Part shown: piece after piece, positions 1 to 64,000 of the stretch
Layout of the letters: every line of letters starts with the position of its first letter
How positions within the stretch are numbered: position 1 is the first letter of the stretch
Notes under the pieces: generated by a model
Databases searched by the model: none
What the model was told of the DNA's origin: nothing
Seen by the model: the letters and a program-made list of their open reading frames with translations, nothing else
Translations under genes and position numbers: made by a program
From: SAR86 cluster bacterium SAR86E
Lineage (GTDB): Bacteria > Pseudomonadota > Gammaproteobacteria > Magnimaribacterales > D2472
NCBI GenBank assembly: GCA_000307935.1
Contig: AMWX01000008.1
Coordinates: forward strand, 93,215-157,214
Reading direction: 5' to 3'
Length of the DNA: 64,000 nucleotides

Positions 1-1
1 G

Positions 2-157
2 CTGGAATCGGTAATTTATGGGGGCAGTGTCAATAAGTCTAATGCTTTAGAATTGTTTGAACAAAAGGATATTGATGGGGCTTTAATCGGTGGCGCTTCA
101 TTAGATGGAAAAGATTTTGCACTTATTGCAAATATTTTTAATAAATTAAAGGTATAA
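2..157 (+). CDS. tpiA: triosephosphate isomerase, C-terminal fragment (window-truncated)
   Basis: Frame 2 reads ...[31 protein letters not shown]...KV*; YGGSV and DGALIGGAS are TIM motifs; lies upstream of secG. Confidence 0.95.
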
Positions 158-162
158 AAATA

Positions 163-468
163 ATGATTATCACAGCAATCAAAATCATCTGCATTATTTT
201 AGCAATTATATTAATTGTTCTTGTAATATTGCAGCAAGGCAAAGGCTCGGATTTGGGCTCTGCTTTTGGTGGCGGCTCGTCAAATTCAATGTTTGGAGCT
301 GTAGGCCCATCAAACTTTCTTGGAAAATTAACCGCTTTTATAGCTTTCTTGTTTCTAGTGTTAAATTTAGCTCAAGCCGTGCTTCTCAAAAATGCAAATA
401 CAGAGACATTGTTTACAGAGGAAGAAATTCAAGAAGCCACAAATGTTGTTGAGATACCGATTGAATAA
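163..468 (+). CDS. secG: preprotein translocase subunit SecG
   Basis: LQQGKGSDLGSAFGGG motif between two hydrophobic helices; tpiA-secG synteny. Confidence 0.96.
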   Translation: MIITAIKIICIILAIILIVLVILQQGKGSDLGSAFGGGSSNSMFGAVGPSNFLGKLTAFIAFLFLVLNLAQAVLLKNANTETLFTEEEIQEATNVVEIPIE

Positions 469-632
469 TTCATTGTATTGAATTGGTATATAGCTTGAGT
501 ACTCTTCAAAACCGAATCAATAAAATTATTAAGATTTTTATAAATTTTTAATTAAACATTAAAGTCTTCAAAAGTTAGTGCTATAAAACTCCATGAATTG
601 ATATCTTAAATGCAACAATAGATATTGAAGTA

Positions 633-719
633 TGGTGCCGAAAGCGGGACTTGAACCCGCACGAGCTTTCGCTCACTAACCCCTCAAGCTAGCGTGTCTA
701 CCAATTCCACCACTTCGGC
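633..719 (-). tRNA. tRNA-Leu(GAG)
   Basis: Reverse complement GCCGAAGTGGTGGAATTGGTAGACACGCTAGCTTGAGGGGTTAGTGAGCGAAAGCTCGTGCGGGTTCAAGTCCCGCTTTCGGCACCA; long variable arm, encoded CCA. Confidence 0.96.
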
Positions 720-729
720 AAGGCCGTGA

Positions 730-759
730 ATTATAACAAGTTCTATTTTTATTACTCAA
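730..759 (-). promoter_or_regulatory. putative sigma70 promoter for tRNA-Leu
   Basis: Minus strand TTGAGT-N18-TATAAT with extended -10 (TGtTATAAT) just upstream of the tRNA. Confidence 0.7.
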
Positions 760-775
760 TTAAATTTAATTAGAC

Positions 776-805
776 TTGACCAAAAGCACTATGGTTCTAT
801 ACACT
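776..805 (+). promoter_or_regulatory. putative sigma70 promoter for tRNA-fMet/rimP-nusA-infB operon
   Basis: TTGACC at 776 and TACACT at 800 (18 nt spacer). Confidence 0.55.
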
Positions 806-819
806 CTATTCCTCTGCGA

Positions 820-896
<77 letters not shown>

Positions 897-913
897 GTAA
901 ATTGAGTACGAAC

Positions 914-941
914 TGGGGCATTTGCCCCATTTTTATTTTTT
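914..941 (+). terminator. intrinsic terminator between tRNA-fMet and rimP
   Basis: TGGGGC-ATTT-GCCCCA hairpin followed by TTTTTATTTTTT. Confidence 0.75.
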
Positions 942-946
942 AAGGT

Positions 947-1423
947 ATGAGAATAGAAGAGATAGAAAATATAATCGAACCAGTAGCAACAAGTCACGGA
1001 TGCTCTTTGTGGGGAGTTGATTTATTACGAGGGAAGAAACGTCCTACTATCAGAGTTTATATTGATGCAATAGCAGGGGCAACAATTGATGATTGTGAAA
1101 AAATTGCAAAAGACTTAAATTATGAATTTGCATTAGAAGATGACTTTATTGATCAAGATTATGTGCTTGAGGTTTCTACTCCCGGTATTGATAGAAAATT
1201 TTTTAAGGCAGATCAGCTCGAGTCATTCTTAACAGAGGAATTTAATTTAAAGCTTAAAGAAAATAAAGATGGTAAAAAAAGCATTATTGCTAAATTAACC
1301 AAGGTTCAAAATAACATTGTGTCTTTTAATTATATGGACGAAGAAATTAATATTGATTTCTCAGACTTGGATTTATGCAGACTCAAGCCAAACTTTGAAG
1401 AACTTATGAGGGTAAATAAATAA
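947..1423 (+). CDS. rimP: ribosome maturation factor RimP
   Basis: IRVYID...IDDC and YVLEVSTPGIDR motifs; precedes nusA. Confidence 0.95.
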   Translation: MRIEEIENIIEPVATSHGCSLWGVDLLRGKKRPTIRVYIDAIAGATIDDCEKIAKDLNYEFALEDDFIDQDYVLEVSTPGIDRKFFKADQLESFLTEEFNLKLKENKDGKKSIIAKLTKVQNNIVSFNYMDEEINIDFSDLDLCRLKPNFEELMRVNK

Positions 1424-2889
1424 TGGAAAGTATTGAAATATTAGCAGTTGTGGAATCAGTTTCTAATGAAAAGGGCATTGAAGATGGAATAATTTTTGGA
1501 GCACTGGAAACAGCTATTGCTAGCGCTTCACTCAGACATTTTCATGAGGATGCTGATATAAGCGTCTCAATTGATCGGTCAACAGGAGAATACTCTACAC
1601 ATAGGCATTGGTTGGTAGCAGAAGAAGATTCTGAGGATTTTCATAAAGAGACTCACATTTCTCAATCTGATTCAGAGCTAAATCTTGGTGATACCTTTTC
1701 TAAGGATGTTGAAAATATCCCTTTTGGAAGAATAGAAACTCAAGCAGCGCGACAAGTTATGATGCAAAAAGTCAGAGAAGCTGAAAGAGATACTATTGTT
1801 GCAATGTTCAAGGCTCAAAATAACACCTTGATGAACGGAACAGTTAAAAGAGTTACTAGAGATAATATTATTGTTGAAATTGGAAATGATGTTGAGGCTA
1901 TTCTCCCCAGAGACCAGTTACTTCCTGGAGAAATTTATAAAATCAATGACAGAATGAGGGCGGTTCTTCAGATTAGAGAAATTGAAGGAAGAGGTTCTCA
2001 ACTTATGTTAAGCAGAACATGTCCAGAAATGGTTACCGAGCTTTTTAAAATAGAAGTTCCAGAAATTGGTGAGGATATTATTGAAATTAGAGGTATTGCA
2101 CGTGATGCAGGCTCTCGATCAAAAATTACTGTAAAAACAAATGATGGCCGTATTGATCCTGTCGGAGCTTGTGTTGGTATGAGGGGGTCAAGAGTTCAGT
2201 CAGTTTCAGGAGAGCTTGGAAATGAAAGAATAGATATCATTATTTATGATGATAGCCCCGCACAAATGGTAATTAATTCATTGGCTCCTGCAAAAGTTGA
2301 ATCAATTGTGATGGATGAAGACTCTCGTTCAATGGAATTAGCAGTTAACGAAGAAAACTTAGCTTTAGCTATTGGAGCAAGAGGACAAAATATCCGTCTA
2401 GCTTCAAGATTAGTCGGCTGGGAGCTAAATATTATTAGTAGCAATGAAGCGGAGGCAAAAGAAAGAGTTGTAGAAGCTGAATTCCAAGCAAAATTAATGG
2501 AAAGCTTAACCTTAAATGAGCAAGAAGCAGAATCATTGATCAGAGGCGGATTTTTAACTTTTGATGATATTGCTTACGCTGATGATGAAAAGCTTCTTTC
2601 TGCTTTAGAAATATTACCAGAAAGAGCTGAAGAAATTAAAGCAGCAGCTGCAGACGCAGCCTTAATGGAAGCAATGGGTGAAATTACCCTTGAAGAATCC
2701 AATCTCGAGTCATTAACTGAGCTTGGTTTTACTGAAGTAGAATTAGATACATTAACATCAAAAGCGATTAAGAGCATGGACGATATAGCTGAATTAGCAG
2801 TAGATGAGCTTCAAGAAATTATTGAAATTGATGAAAAAAAAGCAGCTGACATTATTATGAAAGCTAGAGCAAGTTGGTTTAACGAATAA
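1423..2889 (+). CDS. nusA: transcription termination/antitermination factor NusA
   Basis: S1/KH motifs (DPVGACVGMRGSRVQ, AIGARGQNIRLAS) and acidic C-terminal repeats. Confidence 0.98.
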   Translation: MESIEILAVVESVSNEKGIEDGIIFGALETAIASASLRHFHEDADISVSIDRSTGEYSTHRHWLVAEEDSEDFHKETHISQSDSELNLGDTFSKDVENIPFGRIETQAARQVMMQKVREAERDTIVAMFKAQNNTLMNGTVKRVTRDNIIVEIGNDVEAILPRDQLLPGEIYKINDRMRAVLQIREIEGRGSQLMLSRTCPEMVTELFKIEVPEIGEDIIEIRGIARDAGSRSKITVKTNDGRIDPVGACVGMRGSRVQSVSGELGNERIDIIIYDDSPAQMVINSLAPAKVESIVMDEDSRSMELAVNEENLALAIGARGQNIRLASRLVGWELNIISSNEAEAKERVVEAEFQAKLMESLTLNEQEAESLIRGGFLTFDDIAYADDEKLLSALEILPERAEEIKAAAADAALMEAMGEITLEESNLESLTELGFTEVELDTLTSKAIKSMDDIAELAVDELQEIIEIDEKKAADIIMKARASWFNE

Positions 2890-2903
2890 AAAAGGATAAT
2901 AAA

Positions 2904-5204
2904 TTGGGATTAACTGTTAAAGATTTTGCGAAAACTTTAAAGATAAAGGACGATGTTCTTCTTGAAAGAATGAAATCTGCTGGTTTGTCTCATAGCAAAC
3001 CTTCAGATGAGATAACTCCTGCAGACAAGCTGGCTATTTTAAAATCTATCAAAGAAAGAAAAACTACAACCACAGCATCAGTAACCTCATCATCAAATAG
3101 CGGAGGGGTTACTGTTAAATCAAAAGGTACTTTGACTCAACCATCTAGTTCTTCTTCCCCATCATCAGAGGGTCTAGTTGATAACATTGAAGCAAAAAGA
3201 CAAGCAGCCGCAGAAAACCTCAAAGAACAGCAACAAAAAAGAGAAGACCAAATTAAAGAAGCTATCAGATTGAAGCAAGAACAACAGCAAGCTGCTAAAA
3301 AAGTAAAAGAACAAAAAACCACTAGTCAAAAACCACAAGCTAAAGTAAATATAAAGGATCAACTGTCTAGAGCTGCCAATGCATATTCCAGAAGAGAGGC
3401 AAGTTTTAATTCTGACTCAGATCATCAATTTGAAAAACCTGCTGAATTTATTAAGCGTGATATTGAAGTTCCTGAGATGATTCAGGTTGGTGAACTTGCC
3501 AAGTTAATGTTTATAAAGGGTGGTGAAGTTGTCAAGGTTTTAATGAGCTTAGGGGTTGCTGCTTCTATTAACGATTCGATCGATCAAGAGACAGGAATTC
3601 TGGTAGCAGAAGAGCTTGGTCACAATGGTATAGCGCTCGATGATTCTTCTGTTGAAGATGAAATTATAGGCAATATTAATTATTTAGATGCCCCTCAGAC
3701 AAGAGCTCCAGTTATAACTGTGATGGGCCACGTTGATCATGGTAAAACAACATTGCTTGATTTTATTCGTAAAACCAAGGTTGTAGACGGCGAGGCTGGC
3801 GGTATTACCCAGCATATTGGCGCATACCAAGTGCCCGTTGGAAAATCGGTGATTACATTTATTGATACTCCAGGTCATGCAGCTTTCTCTTCGATGAGAG
3901 CAAGAGGTGCAAATACAACTGATGTTGTAATACTGGTTGTTGCTGCCAATGATGGTGTTATGCCTCAAACTGAGGAAGCCATTAATCATGCAAAAGCAGC
4001 TGGTGTCTCAATTGTAGTTGCAATTAATAAAATGGATCTTCAGGGAGCTGATGTTGAGAGAATTAAAGGAGATCTAGCCGCAAAAGATTTAACTCCAGAG
4101 GATTGGGGTGGAAATATTCAAATGATCCCAGTATCCGCTTTGAAAGGTGATGGTGTAGACAAATTACTTGAGGCTGTTGTTCTAGAGGCTGAACTCTTAG
4201 AACTCAAGGCACATTATCAGGGACCAGCTCAAGGTGTGGTGATTGAATCAGAATTAGATAAATTTCGAGGTGCTGTAGCAACTTTGCTCATCCAAAATGG
4301 AATTCTTAATGTTGGTGATATGGTTGTTTGCGGTTCAGCAATCGGTAAAGTAAAAAGTATCATTAGCTCTGATGGCTCCAAATTAAAAACTGCTGAGCCA
4401 TCATTTGCTGTAGAGATACTTGGATTAAGCGGTGTGCCTGATGCTGGTGAAACTTTTCAAGTTGTTAAAAACGACAAAGAAGCTAGAGAAATAGCTGAAT
4501 TTAGAGAAAATAAACTTAAAGATAGAAAAGTATTAAAACAACGCGATGAGAGTCTTGGCAATATATTTGAATCAATGGGCCAATCTGATAAAAAAATACT
4601 TAATGTTGTCCTTAAATCAGATGTTGCTGGAACTTCAGAGGCAATTGTTGCAGCTTTAATGGACGTTGGAAATGATGACGCATCTATCAAAGTTGTTGCT
4701 TCTGGTGTAGGGGGAATTTCAGAATCAGATGCTAATTTAGCCTTAGCTACAGAATCAATCATTCTTGGGTTTAATGTGAGATCAGATAATGCTGCAAAGA
4801 AAATAGTTGAAGGTGAGGAAATCGTTCTTTCCTATCATAGTATTATTTACGAATTAATTGATGAAGTTAAGGCTAGGTTAAGTGGTTTATTAGACCCTAT
4901 TATTAAAGAAGAAATAGTTGGAACAGCAGAAGTCCTTGAGGTCTTTAACTCTCCTAAATTTGGTCAAGTGGCTGGTTGCATGGTTGTCGAGGGTTCAATC
5001 TTTAAAAATAAACCGGTAAGAGTATTAAGAGATGACGTTGTAATTCATCAAGGTGAACTAGATTCTCTGCGAAGATTTAAAGATGATGTAGCAGAGGTAA
5101 AATCTGGAACAGAATGTGGTGTTGGTATCAAAAATTACAAGGACATCAAACCTGGAGATAAGGTTGAAGTTTTTGATAGAAAGGAAGAAGCCCAAAGTAT
5201 CTGA
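2904..5204 (+). CDS. infB: translation initiation factor IF-2
   Basis: GHVDHGKTT, DTPGH and NKMD GTPase motifs; TTG start. Confidence 0.98.
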   Translation: MGLTVKDFAKTLKIKDDVLLERMKSAGLSHSKPSDEITPADKLAILKSIKERKTTTTASVTSSSNSGGVTVKSKGTLTQPSSSSSPSSEGLVDNIEAKRQAAAENLKEQQQKREDQIKEAIRLKQEQQQAAKKVKEQKTTSQKPQAKVNIKDQLSRAANAYSRREASFNSDSDHQFEKPAEFIKRDIEVPEMIQVGELAKLMFIKGGEVVKVLMSLGVAASINDSIDQETGILVAEELGHNGIALDDSSVEDEIIGNINYLDAPQTRAPVITVMGHVDHGKTTLLDFIRKTKVVDGEAGGITQHIGAYQVPVGKSVITFIDTPGHAAFSSMRARGANTTDVVILVVAANDGVMPQTEEAINHAKAAGVSIVVAINKMDLQGADVERIKGDLAAKDLTPEDWGGNIQMIPVSALKGDGVDKLLEAVVLEAELLELKAHYQGPAQGVVIESELDKFRGAVATLLIQNGILNVGDMVVCGSAIGKVKSIISSDGSKLKTAEPSFAVEILGLSGVPDAGETFQVVKNDKEAREIAEFRENKLKDRKVLKQRDESLGNIFESMGQSDKKILNVVLKSDVAGTSEAIVAALMDVGNDDASIKVVASGVGGISESDANLALATESIILGFNVRSDNAAKKIVEGEEIVLSYHSIIYELIDEVKARLSGLLDPIIKEEIVGTAEVLEVFNSPKFGQVAGCMVVEGSIFKNKPVRVLRDDVVIHQGELDSLRRFKDDVAEVKSGTECGVGIKNYKDIKPGDKVEVFDRKEEAQSI

Positions 5205-5208
5205 TTGT

Positions 5209-5550
5209 ATGTCATCAACAAGAGTTCCTAAGATTGAAGACTTCTTAAAAAAAGAGATTTCTCAAATTATTTCTTCTCAAGTTCAAGATCAAAGATATAA
5301 ACTTTTTAATATTGTTGATGTTAAATGCTCCTCCGATCTAGGTGTTGCTACAGTTTTTTTCACTATTATTAATGGAGATAAGACTAGTGCTCCAGAAAAA
5401 AAATCTCTTGAGAAATTTTCATCAATGGTTCGTTCTAAGCTATCCAAATTTATGCAGATAAGGCGAGTTCCAAAGTTGATATTTAAATATGATGAAAGTC
5501 TTGAAAGATATAATAATATAGATTCTTTGCTTAACTCCATAAGTGATTAA
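5209..5550 (+). CDS. rbfA: ribosome-binding factor A
   Basis: IRRVPKLIFKYDES motif; start moved to ATG 5209 (MSSTRVPKIE) just after the infB stop. Confidence 0.9.
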   Translation: MSSTRVPKIEDFLKKEISQIISSQVQDQRYKLFNIVDVKCSSDLGVATVFFTIINGDKTSAPEKKSLEKFSSMVRSKLSKFMQIRRVPKLIFKYDESLERYNNIDSLLNSISD

Positions 5551-6385
5551 CGGTTTTTTTTTAATAAATAAAAATTCTGGTATTACCTCTGCCGGGGTAG
5601 TTAAAGAAATAAAAAAAAAATTTAATCTTAAAAAAGTTGGCCACCTTGGAACTTTAGATCCTTTAGCATCTGGATTGCTTATCTTAGCTATTAATAAGGC
5701 TACGAAATTAGCTTCACTATTACTTGAAAGTCATAAATCTTATCTTGCCGAAGTAACCTTAGGAATTCAGACTGATACAGATGATGCAGAGGGAAAAATT
5801 TTGTCTTCAATGCCCGTGAATTGTAGTTCAGATGCTATCAAAAAAGAGTTAAATAATTTTTTAGGAGAAAGCTTGCAGGTGCCACCTGTTTATTCAGCCT
5901 TAAAGCATGAAGGGCGTCCCATGTATAAATACGCAAGAGAAGGTATTTCGGTAAAAAAAGATGCAAGAAAAATTAATATTCATGAATTAAAAAATATTGA
6001 TATAAAACTTCCAAAAGTAATTTTTGATATTAGTTGTTCAAAGGGAACATACATAAGATCTATAGCTAGAGACTTAGGACTAAACCTTGGGTGTGGAGCT
6101 CATTTATCGGGCCTCGTCCGAACAGGTCAGCATCAATTTTTATTAGAGGATTCCCGCTCGATTGAAGATGTAAATATAGAAAACTTAATTGCTCCTGAAA
6201 AAATATTTGAACACCTCGATCAAGTTTATCTTAATAAAATTGATTCAAAAGACTTTTTGAATGGTTGTAAGCTCCAGTTAGAAATTAAAAATAATCTTCT
6301 GTATAGGGTATATGATGATTCTAGAAATTTTATTGCAATTGGTAAAAAAACTGACGAAGGGTTTCAGCATGAATACCTTGTTTAA
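5543..6385 (+). CDS. truB: tRNA pseudouridine(55) synthase
   Basis: KVGHLGTLDPLASG and CSKGTYIRS motifs. Confidence 0.97.
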   Translation: MINGFFLINKNSGITSAGVVKEIKKKFNLKKVGHLGTLDPLASGLLILAINKATKLASLLLESHKSYLAEVTLGIQTDTDDAEGKILSSMPVNCSSDAIKKELNNFLGESLQVPPVYSALKHEGRPMYKYAREGISVKKDARKINIHELKNIDIKLPKVIFDISCSKGTYIRSIARDLGLNLGCGAHLSGLVRTGQHQFLLEDSRSIEDVNIENLIAPEKIFEHLDQVYLNKIDSKDFLNGCKLQLEIKNNLLYRVYDDSRNFIAIGKKTDEGFQHEYLV

Positions 6386-6408
6386 TAGTTAAATTAGTAA
6401 TAAGCTAC

Positions 6409-6459
6409 ACCATCTTAAACTTTAGATATGCAAGGTTTAAGAGGTTTAAGGAGCATATC
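6409..6459 (+). promoter_or_regulatory. putative S15-responsive leader (H-type pseudoknot)
   Basis: Stem 6413-6423/6432-6442; loop GATATGC (6425-6431) is complementary to GCATATC (6453-6459), just before the rpsO SD. Confidence 0.65.
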
Positions 6460-6473
6460 CAAGGAGAAATAAC

Positions 6474-6743
6474 ATGGCTTTATTAAAAGAAGAAAAGAAT
6501 AAAATTGTAAAAGAATTTCAAAATAGTAATTCTGATACTGGCTCACCTGAAGTGCAAATTGCTCTTCTCACTGAAAATATCAATAAACTACAATCTCATT
6601 TCAAAATTCATAAAAAAGACCATCATTCAAGAACAGGTCTTATTAGAATGGTTAACTTAAGAAGAAAGCTACTGGCTTATCTAAAAAGAAAAAATCTAGA
6701 AAGCTATCAAGACATAATTAAATCTCTTAAGTTAAGAGGATAA
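6474..6743 (+). CDS. rpsO: 30S ribosomal protein S15
   Basis: [13 protein letters not shown]...[11 protein letters not shown]. Confidence 0.98.
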
Positions 6744-6755
6744 AAAAGGAAAATC

Positions 6756-8849
6756 GTGGAAGAAAATAATTTAAATACTCAATCCGTAGAGTTTGAATAC
6801 GGTAACAAAACTGTAAAAATTGAAACTGGTAAAGTTGCTAGACAAGCTACATCCAGTATTATTGTAACAATTGATAATCTTGTAGTGCTCACTACAATGG
6901 TTGCAAGAAAGGAAGCTGATCCTAGAAAAGATTTCTTTCCTCTTGCTGTTTTTTATCAAGAAAAATTTTATGCTGCTGGCAAGATTCCTGGTGGCTACTT
7001 TAAAAGGGAGGCAAGGCCAACAGAGCAAGAAACATTAACTTCAAGATTAATTGATCGACCAATCAGACCGCTGTTTCCTGAAGATTTCAAAAATGAAATT
7101 CAAATATTTTGTACAGTTCTATCTGCTGATAAGAATATCAATCCTGACATTGCTTCACTGATTGGTGCATCTGCAGCTCTTTCAATTTCTGGGGTACCTT
7201 TTCAAGGACCTCTGGGTGCTGCTCGTGTTGGTTTTATTGATAGTAACTATGTTTTGAATCCATCGCCACAAGAGCTAGAGGAATCTATGTTAGATATGGT
7301 GGTAGCCGGAACAGAGGATGCTGTTCTCATGGTTGAATCTGAAGCAAGTGAGTTAAGTGAAGATTTAATGCTTGGGTCTGTTTTGTATGGACATCAAGAG
7401 ATGCAGAAAGTTATTAAAGCCTGTACTGATCTGCGAGCAAAAGTAAATCCTACTCCATGGGAATTTTCAGCCGATGAATTAACTGCTGAATATAAATTAA
7501 ATATTTCAGAACTATATACTGATGAAATTGCGAGCGCTTTTAAAATTGCAAATAAATCTGATCGCGGAGATGCGATAAATGCAATCAGAGAAAAAATTAA
7601 TGATGCTAATGAAGAATTAGATGATATCGAAAGAGGCAAGTTAATGAATGCATTTAAATCAGTGGAAAAGGATGTTGTCAGAAAAAGTATTCTTTCCAAT
7701 GAGCCCAGAATTGATGGTAGAGATCTTGATACGGTCAGGCCTATATTTGTTGAAACAAATATTTTGCCAAGTGTTCATGGATCTTCTTTGTTTACCCGAG
7801 GCGAAACTCAAGCATTAGTTGCTGCTACTCTTGGCTCCACTAGAGACGCACAAAGAATAGAAAGTTTAAATGGAGAAGAGTCTAATACATTCATGCTGCA
7901 CTATAATTTTCCAGCATACAGTGTTGGAGAAATTGGCATGCCTTTGGGACCAAAAAGAAGAGAAATTGGCCATGGAAATCTAGCAAAACGTGCAATCAAA
8001 GCAGTCCTTCCTAATTCTGAGGATTTTGGTTATACATTGAGGGTAGTATCAGAGATTACAGAATCTAATGGATCAAGCTCCATGGCATCTGTATGTGGTA
8101 CCTCCTTATCTTTAATGGATGCAGGCGTCCCAATTTCTAATCCTGTTGCTGGAATTGCTATGGGTTTAATCAAAGAGGAAAACGAATTTGCTGTCCTTAC
8201 TGATATTCTGGGTGATGAGGATCATCTTGGTGACATGGACTTTAAGGTTGCTGGAACCAAAGAAGGTGTCACTGCTTTGCAAATGGATATTAAGGTCCAA
8301 GGCATAACAGCAGAGATAATGGAGTCAGCATTAGAAAAAGCAAAAAATGCAAGAATGCATATTCTTGAAAAAATGAATGATGTTATTTCAGCTCCAAAAG
8401 AGCTTTCTGATAATACCCCAGCCATGAAAAAAATAACTGTTCACCAAGATAAGATCAAAGAGATCATTGGTAAAGGTGGGGCTGTAATTAAAGGAATGCA
8501 AGCTGATACAGGAGCATCTGTAGATGTAAATGATGATGGTGTAGTCACAATTTTTGGTGAGACTCAATCCATAATGAAAGCAGCATTAGAAATCATTGAA
8601 GGTATTATCGAAGATCCAGAGCTTGATAAAGTTTATGAAGGAACTGTAGTAAAAATTGTCGATTTTGGAGCCTTTGTAAACATATTACCTGGCAAGGATG
8701 GCCTGCTTCATGTATCTGAAATCTCAGCTGAACGTGTAGAAAACGTCTCCGATGTTTTAAGTGAAGGAGATGTAATCAAAGTAAAACTTATAGGATTTGA
8801 CAGAGGGAAGATGAAGCTTTCAAAGAAAGTCTTGGAAAGCGATACTTAA
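6756..8849 (+). CDS. pnp: polyribonucleotide nucleotidyltransferase (PNPase)
   Basis: RLIDRPIRPLF, RREIGHG and DHLGDMDFKVAG motifs, KH and S1 domains. Confidence 0.98.
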   Translation: MEENNLNTQSVEFEYGNKTVKIETGKVARQATSSIIVTIDNLVVLTTMVARKEADPRKDFFPLAVFYQEKFYAAGKIPGGYFKREARPTEQETLTSRLIDRPIRPLFPEDFKNEIQIFCTVLSADKNINPDIASLIGASAALSISGVPFQGPLGAARVGFIDSNYVLNPSPQELEESMLDMVVAGTEDAVLMVESEASELSEDLMLGSVLYGHQEMQKVIKACTDLRAKVNPTPWEFSADELTAEYKLNISELYTDEIASAFKIANKSDRGDAINAIREKINDANEELDDIERGKLMNAFKSVEKDVVRKSILSNEPRIDGRDLDTVRPIFVETNILPSVHGSSLFTRGETQALVAATLGSTRDAQRIESLNGEESNTFMLHYNFPAYSVGEIGMPLGPKRREIGHGNLAKRAIKAVLPNSEDFGYTLRVVSEITESNGSSSMASVCGTSLSLMDAGVPISNPVAGIAMGLIKEENEFAVLTDILGDEDHLGDMDFKVAGTKEGVTALQMDIKVQGITAEIMESALEKAKNARMHILEKMNDVISAPKELSDNTPAMKKITVHQDKIKEIIGKGGAVIKGMQADTGASVDVNDDGVVTIFGETQSIMKAALEIIEGIIEDPELDKVYEGTVVKIVDFGAFVNILPGKDGLLHVSEISAERVENVSDVLSEGDVIKVKLIGFDRGKMKLSKKVLESDT

Positions 8850-8867
8850 TAAGCTAATCATCAGTAT

Positions 8868-8900
8868 ATAAAATACTTATAATTAAGTGTTTTATTTATT
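8868..8900 (+). terminator. putative AT-rich terminator after pnp
   Basis: ATAAAATACTTA-TAAT-TAAGTGTTTTAT inverted repeat followed by a T-rich tail. Confidence 0.5.
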
Positions 8901-9029
8901 CATGATATTCATAGTATAAACACTATGTTTTTGTCAAGTTTAGTAAATTTTAAATTCATATTTTCTTGAGCCTTAATTACTTTTGTGGTCTTATAGGTTA
9001 ACTAACCATGCAAACCATAGGGGGAAATT

Positions 9030-9248
9030 ATGGATAATGCATTTAGAATGTTAAGCGACCTAGTTAGTAACCTAACTAGTGTTATCGTTGGTATCTTAGG
9101 ACTTGGTATTGTTGGAAGCCTTGCTTTTGGCGATATGATGGGACTTGATGTGATAGGAAATATCACTAGCCTAGTTGAGTCTTTGGCATCTAGCGGTGTT
9201 GTAGGGCTACTTGTTTTAGCGGTTCTATACAGCTTAGTTAACAGATAA
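9030..9248 (+). CDS. small hydrophobic membrane protein of unknown function (72 aa)
   Basis: SD-like GGGGGA before ATG; two Gly-rich hydrophobic segments; followed by a strong hairpin. Confidence 0.85.
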   Translation: MDNAFRMLSDLVSNLTSVIVGILGLGIVGSLAFGDMMGLDVIGNITSLVESLASSGVVGLLVLAVLYSLVNR

Positions 9249-9263
9249 ACTTTGCTTTATCTT

Positions 9264-9300
9264 AATTAGAAAGGGTCATTAGACCCTTTCTAATTTCTTT
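9264..9300 (+). terminator. intrinsic terminator-like hairpin between the two small membrane genes
   Basis: Perfect 14-bp stem AATTAGAAAGGGTC-ATTA-GACCCTTTCTAATT followed by TCTTT. Confidence 0.8.
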
Positions 9301-9304
9301 AAAT

Positions 9305-9538
9305 ATGAATCTTAATAATTCACTTATTAAACTCACAGCCTTTTTTAATAAATTATTAAAACTTTTATTGCCTCTCGTAGCTGTTTCACTATTGTTAGGT
9401 ATTATTTTTGGACCAAGCACTCCATTTGTTGGAGATGTTTACAAGAATGTAACTGATATTTTGAACATGCTTGGGGAGGATGCTCTTTTAGCATTGGTAT
9501 CAATAATAATAATTTTGATATTTCTTAAAAAAGAGTAG
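9305..9538 (+). CDS. small membrane protein of unknown function (77 aa), probable paralog of 9030..9248
   Basis: Same architecture and shared FG...DVxxNxT motif. Confidence 0.78.
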   Translation: MNLNNSLIKLTAFFNKLLKLLLPLVAVSLLLGIIFGPSTPFVGDVYKNVTDILNMLGEDALLALVSIIIILIFLKKE

Positions 9539-9552
9539 AAAGTAGAGTTTCC

Positions 9553-9582
9553 TTTTTCAGTGAGACCTTACTTACTGAGAAA
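9553..9582 (+). terminator. hairpin between convergent small ORF and tRNA-Met
   Basis: TTTTTCAGTGAG-ACCTTA-CTTACTGAGAAA, 12 bp including two G-U pairs on the + strand. Confidence 0.45.
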
Positions 9583-9609
9583 ATTCTTTGTTTTAAAAAA
9601 TTCCAGAAG

Positions 9610-9686
9610 TGGTGGCTATGGGTGGAATTGAACCACCGACCCCAGCGTTATGAGTGCTGTGCTCTAACCATCTGAGCTACATAGCC
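9610..9686 (-). tRNA. elongator tRNA-Met(CAT)
   Basis: Reverse complement GGCTATGTAGCTCAGATGGTTAGAGCACAGCACTCATAACGCTGGGGTCGGTGGTTCAATTCCACCCATAGCCACCA; metT-like acceptor stem; follows ychF. Confidence 0.93.
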
Positions 9687-9720
9687 AAGTTTTGAAATGA
9701 TAAAGAACTTCATTTATAAG

Positions 9721-10806
9721 TCAAACATTAAATTTGAAGTGGATAATGTCTCCATCCATTACCAAATAATCCTTTCCTTCTAGCCTCAGCTTGCCTTCTT
9801 TTCTGGCACCAGATTCGCCGTTACAGGTCAAAAAATCTTCATATGAAATAACCTCAGCCTTAATAAAACCTCTTTCAAAGTCAGTATGAATAACGCCTGC
9901 AGCTTGGGGGGCCAAAGAGTTCTTACGAACAGTCCATGCTCTAGATTCTTTTGGTCCAGCGGTAAAATATGTTTCTAAATTAAGCAATTTATAACCTGCG
10001 AGTATTACCTTATTTAATACTGGCTCATCCATATCAAGTAACTCTAGATATTCTGCTTGCTCATCCTCCTCTAAAGTAGCTAGCTCATGCTCAACCTTTA
10101 TAACCGCAGGAATAATATTTATATCATTTTTTTTTGCATATTCTGCTAAATCACCCACTTTATTTCTAGACTCATCATCTGACATATTTGCAATTAAAAC
10201 CATTGGTTTGGTTGAAAGTAAATTCATACTCTCAATAAATTTAATTTCCTCACCATCAAAGCTATCTAAGTTTGGTAAATTTCCATTCTCCATAAGAGTT
10301 CTTAATGAATCAATAATTACTTTATGTTTCTTTGCTTCAGTATCTCCGGATCGTATTAATTTTTCTAGCTTCTGATCTCTTTTATCCAGAACTTCTAAAT
10401 CAGCAAAAATTAACTCAAGATTAATTGTTTCAACATCTTTAAGCGGCTCAATTACTCCATCTACGTGAACAACATTTTCATCATCAAAACATCTTACAAC
10501 ATGCAATAGTGCGTTCATTTCCCTGATATTAGATAAAAATGCATTCCCAAGACCCTCTCCTTTTGAAGCACCCTTTACCAGTCCAGCTATGTCAACAAAA
10601 CTCATTGTCGTAGGTATAACTTTATCTGATTGAACAATGCTATTTATTTTTTCTAATCTTTTATCTGGAACATTGACTATTCCTAGGTTAGGTTCAATTG
10701 TGCAAAAAGGAAAATTCTCAGCCGGAATAGCTGATTTAGTAATGGCATTAAACAATGTAGATTTTCCTACATTAGGCAACCCTAGAATCCCACACTTAAA
10801 ACCCAT
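9721..10806 (-). CDS. ychF: redox-regulated ATPase YchF
   Basis: GLPNVGKST, FPFCTIEPN and DIAGLVKGAS motifs; TGS domain. Confidence 0.98.
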   Translation of the reverse strand: MGFKCGILGLPNVGKSTLFNAITKSAIPAENFPFCTIEPNLGIVNVPDKRLEKINSIVQSDKVIPTTMSFVDIAGLVKGASKGEGLGNAFLSNIREMNALLHVVRCFDDENVVHVDGVIEPLKDVETINLELIFADLEVLDKRDQKLEKLIRSGDTEAKKHKVIIDSLRTLMENGNLPNLDSFDGEEIKFIESMNLLSTKPMVLIANMSDDESRNKVGDLAEYAKKNDINIIPAVIKVEHELATLEEDEQAEYLELLDMDEPVLNKVILAGYKLLNLETYFTAGPKESRAWTVRKNSLAPQAAGVIHTDFERGFIKAEVISYEDFLTCNGESGARKEGKLRLEGKDYLVMDGDIIHFKFNV

Positions 10807-10808
10807 GT

Positions 10809-11372
10809 TTAATTAGAATGAAGTTTTAGTTGTGCGCTTTGGATGTTACCATCCCCCAATAAGTTAATAATATTATTAAAATTATAGAAGCTTTCTATAA
10901 GTATCTTTTTTTCAGAAGGTTTAAACTTACCTAGAACCCAATTTGTAACATCAACCTTATTTCCAGGATGTCCTATTCCCACTCTGAGTCTTAAAAATGA
11001 TTTTCCTACAGTAGATATAACACTTTTTAACCCATTATGCCCTCCATGACCTCCGCCTTCCTTGATCTTTAAAGTGCCTATTGGTAAATCTAAATCATCA
11101 TGAATTACGATAATATTTTTAAGATCTAAATTGCTAGTTTGAAGAATTTTTTTAATTGATTGACCAGATTCATTTACATAATGATTTGGGTAGCCCCATA
11201 AAATCTTTTGGTCAGATGAAATAACTACCGTGGACTCTATCTTTTTTTTTGCTTGGAGATCAAGACCAATGTCTTTAGTAACACTTTTCACCCAATCCTT
11301 ACCAATATTATGGCGAGTTCCATTGTATTTAAGGCCAGGATTACCTAGACCAATAATACATATATCAGGCAC
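10809..11372 (-). CDS. pth: peptidyl-tRNA hydrolase
   Basis: GLGNPG..Y..TRHN and GGHGGHNGLKS motifs. Confidence 0.97.
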   Translation of the reverse strand: MPDICIIGLGNPGLKYNGTRHNIGKDWVKSVTKDIGLDLQAKKKIESTVVISSDQKILWGYPNHYVNESGQSIKKILQTSNLDLKNIIVIHDDLDLPIGTLKIKEGGGHGGHNGLKSVISTVGKSFLRLRVGIGHPGNKVDVTNWVLGKFKPSEKKILIESFYNFNNIINLLGDGNIQSAQLKLHSN

Positions 11373-11386
11373 TTAAATTGAAGTTT

Positions 11387-12091
11387 CTATTTGCTTGATT
11401 CAGCTTCATCAGTAGCGCTTTCATCTGAATCAGATGAATCTGTAGCAGCCTCATCTCCTTGAGGCGCATCACTATCTTCACTATCTGGAAGTATCTCTGA
11501 TTCCTCAACTTCAGCCCTAGGTGGATTAACTGAGACAACCATTTGATCATTTTCTTCATCATAGCCAGGTATTTCAGCACCCTCAGGCAGTGTGAGGTCT
11601 GATAATCTAATTGCTTCGTTAAGCATTAAGTTAGAAATATCAATCTCAATTGCCTCTGGAATGTCTCCTGCTAAACAAGCTATTTCGATTTCTGAGATAG
11701 CTTTTGCTATAACACCACCCTCGGTTTTCACGCCCTCACATTCTTCTTCTCCATTAAATTTAAATGGAACGACAACCTTAAGTTTTGTTTTTCTTGAAAC
11801 TCTTTGAAAATCAGCATGAAGGAATTTTCCTTTTACAGGTTCCCTTTGAAGTTCTTTGAGAACCACTTTTTCTTCTTGCCCCTCTAATAAAATCTTGAGA
11901 ACTTGAGTGTAAAAAAGTTCATTTTCAGATGCTTTTGTAAGCTCATTAAGCTTTAATTTTATATTTTTAGACTCTTCTTCATTTCCATATATTATCGCGG
12001 GTACCATTGCATCCTCGCGTCTAATTTCACGTGTTTTATTTGTGCCAGTTCTAACCCTTAGATCCGCGTTTAATATTATTTCGTTTGACAT
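11387..12091 (-). CDS. rplY: 50S ribosomal protein L25/Ctc
   Basis: VPAIIYG and LHADF motifs, beta-domain, acidic tail; prs-rplY-pth synteny. Confidence 0.96.
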   Translation of the reverse strand: MSNEIILNADLRVRTGTNKTREIRREDAMVPAIIYGNEEESKNIKLKLNELTKASENELFYTQVLKILLEGQEEKVVLKELQREPVKGKFLHADFQRVSRKTKLKVVVPFKFNGEEECEGVKTEGGVIAKAISEIEIACLAGDIPEAIEIDISNLMLNEAIRLSDLTLPEGAEIPGYDEENDQMVVSVNPPRAEVEESEILPDSEDSDAPQGDEAATDSSDSDESATDEAESSK

Positions 12092-12114
12092 ATGCCGTAC
12101 CTTTTAACTTTATT

Positions 12115-13074
12115 TTACAAAAACAGAGCGCTAAGCGACTCTTCATTGTTTAATCTTCTAATGCACTCTGCGATAGTAGGGGCAAGAGAAATGACGCGTA
12201 TTTTACTGCATTTTTGTGCTTGTGGGGATAAAGAAATTGAATTGGTCACAACTAATTCATCTATTGATGATTTAGTAATTCTTTCAATTGCAGGGCCAGA
12301 CAATACAGGATGAGTAATATATGCTTTAACTTTAGCCGCACCTGCATCTTTTAAAGCTTGAGCTGCATTACATAAAGTGCCTGCTGTATCAATAATATCA
12401 TCGGGTACTATGCAGCTTTTTCCTTTAACATCACCAATAATATTCATAACTTCTGATTCATTTGCTGATGCACGTCTTTTATCGATAATTGCCAAATCTG
12501 ATTCATCTAAAAACTTAGCTAAGGCTCTTGCTCTGACAACACCACCAACATCAGGTGATACAACCATTATTTCTTCATCATTAGAGGTTCTAGACTTTAT
12601 GTCATCATGCATAATTTTTGTTGCATAAACATTGTCTGCAGGCATATCAAAAAAACCTTGAATAGATTCAGAGTGAAGATCAACGGTTAGAGTTCTGTCA
12701 ACACCAACTGAATTCATCATATCTGCTATAACTTTTGCGCTAATGGGCACTCTTGCTGATCTAACTCGTCTATCTTGACGAGCATAACCATAGTAAGGAA
12801 TGATAGCTGTTATTCTGGATGCAGATGATCTTTTTAGGGCGTCTGTTATTAACATTAACTCCATCAGGTTTGAATTTGAAGGAGCGCAAGTAGATTGAAT
12901 AATATATGCTTCATGCCCCCTGACATTTTCAAGAATTTCTACTTTTATCTCTCCATCAGAAAATTTTCCAAGATCAATACTTCCCAACTTCAGGCCAAGG
13001 ATTTTTGCAACTTGCTCTGAAAGTGATGTTGAAGCTGAGCCAGAAAAAATTCCAACTGTAGGTTTATTTATCAT
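12115..13074 (-). CDS. prs: ribose-phosphate pyrophosphokinase
   Basis: [16 protein letters not shown] and DDIIDTAGT motifs. Confidence 0.98.
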
Positions 13075-13086
13075 TTTTCTTTATAT

Positions 13087-13161
13087 TGGCTGGGGTGGCT
13101 GGATTCGAACCAGCGCATGACGGGATCAAAACCCGTTGCCTTACCGCTTGGCCACACCCCA
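13087..13161 (-). tRNA. tRNA-Gln(TTG)
   Basis: Reverse complement TGGGGTGTGGCCAAGCGGTAAGGCAACGGGTTTTGATCCCGTCATGCGCTGGTTCGAATCCAGCCACCCCAGCCA. Confidence 0.96.
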
Positions 13162-13995
13162 TTATGTTAAGTACTTTAATAATGGTGAACATTGTAAAGG
13201 TTCGCAAAAAGAGTGTCTCCATTTAGTTGGAATTTTTTTTAATGTTTTTTCAATTTCTTTGTATTCATTATAGGCACAAAAAATTGTTGAACCTGTTCCA
13301 GAGAGCTTTAAAGAGTTAATTTGATTTAGTTTCTCAAAATTTTTTTTTATTTCTGCATCATTATCAAGAAAAATTGGTAAAAATGAATTTTCTTCACTTT
13401 GAGCAATTAACTGCTGAGTTTTTTTATTTAAATTATCCCATTGTAAAAATAGATCTTTAGTAGAAGAGTGGATTTGAGGAAATAATAGTAAATATTTCAT
13501 TTGAATAAGTTCTTTTTCTTCAATTAGTTTTTCACCAATGCCAGTAGCATGAGCATTCTTCCCAAAAATAAAAAAAGGAATATCCGCACCCAGTTTCTTC
13601 CCAATCTGCATTAGCTCGTGTTGAGATAAACCAAGCTTAAATAAAAAATTGACTCCAATAAGCGCAGCAGCAGCATTCGAACTTCCGCCACCTAACCCTC
13701 CGCCCAATGGAATGTTCTTTTTAATTTCCACATCACAATAAAGTTCTTTGTCAGTATGATCTGATAATGCCTTGATAGCTTTAAAAACTATATTATTTTC
13801 ATCATCAATAGATTTTTCGAGATTTGTTTTAACTGAAATAGTAGAGTTCTTCGCGGTCTTCTTAATAAATAATTCATCAAATAAATTAATTAATTGGAAT
13901 TGTGTTTTAATTTCATGCATTCCATCTAATCTCTTTCTAAGAACTGAGAGATTTAAGTTTAGTTTTGCAGGACACTTAAGTTTAATTTCACTCAC
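13162..13995 (-). CDS. ispE: 4-diphosphocytidyl-2-C-methyl-D-erythritol kinase
   Basis: PAKLNL, KNIPLGGGLGGGSSNAA, LGADIPFF and LSGTGS motifs. Confidence 0.96.
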   Translation of the reverse strand: MSEIKLKCPAKLNLNLSVLRKRLDGMHEIKTQFQLINLFDELFIKKTAKNSTISVKTNLEKSIDDENNIVFKAIKALSDHTDKELYCDVEIKKNIPLGGGLGGGSSNAAAALIGVNFLFKLGLSQHELMQIGKKLGADIPFFIFGKNAHATGIGEKLIEEKELIQMKYLLLFPQIHSSTKDLFLQWDNLNKKTQQLIAQSEENSFLPIFLDNDAEIKKNFEKLNQINSLKLSGTGSTIFCAYNEYKEIEKTLKKIPTKWRHSFCEPLQCSPLLKYLT

Positions 13996-14479
13996 GCTTT
14001 AAGACACCATCAAAATTTAGATTTTTTCCATAGATCAAGCTTACAAACAAAGTATCCTCATCTTGACGATAGCATGATAATTCAACGCTAGAATTTTTTA
14101 AGATAAAAGATTTTTTGTTTCTATCAAAATTGCTTAAGCATGAATCAAAAAAATTCATATATTCATCTTTATTAAAATTTTTTGCTAAAAACATATATTC
14201 ATCATCAATTTGAGGAATAAAAGAAATGCCATTCAAATAGTTAAATTGAATCTTCAGCAGATTTCCAAATAAAGGTTTCCCAATCTGTATAATAACGTTC
14301 TCAGGAATAACTCTAATGCTAATTTTAAAGTTAGAGCTATTTTTTTTATCGGCAAATGAAAGCTTGCCTATAAATAGTTTTTCTGAAAATGTTGGGTGAG
14401 ATATAGATGAACATGAACCAAAAAAGATTAAAAAGAATATCGAGATAATTTTTGTAATGGAACTAAAGCTATTTGGCAT
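13988..14479 (-). CDS. divergent lipoprotein, probable LolB-like outer-membrane lipoprotein receptor
   Basis: Lipobox-like FFGSC after a hydrophobic stretch; occupies the lolB position between hemA and ispE; FIGKLSF and KPLFG loosely echo LolB. Confidence 0.6.
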   Translation of the reverse strand: MPNSFSSITKIISIFFLIFFGSCSSISHPTFSEKLFIGKLSFADKKNSSNFKISIRVIPENVIIQIGKPLFGNLLKIQFNYLNGISFIPQIDDEYMFLAKNFNKDEYMNFFDSCLSNFDRNKKSFILKNSSVELSCYRQDEDTLFVSLIYGKNLNFDGVLKRE

Positions 14480-15671
14480 AAATCATAAAACTACAAAGTT
14501 ATCTGAAAGAGAGTTATTCATTATAAATGACTCTAACCAAGATGACTTTATAAATTTCTTTCAAGAGAATTTTGGTGAATATATAGAATCATTTTTTGCT
14601 CTTTCTACATGTAATAGAACTGAAGTGTACTTTTACAGTTCGTTATCAAGTATTGATTCAATTGCTCAAAAAACCCTCGAATTCTTTGGCGCAAGTGATT
14701 CTTTGAGGAAAGACTTATATTTTTTCACCGGCACTAAAGCTATAGAACACATGTGCTTTGTTGCAAGTGGTCTTGATTCCCAGGTTTTGGGCGAACAGGA
14801 AATATTGGGTCAATTTAAAAAGTCAATTCAAACCTATACTAAAATGAAATGCTTAAGTGGTCAGCTCCAGAGGCTTACAGATGATATTATTTCAATTGCA
14901 AAAGCAGCAAGGACAGAAACCCAAATTGGTTTCAACCCGCTATCAGTTTCGGGTCTATCATTAAAAATTGTTCAAGAAATCTTTGAAGACCCAAGCAAGC
15001 AAAATCTCACTATAGTTGGGGCCGGTCAGATGGCAATCAGTGTAATTGAGAATTTCCATAACAATGATATTACAAATATAAAGGCAATCAATCGGTCAAA
15101 GAAAATATTGACCATCAATAATCATCTCTCAATTGAAACAACCCCCTTATCTAAACTTGGAGTTATGATTCAAAGTACAGATATCTTAGTAACATCTATA
15201 AATTCACCGCTTCCCATTATCGGTAAGGGCTTAATAGAACAAGTAATGAAAGAAAGGGGGAATAAACCAATGCTTCTCATTGACCTAGGAGTACCTAGAA
15301 ATATTGAAGATCAGGTAAGAGACTTAGAGTATGCGTATCTTTTCACGATTGAAGACATTGAGTTGGTTACTCAGGAGAATTTAGATGAACGCTCTCAAGA
15401 GGCATTAAAAGCTAAAGATATTATTGCTGATAAGATAAAATCCCTAAGCCAGGATAAGGCTGATAAGCAGCAACGTAAAGATGCTTATTTTATCCTTAAA
15501 GAAATCTTGAATAATATGAGTGAAGATAATTTTCTAGATTTAATACAATCAAAGGATCCCTTCACGTCTTTAGAGCAAATGGATGTTGCCCCCAATGATC
15601 AGTTACAGTATATTTCAACATTAACCCCTCACGCTATTTTGTCCATGATTAAGGAAATCAGAAGTGCTTGA
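14457..15671 (+). CDS. hemA: glutamyl-tRNA reductase
   Basis: GINHKT, STCNRTE, SGLDSQVLGEQEILGQ, GAGQMA and DLGVPRNI motifs. Confidence 0.96.
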   Translation: MELKLFGINHKTTKLSERELFIINDSNQDDFINFFQENFGEYIESFFALSTCNRTEVYFYSSLSSIDSIAQKTLEFFGASDSLRKDLYFFTGTKAIEHMCFVASGLDSQVLGEQEILGQFKKSIQTYTKMKCLSGQLQRLTDDIISIAKAARTETQIGFNPLSVSGLSLKIVQEIFEDPSKQNLTIVGAGQMAISVIENFHNNDITNIKAINRSKKILTINNHLSIETTPLSKLGVMIQSTDILVTSINSPLPIIGKGLIEQVMKERGNKPMLLIDLGVPRNIEDQVRDLEYAYLFTIEDIELVTQENLDERSQEALKAKDIIADKIKSLSQDKADKQQRKDAYFILKEILNNMSEDNFLDLIQSKDPFTSLEQMDVAPNDQLQYISTLTPHAILSMIKEIRSA

Positions 15672-16752
15672 AAAATCCATTATTACCAAATTAGAAAGCT
15701 TAAGATTGCGATCTACCGAGATACATGAGGCTCTCGCGAAAGAGGGCGCAACAGATGATATGGCACACTTCACTCAATTAAATAAGGAATACTCTGAAAT
15801 CACTCCTATAGTAGATTTATTTAAATTATTGCAAGATGCTGAGGCTGAGCTTAATGGCGCCAAAGAGCTATTAGACTCAACTGATGCGGAGTTGATAGAG
15901 CTTGCAAAAATTGAAGTAAATAGCAATCAAGAAAAGATTGCAGATCTTGAGAAGAATCTAAAATTTATGCTTTTACCAAAAGATGAAGCAGATGATGGGG
16001 CTGCATATCTTGAAATTAGAGCTGGAGCAGGAGGTGATGAAGCTGCTATATTCGCAGCAGATTTATTTAGAATGTATTCTAGGTTATCTGAGCGTCAAGG
16101 ATGGAAGCTAGAGATTGTTAACACAAAGCCATCAGAGCCAAGCGGTTTAAAAGAGGCAGTTGTTAAAATTAATGGACAAGGAGTTTTTAAATTCCTTAAA
16201 TTTGAATCAGGGGTCCATCGGGTTCAAAGAGTTCCAGAGACAGAATCACAGGGAAGAATTCATACTTCAACCGTTACAGTTGCGATTTTGCCAGAAGTTG
16301 ATGAAGTCCAAGATATTGAAATTGATAAGAGCGAATTAAGGGTTGATACATATAGAGCTTCTGGTGCTGGCGGGCAACATGTTAATAAAACTGACTCAGC
16401 AGTTAGATTAACTCATATTCCAACAGGGGTGGTAGTTGAGTGTCAAGATGATCGATCTCAACATAAGAATAAGGCTAAAGCAATGGCGCTATTGGTAGCT
16501 AAATTGAAACAAAATGAAATTGATGAACAGCAAAATTCAATTGCAAGTGAAAGAAAGATTTTAGTAGGCACTGGAGATAGAAGTGAGAAAATTAGGACCT
16601 ATAATTTTCCGCAGGGGCGCATTACTGATCACAGAATCAAGCTTACTCAGCATAATTTAGACCAAGTAATGGATGGGGATATGATTTCTATTTGCCAAGC
16701 ACTAATTACTGAAAATCAGTTAGCCCAGCTTTCTAATTTAGAAGAAACCTAA
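15664..16752 (+). CDS. prfA: peptide chain release factor 1
   Basis: GGQ motif, PET anticodon-mimic loop (RF1 PxT). Confidence 0.98.
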   Translation: MLEKSIITKLESLRLRSTEIHEALAKEGATDDMAHFTQLNKEYSEITPIVDLFKLLQDAEAELNGAKELLDSTDAELIELAKIEVNSNQEKIADLEKNLKFMLLPKDEADDGAAYLEIRAGAGGDEAAIFAADLFRMYSRLSERQGWKLEIVNTKPSEPSGLKEAVVKINGQGVFKFLKFESGVHRVQRVPETESQGRIHTSTVTVAILPEVDEVQDIEIDKSELRVDTYRASGAGGQHVNKTDSAVRLTHIPTGVVVECQDDRSQHKNKAKAMALLVAKLKQNEIDEQQNSIASERKILVGTGDRSEKIRTYNFPQGRITDHRIKLTQHNLDQVMDGDMISICQALITENQLAQLSNLEET

Positions 16753-16755
16753 TAA

Positions 16756-17577
16756 TTGAATCAAAGCCTTAAATATTATTTTGCACTTGCTAGATCTAAT
16801 GAGTCACTGCATCCTGAAATTGTTAGAGATTTAAAATTTTTCTTGCAGGGTCTCGAAGTTAGCGATGTCATTCTAGCTCTTGAAGACGAAGCCAATTTAT
16901 CGGCTGAGGAATCCATCAAGATCAATGCTTTTTTTAGATCATACCTATCCGGCATTCCTATTGACTATATTTTAAATGAGTCAGAATTTATGGGATATAA
17001 GTTTTATGTCGATTCAAGAGTATTAATTCCTCGACCAGAGACAGAATTAATTGTCGAGTGGGTATTGAATTTATCATTAAATAAAAACGCAAAAATTTTT
17101 GAGGTTGGAACGGGTTCTGGATGCATTGCAATTTCAATTTGTCTTAAAAATAAAGATCTCAAAATTATTGCTACAGATTTTTCAGATTCAGCATTAGAGG
17201 TGGCGCAAATTAATAGAGAATTACATAACGTTAAAAATGTGACGTTTATTCAATCCAATTGGATGGCTTGCTCAGTAGAAAATTCCCTTGATTTAGTGAT
17301 ATCAAATCCGCCATATTTGAAATCAGATGACCCTCATCTTAGTAATCTTAAGCATGAACCCGTCATGGCTTTGGTTTGTGAAAATGGACATCAAAGTTTT
17401 TTTGAAATTGCATCACACAGTATAAATTCTCTAAAGTTAGGAGGGAAAATAATATTTGAACATGGTTGCTCTCAAGCAGAGGAGGTTTCAAATATTTTAA
17501 AAAAATTGGGTTTTAAAAATATTGCTACAAAGAAAGATTTGCAGGGATTGGATAGATATACATATGCAAATAAATAA
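16756..17577 (+). CDS. prmC: release factor glutamine methyltransferase
   Basis: VLIPRPETE, GTGSGCI and NPPY motifs; follows prfA. Confidence 0.95.
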   Translation: MNQSLKYYFALARSNESLHPEIVRDLKFFLQGLEVSDVILALEDEANLSAEESIKINAFFRSYLSGIPIDYILNESEFMGYKFYVDSRVLIPRPETELIVEWVLNLSLNKNAKIFEVGTGSGCIAISICLKNKDLKIIATDFSDSALEVAQINRELHNVKNVTFIQSNWMACSVENSLDLVISNPPYLKSDDPHLSNLKHEPVMALVCENGHQSFFEIASHSINSLKLGGKIIFEHGCSQAEEVSNILKKLGFKNIATKKDLQGLDRYTYANK

Positions 17578-17680
17578 TATTATTTTCATATGATAAGATT
17601 TATTCTTTATATTTAATGTTGGATACAATCTAGCTTAAAAAAGATCAAAAAATACAAATAAATATAATGAGGTTACTTTA

Positions 17681-19297
17681 ATGAATGGCAATATGATGAA
17701 TTGGGATTTAACTATCCCCAAGGCAATTTTACATGCAGAAAAATATAACTTTGATGGTAAATTAGTTTCACGAGAATTAGATGGCTCCATAACTTCAACT
17801 ACTTATGGAGATTCGATTAAGCGATCAAAAAAGCTAGCTAATGCCCTCGCAAAACTTGGTGTGAATTTGCGCGATAGAGTTGCAACCATTGCATGGAATA
17901 ACAGCAGGCATTTTGAAACCTATTTTGCTGTATCTGGTATGGGAGCAATACTGCATACTTTAAATCCAAGATATTCCCCTGATCAATTAATCTACATTCT
18001 TAATCATGCAGAAGATGAAATTTTAATCGTTGACCCCACATTCATTCCTCTTGTAGAAAGCGTTCAAGATAAATTAGATACAGTTAAAACTATTATCATA
18101 GCTTCGGCAAAAGATGCTATTCCAGACAATAATTTAAAAAATGCATTGAGTTATGATGAATTAATACAAGCTGAATCTGATGAATATGATTGGCCTGAGT
18201 TGAGTGAAGATGATGCAGTTGCTTTGTGCTATACCTCTGGAACCACTGGTAACCCTAAGGGAGTTTTATACTCTCATAGATCAACTATTTTGCATGCAAT
18301 TTCCGTCTCTGGGGCTATGGGTTTTGATTCATCTAGTTCAGTCTTGCCTGTTGTTCCTATGTTTCATGTTAATGCTTGGGGAGTACCTTATTGTGCATTA
18401 ATTATTGGAATAACTTTGGTATTACCTGGTCATGCTCTTGATGGCAAGTCTTTGTATGAACTAGTTAAACAAGAATCAGTCGATTCTATGTTGGGCGTCC
18501 CTACTGTGTGGCTGGGACTATTGCAGTATCTTGAAGGAGAAGGTCTTAAACTGGATACGGTTGATCAAGTTTTGGTTGGAGGTTCCGCAGCTCCATATGC
18601 AATGATTAAAGCATTTGATGAACAGCATGATGCATTCTTAACTCATGGATGGGGAATGACAGAAATGAGCCCTCTAGGAACTATAAATGCACCAACCAAA
18701 AAAACAATGAGCCTTCCCAATGAAGAAAGATATCAACTTCAAACAAAACAAGGCTATCCAATGTTTGGTGTAGAGATTAAGACTGTTGATGATGAAAATA
18801 ACGAACTTCCCAGAGATGGAGAGGCTAGTGGCGCACTTAAGGTGAAAGGCCCATGGATAATGGACGAATATTATAAAGCAGACGGTCCAGCAACAGATGA
18901 GCAAGGTTGGTTTGATACGGGAGATGTCGCAACCATTCATCCAGATGGATGTATGCAAATTGTTGATAGAGCAAAAGATGTTATTAAAACTGGCGGAGAG
19001 TGGATCAGCTCAATTGATTTAGAAAATGCTGTGCTGACTCATGAAAATATCCTTGAAGCGTGTGTTGTGGGAGTGCCTCATCCCAAGTGGGATGAGAGAC
19101 CTTTGCTTTTTTTGATTACAAAAGATGGAAATGAAATTGATAAGGAAGAAATTAATGAATTCCTCTTAGAAAAAGTTGTTAAGTGGTGGCTGCCTGATGA
19201 TATTATCTTTGTTAAAGAGCTTCCACATGGTGCTACTGGAAAGTTATTGAAGGTTGAATTAAGAGAAGAATATAAAGATCATTTAATGGGAAAGTAA
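17681..19297 (+). CDS. fatty acyl-CoA ligase, AlkK/DmdB-like (medium-chain or 3-methylmercaptopropionate CoA ligase)
   Basis: [33 protein letters not shown] and [10 protein letters not shown] motifs. Confidence 0.9.
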
Positions 19298-19298
19298 T

Positions 19299-19760
19299 AT
19301 GCTGCACATTGTAAAACCTGGTGAAATTAATTCGGTTATTGGTAAAGATTTAGGCGCATCCGAATGGATGATTATTGATCAAGAAAGAATTGATAAATTT
19401 GCTGATGCAACCATGGATCATCAATTCATTCATGTAGATCCAAGCCAGGCAGAACCTATTTTTGGCTCGACAATTGCCCATGGATTTTTATCATTATCAC
19501 TTGTTGCCGGAATCTCATTTGAGCAAGAAATTGGCATGGTGCTTGAGGGAACAAAAATGGGCTTGAACTATGGCCTAGACAAGGTCCGTTTTTTAAGCCC
19601 GGTACCAGTAAACTCAGAAGTTAGAATTCATACTAAATGCATTGATGTTACAGAGAAAAATCCAGGGCAGTTTTTGGTTAAAAATGAAGTAACAATGGAA
19701 ATCAAGGGTGTAGATAAACCAGCTTATATAGCAGAGACCCTTAGTTTATTTATTACTTAA
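19299..19760 (+). CDS. MaoC/NodN-like hot-dog fold dehydratase
   Basis: [24 protein letters not shown] and NYGLDKVRF motifs. Confidence 0.92.
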
Positions 19761-21180
19761 GCTTTTCATTTAATATTGCATTAACAGTCTTAGGGTTTGC
19801 TTTGCCCTGAGTTAATTTCATTACTTGACCAACAAAAAAACCAAAAAGCTTATCTTTTCCTCCACGATAGGCCTCAACCTGAGCAGGATTATCGTTTATC
19901 ACTGAATTAATGATTTCTTCGATAGCACCATCATCAGATATTTGTTTTAGGCCTTGAGATTCAATTATTTCATCTGGCGAAATGCCGCTGATACACATTT
20001 CTTCAAAAATAGCTTTACCAATTTTTCCTGAAATAGTCTGATCATCGATTCGATTAATTAATATTGCCACGTTGGCTATACTTAATTTTGATTCATTTAT
20101 TTCTATGAGCTCTTTGTTCAGATATGCGCTAATTTCACCTATTAACCAATTTGCCAGTAAGTTATAGTTTCCTGTTTGTTCTGCAGCAGCCTCAAAAAAA
20201 TCTGCCATCGACTTAGAGGATGCAATAATTTGAGCATCATATGCTGATATTTTAAAATCTTGTTGATAGCGCATTTCTTTTTCACTTGGCAGCTCAGGAA
20301 ATTCATCTTTAATTCTCTTAATTTCTTCATCGGAAATAACAACCGGCAATAGATCAGGTTCTGGGAAATACCTATAATCATTTGCAAATTCCTTTGATCG
20401 CATTGAGCGAGTTTCATCTTTAGAGCTATCATACAGTCTTGTTTCTTGAGTTACCGTTTCTCCCTTTTCAAGAATCTTAATTTGCCTTTTAATCTCAAAG
20501 TTGATTGCTTTTTCAATAAATTTAAAAGAATTAATATTTTTGATTTCTGTTCTAGTGCCTAAATCTTTATCACCTTTTTTTCTTATGGAGACATTTGCAT
20601 CACATCTCAGTGAGCCTTGTGCCATGTTTCCATCTGATACGTCTAAATACGTTACAAGCTGATGCATTGCCTTCATGTAGGCAACTGCTTCTTTTGCACT
20701 TGATATCTCTGGTTCTGAGACTATCTCCAGCAGTGGAGTTCCAGCTCTATTAAGATCTATTGCTGAGTAACCATCATATTCATCATGAATTGATTTACCA
20801 GCATCCTCTTCTAAATGCGCTCGTGTAATATTAATGGTTTTAGTTGTTTCTCCAGAAACAATATTTATTGATCCGCCCAAAACAATTGGTAAATCCATTT
20901 GAGTAATTTGATAGCCTTTTGGAAGATCAGCATAAAAGTAGTTTTTTCTATCAAAAATAGAGACCTGATTGATTTGAGCATCTATAGCCATACCAAATCT
21001 AATTGCCTTATAAAATGCTTCTTTATTTACGGATGGCAAAACTCCTGGAAGACCACAATCAATTAAATTTACATTTGTGTTTGGGCTAGCTCCAAAAGCA
21101 GTAGAGGCTCTTGAAAATAACTTTGTTTTGGTTGACAGTTGAACATGCGTTTCCAGCCCTATAACAGTTTCCCAGCTCAC
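19753..21180 (-). CDS. gatB: Asp/Glu-tRNA amidotransferase subunit B
   Basis: [26 protein letters not shown] and [10 protein letters not shown] motifs. Confidence 0.98.
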
Positions 21181-22637
21181 GAGAAATCCTCTAAGCTTGG
21201 CTGCGCAAGATGAAAGTCTGAGTTTTTTTGAAAAAGATGGGCCGTATTAAGCAGTTGATCTTCTTTTAGAAAGTTTCCTATCAATTGAAGTCCTACTGGC
21301 AATGAATTAACTTGTCCATGAGGAATTGAAATTGCTGGAAGTCCAGCCAAATTAGACGAAATGGTAAAAAGATCTTCAAGATAGAGCTCAACTGGATTTT
21401 GCGTTCCTTTACTCCCAAATTCAAAAGCGGTATTCGGTGAAGTTGGCGTCATTAACACATCCACTGATTGAAATACCTGATCAAAATCATTCTTTATCAA
21501 TCTCCTAACTTGCTGAGCTTTTTTGTAATAAGCATCATAGTAACCAGCTGATAGGGCATAAGTGCCAATTAAAATTCTTCGTTTTACTTCATCTCCAAAA
21601 CCCTCACTTCTTGATTTAATATAGAGGTCGTTTAAATCAGTAGTATTTTTTGCTCTATGTCCAAAACGAACCCCATCAAATCTTGACAGGTTTGATGAGC
21701 ATTCCGCTGGAGCTATAGAGTAATATGTTGGCACGGATGCCGAAATATTTGGAAGCGAGACCTCTATGAATTTAGCGCCAAGTTTTTCATAAGTTTTTTT
21801 TGACTCCTCAAAGCGTGCTTGAACCTCAGAATCTAAGTCGCTGAGATTGAATTCCTTAATAATTCCTATTTTTAAACCATCAATAGGTTGGTTAATATTT
21901 GCAAGAAAATCAGGGACATCAGAGTTCAATGAGGTAGTATCTTTAGAATCGTATCCTGACATCGAATTTAGTAAGATAGCGCAATCTTCAGCGGTTCTCG
22001 CTAATGGACCAGCTTGATCAAGGCTTGATGCAAAAGCAATCATCCCCCATCTCGAAACTCTTCCATAGGTGGGTTTTAATCCAGTAATTCCACAATGTGC
22101 TGCAGGTTGACGAATTGATCCACCTGTATCTGTTCCAGTTGCAGCTGGAACAATTCCTGCTGCCACAGCTGCAGCTGAGCCGCCAGAACTTCCTCCTGGG
22201 ACGTACCCTTTTTTCCATGGGTTATGAACATTACCAAAAAAGCTTGTTTCATTGGAGGATCCCATTGCAAACTCATCCATATTTGTCTTGCCAATAGTTA
22301 TCGAGCCAGCATCCTCAAGTTTTTTTACTGCTGTTGCGGTATATGGAGGGATAAAATTAGATAGGATTTTTGAAGAGCATGTTGTTCTCAAGTTTTCTGT
22401 ACAAAATAAATCTTTTTGGGCTAAAGGAATTCCAAAAAGCATCGATGAGTTTTTATTATTAGAGTCTGCAGCATCAGCTTTTTTTTGACCTACCTCTTCA
22501 TTCATTGTTACAAAACAATTTAATTCATCATACTTTTTAGCTAATAAAAAAGATTCTTGAGTTAGTTCCGTAATAGAAATAGATTTGTTATCAAGCATTT
22601 CCCTTAATTCGATAATAGATTTGAATTGTATGTTCAT
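21177..22637 (-). CDS. gatA: Asp/Glu-tRNA amidotransferase subunit A
   Basis: Amidase signature [23 protein letters not shown]. Confidence 0.98.
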
Positions 22638-22915
22638 TCAACCACTCTCGGAACAAAAAAATAGTCATCATTGGATTCGGGTGCATTTTTAAGAAACTTT
22701 TCTTTTTGATTATCGGAGTTTTCAATATCTTCATGAATTGAAGCCGTCATCTCAAGAGGGCTATAAAGAGGCTCAATGGCTGAAGTATCAATATTTTGCA
22801 AGCCTCCAATGAGATCGACAATTGTTTCAAGATCTTTTTGTATTTTTTCTGATTTTTTTTGATCTATTTCTAGTCTAGCTAGATAACAAATAGTTCTGAC
22901 TGTTTCTTGGTCCAT
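22634..22915 (-). CDS. gatC: Asp/Glu-tRNA amidotransferase subunit C
   Basis: LARL...NAP...YFFVPRVVE; first gene of gatCAB. Confidence 0.95.
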   Translation of the reverse strand: MDQETVRTICYLARLEIDQKKSEKIQKDLETIVDLIGGLQNIDTSAIEPLYSPLEMTASIHEDIENSDNQKEKFLKNAPESNDDYFFVPRVVE

Positions 22916-22988
22916 ATGATATTATTAATCTTTGATGCGCAATATTAAACTAAAAGCATCTTAAAATGAATTTACAAGGAACATCATA

Positions 22989-24038
22989 GTGGATTTCAAC
23001 CTATTTAAAACTGTTCGGGGCCTATTTTCTAATGATTTATCGATAGATTTAGGTACCGCAAATACATTAATTTATACAAAAGACATTGGAATTGTTTTAA
23101 ACGAGCCATCTGTTGTAGCTATCCGTGAAAGTCGTGGTCAAAAAACCGTAGTAGCAGTTGGGCATGAGGCAAAAAAAATGCTTGGCAGAACTCCAGGTAA
23201 CATTAAAGCTATTAGACCCTTATCCGAGGGAGTCATCGCTGACTTTCAAGTAACAGAAAAAATGTTACAACACTTTATCGCAAAAGTGCATGAGCAAAGA
23301 TTTATTAAGCCAAGCCCTAGAGTGCTTGTATGCGTTCCATGTCGATCAACCCAAGTTGAAAGAAGAGCTATTAGAGAATCTGTTTTGGGAGCAGGGGCAA
23401 GAGATGTAAAGTTGATAGAGGAACCAATGGCAGCAGCTATTGGTGCAGGGCTTCCGGTTGAAGAAGCTAATGGGAATATGGTTGTTGATATTGGTGGGGG
23501 AACTTCAGAAATTGCAATCCTCTCTCTTAATGGGGTGGTTTATGCTGAGTCAGTTAAAATAGGCGGGGACCTTATGGACAGCTCTATTACTTCTTGGGTG
23601 AGAAGAAATTATGGTTGTGTAATTGGTGAATCCACTGCAGAAAAAATAAAATACACAATTGGTTGCGCCTCACCAGACTCTGAGGATTTAGAAATGAATG
23701 TTACTGGAAGAAATCTAGCGGAGGGTATTCCAGAAACATTTACCCTAAAAAGCTCTCAGGTATATGAGGCAATGCGTGATCCACTATCTGGAATGGTAAG
23801 AGCTATAAGGAATGCACTTGAACTATCTCCTCCAGAATTAGCAGCAGATATTGCTGAAAGAGGTATTGTTCTCACTGGCGGAGGAGCGCTAATGAGAGAT
23901 TTAGATAAGCTTATTTCTACTTCAACAGGCATTCCTGTCATTTGCGCTGAAGATCCATTGACTTGTGTTGCAAGAGGTGGAGGCAAGGCTTTAGAAATTA
24001 TTGATAAATATAATATTGATTTACTTTCAACAGAATAA
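22989..24038 (+). CDS. mreB: rod shape-determining protein MreB
   Basis: [14 protein letters not shown] and LTGGGAL actin-like motifs. Confidence 0.98.
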
Positions 24039-24048
24039 TTAAATAAAT

Positions 24049-24870
24049 ATGGCGAGATCCGCGCCTTCATACATTCCAATTAGAAACTATTTGATAGGGT
24101 TCTTTTTATCGGCACTTATTTTATTTGCAGATATTCGTTTTGATAGTTTTGCTTCAATTAAAGGTTTTTTTAGAGCCTCTGCACTATATCTTCAGCTAGC
24201 ATCCAATGTTCCCTTGAATCAATTAAACAAGATCACCTCAACTTTTTCTGAAAAGATTGCAATAACTCAAGAAAATAATTACTTGAAACAAGAGATTATT
24301 AAACTACAAACAAAAGCTATGATCGAGCAAAAAATGTTCTCTACGCAAATTGATAGAATTAATAGCTATGAAAATAAACTTAATACTTTAGGGATGAAGA
24401 GCATTTCATTATTTGAAATTGCTTCGATTGATTTAAAAAATTATCTTTGCTGTTCTTCTCATAAACTTTTTTTAAATAATCCAGACAAGAAATCCATTAG
24501 TACAAATCTTCCTGTAATGGCTAAAGAATCATATGTTGGGCAGACAAGAAAAAATCATATGAATTTTATTGAGGTCATCCTTTTTTCAGATGCTGAGCAT
24601 TTATTGCCTATAAAGTCACCATCCTTTTTTTGTAATGCTAGAGGTCGAGGCAAACCATTGATGATATCTTGTGTGGTGAATACAGAAGAATCTGCATTAA
24701 CTAATGTCAATGACTCTATTTTTACCTCCGGGCTTGGCGGAGTCTTTATGCCAAATATAAAGGTTGGAGAGATCATTGAAATCAACCCTCTCTCCATAGA
24801 TGAGTCAGAAGTAATAATCAAGCTTATTGATGATCCGCTAGAGCAAACCCTATTTGGGATAGTGGGATAG
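24049..24870 (+). CDS. mreC: rod shape-determining protein MreC (divergent)
   Basis: N-terminal TM helix, coiled coil (QENNYLK), TSGLGGVFMPNIKVG motif. Confidence 0.88.
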   Translation: MARSAPSYIPIRNYLIGFFLSALILFADIRFDSFASIKGFFRASALYLQLASNVPLNQLNKITSTFSEKIAITQENNYLKQEIIKLQTKAMIEQKMFSTQIDRINSYENKLNTLGMKSISLFEIASIDLKNYLCCSSHKLFLNNPDKKSISTNLPVMAKESYVGQTRKNHMNFIEVILFSDAEHLLPIKSPSFFCNARGRGKPLMISCVVNTEESALTNVNDSIFTSGLGGVFMPNIKVGEIIEINPLSIDESEVIIKLIDDPLEQTLFGIVG

Positions 24871-24872
24871 CT

Positions 24873-25352
24873 TTGATGAAAATCAATAATCATCTAACCA
24901 TATTAGGCACAATTTTTTTAGCTTTTTGGCTTGAGAATTTTATTAACCAATATTCAATTAATTTTTATATTGAATTTAATTTAGGCTTTTTAGTATTCTC
25001 ATATTGGGTTTTCGCCATGCATGAAAAGTTGCAAGCCTTTTCTTCGTTAGCTTACGGTGTTGTAGTTGATTTATTTTTTTTTAGTGCGCTAGGTTTTAAT
25101 ATGCTTTTTTTTACAGCAATGTCTTACCTAATCAATCTTTATGTTTTTCGATTTAGAATTTTTTCATACTTGCAACTTTCAATATTTTTTTCAGCATCAT
25201 CAATTTTTTATTTGGCATGTAAATATCTTTTATTTTCTCCATTAAATTATTCTTACTTGATGCTTTTAAATAGTTTTATTTTTAACATGATCTTATGGGT
25301 AGGGCTCTATTTTGTATTACGCTCATTTAGAAGAAAATTTCTTTCTATGTAA
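24873..25352 (+). CDS. mreD: rod shape-determining protein MreD (divergent)
   Basis: About five TM helices, YW..., GVVVDL...LG; follows mreC. Confidence 0.85.
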   Translation: MMKINNHLTILGTIFLAFWLENFINQYSINFYIEFNLGFLVFSYWVFAMHEKLQAFSSLAYGVVVDLFFFSALGFNMLFFTAMSYLINLYVFRFRIFSYLQLSIFFSASSIFYLACKYLLFSPLNYSYLMLLNSFIFNMILWVGLYFVLRSFRRKFLSM

Positions 25353-25354
25353 AA

Positions 25355-28300
25355 GTGCTCAATCCAATAAAAAATATAATTTTGGGAGCCTTTGTAATTA
25401 GCTGGCTAGGCATTTTCTTAATTCTTTCACTTTATGTATTTCCCAAGCAAACCATTCGAGCTGTTGATAATTATTTTCTTTATTCACATTCTATTAACTT
25501 TAAGGATTTAGAAAATCGGGGTACTTTTTTGGGCCCAATCCTAAAATTTTCAGAACTGGAAGTTAGTAATAAAAATCAAAAAATCTTTGAGGCTAGGAAT
25601 CTTGATATTGGTATCCAGCTATCGTTGGGCATATTTTTTAAAGAAATCATTGTTGAGAAACTTGTTTTAAATGAAGGTTTCTTTAGGTTTGAGAAATCAA
25701 ACGAAAATAAGATTAGTTTTCCTTCCATATCATTAGCAAATTATTTTACATTTTCAATTGAGAATTTTTTGTATAAAAAAGATAGCAAAAATATTCTAAT
25801 AAATGGCAGTATGTCAGGGTCTATTTCAGAATCACTATCTGGTCAGATCAATCTAATGCATGAAGATAATTTGAGCACTATCTCGCTTATGGGAGGAGGT
25901 AATAATTATAATTTTTCCATCAATCTTCATAACTCAAATTGGTTTGATTTACTGCCTATCAGTTTTTTAAAGCCTATTTCAGATTTGAGCTTTCATTTAA
26001 AGTCGATGGGCTCTATCAACCAAGGGTCATCAATTATTAAGGGCTCGATTGGGCTCAATGAATGGTTAGCTAAAAATGTAAATATTAAAAAAAATTATGG
26101 ATCATTTGAGGTTAAGTTACACAATGGCAAAGGTGAATTAGCCCTTTCAAAATTTTTAAATCCAATAATTGATGAAAGTGACCCTATAAAATTTGATTTT
26201 TATAAAAAAAATATTTTCATCCCTTCATTAATTTTATCAAATCAAATTTTAGACCTCCAAAAATATAAGATTCTAAACCTATCCATTAAAAATTTCTTTC
26301 TATCATTTAAGCAATCAAATATAGTTTTTTCTGGTTTGTTAGCAGACCTTGACTTGGAAAATCTCTATTTTAATAGAATCTTAGATATTTCTGGACATTT
26401 TTCAGGTAACCCCAAAGGTATAAATTTAAGGCTGTTTTCAGATTCCACATCTTTGATAAAAAACTCTCAGCAATCTATTCTTGCTTCAATAGATGGTTAT
26501 GGGCATCTCAGTGATACAGGGCTGGGTTTAAAAGCTCTTATTGATTCAAATGAATCATCAATAAATCTTAATTTAAGTTTTAATCCTCTGTCTAAGGAAC
26601 CACTTCTCGTTGAGTTAAAGGGAGCCGACGCCTCAAAGAAATTAATTTTGACTTCATTTCCACAGTCTTTATCTTCAGTCAATAATTTTATTCAATCAAA
26701 CATTTCTCTGAGTAATAAAAATAATATCTATCTAAAATATTCTGGAGGAGCTCTAAATTCTAATTCTAAATTTCAACTTAAATTGTTTGCAAATCAGGCA
26801 AATATATCAGGTATTTCTAAGCTTCAGTTGAGTCTGAGAGATGTGCTGATTGAAGCAGATAAAAAAAACCTATACATAAACTCAAATATCGGGCGGGTAG
26901 GAAAAATTTCCTATACCAAAGGGTTTGGCATCCTGAATTACCAGGATCAGCAACTGAAGTTTTCAACATCTCATTTAGTAGATTTAAAAGATTTAGTTGA
27001 GTCCAATATATTACCTCAAAATACTTCAATCTCTGATATTCAAGCCTTGCACAAGGGCAGAATTCAGTTATCTAGTGCTGAATACAAGAGCGCCATATCA
27101 GCTGAGGTGGGTTCATTTTCTTTTCCCTTTACAAATGAACAACATGTAAATATAAGGAGTGGTAATTTTTTTATCACCAGTCTTGATCAAATCTTTGGGA
27201 CTTTCTCAGCCAATTTACTTAATCAAGATGTACATATCCTTTTAAAAGGAAAGGAATTATTTAGTGACTTTGATATTAATTTTTTAACCACAATCAATAT
27301 TGATCCAAAAAAATATATACCTCAAACAGATTTACTGAATATTGCTGGAAAAGATAATTTTTTAGTTGATTTAAAATTATTTGCTTTAAAAAAACCTTTG
27401 CTCAAAATTTCTTCAGACCTTCAAGAAATAAAAATAAGATCGCCTCTTAAATTTCTGAATAAAGAAAAATCTAAGACTTTGCAAACATTAATATCAATAG
27501 AGGGCTTTAAAGATCCTGCGCTGAAATTAGTAAATGATTTTATGTACATTGATATAAAAGATTTAAGTATTTTTGAGGGATATATCTCTATTGGAGGATT
27601 GCTACCCGAAAAATATAATTTTTTTAGAAATCAATCTGGGCTAAATATATTCATCAAAACCAATAGCTTTGATCTTAATGATTTCCAATCTATTTCTTTT
27701 GATCAAAGTCAAAGCACTAATATTAACTTTCAAAACTTTGCTTTTGAGATCGACAGACTCAATGCTTTTGAAAACACTTTTTTAAAAGTATCTGGCTTAT
27801 TTGAATTTAATAATAAGGAGATGAAAGGGAATATTAATGGCAAAAATTTAAACTTAAATTATAAAAATGATACTTCAGGTTTTTTTAGAATTGATTTAAA
27901 AAACTCCACAATAAAAAATATTAATTTTTTTACAACTAATAATAGCAGTTTTAATAATGTTATTAATTCTAGGATTACAATTGAAAATTCTAATATTGAA
28001 AATATAAATATTTCAAATGCCGACTTCTATGTGTTAAGCAATCAAGATGCTCTAACTTTTAACAATATTAAAATGAAGTCAGATTTGATTAATATTTCTT
28101 CCCAAAATTCCTCTTCGCCAGCATATCTATCATTCAATAAAAATATTCCTTTATATAAAATTAATGGAAATTTTCTTGTAAAAGATTCAAAGCAAATTCC
28201 TCTTTTAAGAGACTATATTGATTTTAGCTATTTTAATGGTTCTTTAAACTTGCAATGGCAAAATTTGTTGAGATTAAGTCATATTGAGGGAAAGGCAGAT

Positions 28301-28777
28301 TTTATTCTCAAGGACTTAACTATTCCAAGCACTTTACCAAACTCCTCGGCTTTTAACCTTTTAGGGGTGCTGAATTTAAAAAATATTTTAGGTAAGTTAG
28401 TCAATTTTGATTTATCGCTTGATGAGTATACCTCTACTCAATTAAGTAGGGTGGAAGCAAATCTTCTCTTGAGCCAATCGAGGCTTCGCCTTGCAGAGCC
28501 CTTATTTATTGAAACTAATGCAGCAAAAATGAAATGGATAGGTCAAATCAATAAAAATAAATCTGAGATTTTAGATGATTTAGATTTGAATTTAGATTTA
28601 AGAATAAGGGTTGGAGAAAATATCCCTTGGTATGCAGCTATATTGGGAGGCCTGCCAGCAGTTGCTGGATCGGCTGTGCTGAATGAATTCTTTGAAGAAG
28701 ATATAAATAATTTATCTAATTATCAGTATGAGGTTACTGGCAATATTAACAAGCCTCAATTATCAAGGCTTAAATAA
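25355..28777 (+). CDS. YhdP-like AsmA-family intermembrane lipid transporter (highly divergent)
   Basis: 1140 aa, N-terminal anchor, beta-rich body, C-terminal AsmA2-like features (LLGVLNLKNI, P.YAAILGG.P, YEVTGNINKP); yhdP position after mreD. Confidence 0.75.
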   Translation: MLNPIKNIILGAFVISWLGIFLILSLYVFPKQTIRAVDNYFLYSHSINFKDLENRGTFLGPILKFSELEVSNKNQKIFEARNLDIGIQLSLGIFFKEIIVEKLVLNEGFFRFEKSNENKISFPSISLANYFTFSIENFLYKKDSKNILINGSMSGSISESLSGQINLMHEDNLSTISLMGGGNNYNFSINLHNSNWFDLLPISFLKPISDLSFHLKSMGSINQGSSIIKGSIGLNEWLAKNVNIKKNYGSFEVKLHNGKGELALSKFLNPIIDESDPIKFDFYKKNIFIPSLILSNQILDLQKYKILNLSIKNFFLSFKQSNIVFSGLLADLDLENLYFNRILDISGHFSGNPKGINLRLFSDSTSLIKNSQQSILASIDGYGHLSDTGLGLKALIDSNESSINLNLSFNPLSKEPLLVELKGADASKKLILTSFPQSLSSVNNFIQSNISLSNKNNIYLKYSGGALNSNSKFQLKLFANQANISGISKLQLSLRDVLIEADKKNLYINSNIGRVGKISYTKGFGILNYQDQQLKFSTSHLVDLKDLVESNILPQNTSISDIQALHKGRIQLSSAEYKSAISAEVGSFSFPFTNEQHVNIRSGNFFITSLDQIFGTFSANLLNQDVHILLKGKELFSDFDINFLTTINIDPKKYIPQTDLLNIAGKDNFLVDLKLFALKKPLLKISSDLQEIKIRSPLKFLNKEKSKTLQTLISIEGFKDPALKLVNDFMYIDIKDLSIFEGYISIGGLLPEKYNFFRNQSGLNIFIKTNSFDLNDFQSISFDQSQSTNINFQNFAFEIDRLNAFENTFLKVSGLFEFNNKEMKGNINGKNLNLNYKNDTSGFFRIDLKNSTIKNINFFTTNNSSFNNVINSRITIENSNIENINISNADFYVLSNQDALTFNNIKMKSDLINISSQNSSSPAYLSFNKNIPLYKINGNFLVKDSKQIPLLRDYIDFSYFNGSLNLQWQNLLRLSHIEGKADFILKDLTIPSTLPNSSAFNLLGVLNLKNILGKLVNFDLSLDEYTSTQLSRVEANLLLSQSRLRLAEPLFIETNAAKMKWIGQINKNKSEILDDLDLNLDLRIRVGENIPWYAAILGGLPAVAGSAVLNEFFEEDINNLSNYQYEVTGNINKPQLSRLK

Positions 28778-30125
28778 GAACTAAGCTAGCCAAACCTAGA
28801 AATGAAAAAAATCCTATTACATCTGTGACTGTTGTCACAACAACGCTACCGGCTATAGCTGGATCTTGATTAAATTTTCGCAGCATAATTGGAATAAAAA
28901 TCCCAGCAACTGCTGAACATATCAAATTCACTATCATTGCAAAGCAAATCAGAATGGAAATGGTAATGCTATTGAACCATAAATAAGTTATACCACCTAC
29001 CAAAATTGATAACAGAATACCATTAACTATGGACACAGCTAATTCCCTCTTGTACAACCAATTAATATTAGTTTTATTGATTTGCTGGAGTGTTAACCCT
29101 CTGATCATAATTGTCAGTGTTTGAGTGCCGGCAACTCCTCCCATGCTGGCTACAATGGGCATTAAGATTGCTAGATAAACTATCTCATCAATAGTTTGCT
29201 GGAATAAGCTAATAGTCATAGATGCGATAAATGCCGTCATTAAATTTATTGAGAGCCATAGAATTCGGCTTCTAGCAGCTCTAGCTGGTGCTGCAAATGT
29301 ATCTTCTGCAATACCAGCCATCCCTAAGAAATTTTGATCGGCATCCTCCATAATGACATCAACCACATCATCAATGGTGATTCTTCCTATTAAATTTTTA
29401 CTATCATCAACCACTGGTGCAGAAACCCAATCATTCTGTTCAAATAGCCTAGAAACATCTTTATCGTTTAAATTTGCAGACAATGGATCTGTTTCTGTTT
29501 CCATTAACTCTCTTACATTTAACGAAGGATCTGAAACAACAATTGTTGAAACAGATAATGATCCTAAATACTTATTTTCTCTTGAAACTACAAAAATTTT
29601 GTCAGTATTTTGAGGTAGTTTTTTTTGGGCTCTTAAGTACCTCATAACGACTTCAAGGCTATGCTTAGGTCTTACGCTAATAATATCTGTATTCATGAGA
29701 CCGCCAGCAGAATCTACAGGGTACTCTAAAACATCTTTAATTCTTTGCCTGTCTCTTTTTGACATAGAGGCTAGGATATTTTCAGTTGTTCTATCTGGTA
29801 ATGTTTGAAGAATATCTACTATTTTATCAAGCTCAAGATCTTGAATAATTGCTATTAGTTCATCTGGTAAAATTTCTGAAATTAATTCTTGTTGTATTTC
29901 ATCATGTAGTTCTGCAATGATTTCTCCTTCATCTTGAATTTCAATAAGAGACCACAAAAACTTCCTTTCCTTGGGTGGAAGAGATTCCATTGTGTGAGCC
30001 ACTTCAGATGGATGCATGCCATGCAAAATCCTTTTTATTTGATTAATTGATGGCTCTACATTCGGATTTTGTATGCTTTTTAGTAACTCTTCAGATGAGA
30101 AATGATGAGGAGTTATTTTTTTCAT
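28770..30125 (-). CDS. mgtE: magnesium transporter MgtE
   Basis: SAGGLMNTD CBS pair, MPIVASMGGVAGTQ and DPAIAGSVVVTTVTDV motifs. Confidence 0.96.
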   Translation of the reverse strand: MKKITPHHFSSEELLKSIQNPNVEPSINQIKRILHGMHPSEVAHTMESLPPKERKFLWSLIEIQDEGEIIAELHDEIQQELISEILPDELIAIIQDLELDKIVDILQTLPDRTTENILASMSKRDRQRIKDVLEYPVDSAGGLMNTDIISVRPKHSLEVVMRYLRAQKKLPQNTDKIFVVSRENKYLGSLSVSTIVVSDPSLNVRELMETETDPLSANLNDKDVSRLFEQNDWVSAPVVDDSKNLIGRITIDDVVDVIMEDADQNFLGMAGIAEDTFAAPARAARSRILWLSINLMTAFIASMTISLFQQTIDEIVYLAILMPIVASMGGVAGTQTLTIMIRGLTLQQINKTNINWLYKRELAVSIVNGILLSILVGGITYLWFNSITISILICFAMIVNLICSAVAGIFIPIMLRKFNQDPAIAGSVVVTTVTDVIGFFSFLGLASLVLI

Positions 30126-30153
30126 TGAATTAATTCTACCTCACTAAAAAAAA

Positions 30154-31419
30154 TTATCTGTTTCTTGAATTTGGTAAGTTAATTTTTTTTCTATATTTTG
30201 TAATTGTTCTTCGTGCTAGGTTAAAACCACGGAGGTTCAGCAGATCAGCAATTTTTTGATCACTTAACTTTTTTGATTCGTCTGCAATAATTTGTTTTAT
30301 TTCTTCCATCAGCTGTGATGGCGTAACTTTTCTTGTTTTTGAAACTGAATTAGCTAAAAGAGATTTCATAGAAACGGCTCCTTTAGGTGTTTGAATATAT
30401 TTAGATCTAAGTATCCTAGAAACAGTAGACGGGCTTATCTTTAATGTTTTCGCAAGTTCAATATTTGAAAGAGGTACTAGCTCTGAAGAAAGATCCAGGA
30501 GAAAATCTGCTTGAATTTTACATATTAAGGAACCAACCTCATACACAGTTTCATTTCGCCTTTTTATCGCGCGAATTAACCATTTTGCGTCATCTATTTT
30601 TTCGATTAACTGAGAACCAGCATTATTCTTTTTGTCTTTAGTAAGAGCTATGAGTTCTTTATCTAAAACAATATTAGGAAAAGCAGCTTCTTTAAATTTA
30701 ACATCTAGTGATAAATTATCCCTAGGCATAACCTCTAAATCGGGCTGGATAATATTAGATGGCTCGAATTCTAAACCAGGAGAAAGATCACATTTTTTAA
30801 TTTCAGTTAATACCTCTTCAATTAATTTCTCAGAAAAAGATAAAAGTAATGCATCCTTAGCATCTAGAAAATTTATATATTTTGGATTGAAAAGTATTTC
30901 AGAGGCTATTTTCAGATTAACTGGATCCAAATTTTTTCGTTGAAGTTGTAAATAAATAGACTCTTTAAAATTTCTTGCACCAATTCCAGCTGGCTCAAGA
31001 TCATGCACAATTCCCTCAAGAACATTCTGTATTTCTTTATATGTATAAAAAAAATTAAGGCTCTCCTCAATCACGTCCAATGGATCGTGGAGAAGACCAT
31101 CTTCCCCAAGAGATTGAATAATAGCTAATGCAATTTTCTCTTTTTTAGGGCTCAGTCTTAAGTCTATAAGTTGTGATTCTAAATGATCGCCTAATGTAGC
31201 CATGCTGGAGAGGTTTTGAATTATGTCTTCATCATCGAAGCTTGAATTATTATCTAAATTTTCAACCTTATTTAAGAATGGATTCTCATCTATTTCATTA
31301 TTAATTCTATTGATAATTTCTAATCTTGATAATTGAAGTAGATCAATCGATTTTTTTAATTGAGGAGTAATTGAAAGCTGTTGCTTTTGTTGGAATTCTC
31401 TAACCAGCCTAATTGCCAT
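30154..31419 (-). CDS. rpoN: RNA polymerase sigma-54 factor
   Basis: Region I TPQLKKSIDLLQL, EPAGIGAR, STVSR HTH, RpoN box ARRTITKYR. Confidence 0.95.
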   Translation of the reverse strand: MAIRLVREFQQKQQLSITPQLKKSIDLLQLSRLEIINRINNEIDENPFLNKVENLDNNSSFDDEDIIQNLSSMATLGDHLESQLIDLRLSPKKEKIALAIIQSLGEDGLLHDPLDVIEESLNFFYTYKEIQNVLEGIVHDLEPAGIGARNFKESIYLQLQRKNLDPVNLKIASEILFNPKYINFLDAKDALLLSFSEKLIEEVLTEIKKCDLSPGLEFEPSNIIQPDLEVMPRDNLSLDVKFKEAAFPNIVLDKELIALTKDKKNNAGSQLIEKIDDAKWLIRAIKRRNETVYEVGSLICKIQADFLLDLSSELVPLSNIELAKTLKISPSTVSRILRSKYIQTPKGAVSMKSLLANSVSKTRKVTPSQLMEEIKQIIADESKKLSDQKIADLLNLRGFNLARRTITKYRKKINLPNSRNR

Positions 31420-31422
31420 CTT

Positions 31423-32145
31423 TTAAGAAAACATCTCGCCAAAGTAACTTTCTTTTACTGTTGAGTTTTGAGTTAATTCTTCTTGCGTACCTTCAGCTAT
31501 TATTTTTCCATTATTTAGTATTAATGCACGATCACACAAGCTTAAGGTCTCCCTAACATTATGATCGGTAATTAATAATGCCATATCTTTTTTTGATATT
31601 GCTACAAGCAATTCCTTAATCTCTTCTACAGCAATTGGATCAATTCCAGCAAATGGCTCATCAAGAAGTAAAATGCTTGGCTGAGAGATCATTGTTCGTG
31701 CAATTTCAACTTTGCGCCTCTGACCTCCAGACAGCATTCTTCCTTTCAGACCTAAAATTGTATTAAGACTAAAGTCATCGATAATTTCTTTTACAAAATT
31801 TGTGTAGTCAGAACTTCCTGAGATTAATTCAGACATACCCATTAAATTTTGTTCAACTGTTAAATCTAAAAAAAGAGATGCTTCTTGAGGTAAATATACT
31901 AAACCATGTCTAGCCCGAATATGCATAGCATCTTTGCTAACATCTTTATCTCTAATAAATACCTTTCCTTTCTCAGAAAAAACAAGGCCTGCTGCAATAT
32001 AAAATGCAGTAGTTTTACCAGCTCCATTAGGTCCAAGCAATCCTACAATTTCATTTCTGTTGATTGAGAAGCTTATGTCAGATAGTATCTGGTTTCCGTT
32101 TATAGATTTATTTATATTCGAAAGTTTAAGATAAGCATTATTCAT
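31423..32145 (-). CDS. lptB: LPS export ABC transporter ATPase
   Basis: GLLGPNGAGKTT, YLPQEAS, LSGGQRR, DEPFAGIDP and ITDHNVRETL motifs. Confidence 0.96.
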   Translation of the reverse strand: MNNAYLKLSNINKSINGNQILSDISFSINRNEIVGLLGPNGAGKTTAFYIAAGLVFSEKGKVFIRDKDVSKDAMHIRARHGLVYLPQEASLFLDLTVEQNLMGMSELISGSSDYTNFVKEIIDDFSLNTILGLKGRMLSGGQRRKVEIARTMISQPSILLLDEPFAGIDPIAVEEIKELLVAISKKDMALLITDHNVRETLSLCDRALILNNGKIIAEGTQEELTQNSTVKESYFGEMFS

Positions 32146-32536
32146 TAGATAGAATTTGGTATGTAATTAAATTTGCATTTATAACGTTTCCTTGATTATT
32201 CAGCTCAGCATTTCCAATCATTTTCATTGCCTCATTGGGAAATATAATAAAGGTCTCTGCTTTTCCTTCGATTTTTTCAGATTTAATGGTTGCAGGATTT
32301 CCGAAAATTTTTAAACTTTCTTCGTCAAGTATTAAGGTAGCCTCATCTCCAGATATTAAATAATTTCCAAAAGAGATTTTTATGTCATCTAAAAAAGCTA
32401 AATTACCCTCAATTTCATTTAATGTAATTTCATTTGCCTGAATTGAAATATTTTGAAAATTGCTCAATGCACAGTTTGCATCGTTTATATATATACAACC
32501 AATAATCAAAAATAATGTTCTATAAAGTTCTTGCAT
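32138..32536 (-). CDS. lptA: LptA/OstA-like periplasmic LPS transport protein (divergent)
   Basis: Signal peptide, ISIQAN, GNPA, GNA and ITY jellyroll features; upstream of lptB; start probably ATG 32536. Confidence 0.75.
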   Translation of the reverse strand: MQELYRTLFLIIGCIYINDANCALSNFQNISIQANEITLNEIEGNLAFLDDIKISFGNYLISGDEATLILDEESLKIFGNPATIKSEKIEGKAETFIIFPNEAMKMIGNAELNNQGNVINANLITYQILSNE

Positions 32537-32543
32537 TAGTTTT

Positions 32544-33518
32544 CTAGATAATTCCCGATTCAAGTAATTGATGCATCGTTATTATTCCAAATTCACTTTT
32601 TTCCCCTTCATGAGGTTTAACAACAAGGCTAAGTATTTTATTCTTTTCCATAATTTCTGCCGCATCAATGGCTAAATCATCACCAAATATGCTTTTAAAA
32701 TTTGCTGTCATAATATCTTTTATATTTGTATTTTCTATGTCGACACCATTATTAAGACATCTCCTAAGATCACCGTCTGTGAAGACTCCTACGATCTCAC
32801 CATTGGCTTCAACCAACGTAAGGCCAAGTTTTTTTTCAGAGATAACAATTAGAGTATCTTTTAGTGAGGTTAGCTGATCAACAATAGGAGTCATTTCACC
32901 AATTGTTGCTATATCTTTAACGAGAGTTGTAAGTTTTTTTCCAAGTTGGCCGGCAGGATGCGACTTTGCAAAATCATCTCTGCTGAAACCTCGAGCTTCT
33001 AGCAGTGATATTGCTAAAGCATCCCCAAATACAAGCGCAATTGTTGTTGAAGACGTTGGAGCTAGATCGAGAGGGCAGGCTTCTTCGGCTGCATTTATTG
33101 CAAGACTAATTTTCCCAGCTTTAGATATAGTGGAATGAAGGGTATTAGTAACTGTGTAAATATTTGCTGTAGCTCTTTTTAAGGCAGGCAATATTTCAAT
33201 AATTTCCTTTGTCTCACCAGAGTTAGAAAAAATTAATACAGCATCATTTTTTCCAACCATTCCTAAGTCCCCATGAGCAGCTTCCGTAGGATGAATAAAA
33301 AATGAGGGAGTGCCCGTAGAAGATAAGGTAGCGGAAATTTTTTGAGCAACATGTCCTGATTTACCTATGCCCATAAGAATTAACTTGCCTTTTAGTTGAA
33401 TTATTTCCTCACATAAATCATCAAATGTAGGTTGAATTTGCTTGGCCAATTCAAGCACTGCATTCCCTTCGATTGTGATTACTGCCCTAGCTGAATCAAT
33501 AAAGGTTTTTGCTTTCAT
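32544..33518 (-). CDS. kdsD: arabinose-5-phosphate isomerase (KdsD/KpsF)
   Basis: GIGKSGH, EAAHGDLG, LAPTSST and HPAGQLG motifs; CBS pair. Confidence 0.95.
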   Translation of the reverse strand: MKAKTFIDSARAVITIEGNAVLELAKQIQPTFDDLCEEIIQLKGKLILMGIGKSGHVAQKISATLSSTGTPSFFIHPTEAAHGDLGMVGKNDAVLIFSNSGETKEIIEILPALKRATANIYTVTNTLHSTISKAGKISLAINAAEEACPLDLAPTSSTTIALVFGDALAISLLEARGFSRDDFAKSHPAGQLGKKLTTLVKDIATIGEMTPIVDQLTSLKDTLIVISEKKLGLTLVEANGEIVGVFTDGDLRRCLNNGVDIENTNIKDIMTANFKSIFGDDLAIDAAEIMEKNKILSLVVKPHEGEKSEFGIITMHQLLESGII

Positions 33519-33558
33519 AATTTAAATTTAGTTATTTTACTAATGATATAATAACTAT

Positions 33559-34170
33559 ATGAATATATCTTTGAAATCTGTTGCGATGCTTGTTGTTATT
33601 GCAAGCATTAATTTATCTAGCTCTGCATCAGTCAATCCTCACATTTATATTGATCAGCAAGCTCAAAAAATGGTTTCTGTGATTACAGAAAATGAGGATT
33701 TATATTCTCAGGATCCTGATTTATTTATCTCAAAGATTAATTATATCTTTGAACCCATGGTAGATTTTAGAAGAGTGGGAGCAAGCGTCATGGGAAAGAA
33801 ATATTATTTAGCTGCAACCAAAGAACAGCGCATAGAATTCATTAAAGCTTTTAAGAGCTCACTTCTGAATACATATTCGTCCACTCTTGCACAATGGGGA
33901 GATCAAAAAATTGAAACCATTTTTCCTGATGAGGCAAACTATACAAAGGTTGTAGATGTGCAACAAAATCTAATAACATCTAGCAACATTTATCCAATTA
34001 CTTATAAAGTGAGAAATGATGGTAGTGGAAATTGGCTGATTATTAACATAATTGTAAATGGAGTAAATCTTGGGCTGACTTTTAGAAATCAGTTTCAAGC
34101 TTTGGCTACAGAACATAGCGAAAATATAGATCTAATTATTCAAAATTGGACCTCAGACGCCAACCTTTAA
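33559..34170 (+). CDS. mlaC: phospholipid-binding periplasmic protein MlaC/Ttg2D
   Basis: Signal peptide, VDF...VMGK.Y..AT..QR..F and W.IINIIVNGVNL..TFRNQF motifs. Confidence 0.92.
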   Translation: MNISLKSVAMLVVIASINLSSSASVNPHIYIDQQAQKMVSVITENEDLYSQDPDLFISKINYIFEPMVDFRRVGASVMGKKYYLAATKEQRIEFIKAFKSSLLNTYSSTLAQWGDQKIETIFPDEANYTKVVDVQQNLITSSNIYPITYKVRNDGSGNWLIINIIVNGVNLGLTFRNQFQALATEHSENIDLIIQNWTSDANL

Positions 34171-34187
34171 TCTCTTAATTTAAAAAG

Positions 34188-34409
34188 ATGGATATAAAAA
34201 AACTAATAGAAACCTCCTTCCCTGATGCAAAGGTTCAATTTGAAGGCGAGGACTGTAATTCCAAATTACTAATTATTAGCGAACAGTTTGCAGGAATGTC
34301 CTCTCTAAATAGGCATAAGCTAATAATGAACACTCTAAAAGATAGATTTAAATCTGGTGAATTGCATGCATTAAGTTTATCTACAAGAACTCCATCTGAG
34401 GTTGGCTGA
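34188..34409 (+). CDS. BolA/IbaG family protein
   Basis: IISEQFAGMSSLNRHKLI...LHALS motif; between mlaC and murA. Confidence 0.92.
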   Translation: MDIKKLIETSFPDAKVQFEGEDCNSKLLIISEQFAGMSSLNRHKLIMNTLKDRFKSGELHALSLSTRTPSEVG

Positions 34410-34411
34410 GC

Positions 34412-35671
34412 ATGGAAAAGCTTAAAATAGTTGGTGGCAATAAACTATCAGGTACAATTTCTTGCTCTGGAGCAAAAAATGCTGCGCTGCCAATGCTTGC
34501 TGCAACCATTTTGTCAGATAAACCTGTAACTTTTAAAAATCTTCCATATTTGCAAGACATAACAACGATGTTTGAGATTCTTGGTTCTATGGGCGCTGAT
34601 ATTACACTTAATGAGTCCATGGATTTTATTATCTCTACAGCTAACCTTAATGATTTTGAGGCTCGTTATGAGCTTGTAAAAACTATGAGAGCATCGATAT
34701 TAGTGCTAGGTTCTTTGGTGGCTAAACATGGCTTCGCAAGAATTGCATTGCCTGGAGGGTGTGCTATTGGATCTCGTCCAGTAAATTTCCATCTTGATGC
34801 ATTGGAGCAGCTTGGGGCAAAGATTGAACTTAAGAGCGGCTATATTGAAGCTAGTTGTTCCAAATTAGTTGGGTGTGAAATTAATTTTCCAGGTATATCT
34901 GTCACTGGAACAGAAAATATCATGATGGCTGCAGTATTGGCAAAAGGGCAAACCATACTAAGAAATGTTGCAAAAGAACCAGAAGTAGAGGATTTAGCTA
35001 ACTTTTTAAATTCAATGGGAGCAAAAGTTTCTGGAGCAGGAACTGATGAGATAGTAATTGATGGTGTAGATGTACTAAATGAGTCTGTATTTGAAATTCC
35101 TGCTGATAGGATAGAGGCTGGGACATATCTCATAGCTGCTGCAATTACTGGAGGAGATGTAACAATTCATAATATTGATGCTAAACGCATGAACAATATT
35201 ATTGACAAATTGAAGCTAAGTGGAGCTGCCATTTCAGTGTTTAATTCAAGCATCTCACTTGAAATGAGCAACAAAACACTTAAACCTGTAGATATATCTA
35301 CTGCTCCCTATCCAGGTTTTCCTACTGATATGCAAGCTCAATTTACGGTTCTTAATTCTTTATCTTCCGGTCCCTCAGTTGTATCTGAGAATGTATTCGA
35401 AAACAGGTTTATGCATGTACAAGAGTTAAATCGTATGGGGTGTGATATTACAATTAAGGGTAACAACGCATTTGTAAAGGGTGTCTCTAACCTTAACGGA
35501 GCCCCAGTTATGGCAACTGATTTGAGGGCTTCCGCAAGTTTAATTTTGGCTGGGTTGTGTGCAAGCGGCGAGACAATAGTAGATAGGATTTATCACATTG
35601 ATCGAGGTTATGAGCGAATTGAAGAAAAGCTTTCATACCTTGGGGCAAACATCACAAGACTGCCAAACTAG
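34412..35671 (+). CDS. murA: UDP-N-acetylglucosamine 1-carboxyvinyltransferase
   Basis: GAKNAALP, LPGGCAIGSRP (catalytic Cys), PGFPTDMQ and ATDLRA motifs. Confidence 0.98.
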   Translation: MEKLKIVGGNKLSGTISCSGAKNAALPMLAATILSDKPVTFKNLPYLQDITTMFEILGSMGADITLNESMDFIISTANLNDFEARYELVKTMRASILVLGSLVAKHGFARIALPGGCAIGSRPVNFHLDALEQLGAKIELKSGYIEASCSKLVGCEINFPGISVTGTENIMMAAVLAKGQTILRNVAKEPEVEDLANFLNSMGAKVSGAGTDEIVIDGVDVLNESVFEIPADRIEAGTYLIAAAITGGDVTIHNIDAKRMNNIIDKLKLSGAAISVFNSSISLEMSNKTLKPVDISTAPYPGFPTDMQAQFTVLNSLSSGPSVVSENVFENRFMHVQELNRMGCDITIKGNNAFVKGVSNLNGAPVMATDLRASASLILAGLCASGETIVDRIYHIDRGYERIEEKLSYLGANITRLPN

Positions 35672-36669
35672 GAATTCATACCAACCGTCTTTATTTCTGA
35701 AAAATTAATCCTATTTTCATCAAGGGTCTCAAAAGTAATTTTATCTCCTGGAAAAGAATTGTTTAAAGCCCGTGTTAAATTTTCCCATGTTGCTTGAGCA
35801 CCATTAATTTTAATAATGATATTTCCCTGTCTAATTTTACTTTCATCAAAAAGTGGGCCATAGTTTTTTAAGTCTAATATTTCTAAACCATTGGTTAGCT
35901 TTGAGTTGAGTAAAAAACGCCTAGGTCTAACCCTAAAATCACCGATCCACGATCGCTTGACTGAACCAAATTTAATTATTTCAGATGCAACTTCAATCAT
36001 TTTATTTGCTGGAAGGGCGAATCCAATACCCGAATATGAACCTGTTTTAGAAAATATTTTTGTGTTCATTCCAATTAAATTACCTCTATGATTGATTAAC
36101 GCTCCTCCAGAATTTCCTGGATTAATAGCAGCATCAGTTTGAATTAATTCAAGATATGGATTGCCATAATCTCTCCCAGTTGCACTTATAATTCCACTTG
36201 TAACTGTTTTTCCAAGACCAAATGCATTCCCAATTGCTATGACATTATCGCCAATCCGCACGTTCTCACTATCAGAGATCTCTATGGGAGTTAACTCAAT
36301 TGCAGGATCAATTTTAAGGACCGCTAGGTCTGATCTTTGATCAAATCCAATTAACCTAGCAGAGAATGTTAAACCTTGTTCGAGCTCAACCTTAATTTCT
36401 TTATTGCCTTGCACAACATGAAAATTGGTAACTATATAACCTTCTTTGGAGATTATTATGCCTGAGCCAACAAGATTCCCTTCATTCCTTTGATTGAAAA
36501 AATTAAGATTGTTTTTAATATTTGAATAGATATTCACAACAGAGGGATCAGCCTTATCAATTCCATTAATATAATTTTTACTGCCAGGCTCCTGGATTGA
36601 AATATATGTGATCAGGGAGAGAAGAATTAAAAAGTTTATTCTAGAAAGCTTATTTTTAAAAAATTTCAT
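35668..36669 (-). CDS. degS: DegS/AlgW-like HtrA serine protease with PDZ domain
   Basis: TNFHVV, SDLAVL and QTDAAINPGNSGG triad; N-terminal TM; start probably ATG 36669. Confidence 0.88.
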   Translation of the reverse strand: MKFFKNKLSRINFLILLSLITYISIQEPGSKNYINGIDKADPSVVNIYSNIKNNLNFFNQRNEGNLVGSGIIISKEGYIVTNFHVVQGNKEIKVELEQGLTFSARLIGFDQRSDLAVLKIDPAIELTPIEISDSENVRIGDNVIAIGNAFGLGKTVTSGIISATGRDYGNPYLELIQTDAAINPGNSGGALINHRGNLIGMNTKIFSKTGSYSGIGFALPANKMIEVASEIIKFGSVKRSWIGDFRVRPRRFLLNSKLTNGLEILDLKNYGPLFDESKIRQGNIIIKINGAQATWENLTRALNNSFPGDKITFETLDENRINFSEIKTVGMNS

Positions 36670-36688
36670 ACAATTGTTACCTAGCACT

Positions 36689-37741
36689 ATGAAAGATATA
36701 CAAATTGTACTTGAGAATCTATCTTCTCAAGGTATTAAAATAGACCAGCATCAAAAACAATTTATTTTAGAGTTTCTCTCTGCAGACGATTTGTTCAAAA
36801 AGCCTTCATTTTTTTCTAAAGGAAGAGGACTGGGAAATATTTATCTTTGGGGGCCAGTTGGCAGGGGAAAGACAATGCTACTCAATGCAATTTTAGAATC
36901 ATATTTTCAAGATTTTGGTAAATTTCATTTTTTAGAACTTATGCAAATGATTCATAAAAAGCTTGCAAACTTCACTGGCCAGAAAAATCCATTAATCAAA
37001 GTAACCCAATCTATTGCCGAAGAGCATTCAGTTATTTTGATTGATGAGTTTCAAGTAGAGGATATTGCTGATGCAATGATCGTTGGAAATATTTTCAAAG
37101 CTTTGATTGGTCATGGAACTAGAATAATGCTGTCATCAAATGCTGAACCAGGTGAATTGTATAAAGAAGGGCTTCAAAGAGCTAAATTTCTTCAAACCAT
37201 AGAATTAATTACTTCTCATTTCAAGGTTTTCAATCTCATTGGCTCTGAAGATTATCGTTTAAAAGAAATTGCATCTTTTGATGATGATCTTATTGAGGCC
37301 AACACTAATCAAAAAATAAGATCTTTCTTACAAAGCACATTTGATATTGAATTAAGCTCTAAAAGCTCTTTTGAAATTAATAATAGATCTTTCCCTTGCC
37401 TAGAATCGTTTTCAGATAAATTTCTATGGTTATCCTTTAAAGATTTTTTCTCTCAGCCTTGTTCAAGCATAGATTTCATTGAGATGGTCAAGAAATTCGA
37501 TTGGATTTTTATCAATGACTTCCATCATTGCTCAGATGATAATATAGATAAAATAAGACGATTTATAAGTTTTATTGACATAGCCTATCAGGAAAAACAA
37601 AAAATGAAGTTTTTTTATACTCAAGGCATAGAATCAAATCTCTATTCCGGAGTCCTGCTACAAAAATTTTGGGAAAGATCAGCGAGCAGATTGCACGAAA
37701 TCTCCACAAAAAAATATCTTAAGAATTTAAAGAAAAATTAA
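36689..37741 (+). CDS. zapE: cell division ATPase ZapE (AFG1 family)
   Basis: YLWGPVGRGKT, DEFQVEDIADAM, LYKEGLQRAKF and DYR motifs; start probably ATG 36689. Confidence 0.93.
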   Translation: MKDIQIVLENLSSQGIKIDQHQKQFILEFLSADDLFKKPSFFSKGRGLGNIYLWGPVGRGKTMLLNAILESYFQDFGKFHFLELMQMIHKKLANFTGQKNPLIKVTQSIAEEHSVILIDEFQVEDIADAMIVGNIFKALIGHGTRIMLSSNAEPGELYKEGLQRAKFLQTIELITSHFKVFNLIGSEDYRLKEIASFDDDLIEANTNQKIRSFLQSTFDIELSSKSSFEINNRSFPCLESFSDKFLWLSFKDFFSQPCSSIDFIEMVKKFDWIFINDFHHCSDDNIDKIRRFISFIDIAYQEKQKMKFFYTQGIESNLYSGVLLQKFWERSASRLHEISTKKYLKNLKKN

Positions 37742-37759
37742 ACTAAATGCATTAAAATA

Positions 37760-37788
37760 TTGATTAAATAGCTCTTAAACATTAACAT
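37760..37788 (+). promoter_or_regulatory. putative sigma70 promoter of rplM-rpsI
   Basis: TTGATT-N17-TAACAT. Confidence 0.6.
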
Positions 37789-37822
37789 TCGCATCTAATT
37801 TTTTTCTTTAATATAAATTGCA

Positions 37823-38257
37823 ATGAAAACTCTTTCACTCAGAAAAGAAGACGCTCAACATGACTGGTATGTTGTTGATGCTTCTGACAAAATCCTAGGC
37901 CGCTTGGCAGTTAAAATTGCTGACCGCATCAGAGGTAAAGATAAGCCAACATTTACGCCCCATACAGACGGTGGTGACTATGTTGTGGTAATCAACGCTG
38001 AGAAGATTCAAGTAACTGGAAAAAAATATGATGACAAAAAATATTATACTCACTCACTTTATCCCGGCGGTCTAAAAACTAAGGCTTTTAAAGATGTCTT
38101 GGATGATAAGCCAGAATATATCATTGAGGAGGCAGTTAAGGGCATGCTTCCTAAAAATAAACTTGGAAAACAAATGTTCAAAAAACTTAAAGTGTACAAG
38201 GGTGAAAGTCACCCGCACGAATCGCAAGAACCTCAAATCTGGGAACCAAAAATATGA
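37823..38257 (+). CDS. rplM: 50S ribosomal protein L13
   Basis: [21 protein letters not shown] and VKGMLPKN motifs. Confidence 0.98.
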
Positions 38258-38646
38258 GCACCGCAATTCACTATGCAACAGGAAGAAGGAAGACCTCTTC
38301 AGCACGAGTATATCTTTCAAAGGGCAAAGGAAAAATTTTAGTAAATAATAAAGAGCTATCAAACTACTTTGGTAGACAGGTTGCACAAATGCTTGTTATG
38401 CAACCTTTAAAACTTACTGAATTGGATGAGCAGGTAGATATTAAAGCAATGGTCAAAGGCGGGGGAAGCTTTGGGCAGGCTGGAGCCATTCGGCATGGTA
38501 TCTCAAGAGCTTTGTTGGAGTACGATGAAGCACTCAGGCCTCAGTTAAAATCAGCTGGATTTCTCACCAGAGATGATAGAAAAGTAGAAAGAAAGAAACC
38601 AGGATTAAAGAAGGCAAGAAAAAGCTCTCAATTTTCCAAACGTTAA
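38254..38646 (+). CDS. rpsI: 30S ribosomal protein S9
   Basis: [21 protein letters not shown]-terminal QFSKR. Confidence 0.98.
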
Positions 38647-38656
38647 TTTCTACTTT

Positions 38657-39241
38657 ATGGAAGAAAAAACTACCACGCGAAGAAAAGTACTGATCGGCAT
38701 GACCTCAGCAGTAGGTGCGGTAGGAGCCTCATTTGCTGCCGTTCCTTTTATTGCCTCATGGAACCCTAGTGCAAAAGCAAAAGCCGTCGGAGGTCCTGTA
38801 AAAATTGATGTATCTAAGATGCAGATTGGACAAAAAATTCAAGTATCTTGGAGAAAGCAGCCTGTCTTTGTCATTCGTCACAGCAAAGAGGCTCTAGAAA
38901 GTCTTCCGCAAGTTGAATCCAAGCTTGATGATCCTAGCTCATTAAAAATTGATGAACCATATAGAGATATTAATCCAACTCTATCTACTTCAACTGAATA
39001 TACAGTAATTGCGGGTGTCTGTACTCATCTAGGATGTGCACCAAAATATTATCCTGAGATGGAATCTCAGCCATGGGACGAATCTTGGGTAGGAGGATTT
39101 TTTTGCCCCTGCCATGGATCAATGTTCGATATTGTTGGGAGAGTATTTAAAGGAGTTCCAGCACCAACCAATTTAAAGGTTCCGCCACATTATTTTGACG
39201 GAAATATATTAACAATAGGGGAAGAAAGAGGCACTGCATAA
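38657..39241 (+). CDS. petA: ubiquinol-cytochrome c reductase Rieske Fe-S subunit
   Basis: Tat signal RRKVL, CTHLGC and CPCHGS motifs. Confidence 0.97.
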   Translation: MEEKTTTRRKVLIGMTSAVGAVGASFAAVPFIASWNPSAKAKAVGGPVKIDVSKMQIGQKIQVSWRKQPVFVIRHSKEALESLPQVESKLDDPSSLKIDEPYRDINPTLSTSTEYTVIAGVCTHLGCAPKYYPEMESQPWDESWVGGFFCPCHGSMFDIVGRVFKGVPAPTNLKVPPHYFDGNILTIGEERGTA

Positions 39242-40458
39242 TGACCCAAAAATCATCAGGATTTTTTAATTGGATAAATACCCGTTTACCTATTGTAAAT
39301 ACATATGAACGTCATTTATCTAAACATCCCGTACCTAAAAAAGTTAATTTTTGGTACATGTTTGGTGCCTTAGCATCTGTTGTATTAATTATTCAGATTG
39401 TTTCAGGCATTTGGTTGATGTTTGGGTATGAGAACACCGAGGAAGGCGCCTTCGCTTCAATCGAATATATCATGAGAGATATAGAGTATGGGTGGATCAT
39501 CAGATATATGCATACTACCGGCGCTTCAATGTTTTTTGCTGTCGTATACCTTCATATGTTCAGAGGGCTTTTATATGGCTCATATCACAAGCCTAGAGAG
39601 CTTGTATGGGTTTTTGGAATGACTATTTATCTAGTGATGATGGCGGAAGGTTTTCTGGGATATGTTCTGCCGTATGGGCAAATGTCTTATTGGGGTGCCC
39701 AAGTTATTATTTCATTGTTTGGAGCTATTCCTTACATCGGTGAATCATTAGAAATATGGGTTAGAGGCGACTACTACATATCTGGAGCTACAATTTCACG
39801 GTTCTTTGCTCTTCATGTTGTGGCATTACCACTTATATTAATTGCACTAGTCTTTATGCATTTAGTTGCCTTGCATGAGGTTGGAGCAGGAAATCCAGAG
39901 GGCGTAGATATAGAAAAGCATTTAGATGAAAACGGCGTGCCACTTGATAGTGTCCCATTTTTTCCTTACAAAGTTTTAAATGCCCTAGTCGCGATCGGGA
40001 TATTCGGTATTGTGTTTTCAATTATCTTATTCTTCTTTCCCGAGGGTGGTGGATATATGTTAGAGCTTGCGAATTTTGAAGAGGCTAATCCACTTAGTAC
40101 CCCAGAGCATATTGCTCCAGTTTGGTACTATTCTCCATATTACGCCATGCTAAGAGCCGTTCCAGATAAGCTAGGCGGTCTTGTGGTAATGGGTGCAGCC
40201 ATCGCTATATTATTTGTAGTTCCATGGCTTGATAGAAGTAAGGCTGCTTCAATCAGATACAAAGGTGTTCTTAGTAAAATTGCAATGACAGTATTCATAT
40301 TAAGTTGGCTAATGTTAGCTTGGCTTGGTACCGTCCCTGTTACTGCACTAAGGACTACCCTTAGCATTATTGGAACCATTATTTACTTTGCATTTTTCCT
40401 TTTAATGCCAATATACACATCAATTGAAAAAACAAAGCCGGTGCCTGAAAGATTATGA
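39241..40458 (+). CDS. petB: cytochrome b of bc1 complex
   Basis: RYMHTTGAS, GQMSYWGA and PVWY motifs. Confidence 0.97.
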   Translation: MTQKSSGFFNWINTRLPIVNTYERHLSKHPVPKKVNFWYMFGALASVVLIIQIVSGIWLMFGYENTEEGAFASIEYIMRDIEYGWIIRYMHTTGASMFFAVVYLHMFRGLLYGSYHKPRELVWVFGMTIYLVMMAEGFLGYVLPYGQMSYWGAQVIISLFGAIPYIGESLEIWVRGDYYISGATISRFFALHVVALPLILIALVFMHLVALHEVGAGNPEGVDIEKHLDENGVPLDSVPFFPYKVLNALVAIGIFGIVFSIILFFFPEGGGYMLELANFEEANPLSTPEHIAPVWYYSPYYAMLRAVPDKLGGLVVMGAAIAILFVVPWLDRSKAASIRYKGVLSKIAMTVFILSWLMLAWLGTVPVTALRTTLSIIGTIIYFAFFLLMPIYTSIEKTKPVPERL

Positions 40459-41252
40459 AAAAACTTTTTATAGTTATTTTTTTATTTTTTGGTTCGCAAG
40501 AAATCTTTTCTGCAGGTGGAGCACCATGTGGCGATTACGGTGAATGTGATTCATTTAAGCCCGAGCTTGAGAATATCGAATCTTTGCAATTGGGCGCATT
40601 AACTTTTATTAACCATTGCTATGGCTGCCACTCACTTAAATACTCTCGATGGGGAAGAGTTGCCTCAGACCTCGATATTCCCGAAGAAATCTTTAGTAAT
40701 AATTTAGTCTTTGGAAAAGACGTCAAGCTGGGCGACAGAATGACCGGTTCAATGGAGCCCTCAGTCTCTGAGACATGGTTTGGAATTGCACCGCCTGATC
40801 TTACCCTCGTCACTAGGTTACATGGCTCAGATTGGGTCTATACTTATCTCAGAACATTTTATGAAGACTCATCTAAACCATATGGTGTAAACAATATGGT
40901 ATACCCTGGAGCAGCCATGCCTAATGTTTTAGCATCTCTCCAAGGCCAACAAATACTAGCATGCAAAGATGTGCCAATGATTGCTAGCAATGGCGGAGTG
41001 AGAAGAGACGAATTTGGCAATGATATTACCGAAGAAAAGTGCGGTTACTTAAAGACTATTGAAGATTCAGGATCTCTGTCTGTTGAAGAGTTCGATGAGG
41101 TAATATTCAATCTTGTTAATTTTATGACTTACGTTGGCGAGCCAAGTAGAGTAGATAGAGAACGAATGGGCTGGTATGCAATATTATTTTTTGTTGTCTT
41201 TACAGCTCTTTCCTATCTTCTTTTTAGAGAATACCAAAAGGACTATCACTAA
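40455..41252 (+). CDS. petC: cytochrome c1
   Basis: CYGCH heme motif, PPDL, MPNVL, C-terminal TM helix. Confidence 0.96.
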   Translation: MKKLFIVIFLFFGSQEIFSAGGAPCGDYGECDSFKPELENIESLQLGALTFINHCYGCHSLKYSRWGRVASDLDIPEEIFSNNLVFGKDVKLGDRMTGSMEPSVSETWFGIAPPDLTLVTRLHGSDWVYTYLRTFYEDSSKPYGVNNMVYPGAAMPNVLASLQGQQILACKDVPMIASNGGVRRDEFGNDITEEKCGYLKTIEDSGSLSVEEFDEVIFNLVNFMTYVGEPSRVDRERMGWYAILFFVVFTALSYLLFREYQKDYH

Positions 41253-41277
41253 ATTTAATTTAACACAAAGAGGAAGC

Positions 41278-41886
41278 ATGATTTTATATTCTGACAAAGA
41301 CGATCACTACAGCCATAGAGTAAGAATTGTTCTTGCAGAAAAAGATATTGCTTGTGAAATAAGAGAGACATCCAATGAAGAGGCTCCTGAGGAGGTTCTA
41401 GCCTTGAACCCTGATCATACATTACCCATTCTCGCTGACAGAGATCTCGGCCTCTACAATACAGGAGTAATGCTTGAGTATCTTGATGAAAGATTTCCAC
41501 ATCCGCCATTACTGCCAGTATATCCAGTTTCAAGGGCTAATAGCCGAACTTTAATGCTGAGGATAGATAAAGAGTGGTGCCCATTGGTCGATACTTTAAT
41601 TGAAAAAAAACTTTCAGAAAAAGAATTACTTATCATTCGTGAAGAGCTTTTAAATGAAATAAGCACAGTCGCACCAACATTCAAAGAATTCGACTTCTTT
41701 ATGAGTGAGGATTTTTCATTGGTGGATTGTTATTTAGCGCCAATTTTATGGAGATTACCAAATCTTGGTATTAATCTCCCACTTAATAGGCATTTAAAAC
41801 CATTGCTTGATTATCAAGCAAAGATTTTTGCTAGACCCAGCTTTCAAGATAGCTTATCTATGATCGAGAAGGATCTTCGCAACTAA
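41278..41886 (+). CDS. sspA: stringent starvation protein A (GST fold)
   Basis: SHRVRIVLAEK and EYLDERFPHPPLLPVYPV motifs; start at ATG 41278 after GAGGA. Confidence 0.95.
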   Translation: MILYSDKDDHYSHRVRIVLAEKDIACEIRETSNEEAPEEVLALNPDHTLPILADRDLGLYNTGVMLEYLDERFPHPPLLPVYPVSRANSRTLMLRIDKEWCPLVDTLIEKKLSEKELLIIREELLNEISTVAPTFKEFDFFMSEDFSLVDCYLAPILWRLPNLGINLPLNRHLKPLLDYQAKIFARPSFQDSLSMIEKDLRN

Positions 41887-42956
41887 GTAGAGATTAAATC
41901 TGGCTTCATTTTTTTAAGAGTTATGTTCCTCTTAATGCATGATCCTGAACTGAAATTCAATCTACCGGTCATGCCACTTATTGTTCCTGATCTTATGCCT
42001 GACTGTTTGAAGATCTCAGCTATCAGCCAATCATTCAGCACTGCTAGCTCAAGGTAACCCTCCATACTAGTGATTTTATGATTTCTAATTTTGTTTAAGG
42101 CCTGATTAGATATAGGAATATATGAATCCTCATAATCTAAAAGTTGCAAGGGGTTCATTATTCCCTCTAATGCAGAAATAAAATTATAGTAATTATAAGA
42201 ATTCTCTCCAAAATACCTAAGAGCTGGAACTATAGATTTGTAGTCACTGGGGTTAATTAAGATAATGATATTTGAGATATCCTCTCTAGCCCTTGGATTA
42301 AATTGTAAATTCTGGTTTGGGTTGATGTTTAAAATTCTTTTATACCTATCATTACTTTGATTCACTTCTAATATAGTTGATGCAAAATCTTGAAAGTTTT
42401 TTGAGTTAAGTTTTACAAGATATTTATAAGAATTTAGAGAATCAAATTGATTTAAAAGGTATTCATAGTCCGTAGAATAGATAATTAGAGTATCTCCATC
42501 AATGTCGTTTAACTTATTTATGATTGACGACAGAGCATCTTCATAAATGCTTGAACAGAAATTATTAACTTTAGATGTGCGAAAGTTATCAGGAAAACTC
42601 CTTTTATCATTTTCAGACCATTGAATTCTGATTGGAAGATTTAACCCATAAATAAGCTTGATTATTTTTTTAGAATTCTCTCCATTGGGATGAAGTGATA
42701 TTGCAAAAGATTCTTTTTCAATTATTTTTTGATAATTTCTTTTTAACTCTCTGATTAACTCAATGTCATAACCATCTTTAAGAATCGTTTTATCTGACTC
42801 AAAAATTAAACTTAGGCTTTCATCAGAAAAATTATTATATTCATTTAGTGTTTGTAATTTTATTGCGCTAAGTGGCTGATTTACTTCTGCGAGGTCCTGA
42901 TAGAGATTTGTTGATGCGCATGATGCTAGAATGAATAATATAAAAAGATATTTCAC
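41883..42956 (-). CDS. short LpoA/LppC-like lipoprotein (PBP1a activator)
   Basis: Lipobox LASC; PRAREDI...PALRYF and SGMTGRL resemble the LpoA C-domain; divergent from rsmI as lpoA normally is; start probably GTG 42956. Confidence 0.7.
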   Translation of the reverse strand: MKYLFILFILASCASTNLYQDLAEVNQPLSAIKLQTLNEYNNFSDESLSLIFESDKTILKDGYDIELIRELKRNYQKIIEKESFAISLHPNGENSKKIIKLIYGLNLPIRIQWSENDKRSFPDNFRTSKVNNFCSSIYEDALSSIINKLNDIDGDTLIIYSTDYEYLLNQFDSLNSYKYLVKLNSKNFQDFASTILEVNQSNDRYKRILNINPNQNLQFNPRAREDISNIIILINPSDYKSIVPALRYFGENSYNYYNFISALEGIMNPLQLLDYEDSYIPISNQALNKIRNHKITSMEGYLELAVLNDWLIAEIFKQSGIRSGTISGMTGRLNFSSGSCIKRNITLKKMKPDLIST

Positions 42957-42992
42957 CGTAATATTTTTACTACAAAGATACATTGACTTTAT

Positions 42993-43814
42993 ATGCTTTT
43001 TTTAATTTGTACACCAATTGGTAATTTAAATGATTTCTCATTAAGGTCAATTATTACATTGCAAGAGGCTGATAAAATTTATGCAGAGGACACTCGTACA
43101 GCTGCAAAACTTTTTAAGTTTCATGATATTAAAAAAAAATCAGTATCTTTTCATGAGCATAATGAAGTGAATTTAATTTCAGAGATTATGCTTAGTCTTT
43201 GTAGTGGCAAAAACATAGCAATAGTTTCAGATGCTGGCGCACCACTTATATCAGATCCAGGCTATCCACTGGTTCAGAAGTGTATTGAAAATAATATTCC
43301 TTATACTGTTTTGCCGGGACCCTCATCCGTTATAAATGCTGTAATGCTTGCTGGGTTGCCAGCAAATAAATTCTTATTTCATGGATTTTTACCAAGAAAA
43401 TACGATTCAAAGATCAAGGTTGCAGAGAATTTAAATGGTACCGGTTTAACACATATTTTTTTTGAGTCTGCAAAGAGGCTTGAAAAAACCATAGAAGCAT
43501 TTATTGAGGTATTAGATTCCAGTACTCGTGCTGCAGTTTGCAAAGAAATGACCAAAGAGCACGAATCTATATTTAGAGGCTCTTTGTATGAAATACATAT
43601 GCTTTTAAAAAATAAAAAAATTAATTTACTAGGAGAGTTTGTTGTAGCAATTTATTCAGAATTAAGTGCTAAACAGGACAAAAATTTAGATGAGAGTTTT
43701 TGCAAACCATTTTTAGATTATTTATCACCTTCAGATGCATCAAAGCTTATTGCTAAGATTGTAAATTTACCTAAGCAAGATATATATAAATATCTTGTAA
43801 AGATTTCAAAATAA
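42993..43814 (+). CDS. rsmI: 16S rRNA (cytidine1402-2'-O)-methyltransferase
   Basis: TPIGNL.D, AEDTR and VSDAGAPLISDPG motifs. Confidence 0.96.
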   Translation: MLFLICTPIGNLNDFSLRSIITLQEADKIYAEDTRTAAKLFKFHDIKKKSVSFHEHNEVNLISEIMLSLCSGKNIAIVSDAGAPLISDPGYPLVQKCIENNIPYTVLPGPSSVINAVMLAGLPANKFLFHGFLPRKYDSKIKVAENLNGTGLTHIFFESAKRLEKTIEAFIEVLDSSTRAAVCKEMTKEHESIFRGSLYEIHMLLKNKKINLLGEFVVAIYSELSAKQDKNLDESFCKPFLDYLSPSDASKLIAKIVNLPKQDIYKYLVKISK

Positions 43815-43839
43815 ATATAAAAGGTATTAAAATGTATAT

Positions 43840-44168
43840 GAGTTGATCGGATGGTCGCTAGTAATTGCTAGAGGAAAGTCCGGACTTCATAGAGTAAAGT
43901 GCCAGGTAATTCCTGGGAGGTGTGAACCTACGGCAAGTGCAGCAGAAAATATACCGCCAAGAAATTGGTAAGGGTGAAATGGTAGGGTAAGAGCCTACCG
44001 CGCATTTGGTAACAAATGCGGCAATGTAAACCCCACTTTGAAGCAAGACCAAATAGGAATCCGTTTAGGTTACTCGCTTAGGATTCGGGTAGGTTGCTTG
44101 AGCAATATGGCAACATATTGCCTAGATAGATGACCATTTATTACAGAATCCGGCTTATAGATCAACTC
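43840..44168 (+). ncRNA. rnpB: RNase P RNA (type A)
   Basis: P1 GAGTTGATC/GATCAACTC, GAGGAAAGTCC, AGTGCAGCAGAAA, GGGTAAGAGCC and ACAGAATCCGGCTTA; follows rsmI. Confidence 0.96.
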
Positions 44169-44186
44169 GACTCACTTTTTTTAAAA

Positions 44187-44227
44187 AAAAGTGTGTAAAA
44201 GTGTGATAAATGTAGTATAAAGTGTGT
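44187..44227 (+). promoter_or_regulatory. putative MraZ-binding direct repeats (dcw boxes)
   Basis: AAAGTGTG units with GTGTG at 44191, 44201 and 44222 plus a degenerate GTAG at 44212; ~10-nt period; just upstream of mraZ. Confidence 0.75.
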
Positions 44228-44249
44228 AGAAATAATTTATTTACACAAT

Positions 44250-44717
44250 ATGTTTGGTTACACAGCAATTACAATCGATTCAAAGGGACGATTAGCCATT
44301 CCAGCAAAATTCCGTGATCAACTGTTATTTCAAAATGAAGAGAGCATTGCTGTTACAAGAGATCCTCAGTATCCTGCTTTAAAAATCTATCCTGGATCAA
44401 TATGGAATGAAATATCACAGGAGCTTCAATCGCTTCAAGGCCTAGATCCAATTGTAAGAAATCTCCAGTGGACAATTCTTGGAAATGCGAGTGTGAGCTC
44501 ATTTGATCCCAGCGGACGGATGTTAATCTTATTACCATCTGTATTAAGGGATTATGCAGAAATTAATTCATCTGAAAAAATATCTTTTATTGGAATGGGT
44601 AATAAATTTGAAGTTTGGAATGAAAATAATTGGCAAATGAGGCAAACGGGCGGAGCCCTCTCAACCGAAATATTAGAGGTTGTTTTGCCAGAGAGCTTGA
44701 AAACAATATCTTTTTAA
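44250..44717 (+). CDS. mraZ: division/cell wall cluster transcriptional repressor MraZ
   Basis: IDSKGRLAIP and FDPSGRM (DxxxR twice), GMGNKFEVW. Confidence 0.94.
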   Translation: MFGYTAITIDSKGRLAIPAKFRDQLLFQNEESIAVTRDPQYPALKIYPGSIWNEISQELQSLQGLDPIVRNLQWTILGNASVSSFDPSGRMLILLPSVLRDYAEINSSEKISFIGMGNKFEVWNENNWQMRQTGGALSTEILEVVLPESLKTISF

Positions 44718-44731
44718 GTAAGGGGTAAAAA

Positions 44732-45859
44732 ATGAATTGGGAAATTATTGAAGAAAATGCTGGTTTAGCAAAGATTAAGGTTATCGGTGTTGGTGGAGCT
44801 GGTGGAAACGCAGTTATACATATGATCAATCATCAGATACAGGGGGCCGATTTTATTTGCGCTAATACTGATTCGCAAGCTTTGGATAGGGCTACTGGCT
44901 CAACTATCTTAAAACTAGGTGACAATGTTACGAGAGGCCTAGGAGCTGGAGCAGATCCACAAGTTGGAAGAGCTGCTGCAGAAAGAGACAGAGCTGCCAT
45001 TGAAGAATTACTTGCTGGTGCTGACATGATTTTTATAACTGCTGGAATGGGTGGTGGAACTGGAACAGGTGCTGCGCCTGTGATTGCTGAAATTGCTAAA
45101 GAATTGGGAGCATTAACAGTAGCCGTTGTAACTAAACCATTCAATTTTGAAGGACATAAAAGAAAGGCTGCTGCAGAACAAGGCATTGCTGAGCTGGTCG
45201 AAGAGGTGGATAGCCTGATCACAATACCAAATCAAAAATTGATGGATATTTTAGGAAGAAAGACCTCTATGGAGGAAGCTTTTGCAAAAGCAGATGATAT
45301 TTTAAAGGGAGCAGTTCAAGGTATTTCAGACATTATTATGAAGCCTGGATATATTAATGTAGATTTTGCAGATGTTAAAACAGTTATGTCTGAAAAGGGA
45401 ATTGCAATGATGGGTACCGGTCAGTCAACTGCAGAAGAAAGAGGCATTGATGCAGCAAGTCAAGCTGTAAGCTCAGAGTTGCTCGAAGACATAGAGCTTA
45501 AAGATGCAAGAGGGATTCTAGTAAATATAACGGCAAAATCTCCGACTATGGCAGATTTTGATGAGGTGGATTCAGTCATTAGAGATTTTACAGCTGATGA
45601 CGCCACGATTATTTATGGAACAGTAATGGAAGATTCAATGGATGAGGATGAGTTACTTGTTACCGTGGTTGCAACAGGAGTTAATCAAAAAACAGCTACA
45701 TTGGCCGTAGATAACACTCGAAGAGCTACTGTTCAACTTAACCCAGTGGGATTAGATGCACCAAAATTAGACAAATCAATCGAGTCAGGTGGCACATCGT
45801 CTGCAGAGGATATAGATTTCCTTGATGTGCCGACCTTCATGAGAAAACAAGTAGATTAA
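44732..45859 (+). CDS. ftsZ: cell division protein FtsZ
   Basis: GVGGAGGNA, GMGGGTGTG and INVDFADV motifs, C-terminal FLDVPTFMRKQ. Confidence 0.99.
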   Translation: MNWEIIEENAGLAKIKVIGVGGAGGNAVIHMINHQIQGADFICANTDSQALDRATGSTILKLGDNVTRGLGAGADPQVGRAAAERDRAAIEELLAGADMIFITAGMGGGTGTGAAPVIAEIAKELGALTVAVVTKPFNFEGHKRKAAAEQGIAELVEEVDSLITIPNQKLMDILGRKTSMEEAFAKADDILKGAVQGISDIIMKPGYINVDFADVKTVMSEKGIAMMGTGQSTAEERGIDAASQAVSSELLEDIELKDARGILVNITAKSPTMADFDEVDSVIRDFTADDATIIYGTVMEDSMDEDELLVTVVATGVNQKTATLAVDNTRRATVQLNPVGLDAPKLDKSIESGGTSSAEDIDFLDVPTFMRKQVD

Positions 45860-45863
45860 ATCA

Positions 45864-46757
45864 ATGCTGCATGTTCCAGTTTTACTGGAAGAATCGTTAG
45901 ATTTTATGCTCCATAATTTGTCTGGAACTTATCTAGACCTTACTTTTGGAAGAGGCAGTCACTCCCAAGAAATCTTGAATAGACTTAATCCAAAGGGAAG
46001 GCTCTATGCAGTTGATAGGGATTTTGAAGCAGTTTTATATGGTAAAAACAATATAAATGACTGTCGTTTCAGTATCCTCCATGCCAATTATTCAGAGATT
46101 GATTCACTCTTTCCTGAGCTAAAATTTGACGGAATTCTTTTAGATTTAGGTACCTGTTCAACTCATCTTGATAATCCTGAGAGAGGTTTTAGTTTTCAAG
46201 CTGATGGTCCATTGGATATGAGAATGGATACGACTCGAGGCTTCAGTGCATCTGAATGGCTAAATAACGCCAATGAGAGCGAGATAAGTAATATTTTGTT
46301 TGAATACGGAGATGAAAAAGCTGCAAGAAAAATTGCAAAAGCAATAATAAAGTTTAGAGAAATAAAAAAACTGGAAACTACCTCCGATTTAACTCATGCT
46401 GTTGAGTCAGTATTAAAAAGAGTAGGAAAAATACACCCTGCAACTAAATCATTTCAGGCTATTAGAATTCATGTTAATGATGAATTACACCATCTTAAAA
46501 CAGTACTCCCAAAGATTGAGAAGATCTTAAAAATAAATGGAATAGTAACAATAATATCATTCCACTCTTTAGAGGATCGAATCGTAAAAAATTTTTTTAA
46601 ACCTGAAGTAACAGAGCTACCCAAAGATATTCCAGTTAATACTTCAATTAAAGAATCTTATAAGTGCATAAAGAAAAAATTGAGACCTTCCGAAGATGAG
46701 ATTAAGAGAAATCCTCGCTCCAGAAGCGCGGTGATGAGGGTATTCTCTAAGCTATGA
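45864..46757 (+). CDS. rsmH: 16S rRNA (cytosine1402-N4)-methyltransferase
   Basis: HVPVLL, RGFSFQADGPLDMRMD, ISFHSLEDRIVK and NPRSRSA motifs. Confidence 0.97.
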   Translation: MLHVPVLLEESLDFMLHNLSGTYLDLTFGRGSHSQEILNRLNPKGRLYAVDRDFEAVLYGKNNINDCRFSILHANYSEIDSLFPELKFDGILLDLGTCSTHLDNPERGFSFQADGPLDMRMDTTRGFSASEWLNNANESEISNILFEYGDEKAARKIAKAIIKFREIKKLETTSDLTHAVESVLKRVGKIHPATKSFQAIRIHVNDELHHLKTVLPKIEKILKINGIVTIISFHSLEDRIVKNFFKPEVTELPKDIPVNTSIKESYKCIKKKLRPSEDEIKRNPRSRSAVMRVFSKL

Positions 46758-47029
46758 GTGTTAAGTTTTATTTATACTTCTTGTTTATAAATATTTTTCT
46801 ATTATTTCTTCTGTGCATCGAAACTATTAAGGTTAGGTGGCAGTTTAGTCAGGAATATGAAAATAATGCATACCTCAAAGTGGCTAACAGTAAGCTAAAA
46901 GAGATTAATTTTAATCTAAAAACAGAGCTTTATCATTTGAATTCTCCAGCTAAAGTTGAGCGACATGCAAAAGAGGGTTTAAAGATGATTACGATCGAAG
47001 AGGTTATTTATATTAATTATGAAAGATAA
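46754..47029 (+). CDS. ftsL: cell division protein FtsL (divergent)
   Basis: TM helix, coiled coil, SPAKVERHAKEGLKM motif; between rsmH and ftsI. Confidence 0.8.
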   Translation: MSVKFYLYFLFINIFLLFLLCIETIKVRWQFSQEYENNAYLKVANSKLKEINFNLKTELYHLNSPAKVERHAKEGLKMITIEEVIYINYER

Positions 47030-48623
47030 TTTTTCTTTAAGTTGGCGCGCTACTTTGATTTATATTATGTTATTTGCCTGCTTAATCATAATAATTTTTA
47101 GGATAACAAGCCTTTATTATTTTGAAGGAGATTTTTTAACATCCAAGGGCAAGAACATGTTGGAAACCTCACGCTCGATACCGGCAATTCGAGGCAGCAT
47201 GCTTGATAGAAATAATTTCCCCTTAGCAGTTTCAATCAATCAGTATGATTTATATGCACTGAAAAAATTCTCTGAAGAGGATTTTATTGCATTAAAAAAT
47301 ATTCTATTGCTTACAAAGAGTTTTTTGGAAATAAAAGAGTTCGAAAAAAAAATTTTAATATTTTCAAACTTAAATTTTTCTCAGTATGAAAAAATTCAAG
47401 GATTAAAGCTTTCGGGTATTGAGATTGAGTCTTCTCAGAAACGATATTATCCACTTGGAGAGCAGATTGCTCCCTTAATTGGGTTTTCAGGAAAGGATGG
47501 AATTGGTTTAGAGGGGCTTGAAAATATTCTTAATTCAGAGCTATCTGGAGTGCCTGGTCAAGAGATCATTTATAAAAATGCAAGTAGGAGACCTCAAACC
47601 ATCCAAGAAGTTATTCAAGGTAAAGATATTAAGCTAACAATTGACAGCAGAGTGCAATTTTTTGCATTTAAACATCTTTCTAGATTTGTTGAGGCAAATA
47701 ATGCGAAGGGCGGAAGTGCAATAGTGTTAGATAATATTTCTGGAGAAATCCTTGCAATTGCAAGTTATCCTTCCTACAACCCTAATAGTCCCCAAAGGCA
47801 AATTAAGAGAAATAGGGCCCTGGTTGACGCTTTTGAACCAGGATCAATTATCAAGCCCTTAGTTCTAGCAAAAGGTATAGATCTTGGATTACTTGAGATT
47901 GATCAAGTCGTTAAAACGAGCCCAGGATTTATTAAATTAAATGGTCGCACCATATCAGATCCAAGAAATTACAGCGATCTCACAATGAGCGAAATCATTG
48001 CAAAGTCGAGTCAAGTTGGAGCATCGAAGTTAGCTCTCAAAGTTGGCATAGACGCAATCACCTCAGGATACAAAGGTTTTGGTCTGTCAAAGCCACCAAA
48101 CATATTTTTTCCTAGCATTGCATATGGTGTAATTAATTCTAGAGAAAATATAACTGATCATGAAATAGCAAGTATTGGATTCGGCTATGGAATGACAGCA
48201 TCATCTCTGCAACTAGCGCAGGCTTATTCTGTTTTTGCAAACAAGGGTTATTTGAAGGATTTTAAAATATTTAAGAATGATACCCCGCCTTATCAACAGA
48301 GGGTAATAGGTAAAAATACTGCAGATCATGTCCTCAGTTCCTTAGAGCTAGTTGTAAAAGAGGGAACAGGCCAGCTTGCTCAATTGTCGGATTATGTTGT
48401 CGCTGGAAAAACTGGGACTTCTCACAAATCAAGTGCAAAAGGAGGATACGATCAAAGTAAATATATAGCTTCATTCGCTGGAATAGCTCCATTGCAGTCA
48501 AGACGGCTAACCATTTTTGTTACCGTTGATGAGCCTGGTTTAAACAACTATTCTGGTGGCAGTGTTGCTGCCCCATTGTTTGCTGCAATTTCAAATGATG
48601 TTCTAAATTATTTAGATGAATAG
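47019..48623 (+). CDS. ftsI: septal transpeptidase FtsI (PBP3)
   Basis: RGSMLDRN, RYYPLGE, EPGSIIK and GKTGT motifs. Confidence 0.95.
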   Translation: MKDNFSLSWRATLIYIMLFACLIIIIFRITSLYYFEGDFLTSKGKNMLETSRSIPAIRGSMLDRNNFPLAVSINQYDLYALKKFSEEDFIALKNILLLTKSFLEIKEFEKKILIFSNLNFSQYEKIQGLKLSGIEIESSQKRYYPLGEQIAPLIGFSGKDGIGLEGLENILNSELSGVPGQEIIYKNASRRPQTIQEVIQGKDIKLTIDSRVQFFAFKHLSRFVEANNAKGGSAIVLDNISGEILAIASYPSYNPNSPQRQIKRNRALVDAFEPGSIIKPLVLAKGIDLGLLEIDQVVKTSPGFIKLNGRTISDPRNYSDLTMSEIIAKSSQVGASKLALKVGIDAITSGYKGFGLSKPPNIFFPSIAYGVINSRENITDHEIASIGFGYGMTASSLQLAQAYSVFANKGYLKDFKIFKNDTPPYQQRVIGKNTADHVLSSLELVVKEGTGQLAQLSDYVVAGKTGTSHKSSAKGGYDQSKYIASFAGIAPLQSRRLTIFVTVDEPGLNNYSGGSVAAPLFAAISNDVLNYLDE

Positions 48624-50076
48624 ACTATCTTTAATTGAAACATTTATAACAAATAATGCATTTGATTCATGTGTTATTAACTATGTTACCGATGACTCTA
48701 GGGATGTTAAAAAAAACACATTGTTTGTTGCAAGACAAGGTTCTGGATCTCATGGAATAGAGCACATTGATGATGCTATTAAAAATGGAGCCTCTTGTGT
48801 AATCAGCTCTCAAAAAATTAAGAAAAAAATTGATATTCCAATTTGTTATATGGATAACTTAGAGGATTGTATTGTTGAAATTTTATTTAAGTTTTACGAG
48901 CTATCACCCGAAAAATTTTTTTTACATGGCGTGACTGGTACTAATGGAAAAACTACAACAGCATATATGGCTCACAACATAATGCGACAACTCAAAAAAC
49001 CTTCTATGTATGTGGGTACTATTGGAGCCCTTATTAATGACCAACATATACTTACTCAAGGAAACACAACCCCAGGAATATTTGAGCTATTTAAAATTTT
49101 AAATCAGTCTAATCGCGAGGAAATAACCTATGTTTTTGTTGAGATTTCTTCTCATGCTTTAGTTCAAAAGAGATTATGTAATCTACCTTTCCATCAAAGC
49201 ATAATTCTGAACATTCAATCTGATCACTTGGATTATCATCTTTCTAACGAGAATTACATTAATGCAAAACTATCTATCATCAATCTTAATAACATCAATC
49301 CAACTTTAATTTATATAGACAAATTTAAAAATCTTAATTTTGAATTTTCAAAAAAACAAAATGATCTTTTGCGCCAATCAAAATTTATAAGTTCAATTGA
49401 TTCAAAAGCTGAATTTTATTATTCATTGGACTTTAACTCGCATGGGTATTCAAAGATAGACTTTCAATTTCCTGGATTGGATCTAACTTTAAAGATATCA
49501 ACATTACTAAAATTTAATATTGAAAACTATATTTCAGCTATAGCACTAATTTTCAAGCATTTATCATTAAGCGATTTTAAGAAAATTGATTCTCAGTCAC
49601 TTAGACTTCCTGAGGGAAGGGGAGAATTACTTAAATTAAATTCAGGTAAAGTTTTGATAGATTTTGCACATGATCATCAGTCTATGCAAAATATCTTAAG
49701 CGCTTTGGCAGTTTCTTATAAGGAGATAGTTCTAGTATTTGGTTGCGGAGGAGATAGAGACAAATCAAAGAGACCAAAGATGATGAGGGTCGCTCAGAGC
49801 ATTGCACAAAAAATTATCTTCACATCAGACAATAATCGCTTTGAGGAGTTCGCATTAATTGCTGCTGATGCTCTAAAGGGTAATGAATTAAAAAATACTA
49901 CAATTATAGAAAACAGAAAAGAAGCAATAACCGAAGCACTTAAATATTTAAATGAAGACAATATATTAGTTATATTGGGTAAAGGTCATGAAACTCATAT
50001 GGAAACATTAGGTAAGAAAATTATCTTTAATGATAAGGATTGCGTTTTAAAAATATCAAATAATGAAACTTATTAA
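48616..50076 (+). CDS. murE: UDP-MurNAc-tripeptide synthetase
   Basis: GVTGTNGKTT, EISSHAL, DHLDYH, FGCGGDRDKSKRP and GKGHE motifs. Confidence 0.95.
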   Translation: MNRLSLIETFITNNAFDSCVINYVTDDSRDVKKNTLFVARQGSGSHGIEHIDDAIKNGASCVISSQKIKKKIDIPICYMDNLEDCIVEILFKFYELSPEKFFLHGVTGTNGKTTTAYMAHNIMRQLKKPSMYVGTIGALINDQHILTQGNTTPGIFELFKILNQSNREEITYVFVEISSHALVQKRLCNLPFHQSIILNIQSDHLDYHLSNENYINAKLSIINLNNINPTLIYIDKFKNLNFEFSKKQNDLLRQSKFISSIDSKAEFYYSLDFNSHGYSKIDFQFPGLDLTLKISTLLKFNIENYISAIALIFKHLSLSDFKKIDSQSLRLPEGRGELLKLNSGKVLIDFAHDHQSMQNILSALAVSYKEIVLVFGCGGDRDKSKRPKMMRVAQSIAQKIIFTSDNNRFEEFALIAADALKGNELKNTTIIENRKEAITEALKYLNEDNILVILGKGHETHMETLGKKIIFNDKDCVLKISNNETY

Positions 50077-51418
50077 AAATACATATGATCTTGCAACCTC
50101 CTTAAAGCTTGAGTGCAAAGAAAATTTACCTATTTCAAATTTTCATATTGATTCTAGAGATGTGAAAAAGCACTCAGTGTTTTTTGGTCTCCATGGAATT
50201 AATCAGGATGGGAGCTTTTATGCCGAAGACGCAATCAAAAAAGGTGCTTCTCTGGCAATAATTAAAAAGTCAAAAGCTGCGATTCAGACGATCAAATCAA
50301 AAAAAGTAATCTTTGTTAGAAGTCCTGAAAAATCTCTTATTGAGGCATCTAAGATAGCGATGAAGAGATATAAAGGGAATGTTATAGGTATTACGGGCAG
50401 TAACGGGAAAACTACAACAAAAAATATTTTGAAATGCGGTATACCAAAGAGCTTTGCTAGTTATAAAAATTTTAATAATGAGATTGGCTTGCCGCTCTGC
50501 GCTCTATCTCTAGATTCAAAAAATACCAATGCTATTTTTGAAATGGGCGCAGCAAAACTAGGTGATATAGACCTACTTTCCAATATTATTAAACCAAATA
50601 TAGGCATAATCACTCATATTGGTTATTCACACTTAGAGGGGTTAAATTCTATAAAAGGAGTCTTGAAGGTTAAATCAGAACTTATACATAATATCAGAAG
50701 TAATGGCGCAGCTATTGTTCCAGATTCTAATCATTTACCTTACTGGAAGAAAATGAGAAGTGATCTCTCGTTTTATACCTTTGGACATAATCCCTCCGCA
50801 TCTTTTTATCCCACTCAAATCAAGATGACTAAATTCGGATTATCGTTTTTTATTGAATCCAAGCATTTAACCAAAAGAATTCCAATCAAAACTAAATTGA
50901 TAGGTGCTCATAATGTGTTAAATATCCTTGCATCCTTTGCTGTAATTTTTATTTCAAAATTGGATATCCCATCATTCCAAAATGGACTGAAAGAGCTTAA
51001 GAACCCGTCTCAAAGATTATGTTTAAGACGATGGAAAAGGGAATCACAAGTGATTGATGATTCATATAATGCCAATCCAGATTCTATGAAGGCCGCTATT
51101 GATGTGTTGACTAAATTTAATAATAGAAAAATAGCAATTTTTGGAGATATGCTTGAGCTTGGAAGATATAGAAAAAAACTGCACCTAGAGCTGGGTGACT
51201 ATGCAAAAATACAAGGAATAGATATGTTGCTGGGCTATGGTGACCTTATGCGATACACAGTCAATGCATTTGGGACTGAAGGCTTTTTTTTTAAAAATAA
51301 AATAGAGCTAATTAGTTTTTTAAAGAAAAATTTAGTAAAGGGAGATAGTATTTTATTAAAAGGCTCGCGATCAATGCGCATGGAAGAGATATTAAACCTG
51401 TGGGGAAAAAATGATTGA
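50063..51418 (+). CDS. murF: UDP-MurNAc-pentapeptide synthetase
   Basis: GITGSNGKTTTK, NFNNEIGLP, DDSYNANP and KGSRSMRME motifs. Confidence 0.96.
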   Translation: MKLIKNTYDLATSLKLECKENLPISNFHIDSRDVKKHSVFFGLHGINQDGSFYAEDAIKKGASLAIIKKSKAAIQTIKSKKVIFVRSPEKSLIEASKIAMKRYKGNVIGITGSNGKTTTKNILKCGIPKSFASYKNFNNEIGLPLCALSLDSKNTNAIFEMGAAKLGDIDLLSNIIKPNIGIITHIGYSHLEGLNSIKGVLKVKSELIHNIRSNGAAIVPDSNHLPYWKKMRSDLSFYTFGHNPSASFYPTQIKMTKFGLSFFIESKHLTKRIPIKTKLIGAHNVLNILASFAVIFISKLDIPSFQNGLKELKNPSQRLCLRRWKRESQVIDDSYNANPDSMKAAIDVLTKFNNRKIAIFGDMLELGRYRKKLHLELGDYAKIQGIDMLLGYGDLMRYTVNAFGTEGFFFKNKIELISFLKKNLVKGDSILLKGSRSMRMEEILNLWGKND

Positions 51419-52496
51419 ATTACTTGGAACATGGCTTATAACCTATGACTCAGGTTTTGATGTATTGCGTTATTTAACTGTTCGAACAATAGGTGGGACG
51501 TTAACAGCGCTCATATTGTCAATTTTACTTGGACCTGTGCTAATAAAATTCTTGCAAAACATTCAATTTTCTCAATCTATCAGAAGTGATGGACCCCAAT
51601 CTCACATAAAAAAATCTGGCACACCAACTATGGGTGGCTTGATTATTATTTCGTCATTAATTATCTCAACTTTGCTTTGGTCAGATTTTTCAAATCCATA
51701 TATATGGATTTTAATCTTTATCACTATTTCATTTAGTACCATTGGCTTTTTTGATGACTGGTTAAAGATCAAAGAGAGAAATTCAAAAGGGTTGCCGGGG
51801 AAATATAAACTTTGTTTACAGCTTTTCTTTTCTTTTATAGCTATGAGCCTTTTCTTACATGTCTCATCGGAAGGAGCAGGTCAGATTTTTATCCTGCCAT
51901 TCAATAAAGAATATATTTTTTTGATTTCACCTGTTCTTTTTCTTTGCATTAGTACCTTTGTAATTATTGGATCCTCTAATGCAGTTAATCTTACGGATGG
52001 GTTAGATGGATTGGCAATACTGCCGTCAGTTTTAATTGCAGGTGGGTTAGGTCTTATCGCTTATGCATCAGGAAATTCCATTATTGCTAATTATTTATTT
52101 ATCCCCTTTAACCCTTTAAGTGGTGAGCTTATAGTATTTTGTGGGGCTATGATTGGAGCTGGGATAGGTTTTCTTTGGTACAACACATATCCTGCACAAA
52201 TTTTTATGGGTGACTTGGGGTCTCTAACTCTTGGGGGAATACTAGGAACCTTAGCTGTTTTGGTAAGACATGAAATAGTTTTTGCCATTATGGCAGGAGT
52301 TTTTGTAATGGAGACTCTGAGCGTTATTATTCAAGTCGGTTCTTATAAACTCAGAGGTAAAAGAGTTTTTCTAATGGCTCCAATACATCATCATTTTGAA
52401 TTAAAGGGATGGGCTGAACCCAAGATTATTGTCAGATTCTGGATTATTACCTTTGTTCTTGTTTTATTTGCGCTTGCAACCTTGAAGCTGAGATAA
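51411..52496 (+). CDS. mraY: phospho-MurNAc-pentapeptide transferase
   Basis: KSGTPTMGG, NAVNLTDGLDGL and MAPIHHHFE motifs. Confidence 0.98.
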   Translation: MIELLGTWLITYDSGFDVLRYLTVRTIGGTLTALILSILLGPVLIKFLQNIQFSQSIRSDGPQSHIKKSGTPTMGGLIIISSLIISTLLWSDFSNPYIWILIFITISFSTIGFFDDWLKIKERNSKGLPGKYKLCLQLFFSFIAMSLFLHVSSEGAGQIFILPFNKEYIFLISPVLFLCISTFVIIGSSNAVNLTDGLDGLAILPSVLIAGGLGLIAYASGNSIIANYLFIPFNPLSGELIVFCGAMIGAGIGFLWYNTYPAQIFMGDLGSLTLGGILGTLAVLVRHEIVFAIMAGVFVMETLSVIIQVGSYKLRGKRVFLMAPIHHHFELKGWAEPKIIVRFWIITFVLVLFALATLKLR

Positions 52497-52502
52497 AAAT
52501 TT

Positions 52503-53564
52503 ATGACGTCTCTTATTTTTGGTTATGGAGTCACGGGCCAATCTTTTGAAAGATACTTAAATAAAAAAAATATAGACTTTTCGATATATGATGAAAAAAT
52601 TTCTGGCAGTAATATAACTAACAAATTACCAAATCGAGATAGATTGCAATCTTTTGAAATGATTTATCTGAGCCCTGGAATTAATTTAAAACAAATTTAT
52701 CCAAATGGAGAGTTTGAGGAAATACCCTATCAAACAGATTTAGATATTTTTTTTAAAGAAGATAATTCCTATAAAATTGGGATTACTGGTACAAATGGTA
52801 AAAGTAGTTGCTGTTATTATTTGCATCAACTTTTAGAGGGATCTCAATTAGTTGGAAATATTGGCAACCCAGTCCTTGATAACATAAACAAATGTGCTTA
52901 TTCGATAATTGAGCTTTCTAGTTTCCAGCTTGAAAAGGCAAAGTTTATTGAATTAGATTTTGGTGTTCTTTTAAACATCGAGCCTGATCACATAGATCAT
53001 CATGGAAGTTTTGCAGAATATGCCAAAGCAAAAAATAAAATTAATAAATCCAAGGTATTTACCAAAGAAGCTAATCCAAGAAAATTATGGTCAATGATTA
53101 CTGGAGAAGAGCAATCATCTATCAGAAATATTCAACTGAAAAATTTACCTCATAGGCAAGAACATATTACAACATGGAAAAACCTGACATTCATAAATGA
53201 CTCAAAGGCTACTAATATTGCTGCTTTAAAATATGCACTTAATAAAATGTCAGGCCAATATCTTTTGATTCTTTGTGGAGATCCGAATAAAGAGCGGTAT
53301 AAAAATATAGAAATTACCGGGCCTCTTAAGATATACATTTTTGGCACTCATGCAAATGATATATATAAGAAAGTTACCCATCCAAATAAAATTTTACTTC
53401 ACAATAAAAGTATAGAGACTGTTATAAAATTAGTTGCGGAAGATATTTATCAAAATCCTACTACTATTCTTTTTTCTCCTGGCCATCCAAGTGGCAAAGA
53501 TTTTAAGAATTTTGAGGACCGCGGTAAGCGTTTTTCCAATTTAGCAATGAATTTAGATGGTTAA
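52503..53564 (+). CDS. murD: UDP-MurNAc-L-Ala-D-Glu ligase (compact)
   Basis: GITGTNGKS, ELSSFQL, DHIDHH and INDSKATN motifs. Confidence 0.92.
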   Translation: MTSLIFGYGVTGQSFERYLNKKNIDFSIYDEKISGSNITNKLPNRDRLQSFEMIYLSPGINLKQIYPNGEFEEIPYQTDLDIFFKEDNSYKIGITGTNGKSSCCYYLHQLLEGSQLVGNIGNPVLDNINKCAYSIIELSSFQLEKAKFIELDFGVLLNIEPDHIDHHGSFAEYAKAKNKINKSKVFTKEANPRKLWSMITGEEQSSIRNIQLKNLPHRQEHITTWKNLTFINDSKATNIAALKYALNKMSGQYLLILCGDPNKERYKNIEITGPLKIYIFGTHANDIYKKVTHPNKILLHNKSIETVIKLVAEDIYQNPTTILFSPGHPSGKDFKNFEDRGKRFSNLAMNLDG

Positions 53565-54660
53565 CAGAGATACTATATTGATTGTCTTGCCATATATTTG
53601 CTTGCTATTTATAGGAATTGTAATGGTGGCATCATCGAGTGTTTATGTTTCCGAAGCAATTTATGGCAACCCATTTCATTTTGCATCAAGGCAAATCATT
53701 TTTTTTATAATTGGTGTTTTAGCAACAATAATTGCGTTAAGCATCCCTTCAAATATATTTCTTAGATTAGATTGGTTGATTCTTCTAGGGTCTTTGATTT
53801 TGCTGGCTGCTCTTTTTTTTCCGGGTGTTGGCACAGAAGTAAATGGAAGCTTGCGCTGGATAAGGATTGGTCCAATTAATGTGCAACCATCAGAAGTAAG
53901 CAAGCTAGCTTTAGTTATTTACATTGCAGGTTACTGTGTACGAAGGCTTAGCGAAATTAATACTTCATTAGGCTTTGTAAGACCATTAATTGTATTAGCT
54001 CTTTTTGGATTATTGATTATGTCTCAACCAGATCTTGGATCTACCTTAGTGATTGGAGCTTTGGTAATAGCAGTACTATTTTTTGCAGGTATTTCATTTT
54101 TACAATTTTCATTATTAGTTTCTTTGATGGCGATCCTAGCTGTTGTCGCTATTTATTTGGAGCCATATAGATATATTAGGTTTATTTCTTTTACCGAGCC
54201 CTTTGAAAATTTCTATGGCCCCGGATGGCAGCTATCAAATGCTTTGTTGAGTATAGGCAGGGGAGAATGGTTTGGCATGGGTTTAGGTAATGGCTTACAA
54301 AAAAATCTTTATTTGCCTGAACCACATACAGATTTTATATTTGCGGTAATAGTTGAAGAGTTTGGTTTGATCGGAGGTTTAGTTATTATTTTTTTATTTT
54401 CCATGCTCATTTTTGGAGTTATCAAAACATCAATCAAATCATTAGAGCTTGGAAAGTTGTTTCAAGGGTTAATAGCTTTTGGCGTAGGTATTTTAATTGC
54501 AATCCAAGCAATATTTAATATTGGTGTTAATCTTGGAATTCTCCCTACCAAAGGATTAACACTTCCCTTCATTAGTTATGGAGGCACTAGTTTAATTTTG
54601 TTTATGTTTTTAATGGGAATGGTTTTAAGAATTAATTTTGAAAATAACACTATAAAATAA
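53557..54660 (+). CDS. ftsW: SEDS peptidoglycan glycosyltransferase FtsW
   Basis: QPSEVSK, QPDLG, LPEPHTDFIFA and LPFISYGG motifs. Confidence 0.97.
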   Translation: MVNRDTILIVLPYICLLFIGIVMVASSSVYVSEAIYGNPFHFASRQIIFFIIGVLATIIALSIPSNIFLRLDWLILLGSLILLAALFFPGVGTEVNGSLRWIRIGPINVQPSEVSKLALVIYIAGYCVRRLSEINTSLGFVRPLIVLALFGLLIMSQPDLGSTLVIGALVIAVLFFAGISFLQFSLLVSLMAILAVVAIYLEPYRYIRFISFTEPFENFYGPGWQLSNALLSIGRGEWFGMGLGNGLQKNLYLPEPHTDFIFAVIVEEFGLIGGLVIIFLFSMLIFGVIKTSIKSLELGKLFQGLIAFGVGILIAIQAIFNIGVNLGILPTKGLTLPFISYGGTSLILFMFLMGMVLRINFENNTIK

Positions 54661-55700
54661 TGAATTTTTTAATTTCTGCTGCTGGAACGGGAGGTCATGT
54701 TTTTCCTGCCTTGGAATTTAGCAAGGAGTGTATATCAAAAGATCATAAAGTAGTTTGGATTGGAACGAAATTTGGAATAGAAAATCAAATCATGCCCTCT
54801 AACATTAAATTTTTAAATATTCCTATGAGTGGATTTAGAGGAAAAAGCTTAGTTTTAAAATTCAATGCAATATTTAGGTTGATACAATCTGTTTGTAAAA
54901 GTATTTATTTTTTACAAAAAAATGAAATCGATTATGTGGTTTGCTTTGGTGGATATGTAACATTGCCAGTTGGAATATCTGCATGGGTTTGCAGAAAGCC
55001 TCTTTTTTTGCATGAACAAAACTCAGTTGTAGGAACATCAAACAGATTATTGAAAATTTTTGCAAAAAAAGTTTTCTTAGGCTTTGCCATCAATGAACCC
55101 ATGGAAAAAAAAATGATGCTGGTAGGAAATCCTATCAAGAAGTTTACTGGAGATGATAGTCTCAATTCTAACAATCAAAGTTTGAAAATATACATAACTG
55201 GTGGAAGCCAAGGCTCTGAGTATATCAATCATAATATTCCAAAAGCATTAAATGATTTGGAAATACCCTTAAAGGTTAAACATCAGACCGGAATAGGCAA
55301 AACTCATGGAATCCTTGACCTATATTCAAATAAAATCGATGCTGAGATTGTTGAGTTTTATGATTCTCCTCAAGACTCAATGCTGTGGTCAGATTTTATT
55401 ATTTCCAGAGCTGGAGCATTATCCCTTTCTGAGGCTATTAGTTTAAATAGAGGGTTATTAATGATTCCTCTGTTGATTTCGATTGATAATCATCAATTTT
55501 TAAATGCACAAAATATTGTTAAGCAAGGCATGGGTCTATTGCATGAAGAGACCGATTCCTTTGAACAGCTTTCTAACAAACTTAAAGAGATTATTGATCA
55601 AGAATTGCACTTAAAATGGGCAAAAAAAAATAATAACACTTATCATTTTAGTGCATCAGAGAAAATGTTAAATTCAATTCTAAAACTTGAAAAAAAATGA
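54660..55700 (+). CDS. murG: lipid II GlcNAc transferase MurG
   Basis: GTGGHVFP, HEQN, GGSQG and SRAGA motifs. Confidence 0.96.
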   Translation: MNFLISAAGTGGHVFPALEFSKECISKDHKVVWIGTKFGIENQIMPSNIKFLNIPMSGFRGKSLVLKFNAIFRLIQSVCKSIYFLQKNEIDYVVCFGGYVTLPVGISAWVCRKPLFLHEQNSVVGTSNRLLKIFAKKVFLGFAINEPMEKKMMLVGNPIKKFTGDDSLNSNNQSLKIYITGGSQGSEYINHNIPKALNDLEIPLKVKHQTGIGKTHGILDLYSNKIDAEIVEFYDSPQDSMLWSDFIISRAGALSLSEAISLNRGLLMIPLLISIDNHQFLNAQNIVKQGMGLLHEETDSFEQLSNKLKEIIDQELHLKWAKKNNNTYHFSASEKMLNSILKLEKK

Positions 55701-57091
55701 AACTACTAGGTTTTCAAAAGTATAAAAAAATTCACATGATTGGCATCGGCGGATCAGGAATGATCGGAGTTGCTACCATTTTGCAGAAACGCGGTTTTAA
55801 GGTAACTGGTTCTGATTTAACAATTACAGGCGAACTTAATGAATTGAAAAAGCTTGGAGCAAAGGTGCAGATTGGCCATGAGCCAAAGCTCATTAAAAAT
55901 GCTGATTTGATTGTAGCCTCATCTGCAATATCCAAAAGAAATCCTGAGCTTGTTTATGCCAATCAGTCTGGATTAACAATAATCCCTCGGGCTGAAATGC
56001 TAGGCACTTTGATGAAGCCATATAGAAGTATTGCGGTTGCAGGCAGTCATGGTAAAACTAGCACTACAAGTATAATTGCAAGTATTTTTAATGCTGCAAA
56101 TCTCAGCCCTACCTATGTTATTGGTGGGCAAGTTTTGAGTGTAGGGCGAAGCTCTAACTTAGGAGAGGGTGATTACATGGTAGTTGAAGCAGATGAGAGC
56201 GACGGATCTTTCTTGCATCTGCAGCCAGATGTTGCAGTGATTACCAACATTGATAATGACCATTTAAACTTTTATGAGTCTGATCAAAACAAACTTAATC
56301 AATCATTTGTGAGTTTTGCTGAAAACCTACCATTTTATGGGCATATTTTACTTAACTTAGATAACGTCAATATTAGAAAAATTTCTAAAAAGATTCACAG
56401 AAAACAAATAACTTTTGGATTTTCTGCAAAAAATAGATTTCAAATATCTAATGTTCATATAAAAAATGGTACTCAAAAATTTAAACTAGTAGATCACCTT
56501 AATAATAAAAAAAATTATAAATTTGCTACAAAACTTAGTGGCAAACATAATTTATACAATGTTACTGCTGCAATCTGCGTGGCCTTGGAAGAAAAAATAT
56601 CTATAAAAAATATTGCTAAAGGGTTAGATGATTTTAAAGGGGTAGGAAGAAGATTTGAGATTTCAAATATTTATATTGATTCAAAGACTCAAGTTGTAAT
56701 AGATGATTACGGGCATCATCCTGCTGAAATAGACGCAACTATTCAAGCAACTAAAGAAAAATTCCCTCGAGAGAAAATTTGCATGATTTTTGAACCACAT
56801 CGATTTTCAAGAACCCAACAACTGTTTGATGATTTTGTAAAAGTTCTTTCAAAAGTTGACTATTTGCTATTGCTGGATATATATCCCGCAAGTGAAAGGC
56901 CAATACGCGGAGTTTCATCTAGAAAATTGATCTCTGAAATTTCTAAAAATCACAAAAATACTTATCTTATGAGCGGGGCTAATCCTATTGATTGGCTGCA
57001 AGTAAATCATCATCAATTTTCAGTTATCATCACACAAGGTGCAGGTACAATTTCAAAATTGCATCAAAAGATTCAAAATAAGTGGCAGTAA
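55697..57091 (+). CDS. murC: UDP-MurNAc-L-alanine ligase
   Basis: GIGGSGM, GSHGKTST, EADESD and DDYGHHP motifs. Confidence 0.97.
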   Translation: MKLLGFQKYKKIHMIGIGGSGMIGVATILQKRGFKVTGSDLTITGELNELKKLGAKVQIGHEPKLIKNADLIVASSAISKRNPELVYANQSGLTIIPRAEMLGTLMKPYRSIAVAGSHGKTSTTSIIASIFNAANLSPTYVIGGQVLSVGRSSNLGEGDYMVVEADESDGSFLHLQPDVAVITNIDNDHLNFYESDQNKLNQSFVSFAENLPFYGHILLNLDNVNIRKISKKIHRKQITFGFSAKNRFQISNVHIKNGTQKFKLVDHLNNKKNYKFATKLSGKHNLYNVTAAICVALEEKISIKNIAKGLDDFKGVGRRFEISNIYIDSKTQVVIDDYGHHPAEIDATIQATKEKFPREKICMIFEPHRFSRTQQLFDDFVKVLSKVDYLLLLDIYPASERPIRGVSSRKLISEISKNHKNTYLMSGANPIDWLQVNHHQFSVIITQGAGTISKLHQKIQNKWQ

Positions 57092-57993
57092 AAAAAATCA
57101 CAGTCTTGTATGGCGGACAATCTTCGGAGAGAGAAGTTTCTCTTGAAAGTGGTAAATATATTTATCAATCAATAAAAGACTTAGGGTACGAAACACAGCT
57201 CATTGATTACCCGGCTGAATTTTTGTTAGATAAATTTTCTCATGAAGACTTAGTTTTTATTGCTCTTCACGGAAAAGATGGAGAATCTGGCGAATTACAA
57301 AATCATCTGAAGGAACAAGGAGTTTTATATACTGGTAGTGGAGATGAGGCATGCAAGAAGACTTGGAATAAAGATACCTTCAAGAAAATTTTAAGGGAAA
57401 ATAACGTTCCTACCCCTAATTGGATCTCTGTTCCTTCTTTGCTCGAAATAAAAAGTTTAGAGGATATTCTTTTTAAAAATCTTGATCTTTCTAATAATAT
57501 CTTTTTAAAACCCGCAGAGGATGGATCTAGCATAGATGTTTTTAAAATATCAACGAGCAAAGATTTAGAGATGGCAATCAGCAATTGTGTAAATGCAAAT
57601 AGACAATTCATTTTTGAGGAGAGCATAAATCACAGAGAGCTAACAGTTCCAATATTAAACGGAAAATGCTTGCCTGCTGTCGAAATAATAACCTCAGAAA
57701 TATTTTATAACTTCAATGCAAAATATGTGAATGAGGACACAAAACTAAATAATTTAAATCTATCTTTTGATAAGAAAAAAGAGCTTGAACAAATCTGTTT
57801 GAAAACTCTAAAAGTTACAAAATGCAGAGGCTGGTTAAGAATTGATCTTATGCAAGACAGCGATGGTAACTTTTATGTTCTCGAAGTAAATACCGCTCCT
57901 GGAATGACATCTCATAGCCTATTTCCTAAATCTGCACAATCCATAGGTCTTTCATATAACAGTTTAGTTCAAGAGATCATCAATGCTAGTTAA
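57082..57993 (+). CDS. ddl: D-alanine--D-alanine ligase
   Basis: GGQSSEREVSL.SG, ALHG, AKY omega loop and EVNTAPGMT motifs. Confidence 0.96.
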   Translation: MAVKKITVLYGGQSSEREVSLESGKYIYQSIKDLGYETQLIDYPAEFLLDKFSHEDLVFIALHGKDGESGELQNHLKEQGVLYTGSGDEACKKTWNKDTFKKILRENNVPTPNWISVPSLLEIKSLEDILFKNLDLSNNIFLKPAEDGSSIDVFKISTSKDLEMAISNCVNANRQFIFEESINHRELTVPILNGKCLPAVEIITSEIFYNFNAKYVNEDTKLNNLNLSFDKKKELEQICLKTLKVTKCRGWLRIDLMQDSDGNFYVLEVNTAPGMTSHSLFPKSAQSIGLSYNSLVQEIINAS

Positions 57994-58618
57994 AAGACTG
58001 CTATCTATTTCTATTCTCGCGCTGATATCTTTGGGTTGTACAAAAAATTTACAAAACGATGTAGTTATATTGTTTGAAAAGCCTTTGATGTTAAAGCAAG
58101 AGCAAGAGCTAGTTTTAAATCTTTTAAATAGCTCATCTAAAAAAAAGCTATCAGAAATTTTAAAAGATCAAAGCTGGATAGAATCTTATTTGATTAAGAA
58201 ATATGCATTCCAACCTACTCAACTATTTATAAATTCAAAGGAACCAAAATATGTTTGGAAAAATTTATTTTACTTAGATGCTCAATTAAGCAAATTTCCA
58301 TATTTAGGTGATATTAACAATTTGCTGCACCTCAATATGCCAATTGAATTTGTTAGTAACTGGATGCAAATTGAAAATGAATTATTTTCAATAATAGATA
58401 CTTATAAGCTAAAGATTTCCTCGGTATCATTTACTGAAGCTGAGGGTTGGTATTTTCAGACAAGCAATAATTTGCGAATAAATCTTGGTTCAGATATTTC
58501 CGCTAATGCACTCAAAAAACTGTCAAATGCTTTGAAATATATTTTCGAAAAAAACCTAACTCCTAGTATTATTGATTTAAGATACAAGAATGGAGCAGCA
58601 TTAAACTATGGCAAATAA
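57983..58618 (+). CDS. ftsQ: cell division protein FtsQ (divergent, short)
   Basis: C-terminal IDLRYKNGAAL, WIES in a POTRA-like region; between ddl and ftsA. Confidence 0.82.
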   Translation: MLVKRLLSISILALISLGCTKNLQNDVVILFEKPLMLKQEQELVLNLLNSSSKKKLSEILKDQSWIESYLIKKYAFQPTQLFINSKEPKYVWKNLFYLDAQLSKFPYLGDINNLLHLNMPIEFVSNWMQIENELFSIIDTYKLKISSVSFTEAEGWYFQTSNNLRINLGSDISANALKKLSNALKYIFEKNLTPSIIDLRYKNGAALNYGK

Positions 58619-59837
58619 TGGAGCAAAAGATACCGACTATGTTGTTGGTTTAGATATTGGCACCTCAAAGGTAGTGTGCATTATAGGAAAGTATGTTGAC
58701 CAGCATTCTATCGAAGTTATTTCAATGGGTTCATACCCATCGAGTGGTCTCAAGAAAGGAGTTGTTGTAAATATAGATGCAACAACAGATGCAATTCAAA
58801 AATCTATTGATCAGGCTCAGGCATCTTTTGAGGGAAAAATTAAAAATGTATATGTTGGTATTGCTGGCAATCATATACGAAGCTTAAACTCTCATGGGAT
58901 AGTTGGCATTAAAGATAAAGAAGTAGAAGCAAGTGATATTGATAGAGTCATTGAGGCTGCTCAGGCAGTAGCAATTCCTTCAGATCAAAGAGTTTTACAT
59001 GTTCTCCCTCAAGAGTATGTTATTGATAATCAAGATTCTATTCGAGAGCCTCTTGGTATGTCAGGAGTCAGATTAGAGTCTCATGTGCATCTCGTAACTT
59101 GCGCAAATAACGCTATTCAAAATATAGAAAAGTGCGTTAAAAGATGTGGAATTGGTGTAGACGGATTTGTTTTAGAGCAGCTTGCCAGCTCATACTCTGT
59201 TCTATCTGAAGATGAAAAAGAACTTGGTGTTTGTTTAGTTGATATCGGTGGTGGAACAACAGATATTGCTGTATTTAATTCTGGTTCAATATCATTTACT
59301 GGTGTTATACCAATTGCAGGAGATCAGGTTACCAGCGACATTGCTGTTGCTTTGAGAACCCCCACAGCTCAAGCTGAGGACATTAAGCAAAAGCATGGTT
59401 GTGCCGCGGCTGAATTAACTCATGATGGAGAAACTCTCGAAGTAATGAGAGTAGGTGGAAGGCCTCCAGAGGACTTATCTAGACGATCATTAGCCGAAAT
59501 TATTGAGCCAAGATATGTCGAACTTTTTGATCTTGTTAAAGCAGAGATCAAAAGAAATGGATTTGAAAACAAGATTCCTGCTGGGATAGTACTTACAGGA
59601 GGGACTTCTAAAATGGAGGGAGCTGTTGCTTTGGCAGAATCTATTTTTCAAACAAGCGTAAGGTTAGGAATTCCAGAAAAGTTTAATGGCATGGAGCCTG
59701 TTCTTAAAAACCCAATTTATGCAACAGCGCTTGGTTTGGTCGGTTTTGGTTTTGATCAGATTAAACAAGGTTATACATTAGAAAATAATAAGAGCTTCTT
59801 TGATAAAGCATTTGGTTTCTTAAAAAATAATTATTGA
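58608..59837 (+). CDS. ftsA: cell division protein FtsA
   Basis: GLDIGTSK, DIGGGTTD and VLTGGTS motifs, amphipathic C-terminal helix. Confidence 0.98.
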   Translation: MANNGAKDTDYVVGLDIGTSKVVCIIGKYVDQHSIEVISMGSYPSSGLKKGVVVNIDATTDAIQKSIDQAQASFEGKIKNVYVGIAGNHIRSLNSHGIVGIKDKEVEASDIDRVIEAAQAVAIPSDQRVLHVLPQEYVIDNQDSIREPLGMSGVRLESHVHLVTCANNAIQNIEKCVKRCGIGVDGFVLEQLASSYSVLSEDEKELGVCLVDIGGGTTDIAVFNSGSISFTGVIPIAGDQVTSDIAVALRTPTAQAEDIKQKHGCAAAELTHDGETLEVMRVGGRPPEDLSRRSLAEIIEPRYVELFDLVKAEIKRNGFENKIPAGIVLTGGTSKMEGAVALAESIFQTSVRLGIPEKFNGMEPVLKNPIYATALGLVGFGFDQIKQGYTLENNKSFFDKAFGFLKNNY

Positions 59838-59862
59838 TTGCAGGACCTATTTGGAATAGAAT
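59834..59862 (+). promoter_or_regulatory. putative sigma70 promoter of rpsF operon
   Basis: TTGATT-N17-TAGAAT followed by a GC-richer discriminator. Confidence 0.7.
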
Positions 59863-59916
59863 TCAGGCTCCTTGGTTTTTTGGTATTCAAAAAATCTTTT
59901 AACTCATAGGGAAAAC

Positions 59917-60360
59917 ATGAATAATTACGAATTAATATTAATACTTAATCCAGACCTATCAAATAAGTTTGACGAGTTTCAGACCAAGTTTGAAAAAACT
60001 CTTACTGATTTAAAATTTCAGATTGATAAGCTTGAGAATATAGGCAGAAGACAGCTTGCCTACAGTATTCTTAATCATAACAAAGGCCACTACGCGATTT
60101 TTCAGATTCAGGGACCATCTGATGCTGCATTAGAGCTAGAAACTAAATTAAAATATGATACTTCCGTTATACGACATTTATTACTAAAAGTTGAAAATCC
60201 ATCCTTGGAAGATTCAATGTTACTGGTAGAGTCTAGAGAAACCAAAAAAACACCACAAGATGAAACTTCACAAGACAAACCAAAAACTAAATTAGTAGAA
60301 AAAAATGAAAGCAGCGCCGATCAATCTGATATTAAAGCTGAAGCCAAGGAAGGTGAATAA
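59917..60360 (+). CDS. rpsF: 30S ribosomal protein S6
   Basis: [21 protein letters not shown] and VIRHL motifs; start at ATG 59917 after AGGGA. Confidence 0.95.
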
Positions 60361-60551
60361 TGAATGAGTCAAATAAAAAAAACTTTAATTACAAAAACGT
60401 TGATTTGCTCAAAAGATACATTACTGAGACTGGAAAAATCATACCCGCAAGAGTTTCAAATATTAGCGCAGCTGAGCAAAGAAAATTAACAAAAGCAGTA
60501 AAAATTGCTCGATTCCTAGCATTACTTCCATATACAGATTCACATAGATAG
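60360..60551 (+). CDS. rpsR: 30S ribosomal protein S18 (N-terminally short)
   Basis: [22 protein letters not shown]...ARFLALLPY. Confidence 0.96.
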
Positions 60552-60554
60552 ATT

Positions 60555-61001
60555 ATGAAAATTATACTTTTAGACAAAATTCAAAAACTTGGTGAAATTG
60601 GTGACGTGGTTGAGGTTAGCTCAGGATACGCAAGGAATTTTCTTATTCCAAAAAAGAAGGCTATGTTTGCATCTGATGAAAATCTTAAATATGTAGAGAG
60701 CAAGAAAGCTGAACTTGCCGCCGCCTCAGCAGATGAAATGGCAAACGCACAAGGCAAAGCTGATCTTATTTCAGGGGCAAAGGTAGAAATCAAAGTTCAA
60801 GTTACAGAAGAGGGTGCCTTATATGGTTCAGTTGGTACAAGAGAAATCTCAGAAGCCTTCAGCGCAATAGATCATATAGTTGATAAAAGTGTCATCCAGT
60901 TACCTGATGGCGCGCTCAAAGAACTCGGGGACTACTCTATAACTTTGTTGTTTCACCCTGAAGTGTCATGTGTTGTTGAGGTATCTGTTCAGCCTGAGTA
61001 G
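60555..61001 (+). CDS. rplI: 50S ribosomal protein L9
   Basis: LGEIGDVVEV..GYARNFLIP and LYGSV motifs. Confidence 0.97.
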   Translation: MKIILLDKIQKLGEIGDVVEVSSGYARNFLIPKKKAMFASDENLKYVESKKAELAAASADEMANAQGKADLISGAKVEIKVQVTEEGALYGSVGTREISEAFSAIDHIVDKSVIQLPDGALKELGDYSITLLFHPEVSCVVEVSVQPE

Positions 61002-61037
61002 TTGTTATCTTAATAATATGATGTAAGAATCATATTT

Positions 61038-62408
61038 ATGTCCAGTAAATCCATAGAAAATACAGAGCAAGTCAGAGAACTTGAAAGAGCTATTCTGGGC
61101 GGATTAATGCTTGAAACAGAAAGATACGATGCGGTGAGTGAAATCATTGAATTCACAGACTTTGAGGGTCAAGATCACCAAAATATTTTTCAATCAATGG
61201 GTGAGCTTGTTAATTCTAATAAACCCTTAGATCCTCTTACGGTTTCAGATAGATTGGATAGTAAAAACCTCTTAACAAGAGCAGGTGGTAAGAATTATTT
61301 AATTGATTTAGCTTCCACCAGTCCCTCCGCTGCAAATTTAGAAGCATATGCCGGCATGATTAGGCAAAAATCTATTTCAAGAAGGCTAATGAAAATTAAC
61401 TCAGAGATTTCTGAGCTTATTATTAATCCCCAGGGTAAAGATGCAGCTGAATTGCTTGATGAGGCTGAAACAAAAATTTTTTCATTAAATGATGAAGCCA
61501 GTAGAACATCGACTAATATTCAGAAATTAGATGAATTAATTCCTCAATCAATCGAGAGGATGAATGAAATTGCAAAAAATGGATCATCTCTACTTGGAGC
61601 CTCTACAGGATATAAAGATCTTGATAGCAAGTTGCAGGGACTGCAAAAAGGAGATTTGATCATTGTTGCTGCTAGGCCAAGCATGGGTAAAACAGCATTA
61701 AGCATGAATATTGTTGAGAACTTTGTTCTTAACAAAGAAATTTCTGGTGGCGTCTTGGTATTCAGCTTGGAAATGCCAGCTGAGTCACTAACTACTAGAT
61801 TATTAGCAAGCAACGCTAAGATTGATCAACAAAAAGTTAGATCTGCCTCCATGAATCAAGCTGATCTTAAAAAGTTTATGGAGTCATCCTCTAAATTAAA
61901 AGACTTACCTCTTTATATTGATGATAGCTCTATGCTATCCCCCATGGAGCTTCGAGCAAGAGCTCGTCGAATTGCAAGACAAGAGCCTAACGGACTATCA
62001 TTAATAGTTGTTGATTATCTTCAGTTAATGCAGTTACCTACCTCTCAAGAAAACAGAGTGAATCAAATTTCAGAAATTTCTCGATCTTTAAAAATGCTTG
62101 CAAAAGAACTCAATGTTCCTGTGATTGCATTGTCTCAGTTAAATCGTGCTGTTGAGCAAAGACCTAATAAACGTCCAATTATGGCTGATTTAAGAGATTC
62201 AGGTGCAATTGAGCAGGACGCAGATGTGATCTTATTTATATATAGAGATGAGGTATATAACGAAGATTCTGAAGAAGGAAACAAGGCTGAAATTATTATT
62301 GGCAAACAAAGAAATGGACCAATTGGAAAAGTAAATCTTACTTTCCTTAAAGAATTTACAAGGTTTGAGGACTTTGCTGTTGATAGCTATTACGACTCAA
62401 TTCAATGA
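61038..62408 (+). CDS. dnaB: replicative DNA helicase
   Basis: AARPSMGKT, VDYLQL and DLRDSGAIEQDAD motifs. Confidence 0.98.
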   Translation: MSSKSIENTEQVRELERAILGGLMLETERYDAVSEIIEFTDFEGQDHQNIFQSMGELVNSNKPLDPLTVSDRLDSKNLLTRAGGKNYLIDLASTSPSAANLEAYAGMIRQKSISRRLMKINSEISELIINPQGKDAAELLDEAETKIFSLNDEASRTSTNIQKLDELIPQSIERMNEIAKNGSSLLGASTGYKDLDSKLQGLQKGDLIIVAARPSMGKTALSMNIVENFVLNKEISGGVLVFSLEMPAESLTTRLLASNAKIDQQKVRSASMNQADLKKFMESSSKLKDLPLYIDDSSMLSPMELRARARRIARQEPNGLSLIVVDYLQLMQLPTSQENRVNQISEISRSLKMLAKELNVPVIALSQLNRAVEQRPNKRPIMADLRDSGAIEQDADVILFIYRDEVYNEDSEEGNKAEIIIGKQRNGPIGKVNLTFLKEFTRFEDFAVDSYYDSIQ

Positions 62409-63454
62409 TTGAACCAAATTCAGAGCTTGTAATTGATTACGAGCGCGTAAGAAATAATATCCAAATCATTAAAGGCAAGTTACCTTCTAACTGCAAAATC
62501 ATGGGTGTTATTAAGAGCAATGCATATGGACATGATCTTCAGATGGCTACTGAGGCATTAGATGGTGCAATTGATGGATATGGTGTGGTTAGATTGGGAG
62601 AGGCTCTTAAGATACGAGAAACATCCTCAAAGCCAATCTTGACTATGCAAGGTGTATATTCGTCGGATGCCTATGATGCTCTAAAACAAAATAATATATG
62701 GTCTGTTATTCATTCAATTTCTCAATTGCCATTAGCAAGGCAATACCAAGATGATTTACAGTTTTGGATTAAAGTAAATACTGGCATGAATAGGTTGGGT
62801 GTTGGATTGGATGAGCTAGATCAGTTTGAGTCACTGTTAAATGATTCTAGCGTTTTGATGACGCATTTGGCTTGTGCAGATACGCCAGAAGATGAGTTAA
62901 ACAATACTCAATTTAAGAATTTTGATTATGCATGGAATCAAATTGAAATAGACATCCAGAGAAGTGTATTGAATTCTGCAGGAGTCTTTAATTTTCCAGA
63001 TAAGGCATACGACTGGGTTAGACCAGGCATTGCCATGTACGGAGGGATTGACTTCTCCGGTTTAAAAACTGCCATGACATTTAGAAGCCAAATTATCTCT
63101 ATTCAATCTTTGCCTAAAAATGAAAGACTTGGATATGGTGGAAGGGTAAAGACAGAACAACCTTCTAAGATTGCTATTGTTTATTGTGGTTATGCTGATG
63201 GTTTTCCTCAAACAGCAATAGATGGAACGTCCGTGTTAGTGAATAGCCATCGCTCTCACATACTTGGAAGGGTAAGCATGGATCTAATTTCAATTGATGT
63301 TACAGAAATTCCTGATTGTAAAATTGGAGACTGGTGTGAATTATGGTCTCCTGAATTATCTATCCTAGAAAATACAAAAATGAATCGTTTGCTTTCTTAT
63401 GAACTTATGACCAAAATGAGTCAAAGAGTAAAACGACACTATTTAAATATATGA
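62405..63454 (+). CDS. alr: alanine racemase
   Basis: VIKSNAYGH (PLP lysine), TGMNRLG, VRPGI and GRVSMD motifs. Confidence 0.96.
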   Translation: MIEPNSELVIDYERVRNNIQIIKGKLPSNCKIMGVIKSNAYGHDLQMATEALDGAIDGYGVVRLGEALKIRETSSKPILTMQGVYSSDAYDALKQNNIWSVIHSISQLPLARQYQDDLQFWIKVNTGMNRLGVGLDELDQFESLLNDSSVLMTHLACADTPEDELNNTQFKNFDYAWNQIEIDIQRSVLNSAGVFNFPDKAYDWVRPGIAMYGGIDFSGLKTAMTFRSQIISIQSLPKNERLGYGGRVKTEQPSKIAIVYCGYADGFPQTAIDGTSVLVNSHRSHILGRVSMDLISIDVTEIPDCKIGDWCELWSPELSILENTKMNRLLSYELMTKMSQRVKRHYLNI

Positions 63455-64000
63455 AAATTGATTATTTAAAAAACAATCCTAGAGAAATTCAACTTGAGGA
63501 GGATCTCCCTCCATACATGACCGAAGGTGTCGCTAATGACATTGCAGAAATCTTTAGCACTCCTTTGTCTGGGGCATATAACTGGGATTACACCGTTCAG
63601 GATAATAGGATTAAAAAACTTTATGAATTAGGCAAGGAGCTTAACTGGAATGTTGAAGTTGATATTGATTGGTCCAGACCATTTGAGCCAATGACTGAGC
63701 CAGCTCCAATATTTTGGGATGATTATGCTCCCTATCAAAAACTTTCTGATGATAAAAAAATAGAATTTTTAAATCATCGAATTGCTTGGAGTCAAAGTCA
63801 ATTTCTTCACGGAGAGCAAGGAGCTCTTCTGGTTGCATCTCAACTAACCTCATGTGCTCCAACTTATAATGCAAAGCTTTATGCAGCATCCCAGACATTT
63901 GATGAGGCTAGACATGTAGAAGCTTTTAATAAGTATATTCAAACAAGAATAAAGCTTATGTACCCAATCGGAAATGCTTTGAAATCAATTCTAGATAAAA
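63451..64000 (+). CDS. ferritin-like diiron protein (AurF/N-oxygenase-like), window-truncated; absent from the ORF track
   Basis: Open frame MKIDYLKNNP...LYELGKELNWN..VDIDW...QFLHGEQGALL...QTFDEARHVEAF; E...DExRH diiron ligands; ATGA overlap with the alr stop. Confidence 0.85.
   Translation, partial: MKIDYLKNNPREIQLEEDLPPYMTEGVANDIAEIFSTPLSGAYNWDYTVQDNRIKKLYELGKELNWNVEVDIDWSRPFEPMTEPAPIFWDDYAPYQKLSDDKKIEFLNHRIAWSQSQFLHGEQGALLVASQLTSCAPTYNAKLYAASQTFDEARHVEAFNKYIQTRIKLMYPIGNALKSILDK

Follow-up and report, generated by a model that had tools for sequence, protein, structure and literature searches.

A two-gene cassette between pnp and tRNA-Met

The window analysed here is a stretch of 64,000 nucleotides from the genome of SAR86 cluster bacterium SAR86E. 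Within it, two small genes on the forward strand lie between pnp (6756–8849, forward) and a convergent tRNA-Met(cat) gene (9610–9686, reverse), beyond which ychF follows (9721–10806, reverse). Gene 1 (ORF1, 9030–9248, 72 amino acids) is separated from the end of pnp at 8849 by a non-coding leader of 180 nt (8850–9029), which carries the Shine-Dalgarno site GGGGGA (9019–9024) 5 nt before the ATG. It is followed by an intercistronic stem-loop (9264–9295, forward) with 14 perfect pairs, AATTAGAAAGGGTC / GACCCTTTCTAATT, a 4-nt loop (ATTA) and then TCTTTAAAT. Gene 2 (ORF2, 9305–9538, 77 amino acids) starts with an ATG 9 nt past the end of the stem. A second, terminator-like hairpin with a T-rich tail (9553–9592, forward; the hairpin itself at 9553–9582, with 12 pairs, a loop of 6 and the tail ATTCTTTGTT) closes the two-gene unit ahead of the tRNA gene. 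The locus is a self-contained cassette, composed of gene 1, hairpin, gene 2 and terminator, and its protein family is unnamed. Both genes encode paralogous helical-hairpin membrane proteins, gene 1 the presumed major and gene 2 the presumed minor product. All the positions in a preliminary description of this DNA, namely those of the ORFs, the roughly 180-nt upstream space, the GGGGGA motif, the 14-bp hairpin and the ORF2 start 9 nt past the stem, proved to be correct.

The leader contains no convincing promoter, the promoter scan giving one 9-of-12 match at 8846–8874, and the sole promoter-like match of that scan within ORF1 (9112–9139) lies upstream of the intercistronic hairpin. A search of the region against Rfam at E≤1 returned the tRNA alone above threshold, and no family was found in the ORF1 leader.

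Both genes are conserved and encode predicted helical hairpins

ORF1 matched 228 database proteins at E≤0.01 and ORF2 matched 588; the named relatives, from SAR86 or Gammaproteobacteria, are all annotated as hypothetical proteins. In the closest SAR86 family, the median pairwise dN/dS was 0.128 for ORF1 (112 pairs) and 0.119 for ORF2 (150 pairs). Judging from these ratios, ORF1 and ORF2 are real genes under purifying selection, and the earlier view that both are functional is borne out by the same values.

AlphaFold2 modelled both proteins as helical hairpins, ORF1 with a pLDDT of 82 (helices 2–33, 41–54 and 57–70) and ORF2 with a pLDDT of 89 (helices 3–35 and 42–76). Both products are thus predicted to be antiparallel helical hairpins of about 75 residues in the cytoplasmic membrane, probably with both termini in the cytoplasm. 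The N-terminus (MDNAFRMLSD…) lacks a basic n-region and shows no signal peptide. The two helices are joined by an acidic or neutral, non-basic loop, and the C-terminus is basic, with a tail of only 1–6 residues. With 14–17 residues, the hydrophobic stretches are short; conserved polar residues, including T16, the FG(P) turn, DVxxN and LGxxG, occur in the amphipathic stretches next to them. Relatives from Alpha- and Betaproteobacteria (hereafter Alpha/Beta) have an acidic residue in helix 1.

Since ORF1 has no lysine and has arginine at positions 6 and 72 only, trypsin would yield a single hydrophobic peptide of 66 residues. This composition may be the reason why shotgun proteomics has not flagged the protein.

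The two genes are distant paralogues

The preliminary description regarded the two proteins as apparent paralogues. This relationship was not visible from the window proteins alone, as a direct BLASTP comparison gave nothing significant (E 22), and hhalign with profiles of close homologues alone gave a probability of 15%. It emerged with diverse, order-wide orthologues: the profile–profile alignment of ORF1 and ORF2 then reached 98.5%, with an E-value of 1.7e-15 over 69 columns. The ORF2 model (A2) also matched distant ORF1 orthologues at 3e-13 to 1e-6, and the ORF1 and ORF2 alignments each matched the alignment of a family from outside SAR86 (A4), at 98.0% and 98.4% in hhalign.

In the tree, SAR86 gene 1, SAR86 gene 2, Alpha/Beta gene 1 and Alpha/Beta gene 2 are each monophyletic, and the SAR86 gene-1 clade comprises 28 of 28 sequences with a support of 0.997. 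SAR86 gene 1, Alpha/Beta gene 1 and all seven phage copies form one clade, with a support of just 0.59. Compared as profiles, SAR86 gene 2 against Alpha/Beta gene 2 scored 74.6, and SAR86 gene 1 39.5. Given the four clean clades and the grouping of the gene-1 clades with the phage copies (0.59), the duplication appears to predate the spread of the cassette; on this tree it is older than the split between SAR86 and Alpha/Beta, with the same support of 0.59 for the clade of gene 1 and phage copies.

In the window, a conserved stem-loop separates a gene with a strong Shine-Dalgarno site from one with none

The predicted duplex between the Shine-Dalgarno site of ORF1 and the anti-Shine-Dalgarno sequence (−9.3 kcal/mol) is stronger than those of all 58 long ORFs of the window, for which the median was −2.15 and the best value −8.4. 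The corresponding value for ORF2 was +2.0, and this gene has no Shine-Dalgarno site. In one SAR86 family (f2), gene 2 has a Shine-Dalgarno site of its own, and the ratio of ORF1 to ORF2 may therefore differ between lineages. The strongest ribosome-binding site of a 64-kb core region sits on a protein that is outside every curated family and has copies in marine phages.

The intergenic region of the window has a folding energy of −20.6 kcal/mol, and its 14-bp stem includes 5 G–C pairs. The terminator scan did not call the hairpin at 9264–9295 because T accounts for only 4 of the 8 bases that follow the stem. Across the SAR86 order, RNAfold predicted a strong stem-loop in each of the 49 distinct intergenic sequences, with energies from −16.6 to −28.3 kcal/mol. 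A gap-free stem of 9–14 bp was present in 41 of them, compared with 3% of 980 shuffled sequences, and the remaining eight have bulged, G+C-rich stems. The 49 stems have 37 different 5′ arms and several pair types at every stem position, which indicates that the structure is conserved and not the sequence. Past the stem, at least four of eight bases are T in 34 of the 49 sequences, and at least five in 25. A strong stem-loop also follows gene 1 in the Alpha/Beta loci, where the median of the best 40-nt fold was −24.6, compared with −17.75 in 112 control windows, 5% of which reach the observed median.

A promoter does not fit into the 9 nt between the stem and the ATG of ORF2, so transcripts of ORF2 have to run through the hairpin. 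Reading from the sequence, the stem, once formed, covers the region where ribosomes would land on ORF2. The stem-loop at 9264–9295 would act as a terminator-like attenuator or as a 3′ stabiliser. Two contigs from RNA libraries map to the locus: one of 314 nt covers 9023–9336, and one of 557 nt (9081–9637, 1 mismatch) bridges ORF1, the hairpin and ORF2. The bridging contig is compatible with read-through and is no proof of it, contig depth cannot rank the two genes, and stretches that no contig covers carry no meaning.

According to the preliminary description, the cassette makes an abundant major and a low-copy minor subunit. The signals fit this part of the description, with a Shine-Dalgarno duplex of −9.3 for ORF1 against +2.0 for ORF2 and a conserved terminator-like hairpin between them; from these we infer that ORF1 is made in large excess over ORF2. 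As read from these signals, the arrangement of gene 1, hairpin and gene 2 is a predicted natural example of an RNA structure that sets a ratio. In the Rhodobacter pufBA–LM, pap papA–papH and Ff phage gene VIII–gene III systems, an intercistronic stem-loop or terminator determines how much of each subunit is made. The cassette resembles them in its strong first gene, its strong hairpin and a downstream gene that is predicted to be expressed by read-through alone. It differs in that its genes are paralogues of about 75 residues with a hairpin between them in every lineage, and in that the ratio is predicted. The protein family is unnamed; the design, in which a hairpin sets the ratio of subunits of a small oligomeric membrane protein, is of a known kind.

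The cassette is widespread in the SAR86 order and occurs in other lineages

A narrow ORF1 profile matched 116 of 151 genomes of the SAR86 order (G000 included), 49 of the 55 high-quality genomes and 20 of the 21 genera. Five genomes with no match were re-searched with a broader profile (A3): three carry the tandem pair, one (G003, a single contig that is 97% complete) gave a chance-level match only, and the search of the remaining genome (G027) gave no match. In all 50 loci fetched from the order, an ORF2 orthologue lies 35–82 nt downstream of the ORF1 orthologue. SAR86 ranks with the most abundant surface-ocean heterotrophs, and the cassette is one of its best-conserved small operons.

In four genomes of one SAR86 family (f3), pnp is followed directly by tRNA-Met, and the two of these that were searched whole have no cassette anywhere. 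Other f3 genomes carry the pair at other places, with neighbours that differ by genus. In an even sample of 400 other genomes across the phylum (393 of high quality), we found one match at E≤1e-5. The argument of the preliminary description, that retention in a streamlined genome speaks for function, is weakened by the absence of the cassette from four relatives and by its single match among the 400 genomes of the phylum sample. Given its absence from related genomes and this rarity, its role is dispensable.

A profile search of 1.84 billion representative proteins returned 569 at E≤1e-3, of which 124 were at E≤1e-10. One listed match, a 926-residue TPR protein, is an evident false positive. 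The ten matches looked up by cluster were all hypothetical proteins, one of them from Planktomarina. Relatives of the A4 type are encoded in 317 stretches of species-representative genomes. Metagenome-assembled genomes of Alpha- and Betaproteobacteria, plus one Pirellulales, account for all of the best 80 among these 317; 68 of these 80 loci have the tandem pair, 11 have one copy and one ends at the match. The neighbours in the Alpha/Beta loci are housekeeping genes (purB, racemase, glutaredoxin and PurQ), and other neighbours of the cassette include genes for an AMP-binding enzyme, a peptidase S49, a CoA-transferase and a malate dehydrogenase. The cassette moves as a unit. In the literature on small membrane proteins of SAR86 and small proteins of Pelagibacter, supplements aside, we found no description of it.

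Fourteen IMG/VR contigs of tailed phages carry one copy each, of the gene-1 type, and fall into three groups. In T4-like contigs, the gene lies among gp32, UvsX and UvsY. In a second group, it lies between an esterase/lipase gene with a spanin-like gene and the genes for a primase and a ribonucleotide reductase. The third group comprises contigs with a tail fibre, a 2OG-Fe(II) oxygenase and a repair exonuclease. An IMG/VR scan with the A1 profile gave 16 pattern matches, none of which was confirmed, and tblastn of ORF1 and of protein P0307 against 50,697 GenBank phage records gave no match.

Relation to known protein families

Scans against Pfam, NCBIfam and PHROGs assigned the proteins to no significant family, and none of ten proteins matched an anti-phage defence family of PADLOC at E≤1. 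In all, 72 family members were scanned against Pfam; the best match of all these family scans was DUF4006, with an E-value of 5e-4 in 4 of 52 members, far under its cut-off. A sequence search of the PDB with the A3 profile gave chance matches only, such as fused RecA constructs (E 0.004), in which no stretch passed. Foldseek found no match in the PDB, and its best E-value in BFVD was 5.5. The best Z-score of VIA-align wide was 4.7, and all its matches were generic coiled coils; the fold is too simple for such searches to inform. There is thus no confident match to a characterised family in Pfam, NCBIfam, PHROGs, PADLOC, the PDB or the fold searches, in agreement with the preliminary description, which could place the proteins in no family.

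In the ESM Atlas, the clusters nearest to ORF1 (scores 0.91–0.93) are unnamed or carry an automatic MotA/TolQ/ExbB label, and P0307 had no usable match among named clusters. Viruses make up 60% of the 20 members with known phylum in the first cluster for ORF1. We treat these clusters as mere leads. The prediction of an ORF1–ORF2 complex scored 0.00 in two runs without controls and weighs neither way.

We compared the proteins with several families of small membrane proteins. TatA and TatE have a short hydrophobic helix ending in F-G-P, followed by a basic amphipathic helix. ORF2 resembles them in its …IIFGPS… motif, which ends a short hydrophobic helix ahead of an amphipathic one. The cassette proteins differ in having a second membrane helix, an acidic or neutral loop and a plain hairpin as their AlphaFold2 model. 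Membership in TatA/E (PF02416) was rejected, as no match was obtained at E≤10 or E≤1 and two membrane helices are predicted. MscL and the c subunit of the F-type ATPase are Gly-rich, oligomeric membrane proteins built as helical hairpins. The likeness lies in the N-terminal amphipathic stretch, a Gly-rich helix 1 (GxxGxGxxG in ORF1) and two long antiparallel helices; from the model, a ring-like oligomer would be plausible for ORF1. In contrast to these families, the cassette proteins lack a conserved carboxylate in helix 2. Neither MscL (PF01741) nor the c subunit (PF00137) was among the hmmscan matches, and both were rejected on this profile evidence; the fold comparison, in which nothing of this kind scored above a Z of 4.7, weighs neither way. 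Superinfection-immunity proteins, type I toxins and bacteriocins were also rejected, given no profile match, the conservation across the order and the strong expression signals.

The DUF2976, VirB2 and TrbC proteins share with the cassette the two hydrophobic helices and a similar mature length, and DUF2976 paralogues occur in tandem in two genomes. Unlike the cassette proteins, those of DUF2976 carry a signal peptide, and their loop is basic, of the KFNEARxGK type (KFNEARQGKAEW). The matches to TIGR03745 had E-values of 0.12 and 0.47 (12.2 and 10.3 bits, against a cut-off of 52.5), and the match to PF11190 one of 0.18 (12.1 bits, against a cut-off of 28.2). We built a DUF2976 alignment from eight genomic members; hhalign gave 0.8% for A3 and 1.3% for A4 against it. 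With hits below the cut-offs, no signal peptide, a non-basic loop and no T4SS or ICE genes as neighbours, membership in DUF2976/TIGR03745 or VirB2/TrbC was rejected.

A possible pore-like membrane assembly

Our best guess at the role of the cassette is a predicted oligomeric, pore-like membrane assembly. Gene 1 would be translated from its very strong ribosome-binding site, and most transcripts would stop, or gain stability, at the intercistronic stem-loop. Gene 2, having no promoter of its own, would be made at a low rate from read-through RNA only. The gene-1 protein would form a homo-oligomeric, polar-lined, pore- or channel-like assembly in the membrane, which the gene-2 paralogue would join sub-stoichiometrically and modulate. 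In phages, the lone copy, always of the gene-1 type, would do the core job by itself. A homo-oligomer of ORF1 with a polar interior is suggested because hydrophobic runs of 14–17 residues are too short to span the bilayer by themselves, and a polar lining because the amphipathic runs carry the conserved T16 and DVxxN (in the Alpha/Beta relatives, the acidic residue of helix 1). We hold the whole chain, with ORF1 in excess, its homo-oligomer pore-like and ORF2 a minor modulator, as a tentative reading that falls somewhat short of an even chance.

The two proteins could instead serve as accessory subunits in a larger membrane complex that is encoded elsewhere, for instance a transporter, a translocon or a respiratory enzyme. 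In size and hairpin fold they resemble many small subunits, and such a complex would suit a cassette that contains no partner gene and has different neighbours in different lineages. We nevertheless consider this unlikely, since the search for a conserved neighbouring partner gave none, the gene stands alone in phages of three unrelated types, and the distribution is patchy (one of the 400 genomes) whereas core complexes are universal, the cassette being lost even in close relatives.

A somewhat smaller probability falls to the two genes being independent, moron-like units, each with its own terminator. The hairpin would then serve solely to end gene 1, and the two proteins, with no contact between them, would either duplicate each other or work under different conditions. 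The terminator-like hairpin after each gene would be explained in this way, as would the presence of one gene alone in phages and the Shine-Dalgarno site of gene 2 in the f2 family. Against this stands the arrangement itself, in which both types have been adjacent and in the same order since before the split between SAR86 and Alpha/Beta. The 9 nt from stem to ATG are also too short for a promoter, and the only promoter-like match internal to ORF1 lies upstream of the hairpin.

The phage copies raise a further explanation, a phage-derived, holin-like permeabilising module in which gene 1 forms the hole, gene 2 acts like an antiholin and the pair has been domesticated for release or lysis. Class II holins, such as the S21 pinholin of phage 21, have about 70–80 residues, two helices and a basic C-terminus. 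The cassette proteins share the size of about 75 residues, the two helices and the basic C-terminus, and their phage-borne copies lie in some cases near a spanin-like gene: in 3 of the 14 viral loci (L133, L134 and L137), an Rz-like spanin candidate (phrog_739, E 1.5e-8) and an esterase/lipase gene are found within about 1.3 kb. Unlike class II holins, the cassette is chromosomal and order-wide, with strong expression signals and a very short C-terminal tail (1–6 residues). No endolysin was recognised beside the gene in the bacterial or phage loci examined, and the bacterial loci have no spanin neighbour either. The holin matches amount to Phage_holin_3_3 in Pfam (E 0.3, 1 of 52 members) and one in PHROGs (E 0.2, 1 of 10 proteins), neither of them significant, and membership in a holin family was rejected. 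The strongest Shine-Dalgarno site of the window would hardly be expected on a lethal hole-former, and in the T4-like contigs the gene lies among replication genes. We therefore regard a holin-like module as improbable.

That the proteins are filament subunits of the pilin or VirB2/TrbC type, one major and one minor, is very improbable, and the pilin- or coat-like option of the preliminary description did not hold up, since the weak matches to TIGR03745, DUF2976 and TrbL (E 0.013–0.47) and the tandem DUF2976 genes of two genomes are countered by scores far below all curated cut-offs, hhalign values of 0.8–1.3% against DUF2976, no signal peptide, an acidic or neutral loop and no secretion or ICE genes in the contexts examined.

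NrdR boxes and a possible link to DNA synthesis

The upstream regions of the relatives offer a lead on function. In PMC13584703, the NrdR operator is described as two 16-bp boxes (C4 A6 A8 T9 T11 G13) with a linker of 15–16 bp. We used a fixed rule for a box, which demanded all six positions C4 A6 A8 T9 T11 G13 and at least 10 of 16 positions overall. Of the 78 distinct regions that precede gene 1 in Alpha/Beta loci, 25 have a box by this rule, and the density of boxes was 1.6 per kb compared with 0.03 per kb elsewhere in the same loci. A matrix trained on the same 78 regions, and hence biased, found boxes in 43 of them. Two boxes were found in 14 Alpha/Beta upstream regions and were spaced 31–32 nt apart in 13 of the 14, which is the operator layout given in PMC13584703. 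The genes further upstream have the same orientation as the cassette, so the operator is assigned to the cassette, and the Alpha/Beta relatives carry putative NrdR operators. These provide a concrete handle on function.

Among the 14 phage loci, no NrdR box was found within 400 nt of the gene, save for a match with 5 of 6 strong positions and 11 of 16 overall in three loci. Taken together, the boxes and the phage contexts suggest that the family is tied, in these relatives, to genes for DNA precursors and replication. In the SAR86 order, a box was found in 3 of 49 upstream regions; the L044 locus of this order has a 15-of-16 box and a half box 32 nt further on. In the window, the leader (8850–9029) contains no NrdR box, even when the rule is relaxed to 5 of the 6 strong positions and 9 of all 16. 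The SAR86E genome encodes NrdR and has its best box, with 15 of 16 positions, ahead of its ribonucleotide reductase gene; given this and the absence of a box in the window, the link to DNA synthesis may not apply in the window genome.

With low confidence, we suggest that the family is a small oligomeric membrane channel or anchor in DNA-precursor supply or replication control, common to abundant marine bacteria and their phages and repressed by NrdR in Alpha- and Betaproteobacteria. It would couple the membrane to ribonucleotide reduction, through the supply of a metal or cofactor or by tethering the machinery of dNTP synthesis and replication, with gene 2 as a built-in, low-dose regulator.

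Upstream region of gene 1

The start codon of gene 1 is preceded by a run, ...CCTA(A)TAGGGGGG..., whose conservation across genera extends past the Shine-Dalgarno sequence itself (window positions 9019-9024 and the leaders of relatives). Because this run holds a small palindrome, CCTATAGG, its sequence suggests a possible regulatory role.

Only one of the 49 upstream regions of SAR86-order cassette loci, L044 in genome G016, carries a near-perfect NrdR box; it lies about 156 nt ahead of gene 1, matches at 15 of 16 positions and is followed by a 15-nt linker and then a half box, at about 124 nt. In SAR86E, the top-scoring NrdR box of the genome (15/16; C8:206139) is located outside the window, a short distance upstream of the gene for the ribonucleotide reductase large subunit (C8:207406-209016, assigned by a Pfam domain match), and nrdR itself is encoded at C12:206530-206970. 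A weak NrdR-like 16-mer at window positions 55506-55521 matches at 12 of 16 positions, including all six strong ones, and is probably a chance match given that the genome is A+T-rich.

Cassette-free junctions and paired genes elsewhere

Four SAR86 genomes of family f3 (G027, G043, G003 and G091; loci L165-L168) have tRNA-Met and ychF within about 130 nt after pnp and lack the cassette at this junction. Whole-genome searches of two of these, G003 and G027, found no copy of the cassette. Tandem paralogous genes for DUF2976, a membrane protein family of ICEs, occur in two Gammaproteobacterial genomes (L148/L153 in G198 and L150/L155 in G330), a pairing that resembles that of the two genes of the cassette.

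C-terminal tails and extensions

Several public representatives of the family (P0260, P0263, P0276, P0323, P0327 and P0329) end in unrelated C-terminal tails, such as ...SYTHLTLPT... or ...LYTSPSPRD..., which resemble translated sequencing-adaptor sequence; if the tails are adaptor, these six entries would be chimeric contig ends. Some non-SAR86 members (P0265, P0291, P0279 and P0328) have C-terminal extensions beyond the hairpin, of two types: a short, very basic tail (KGTG..K.ARK..) and a charged segment of ~100 residues with the look of a coiled coil.
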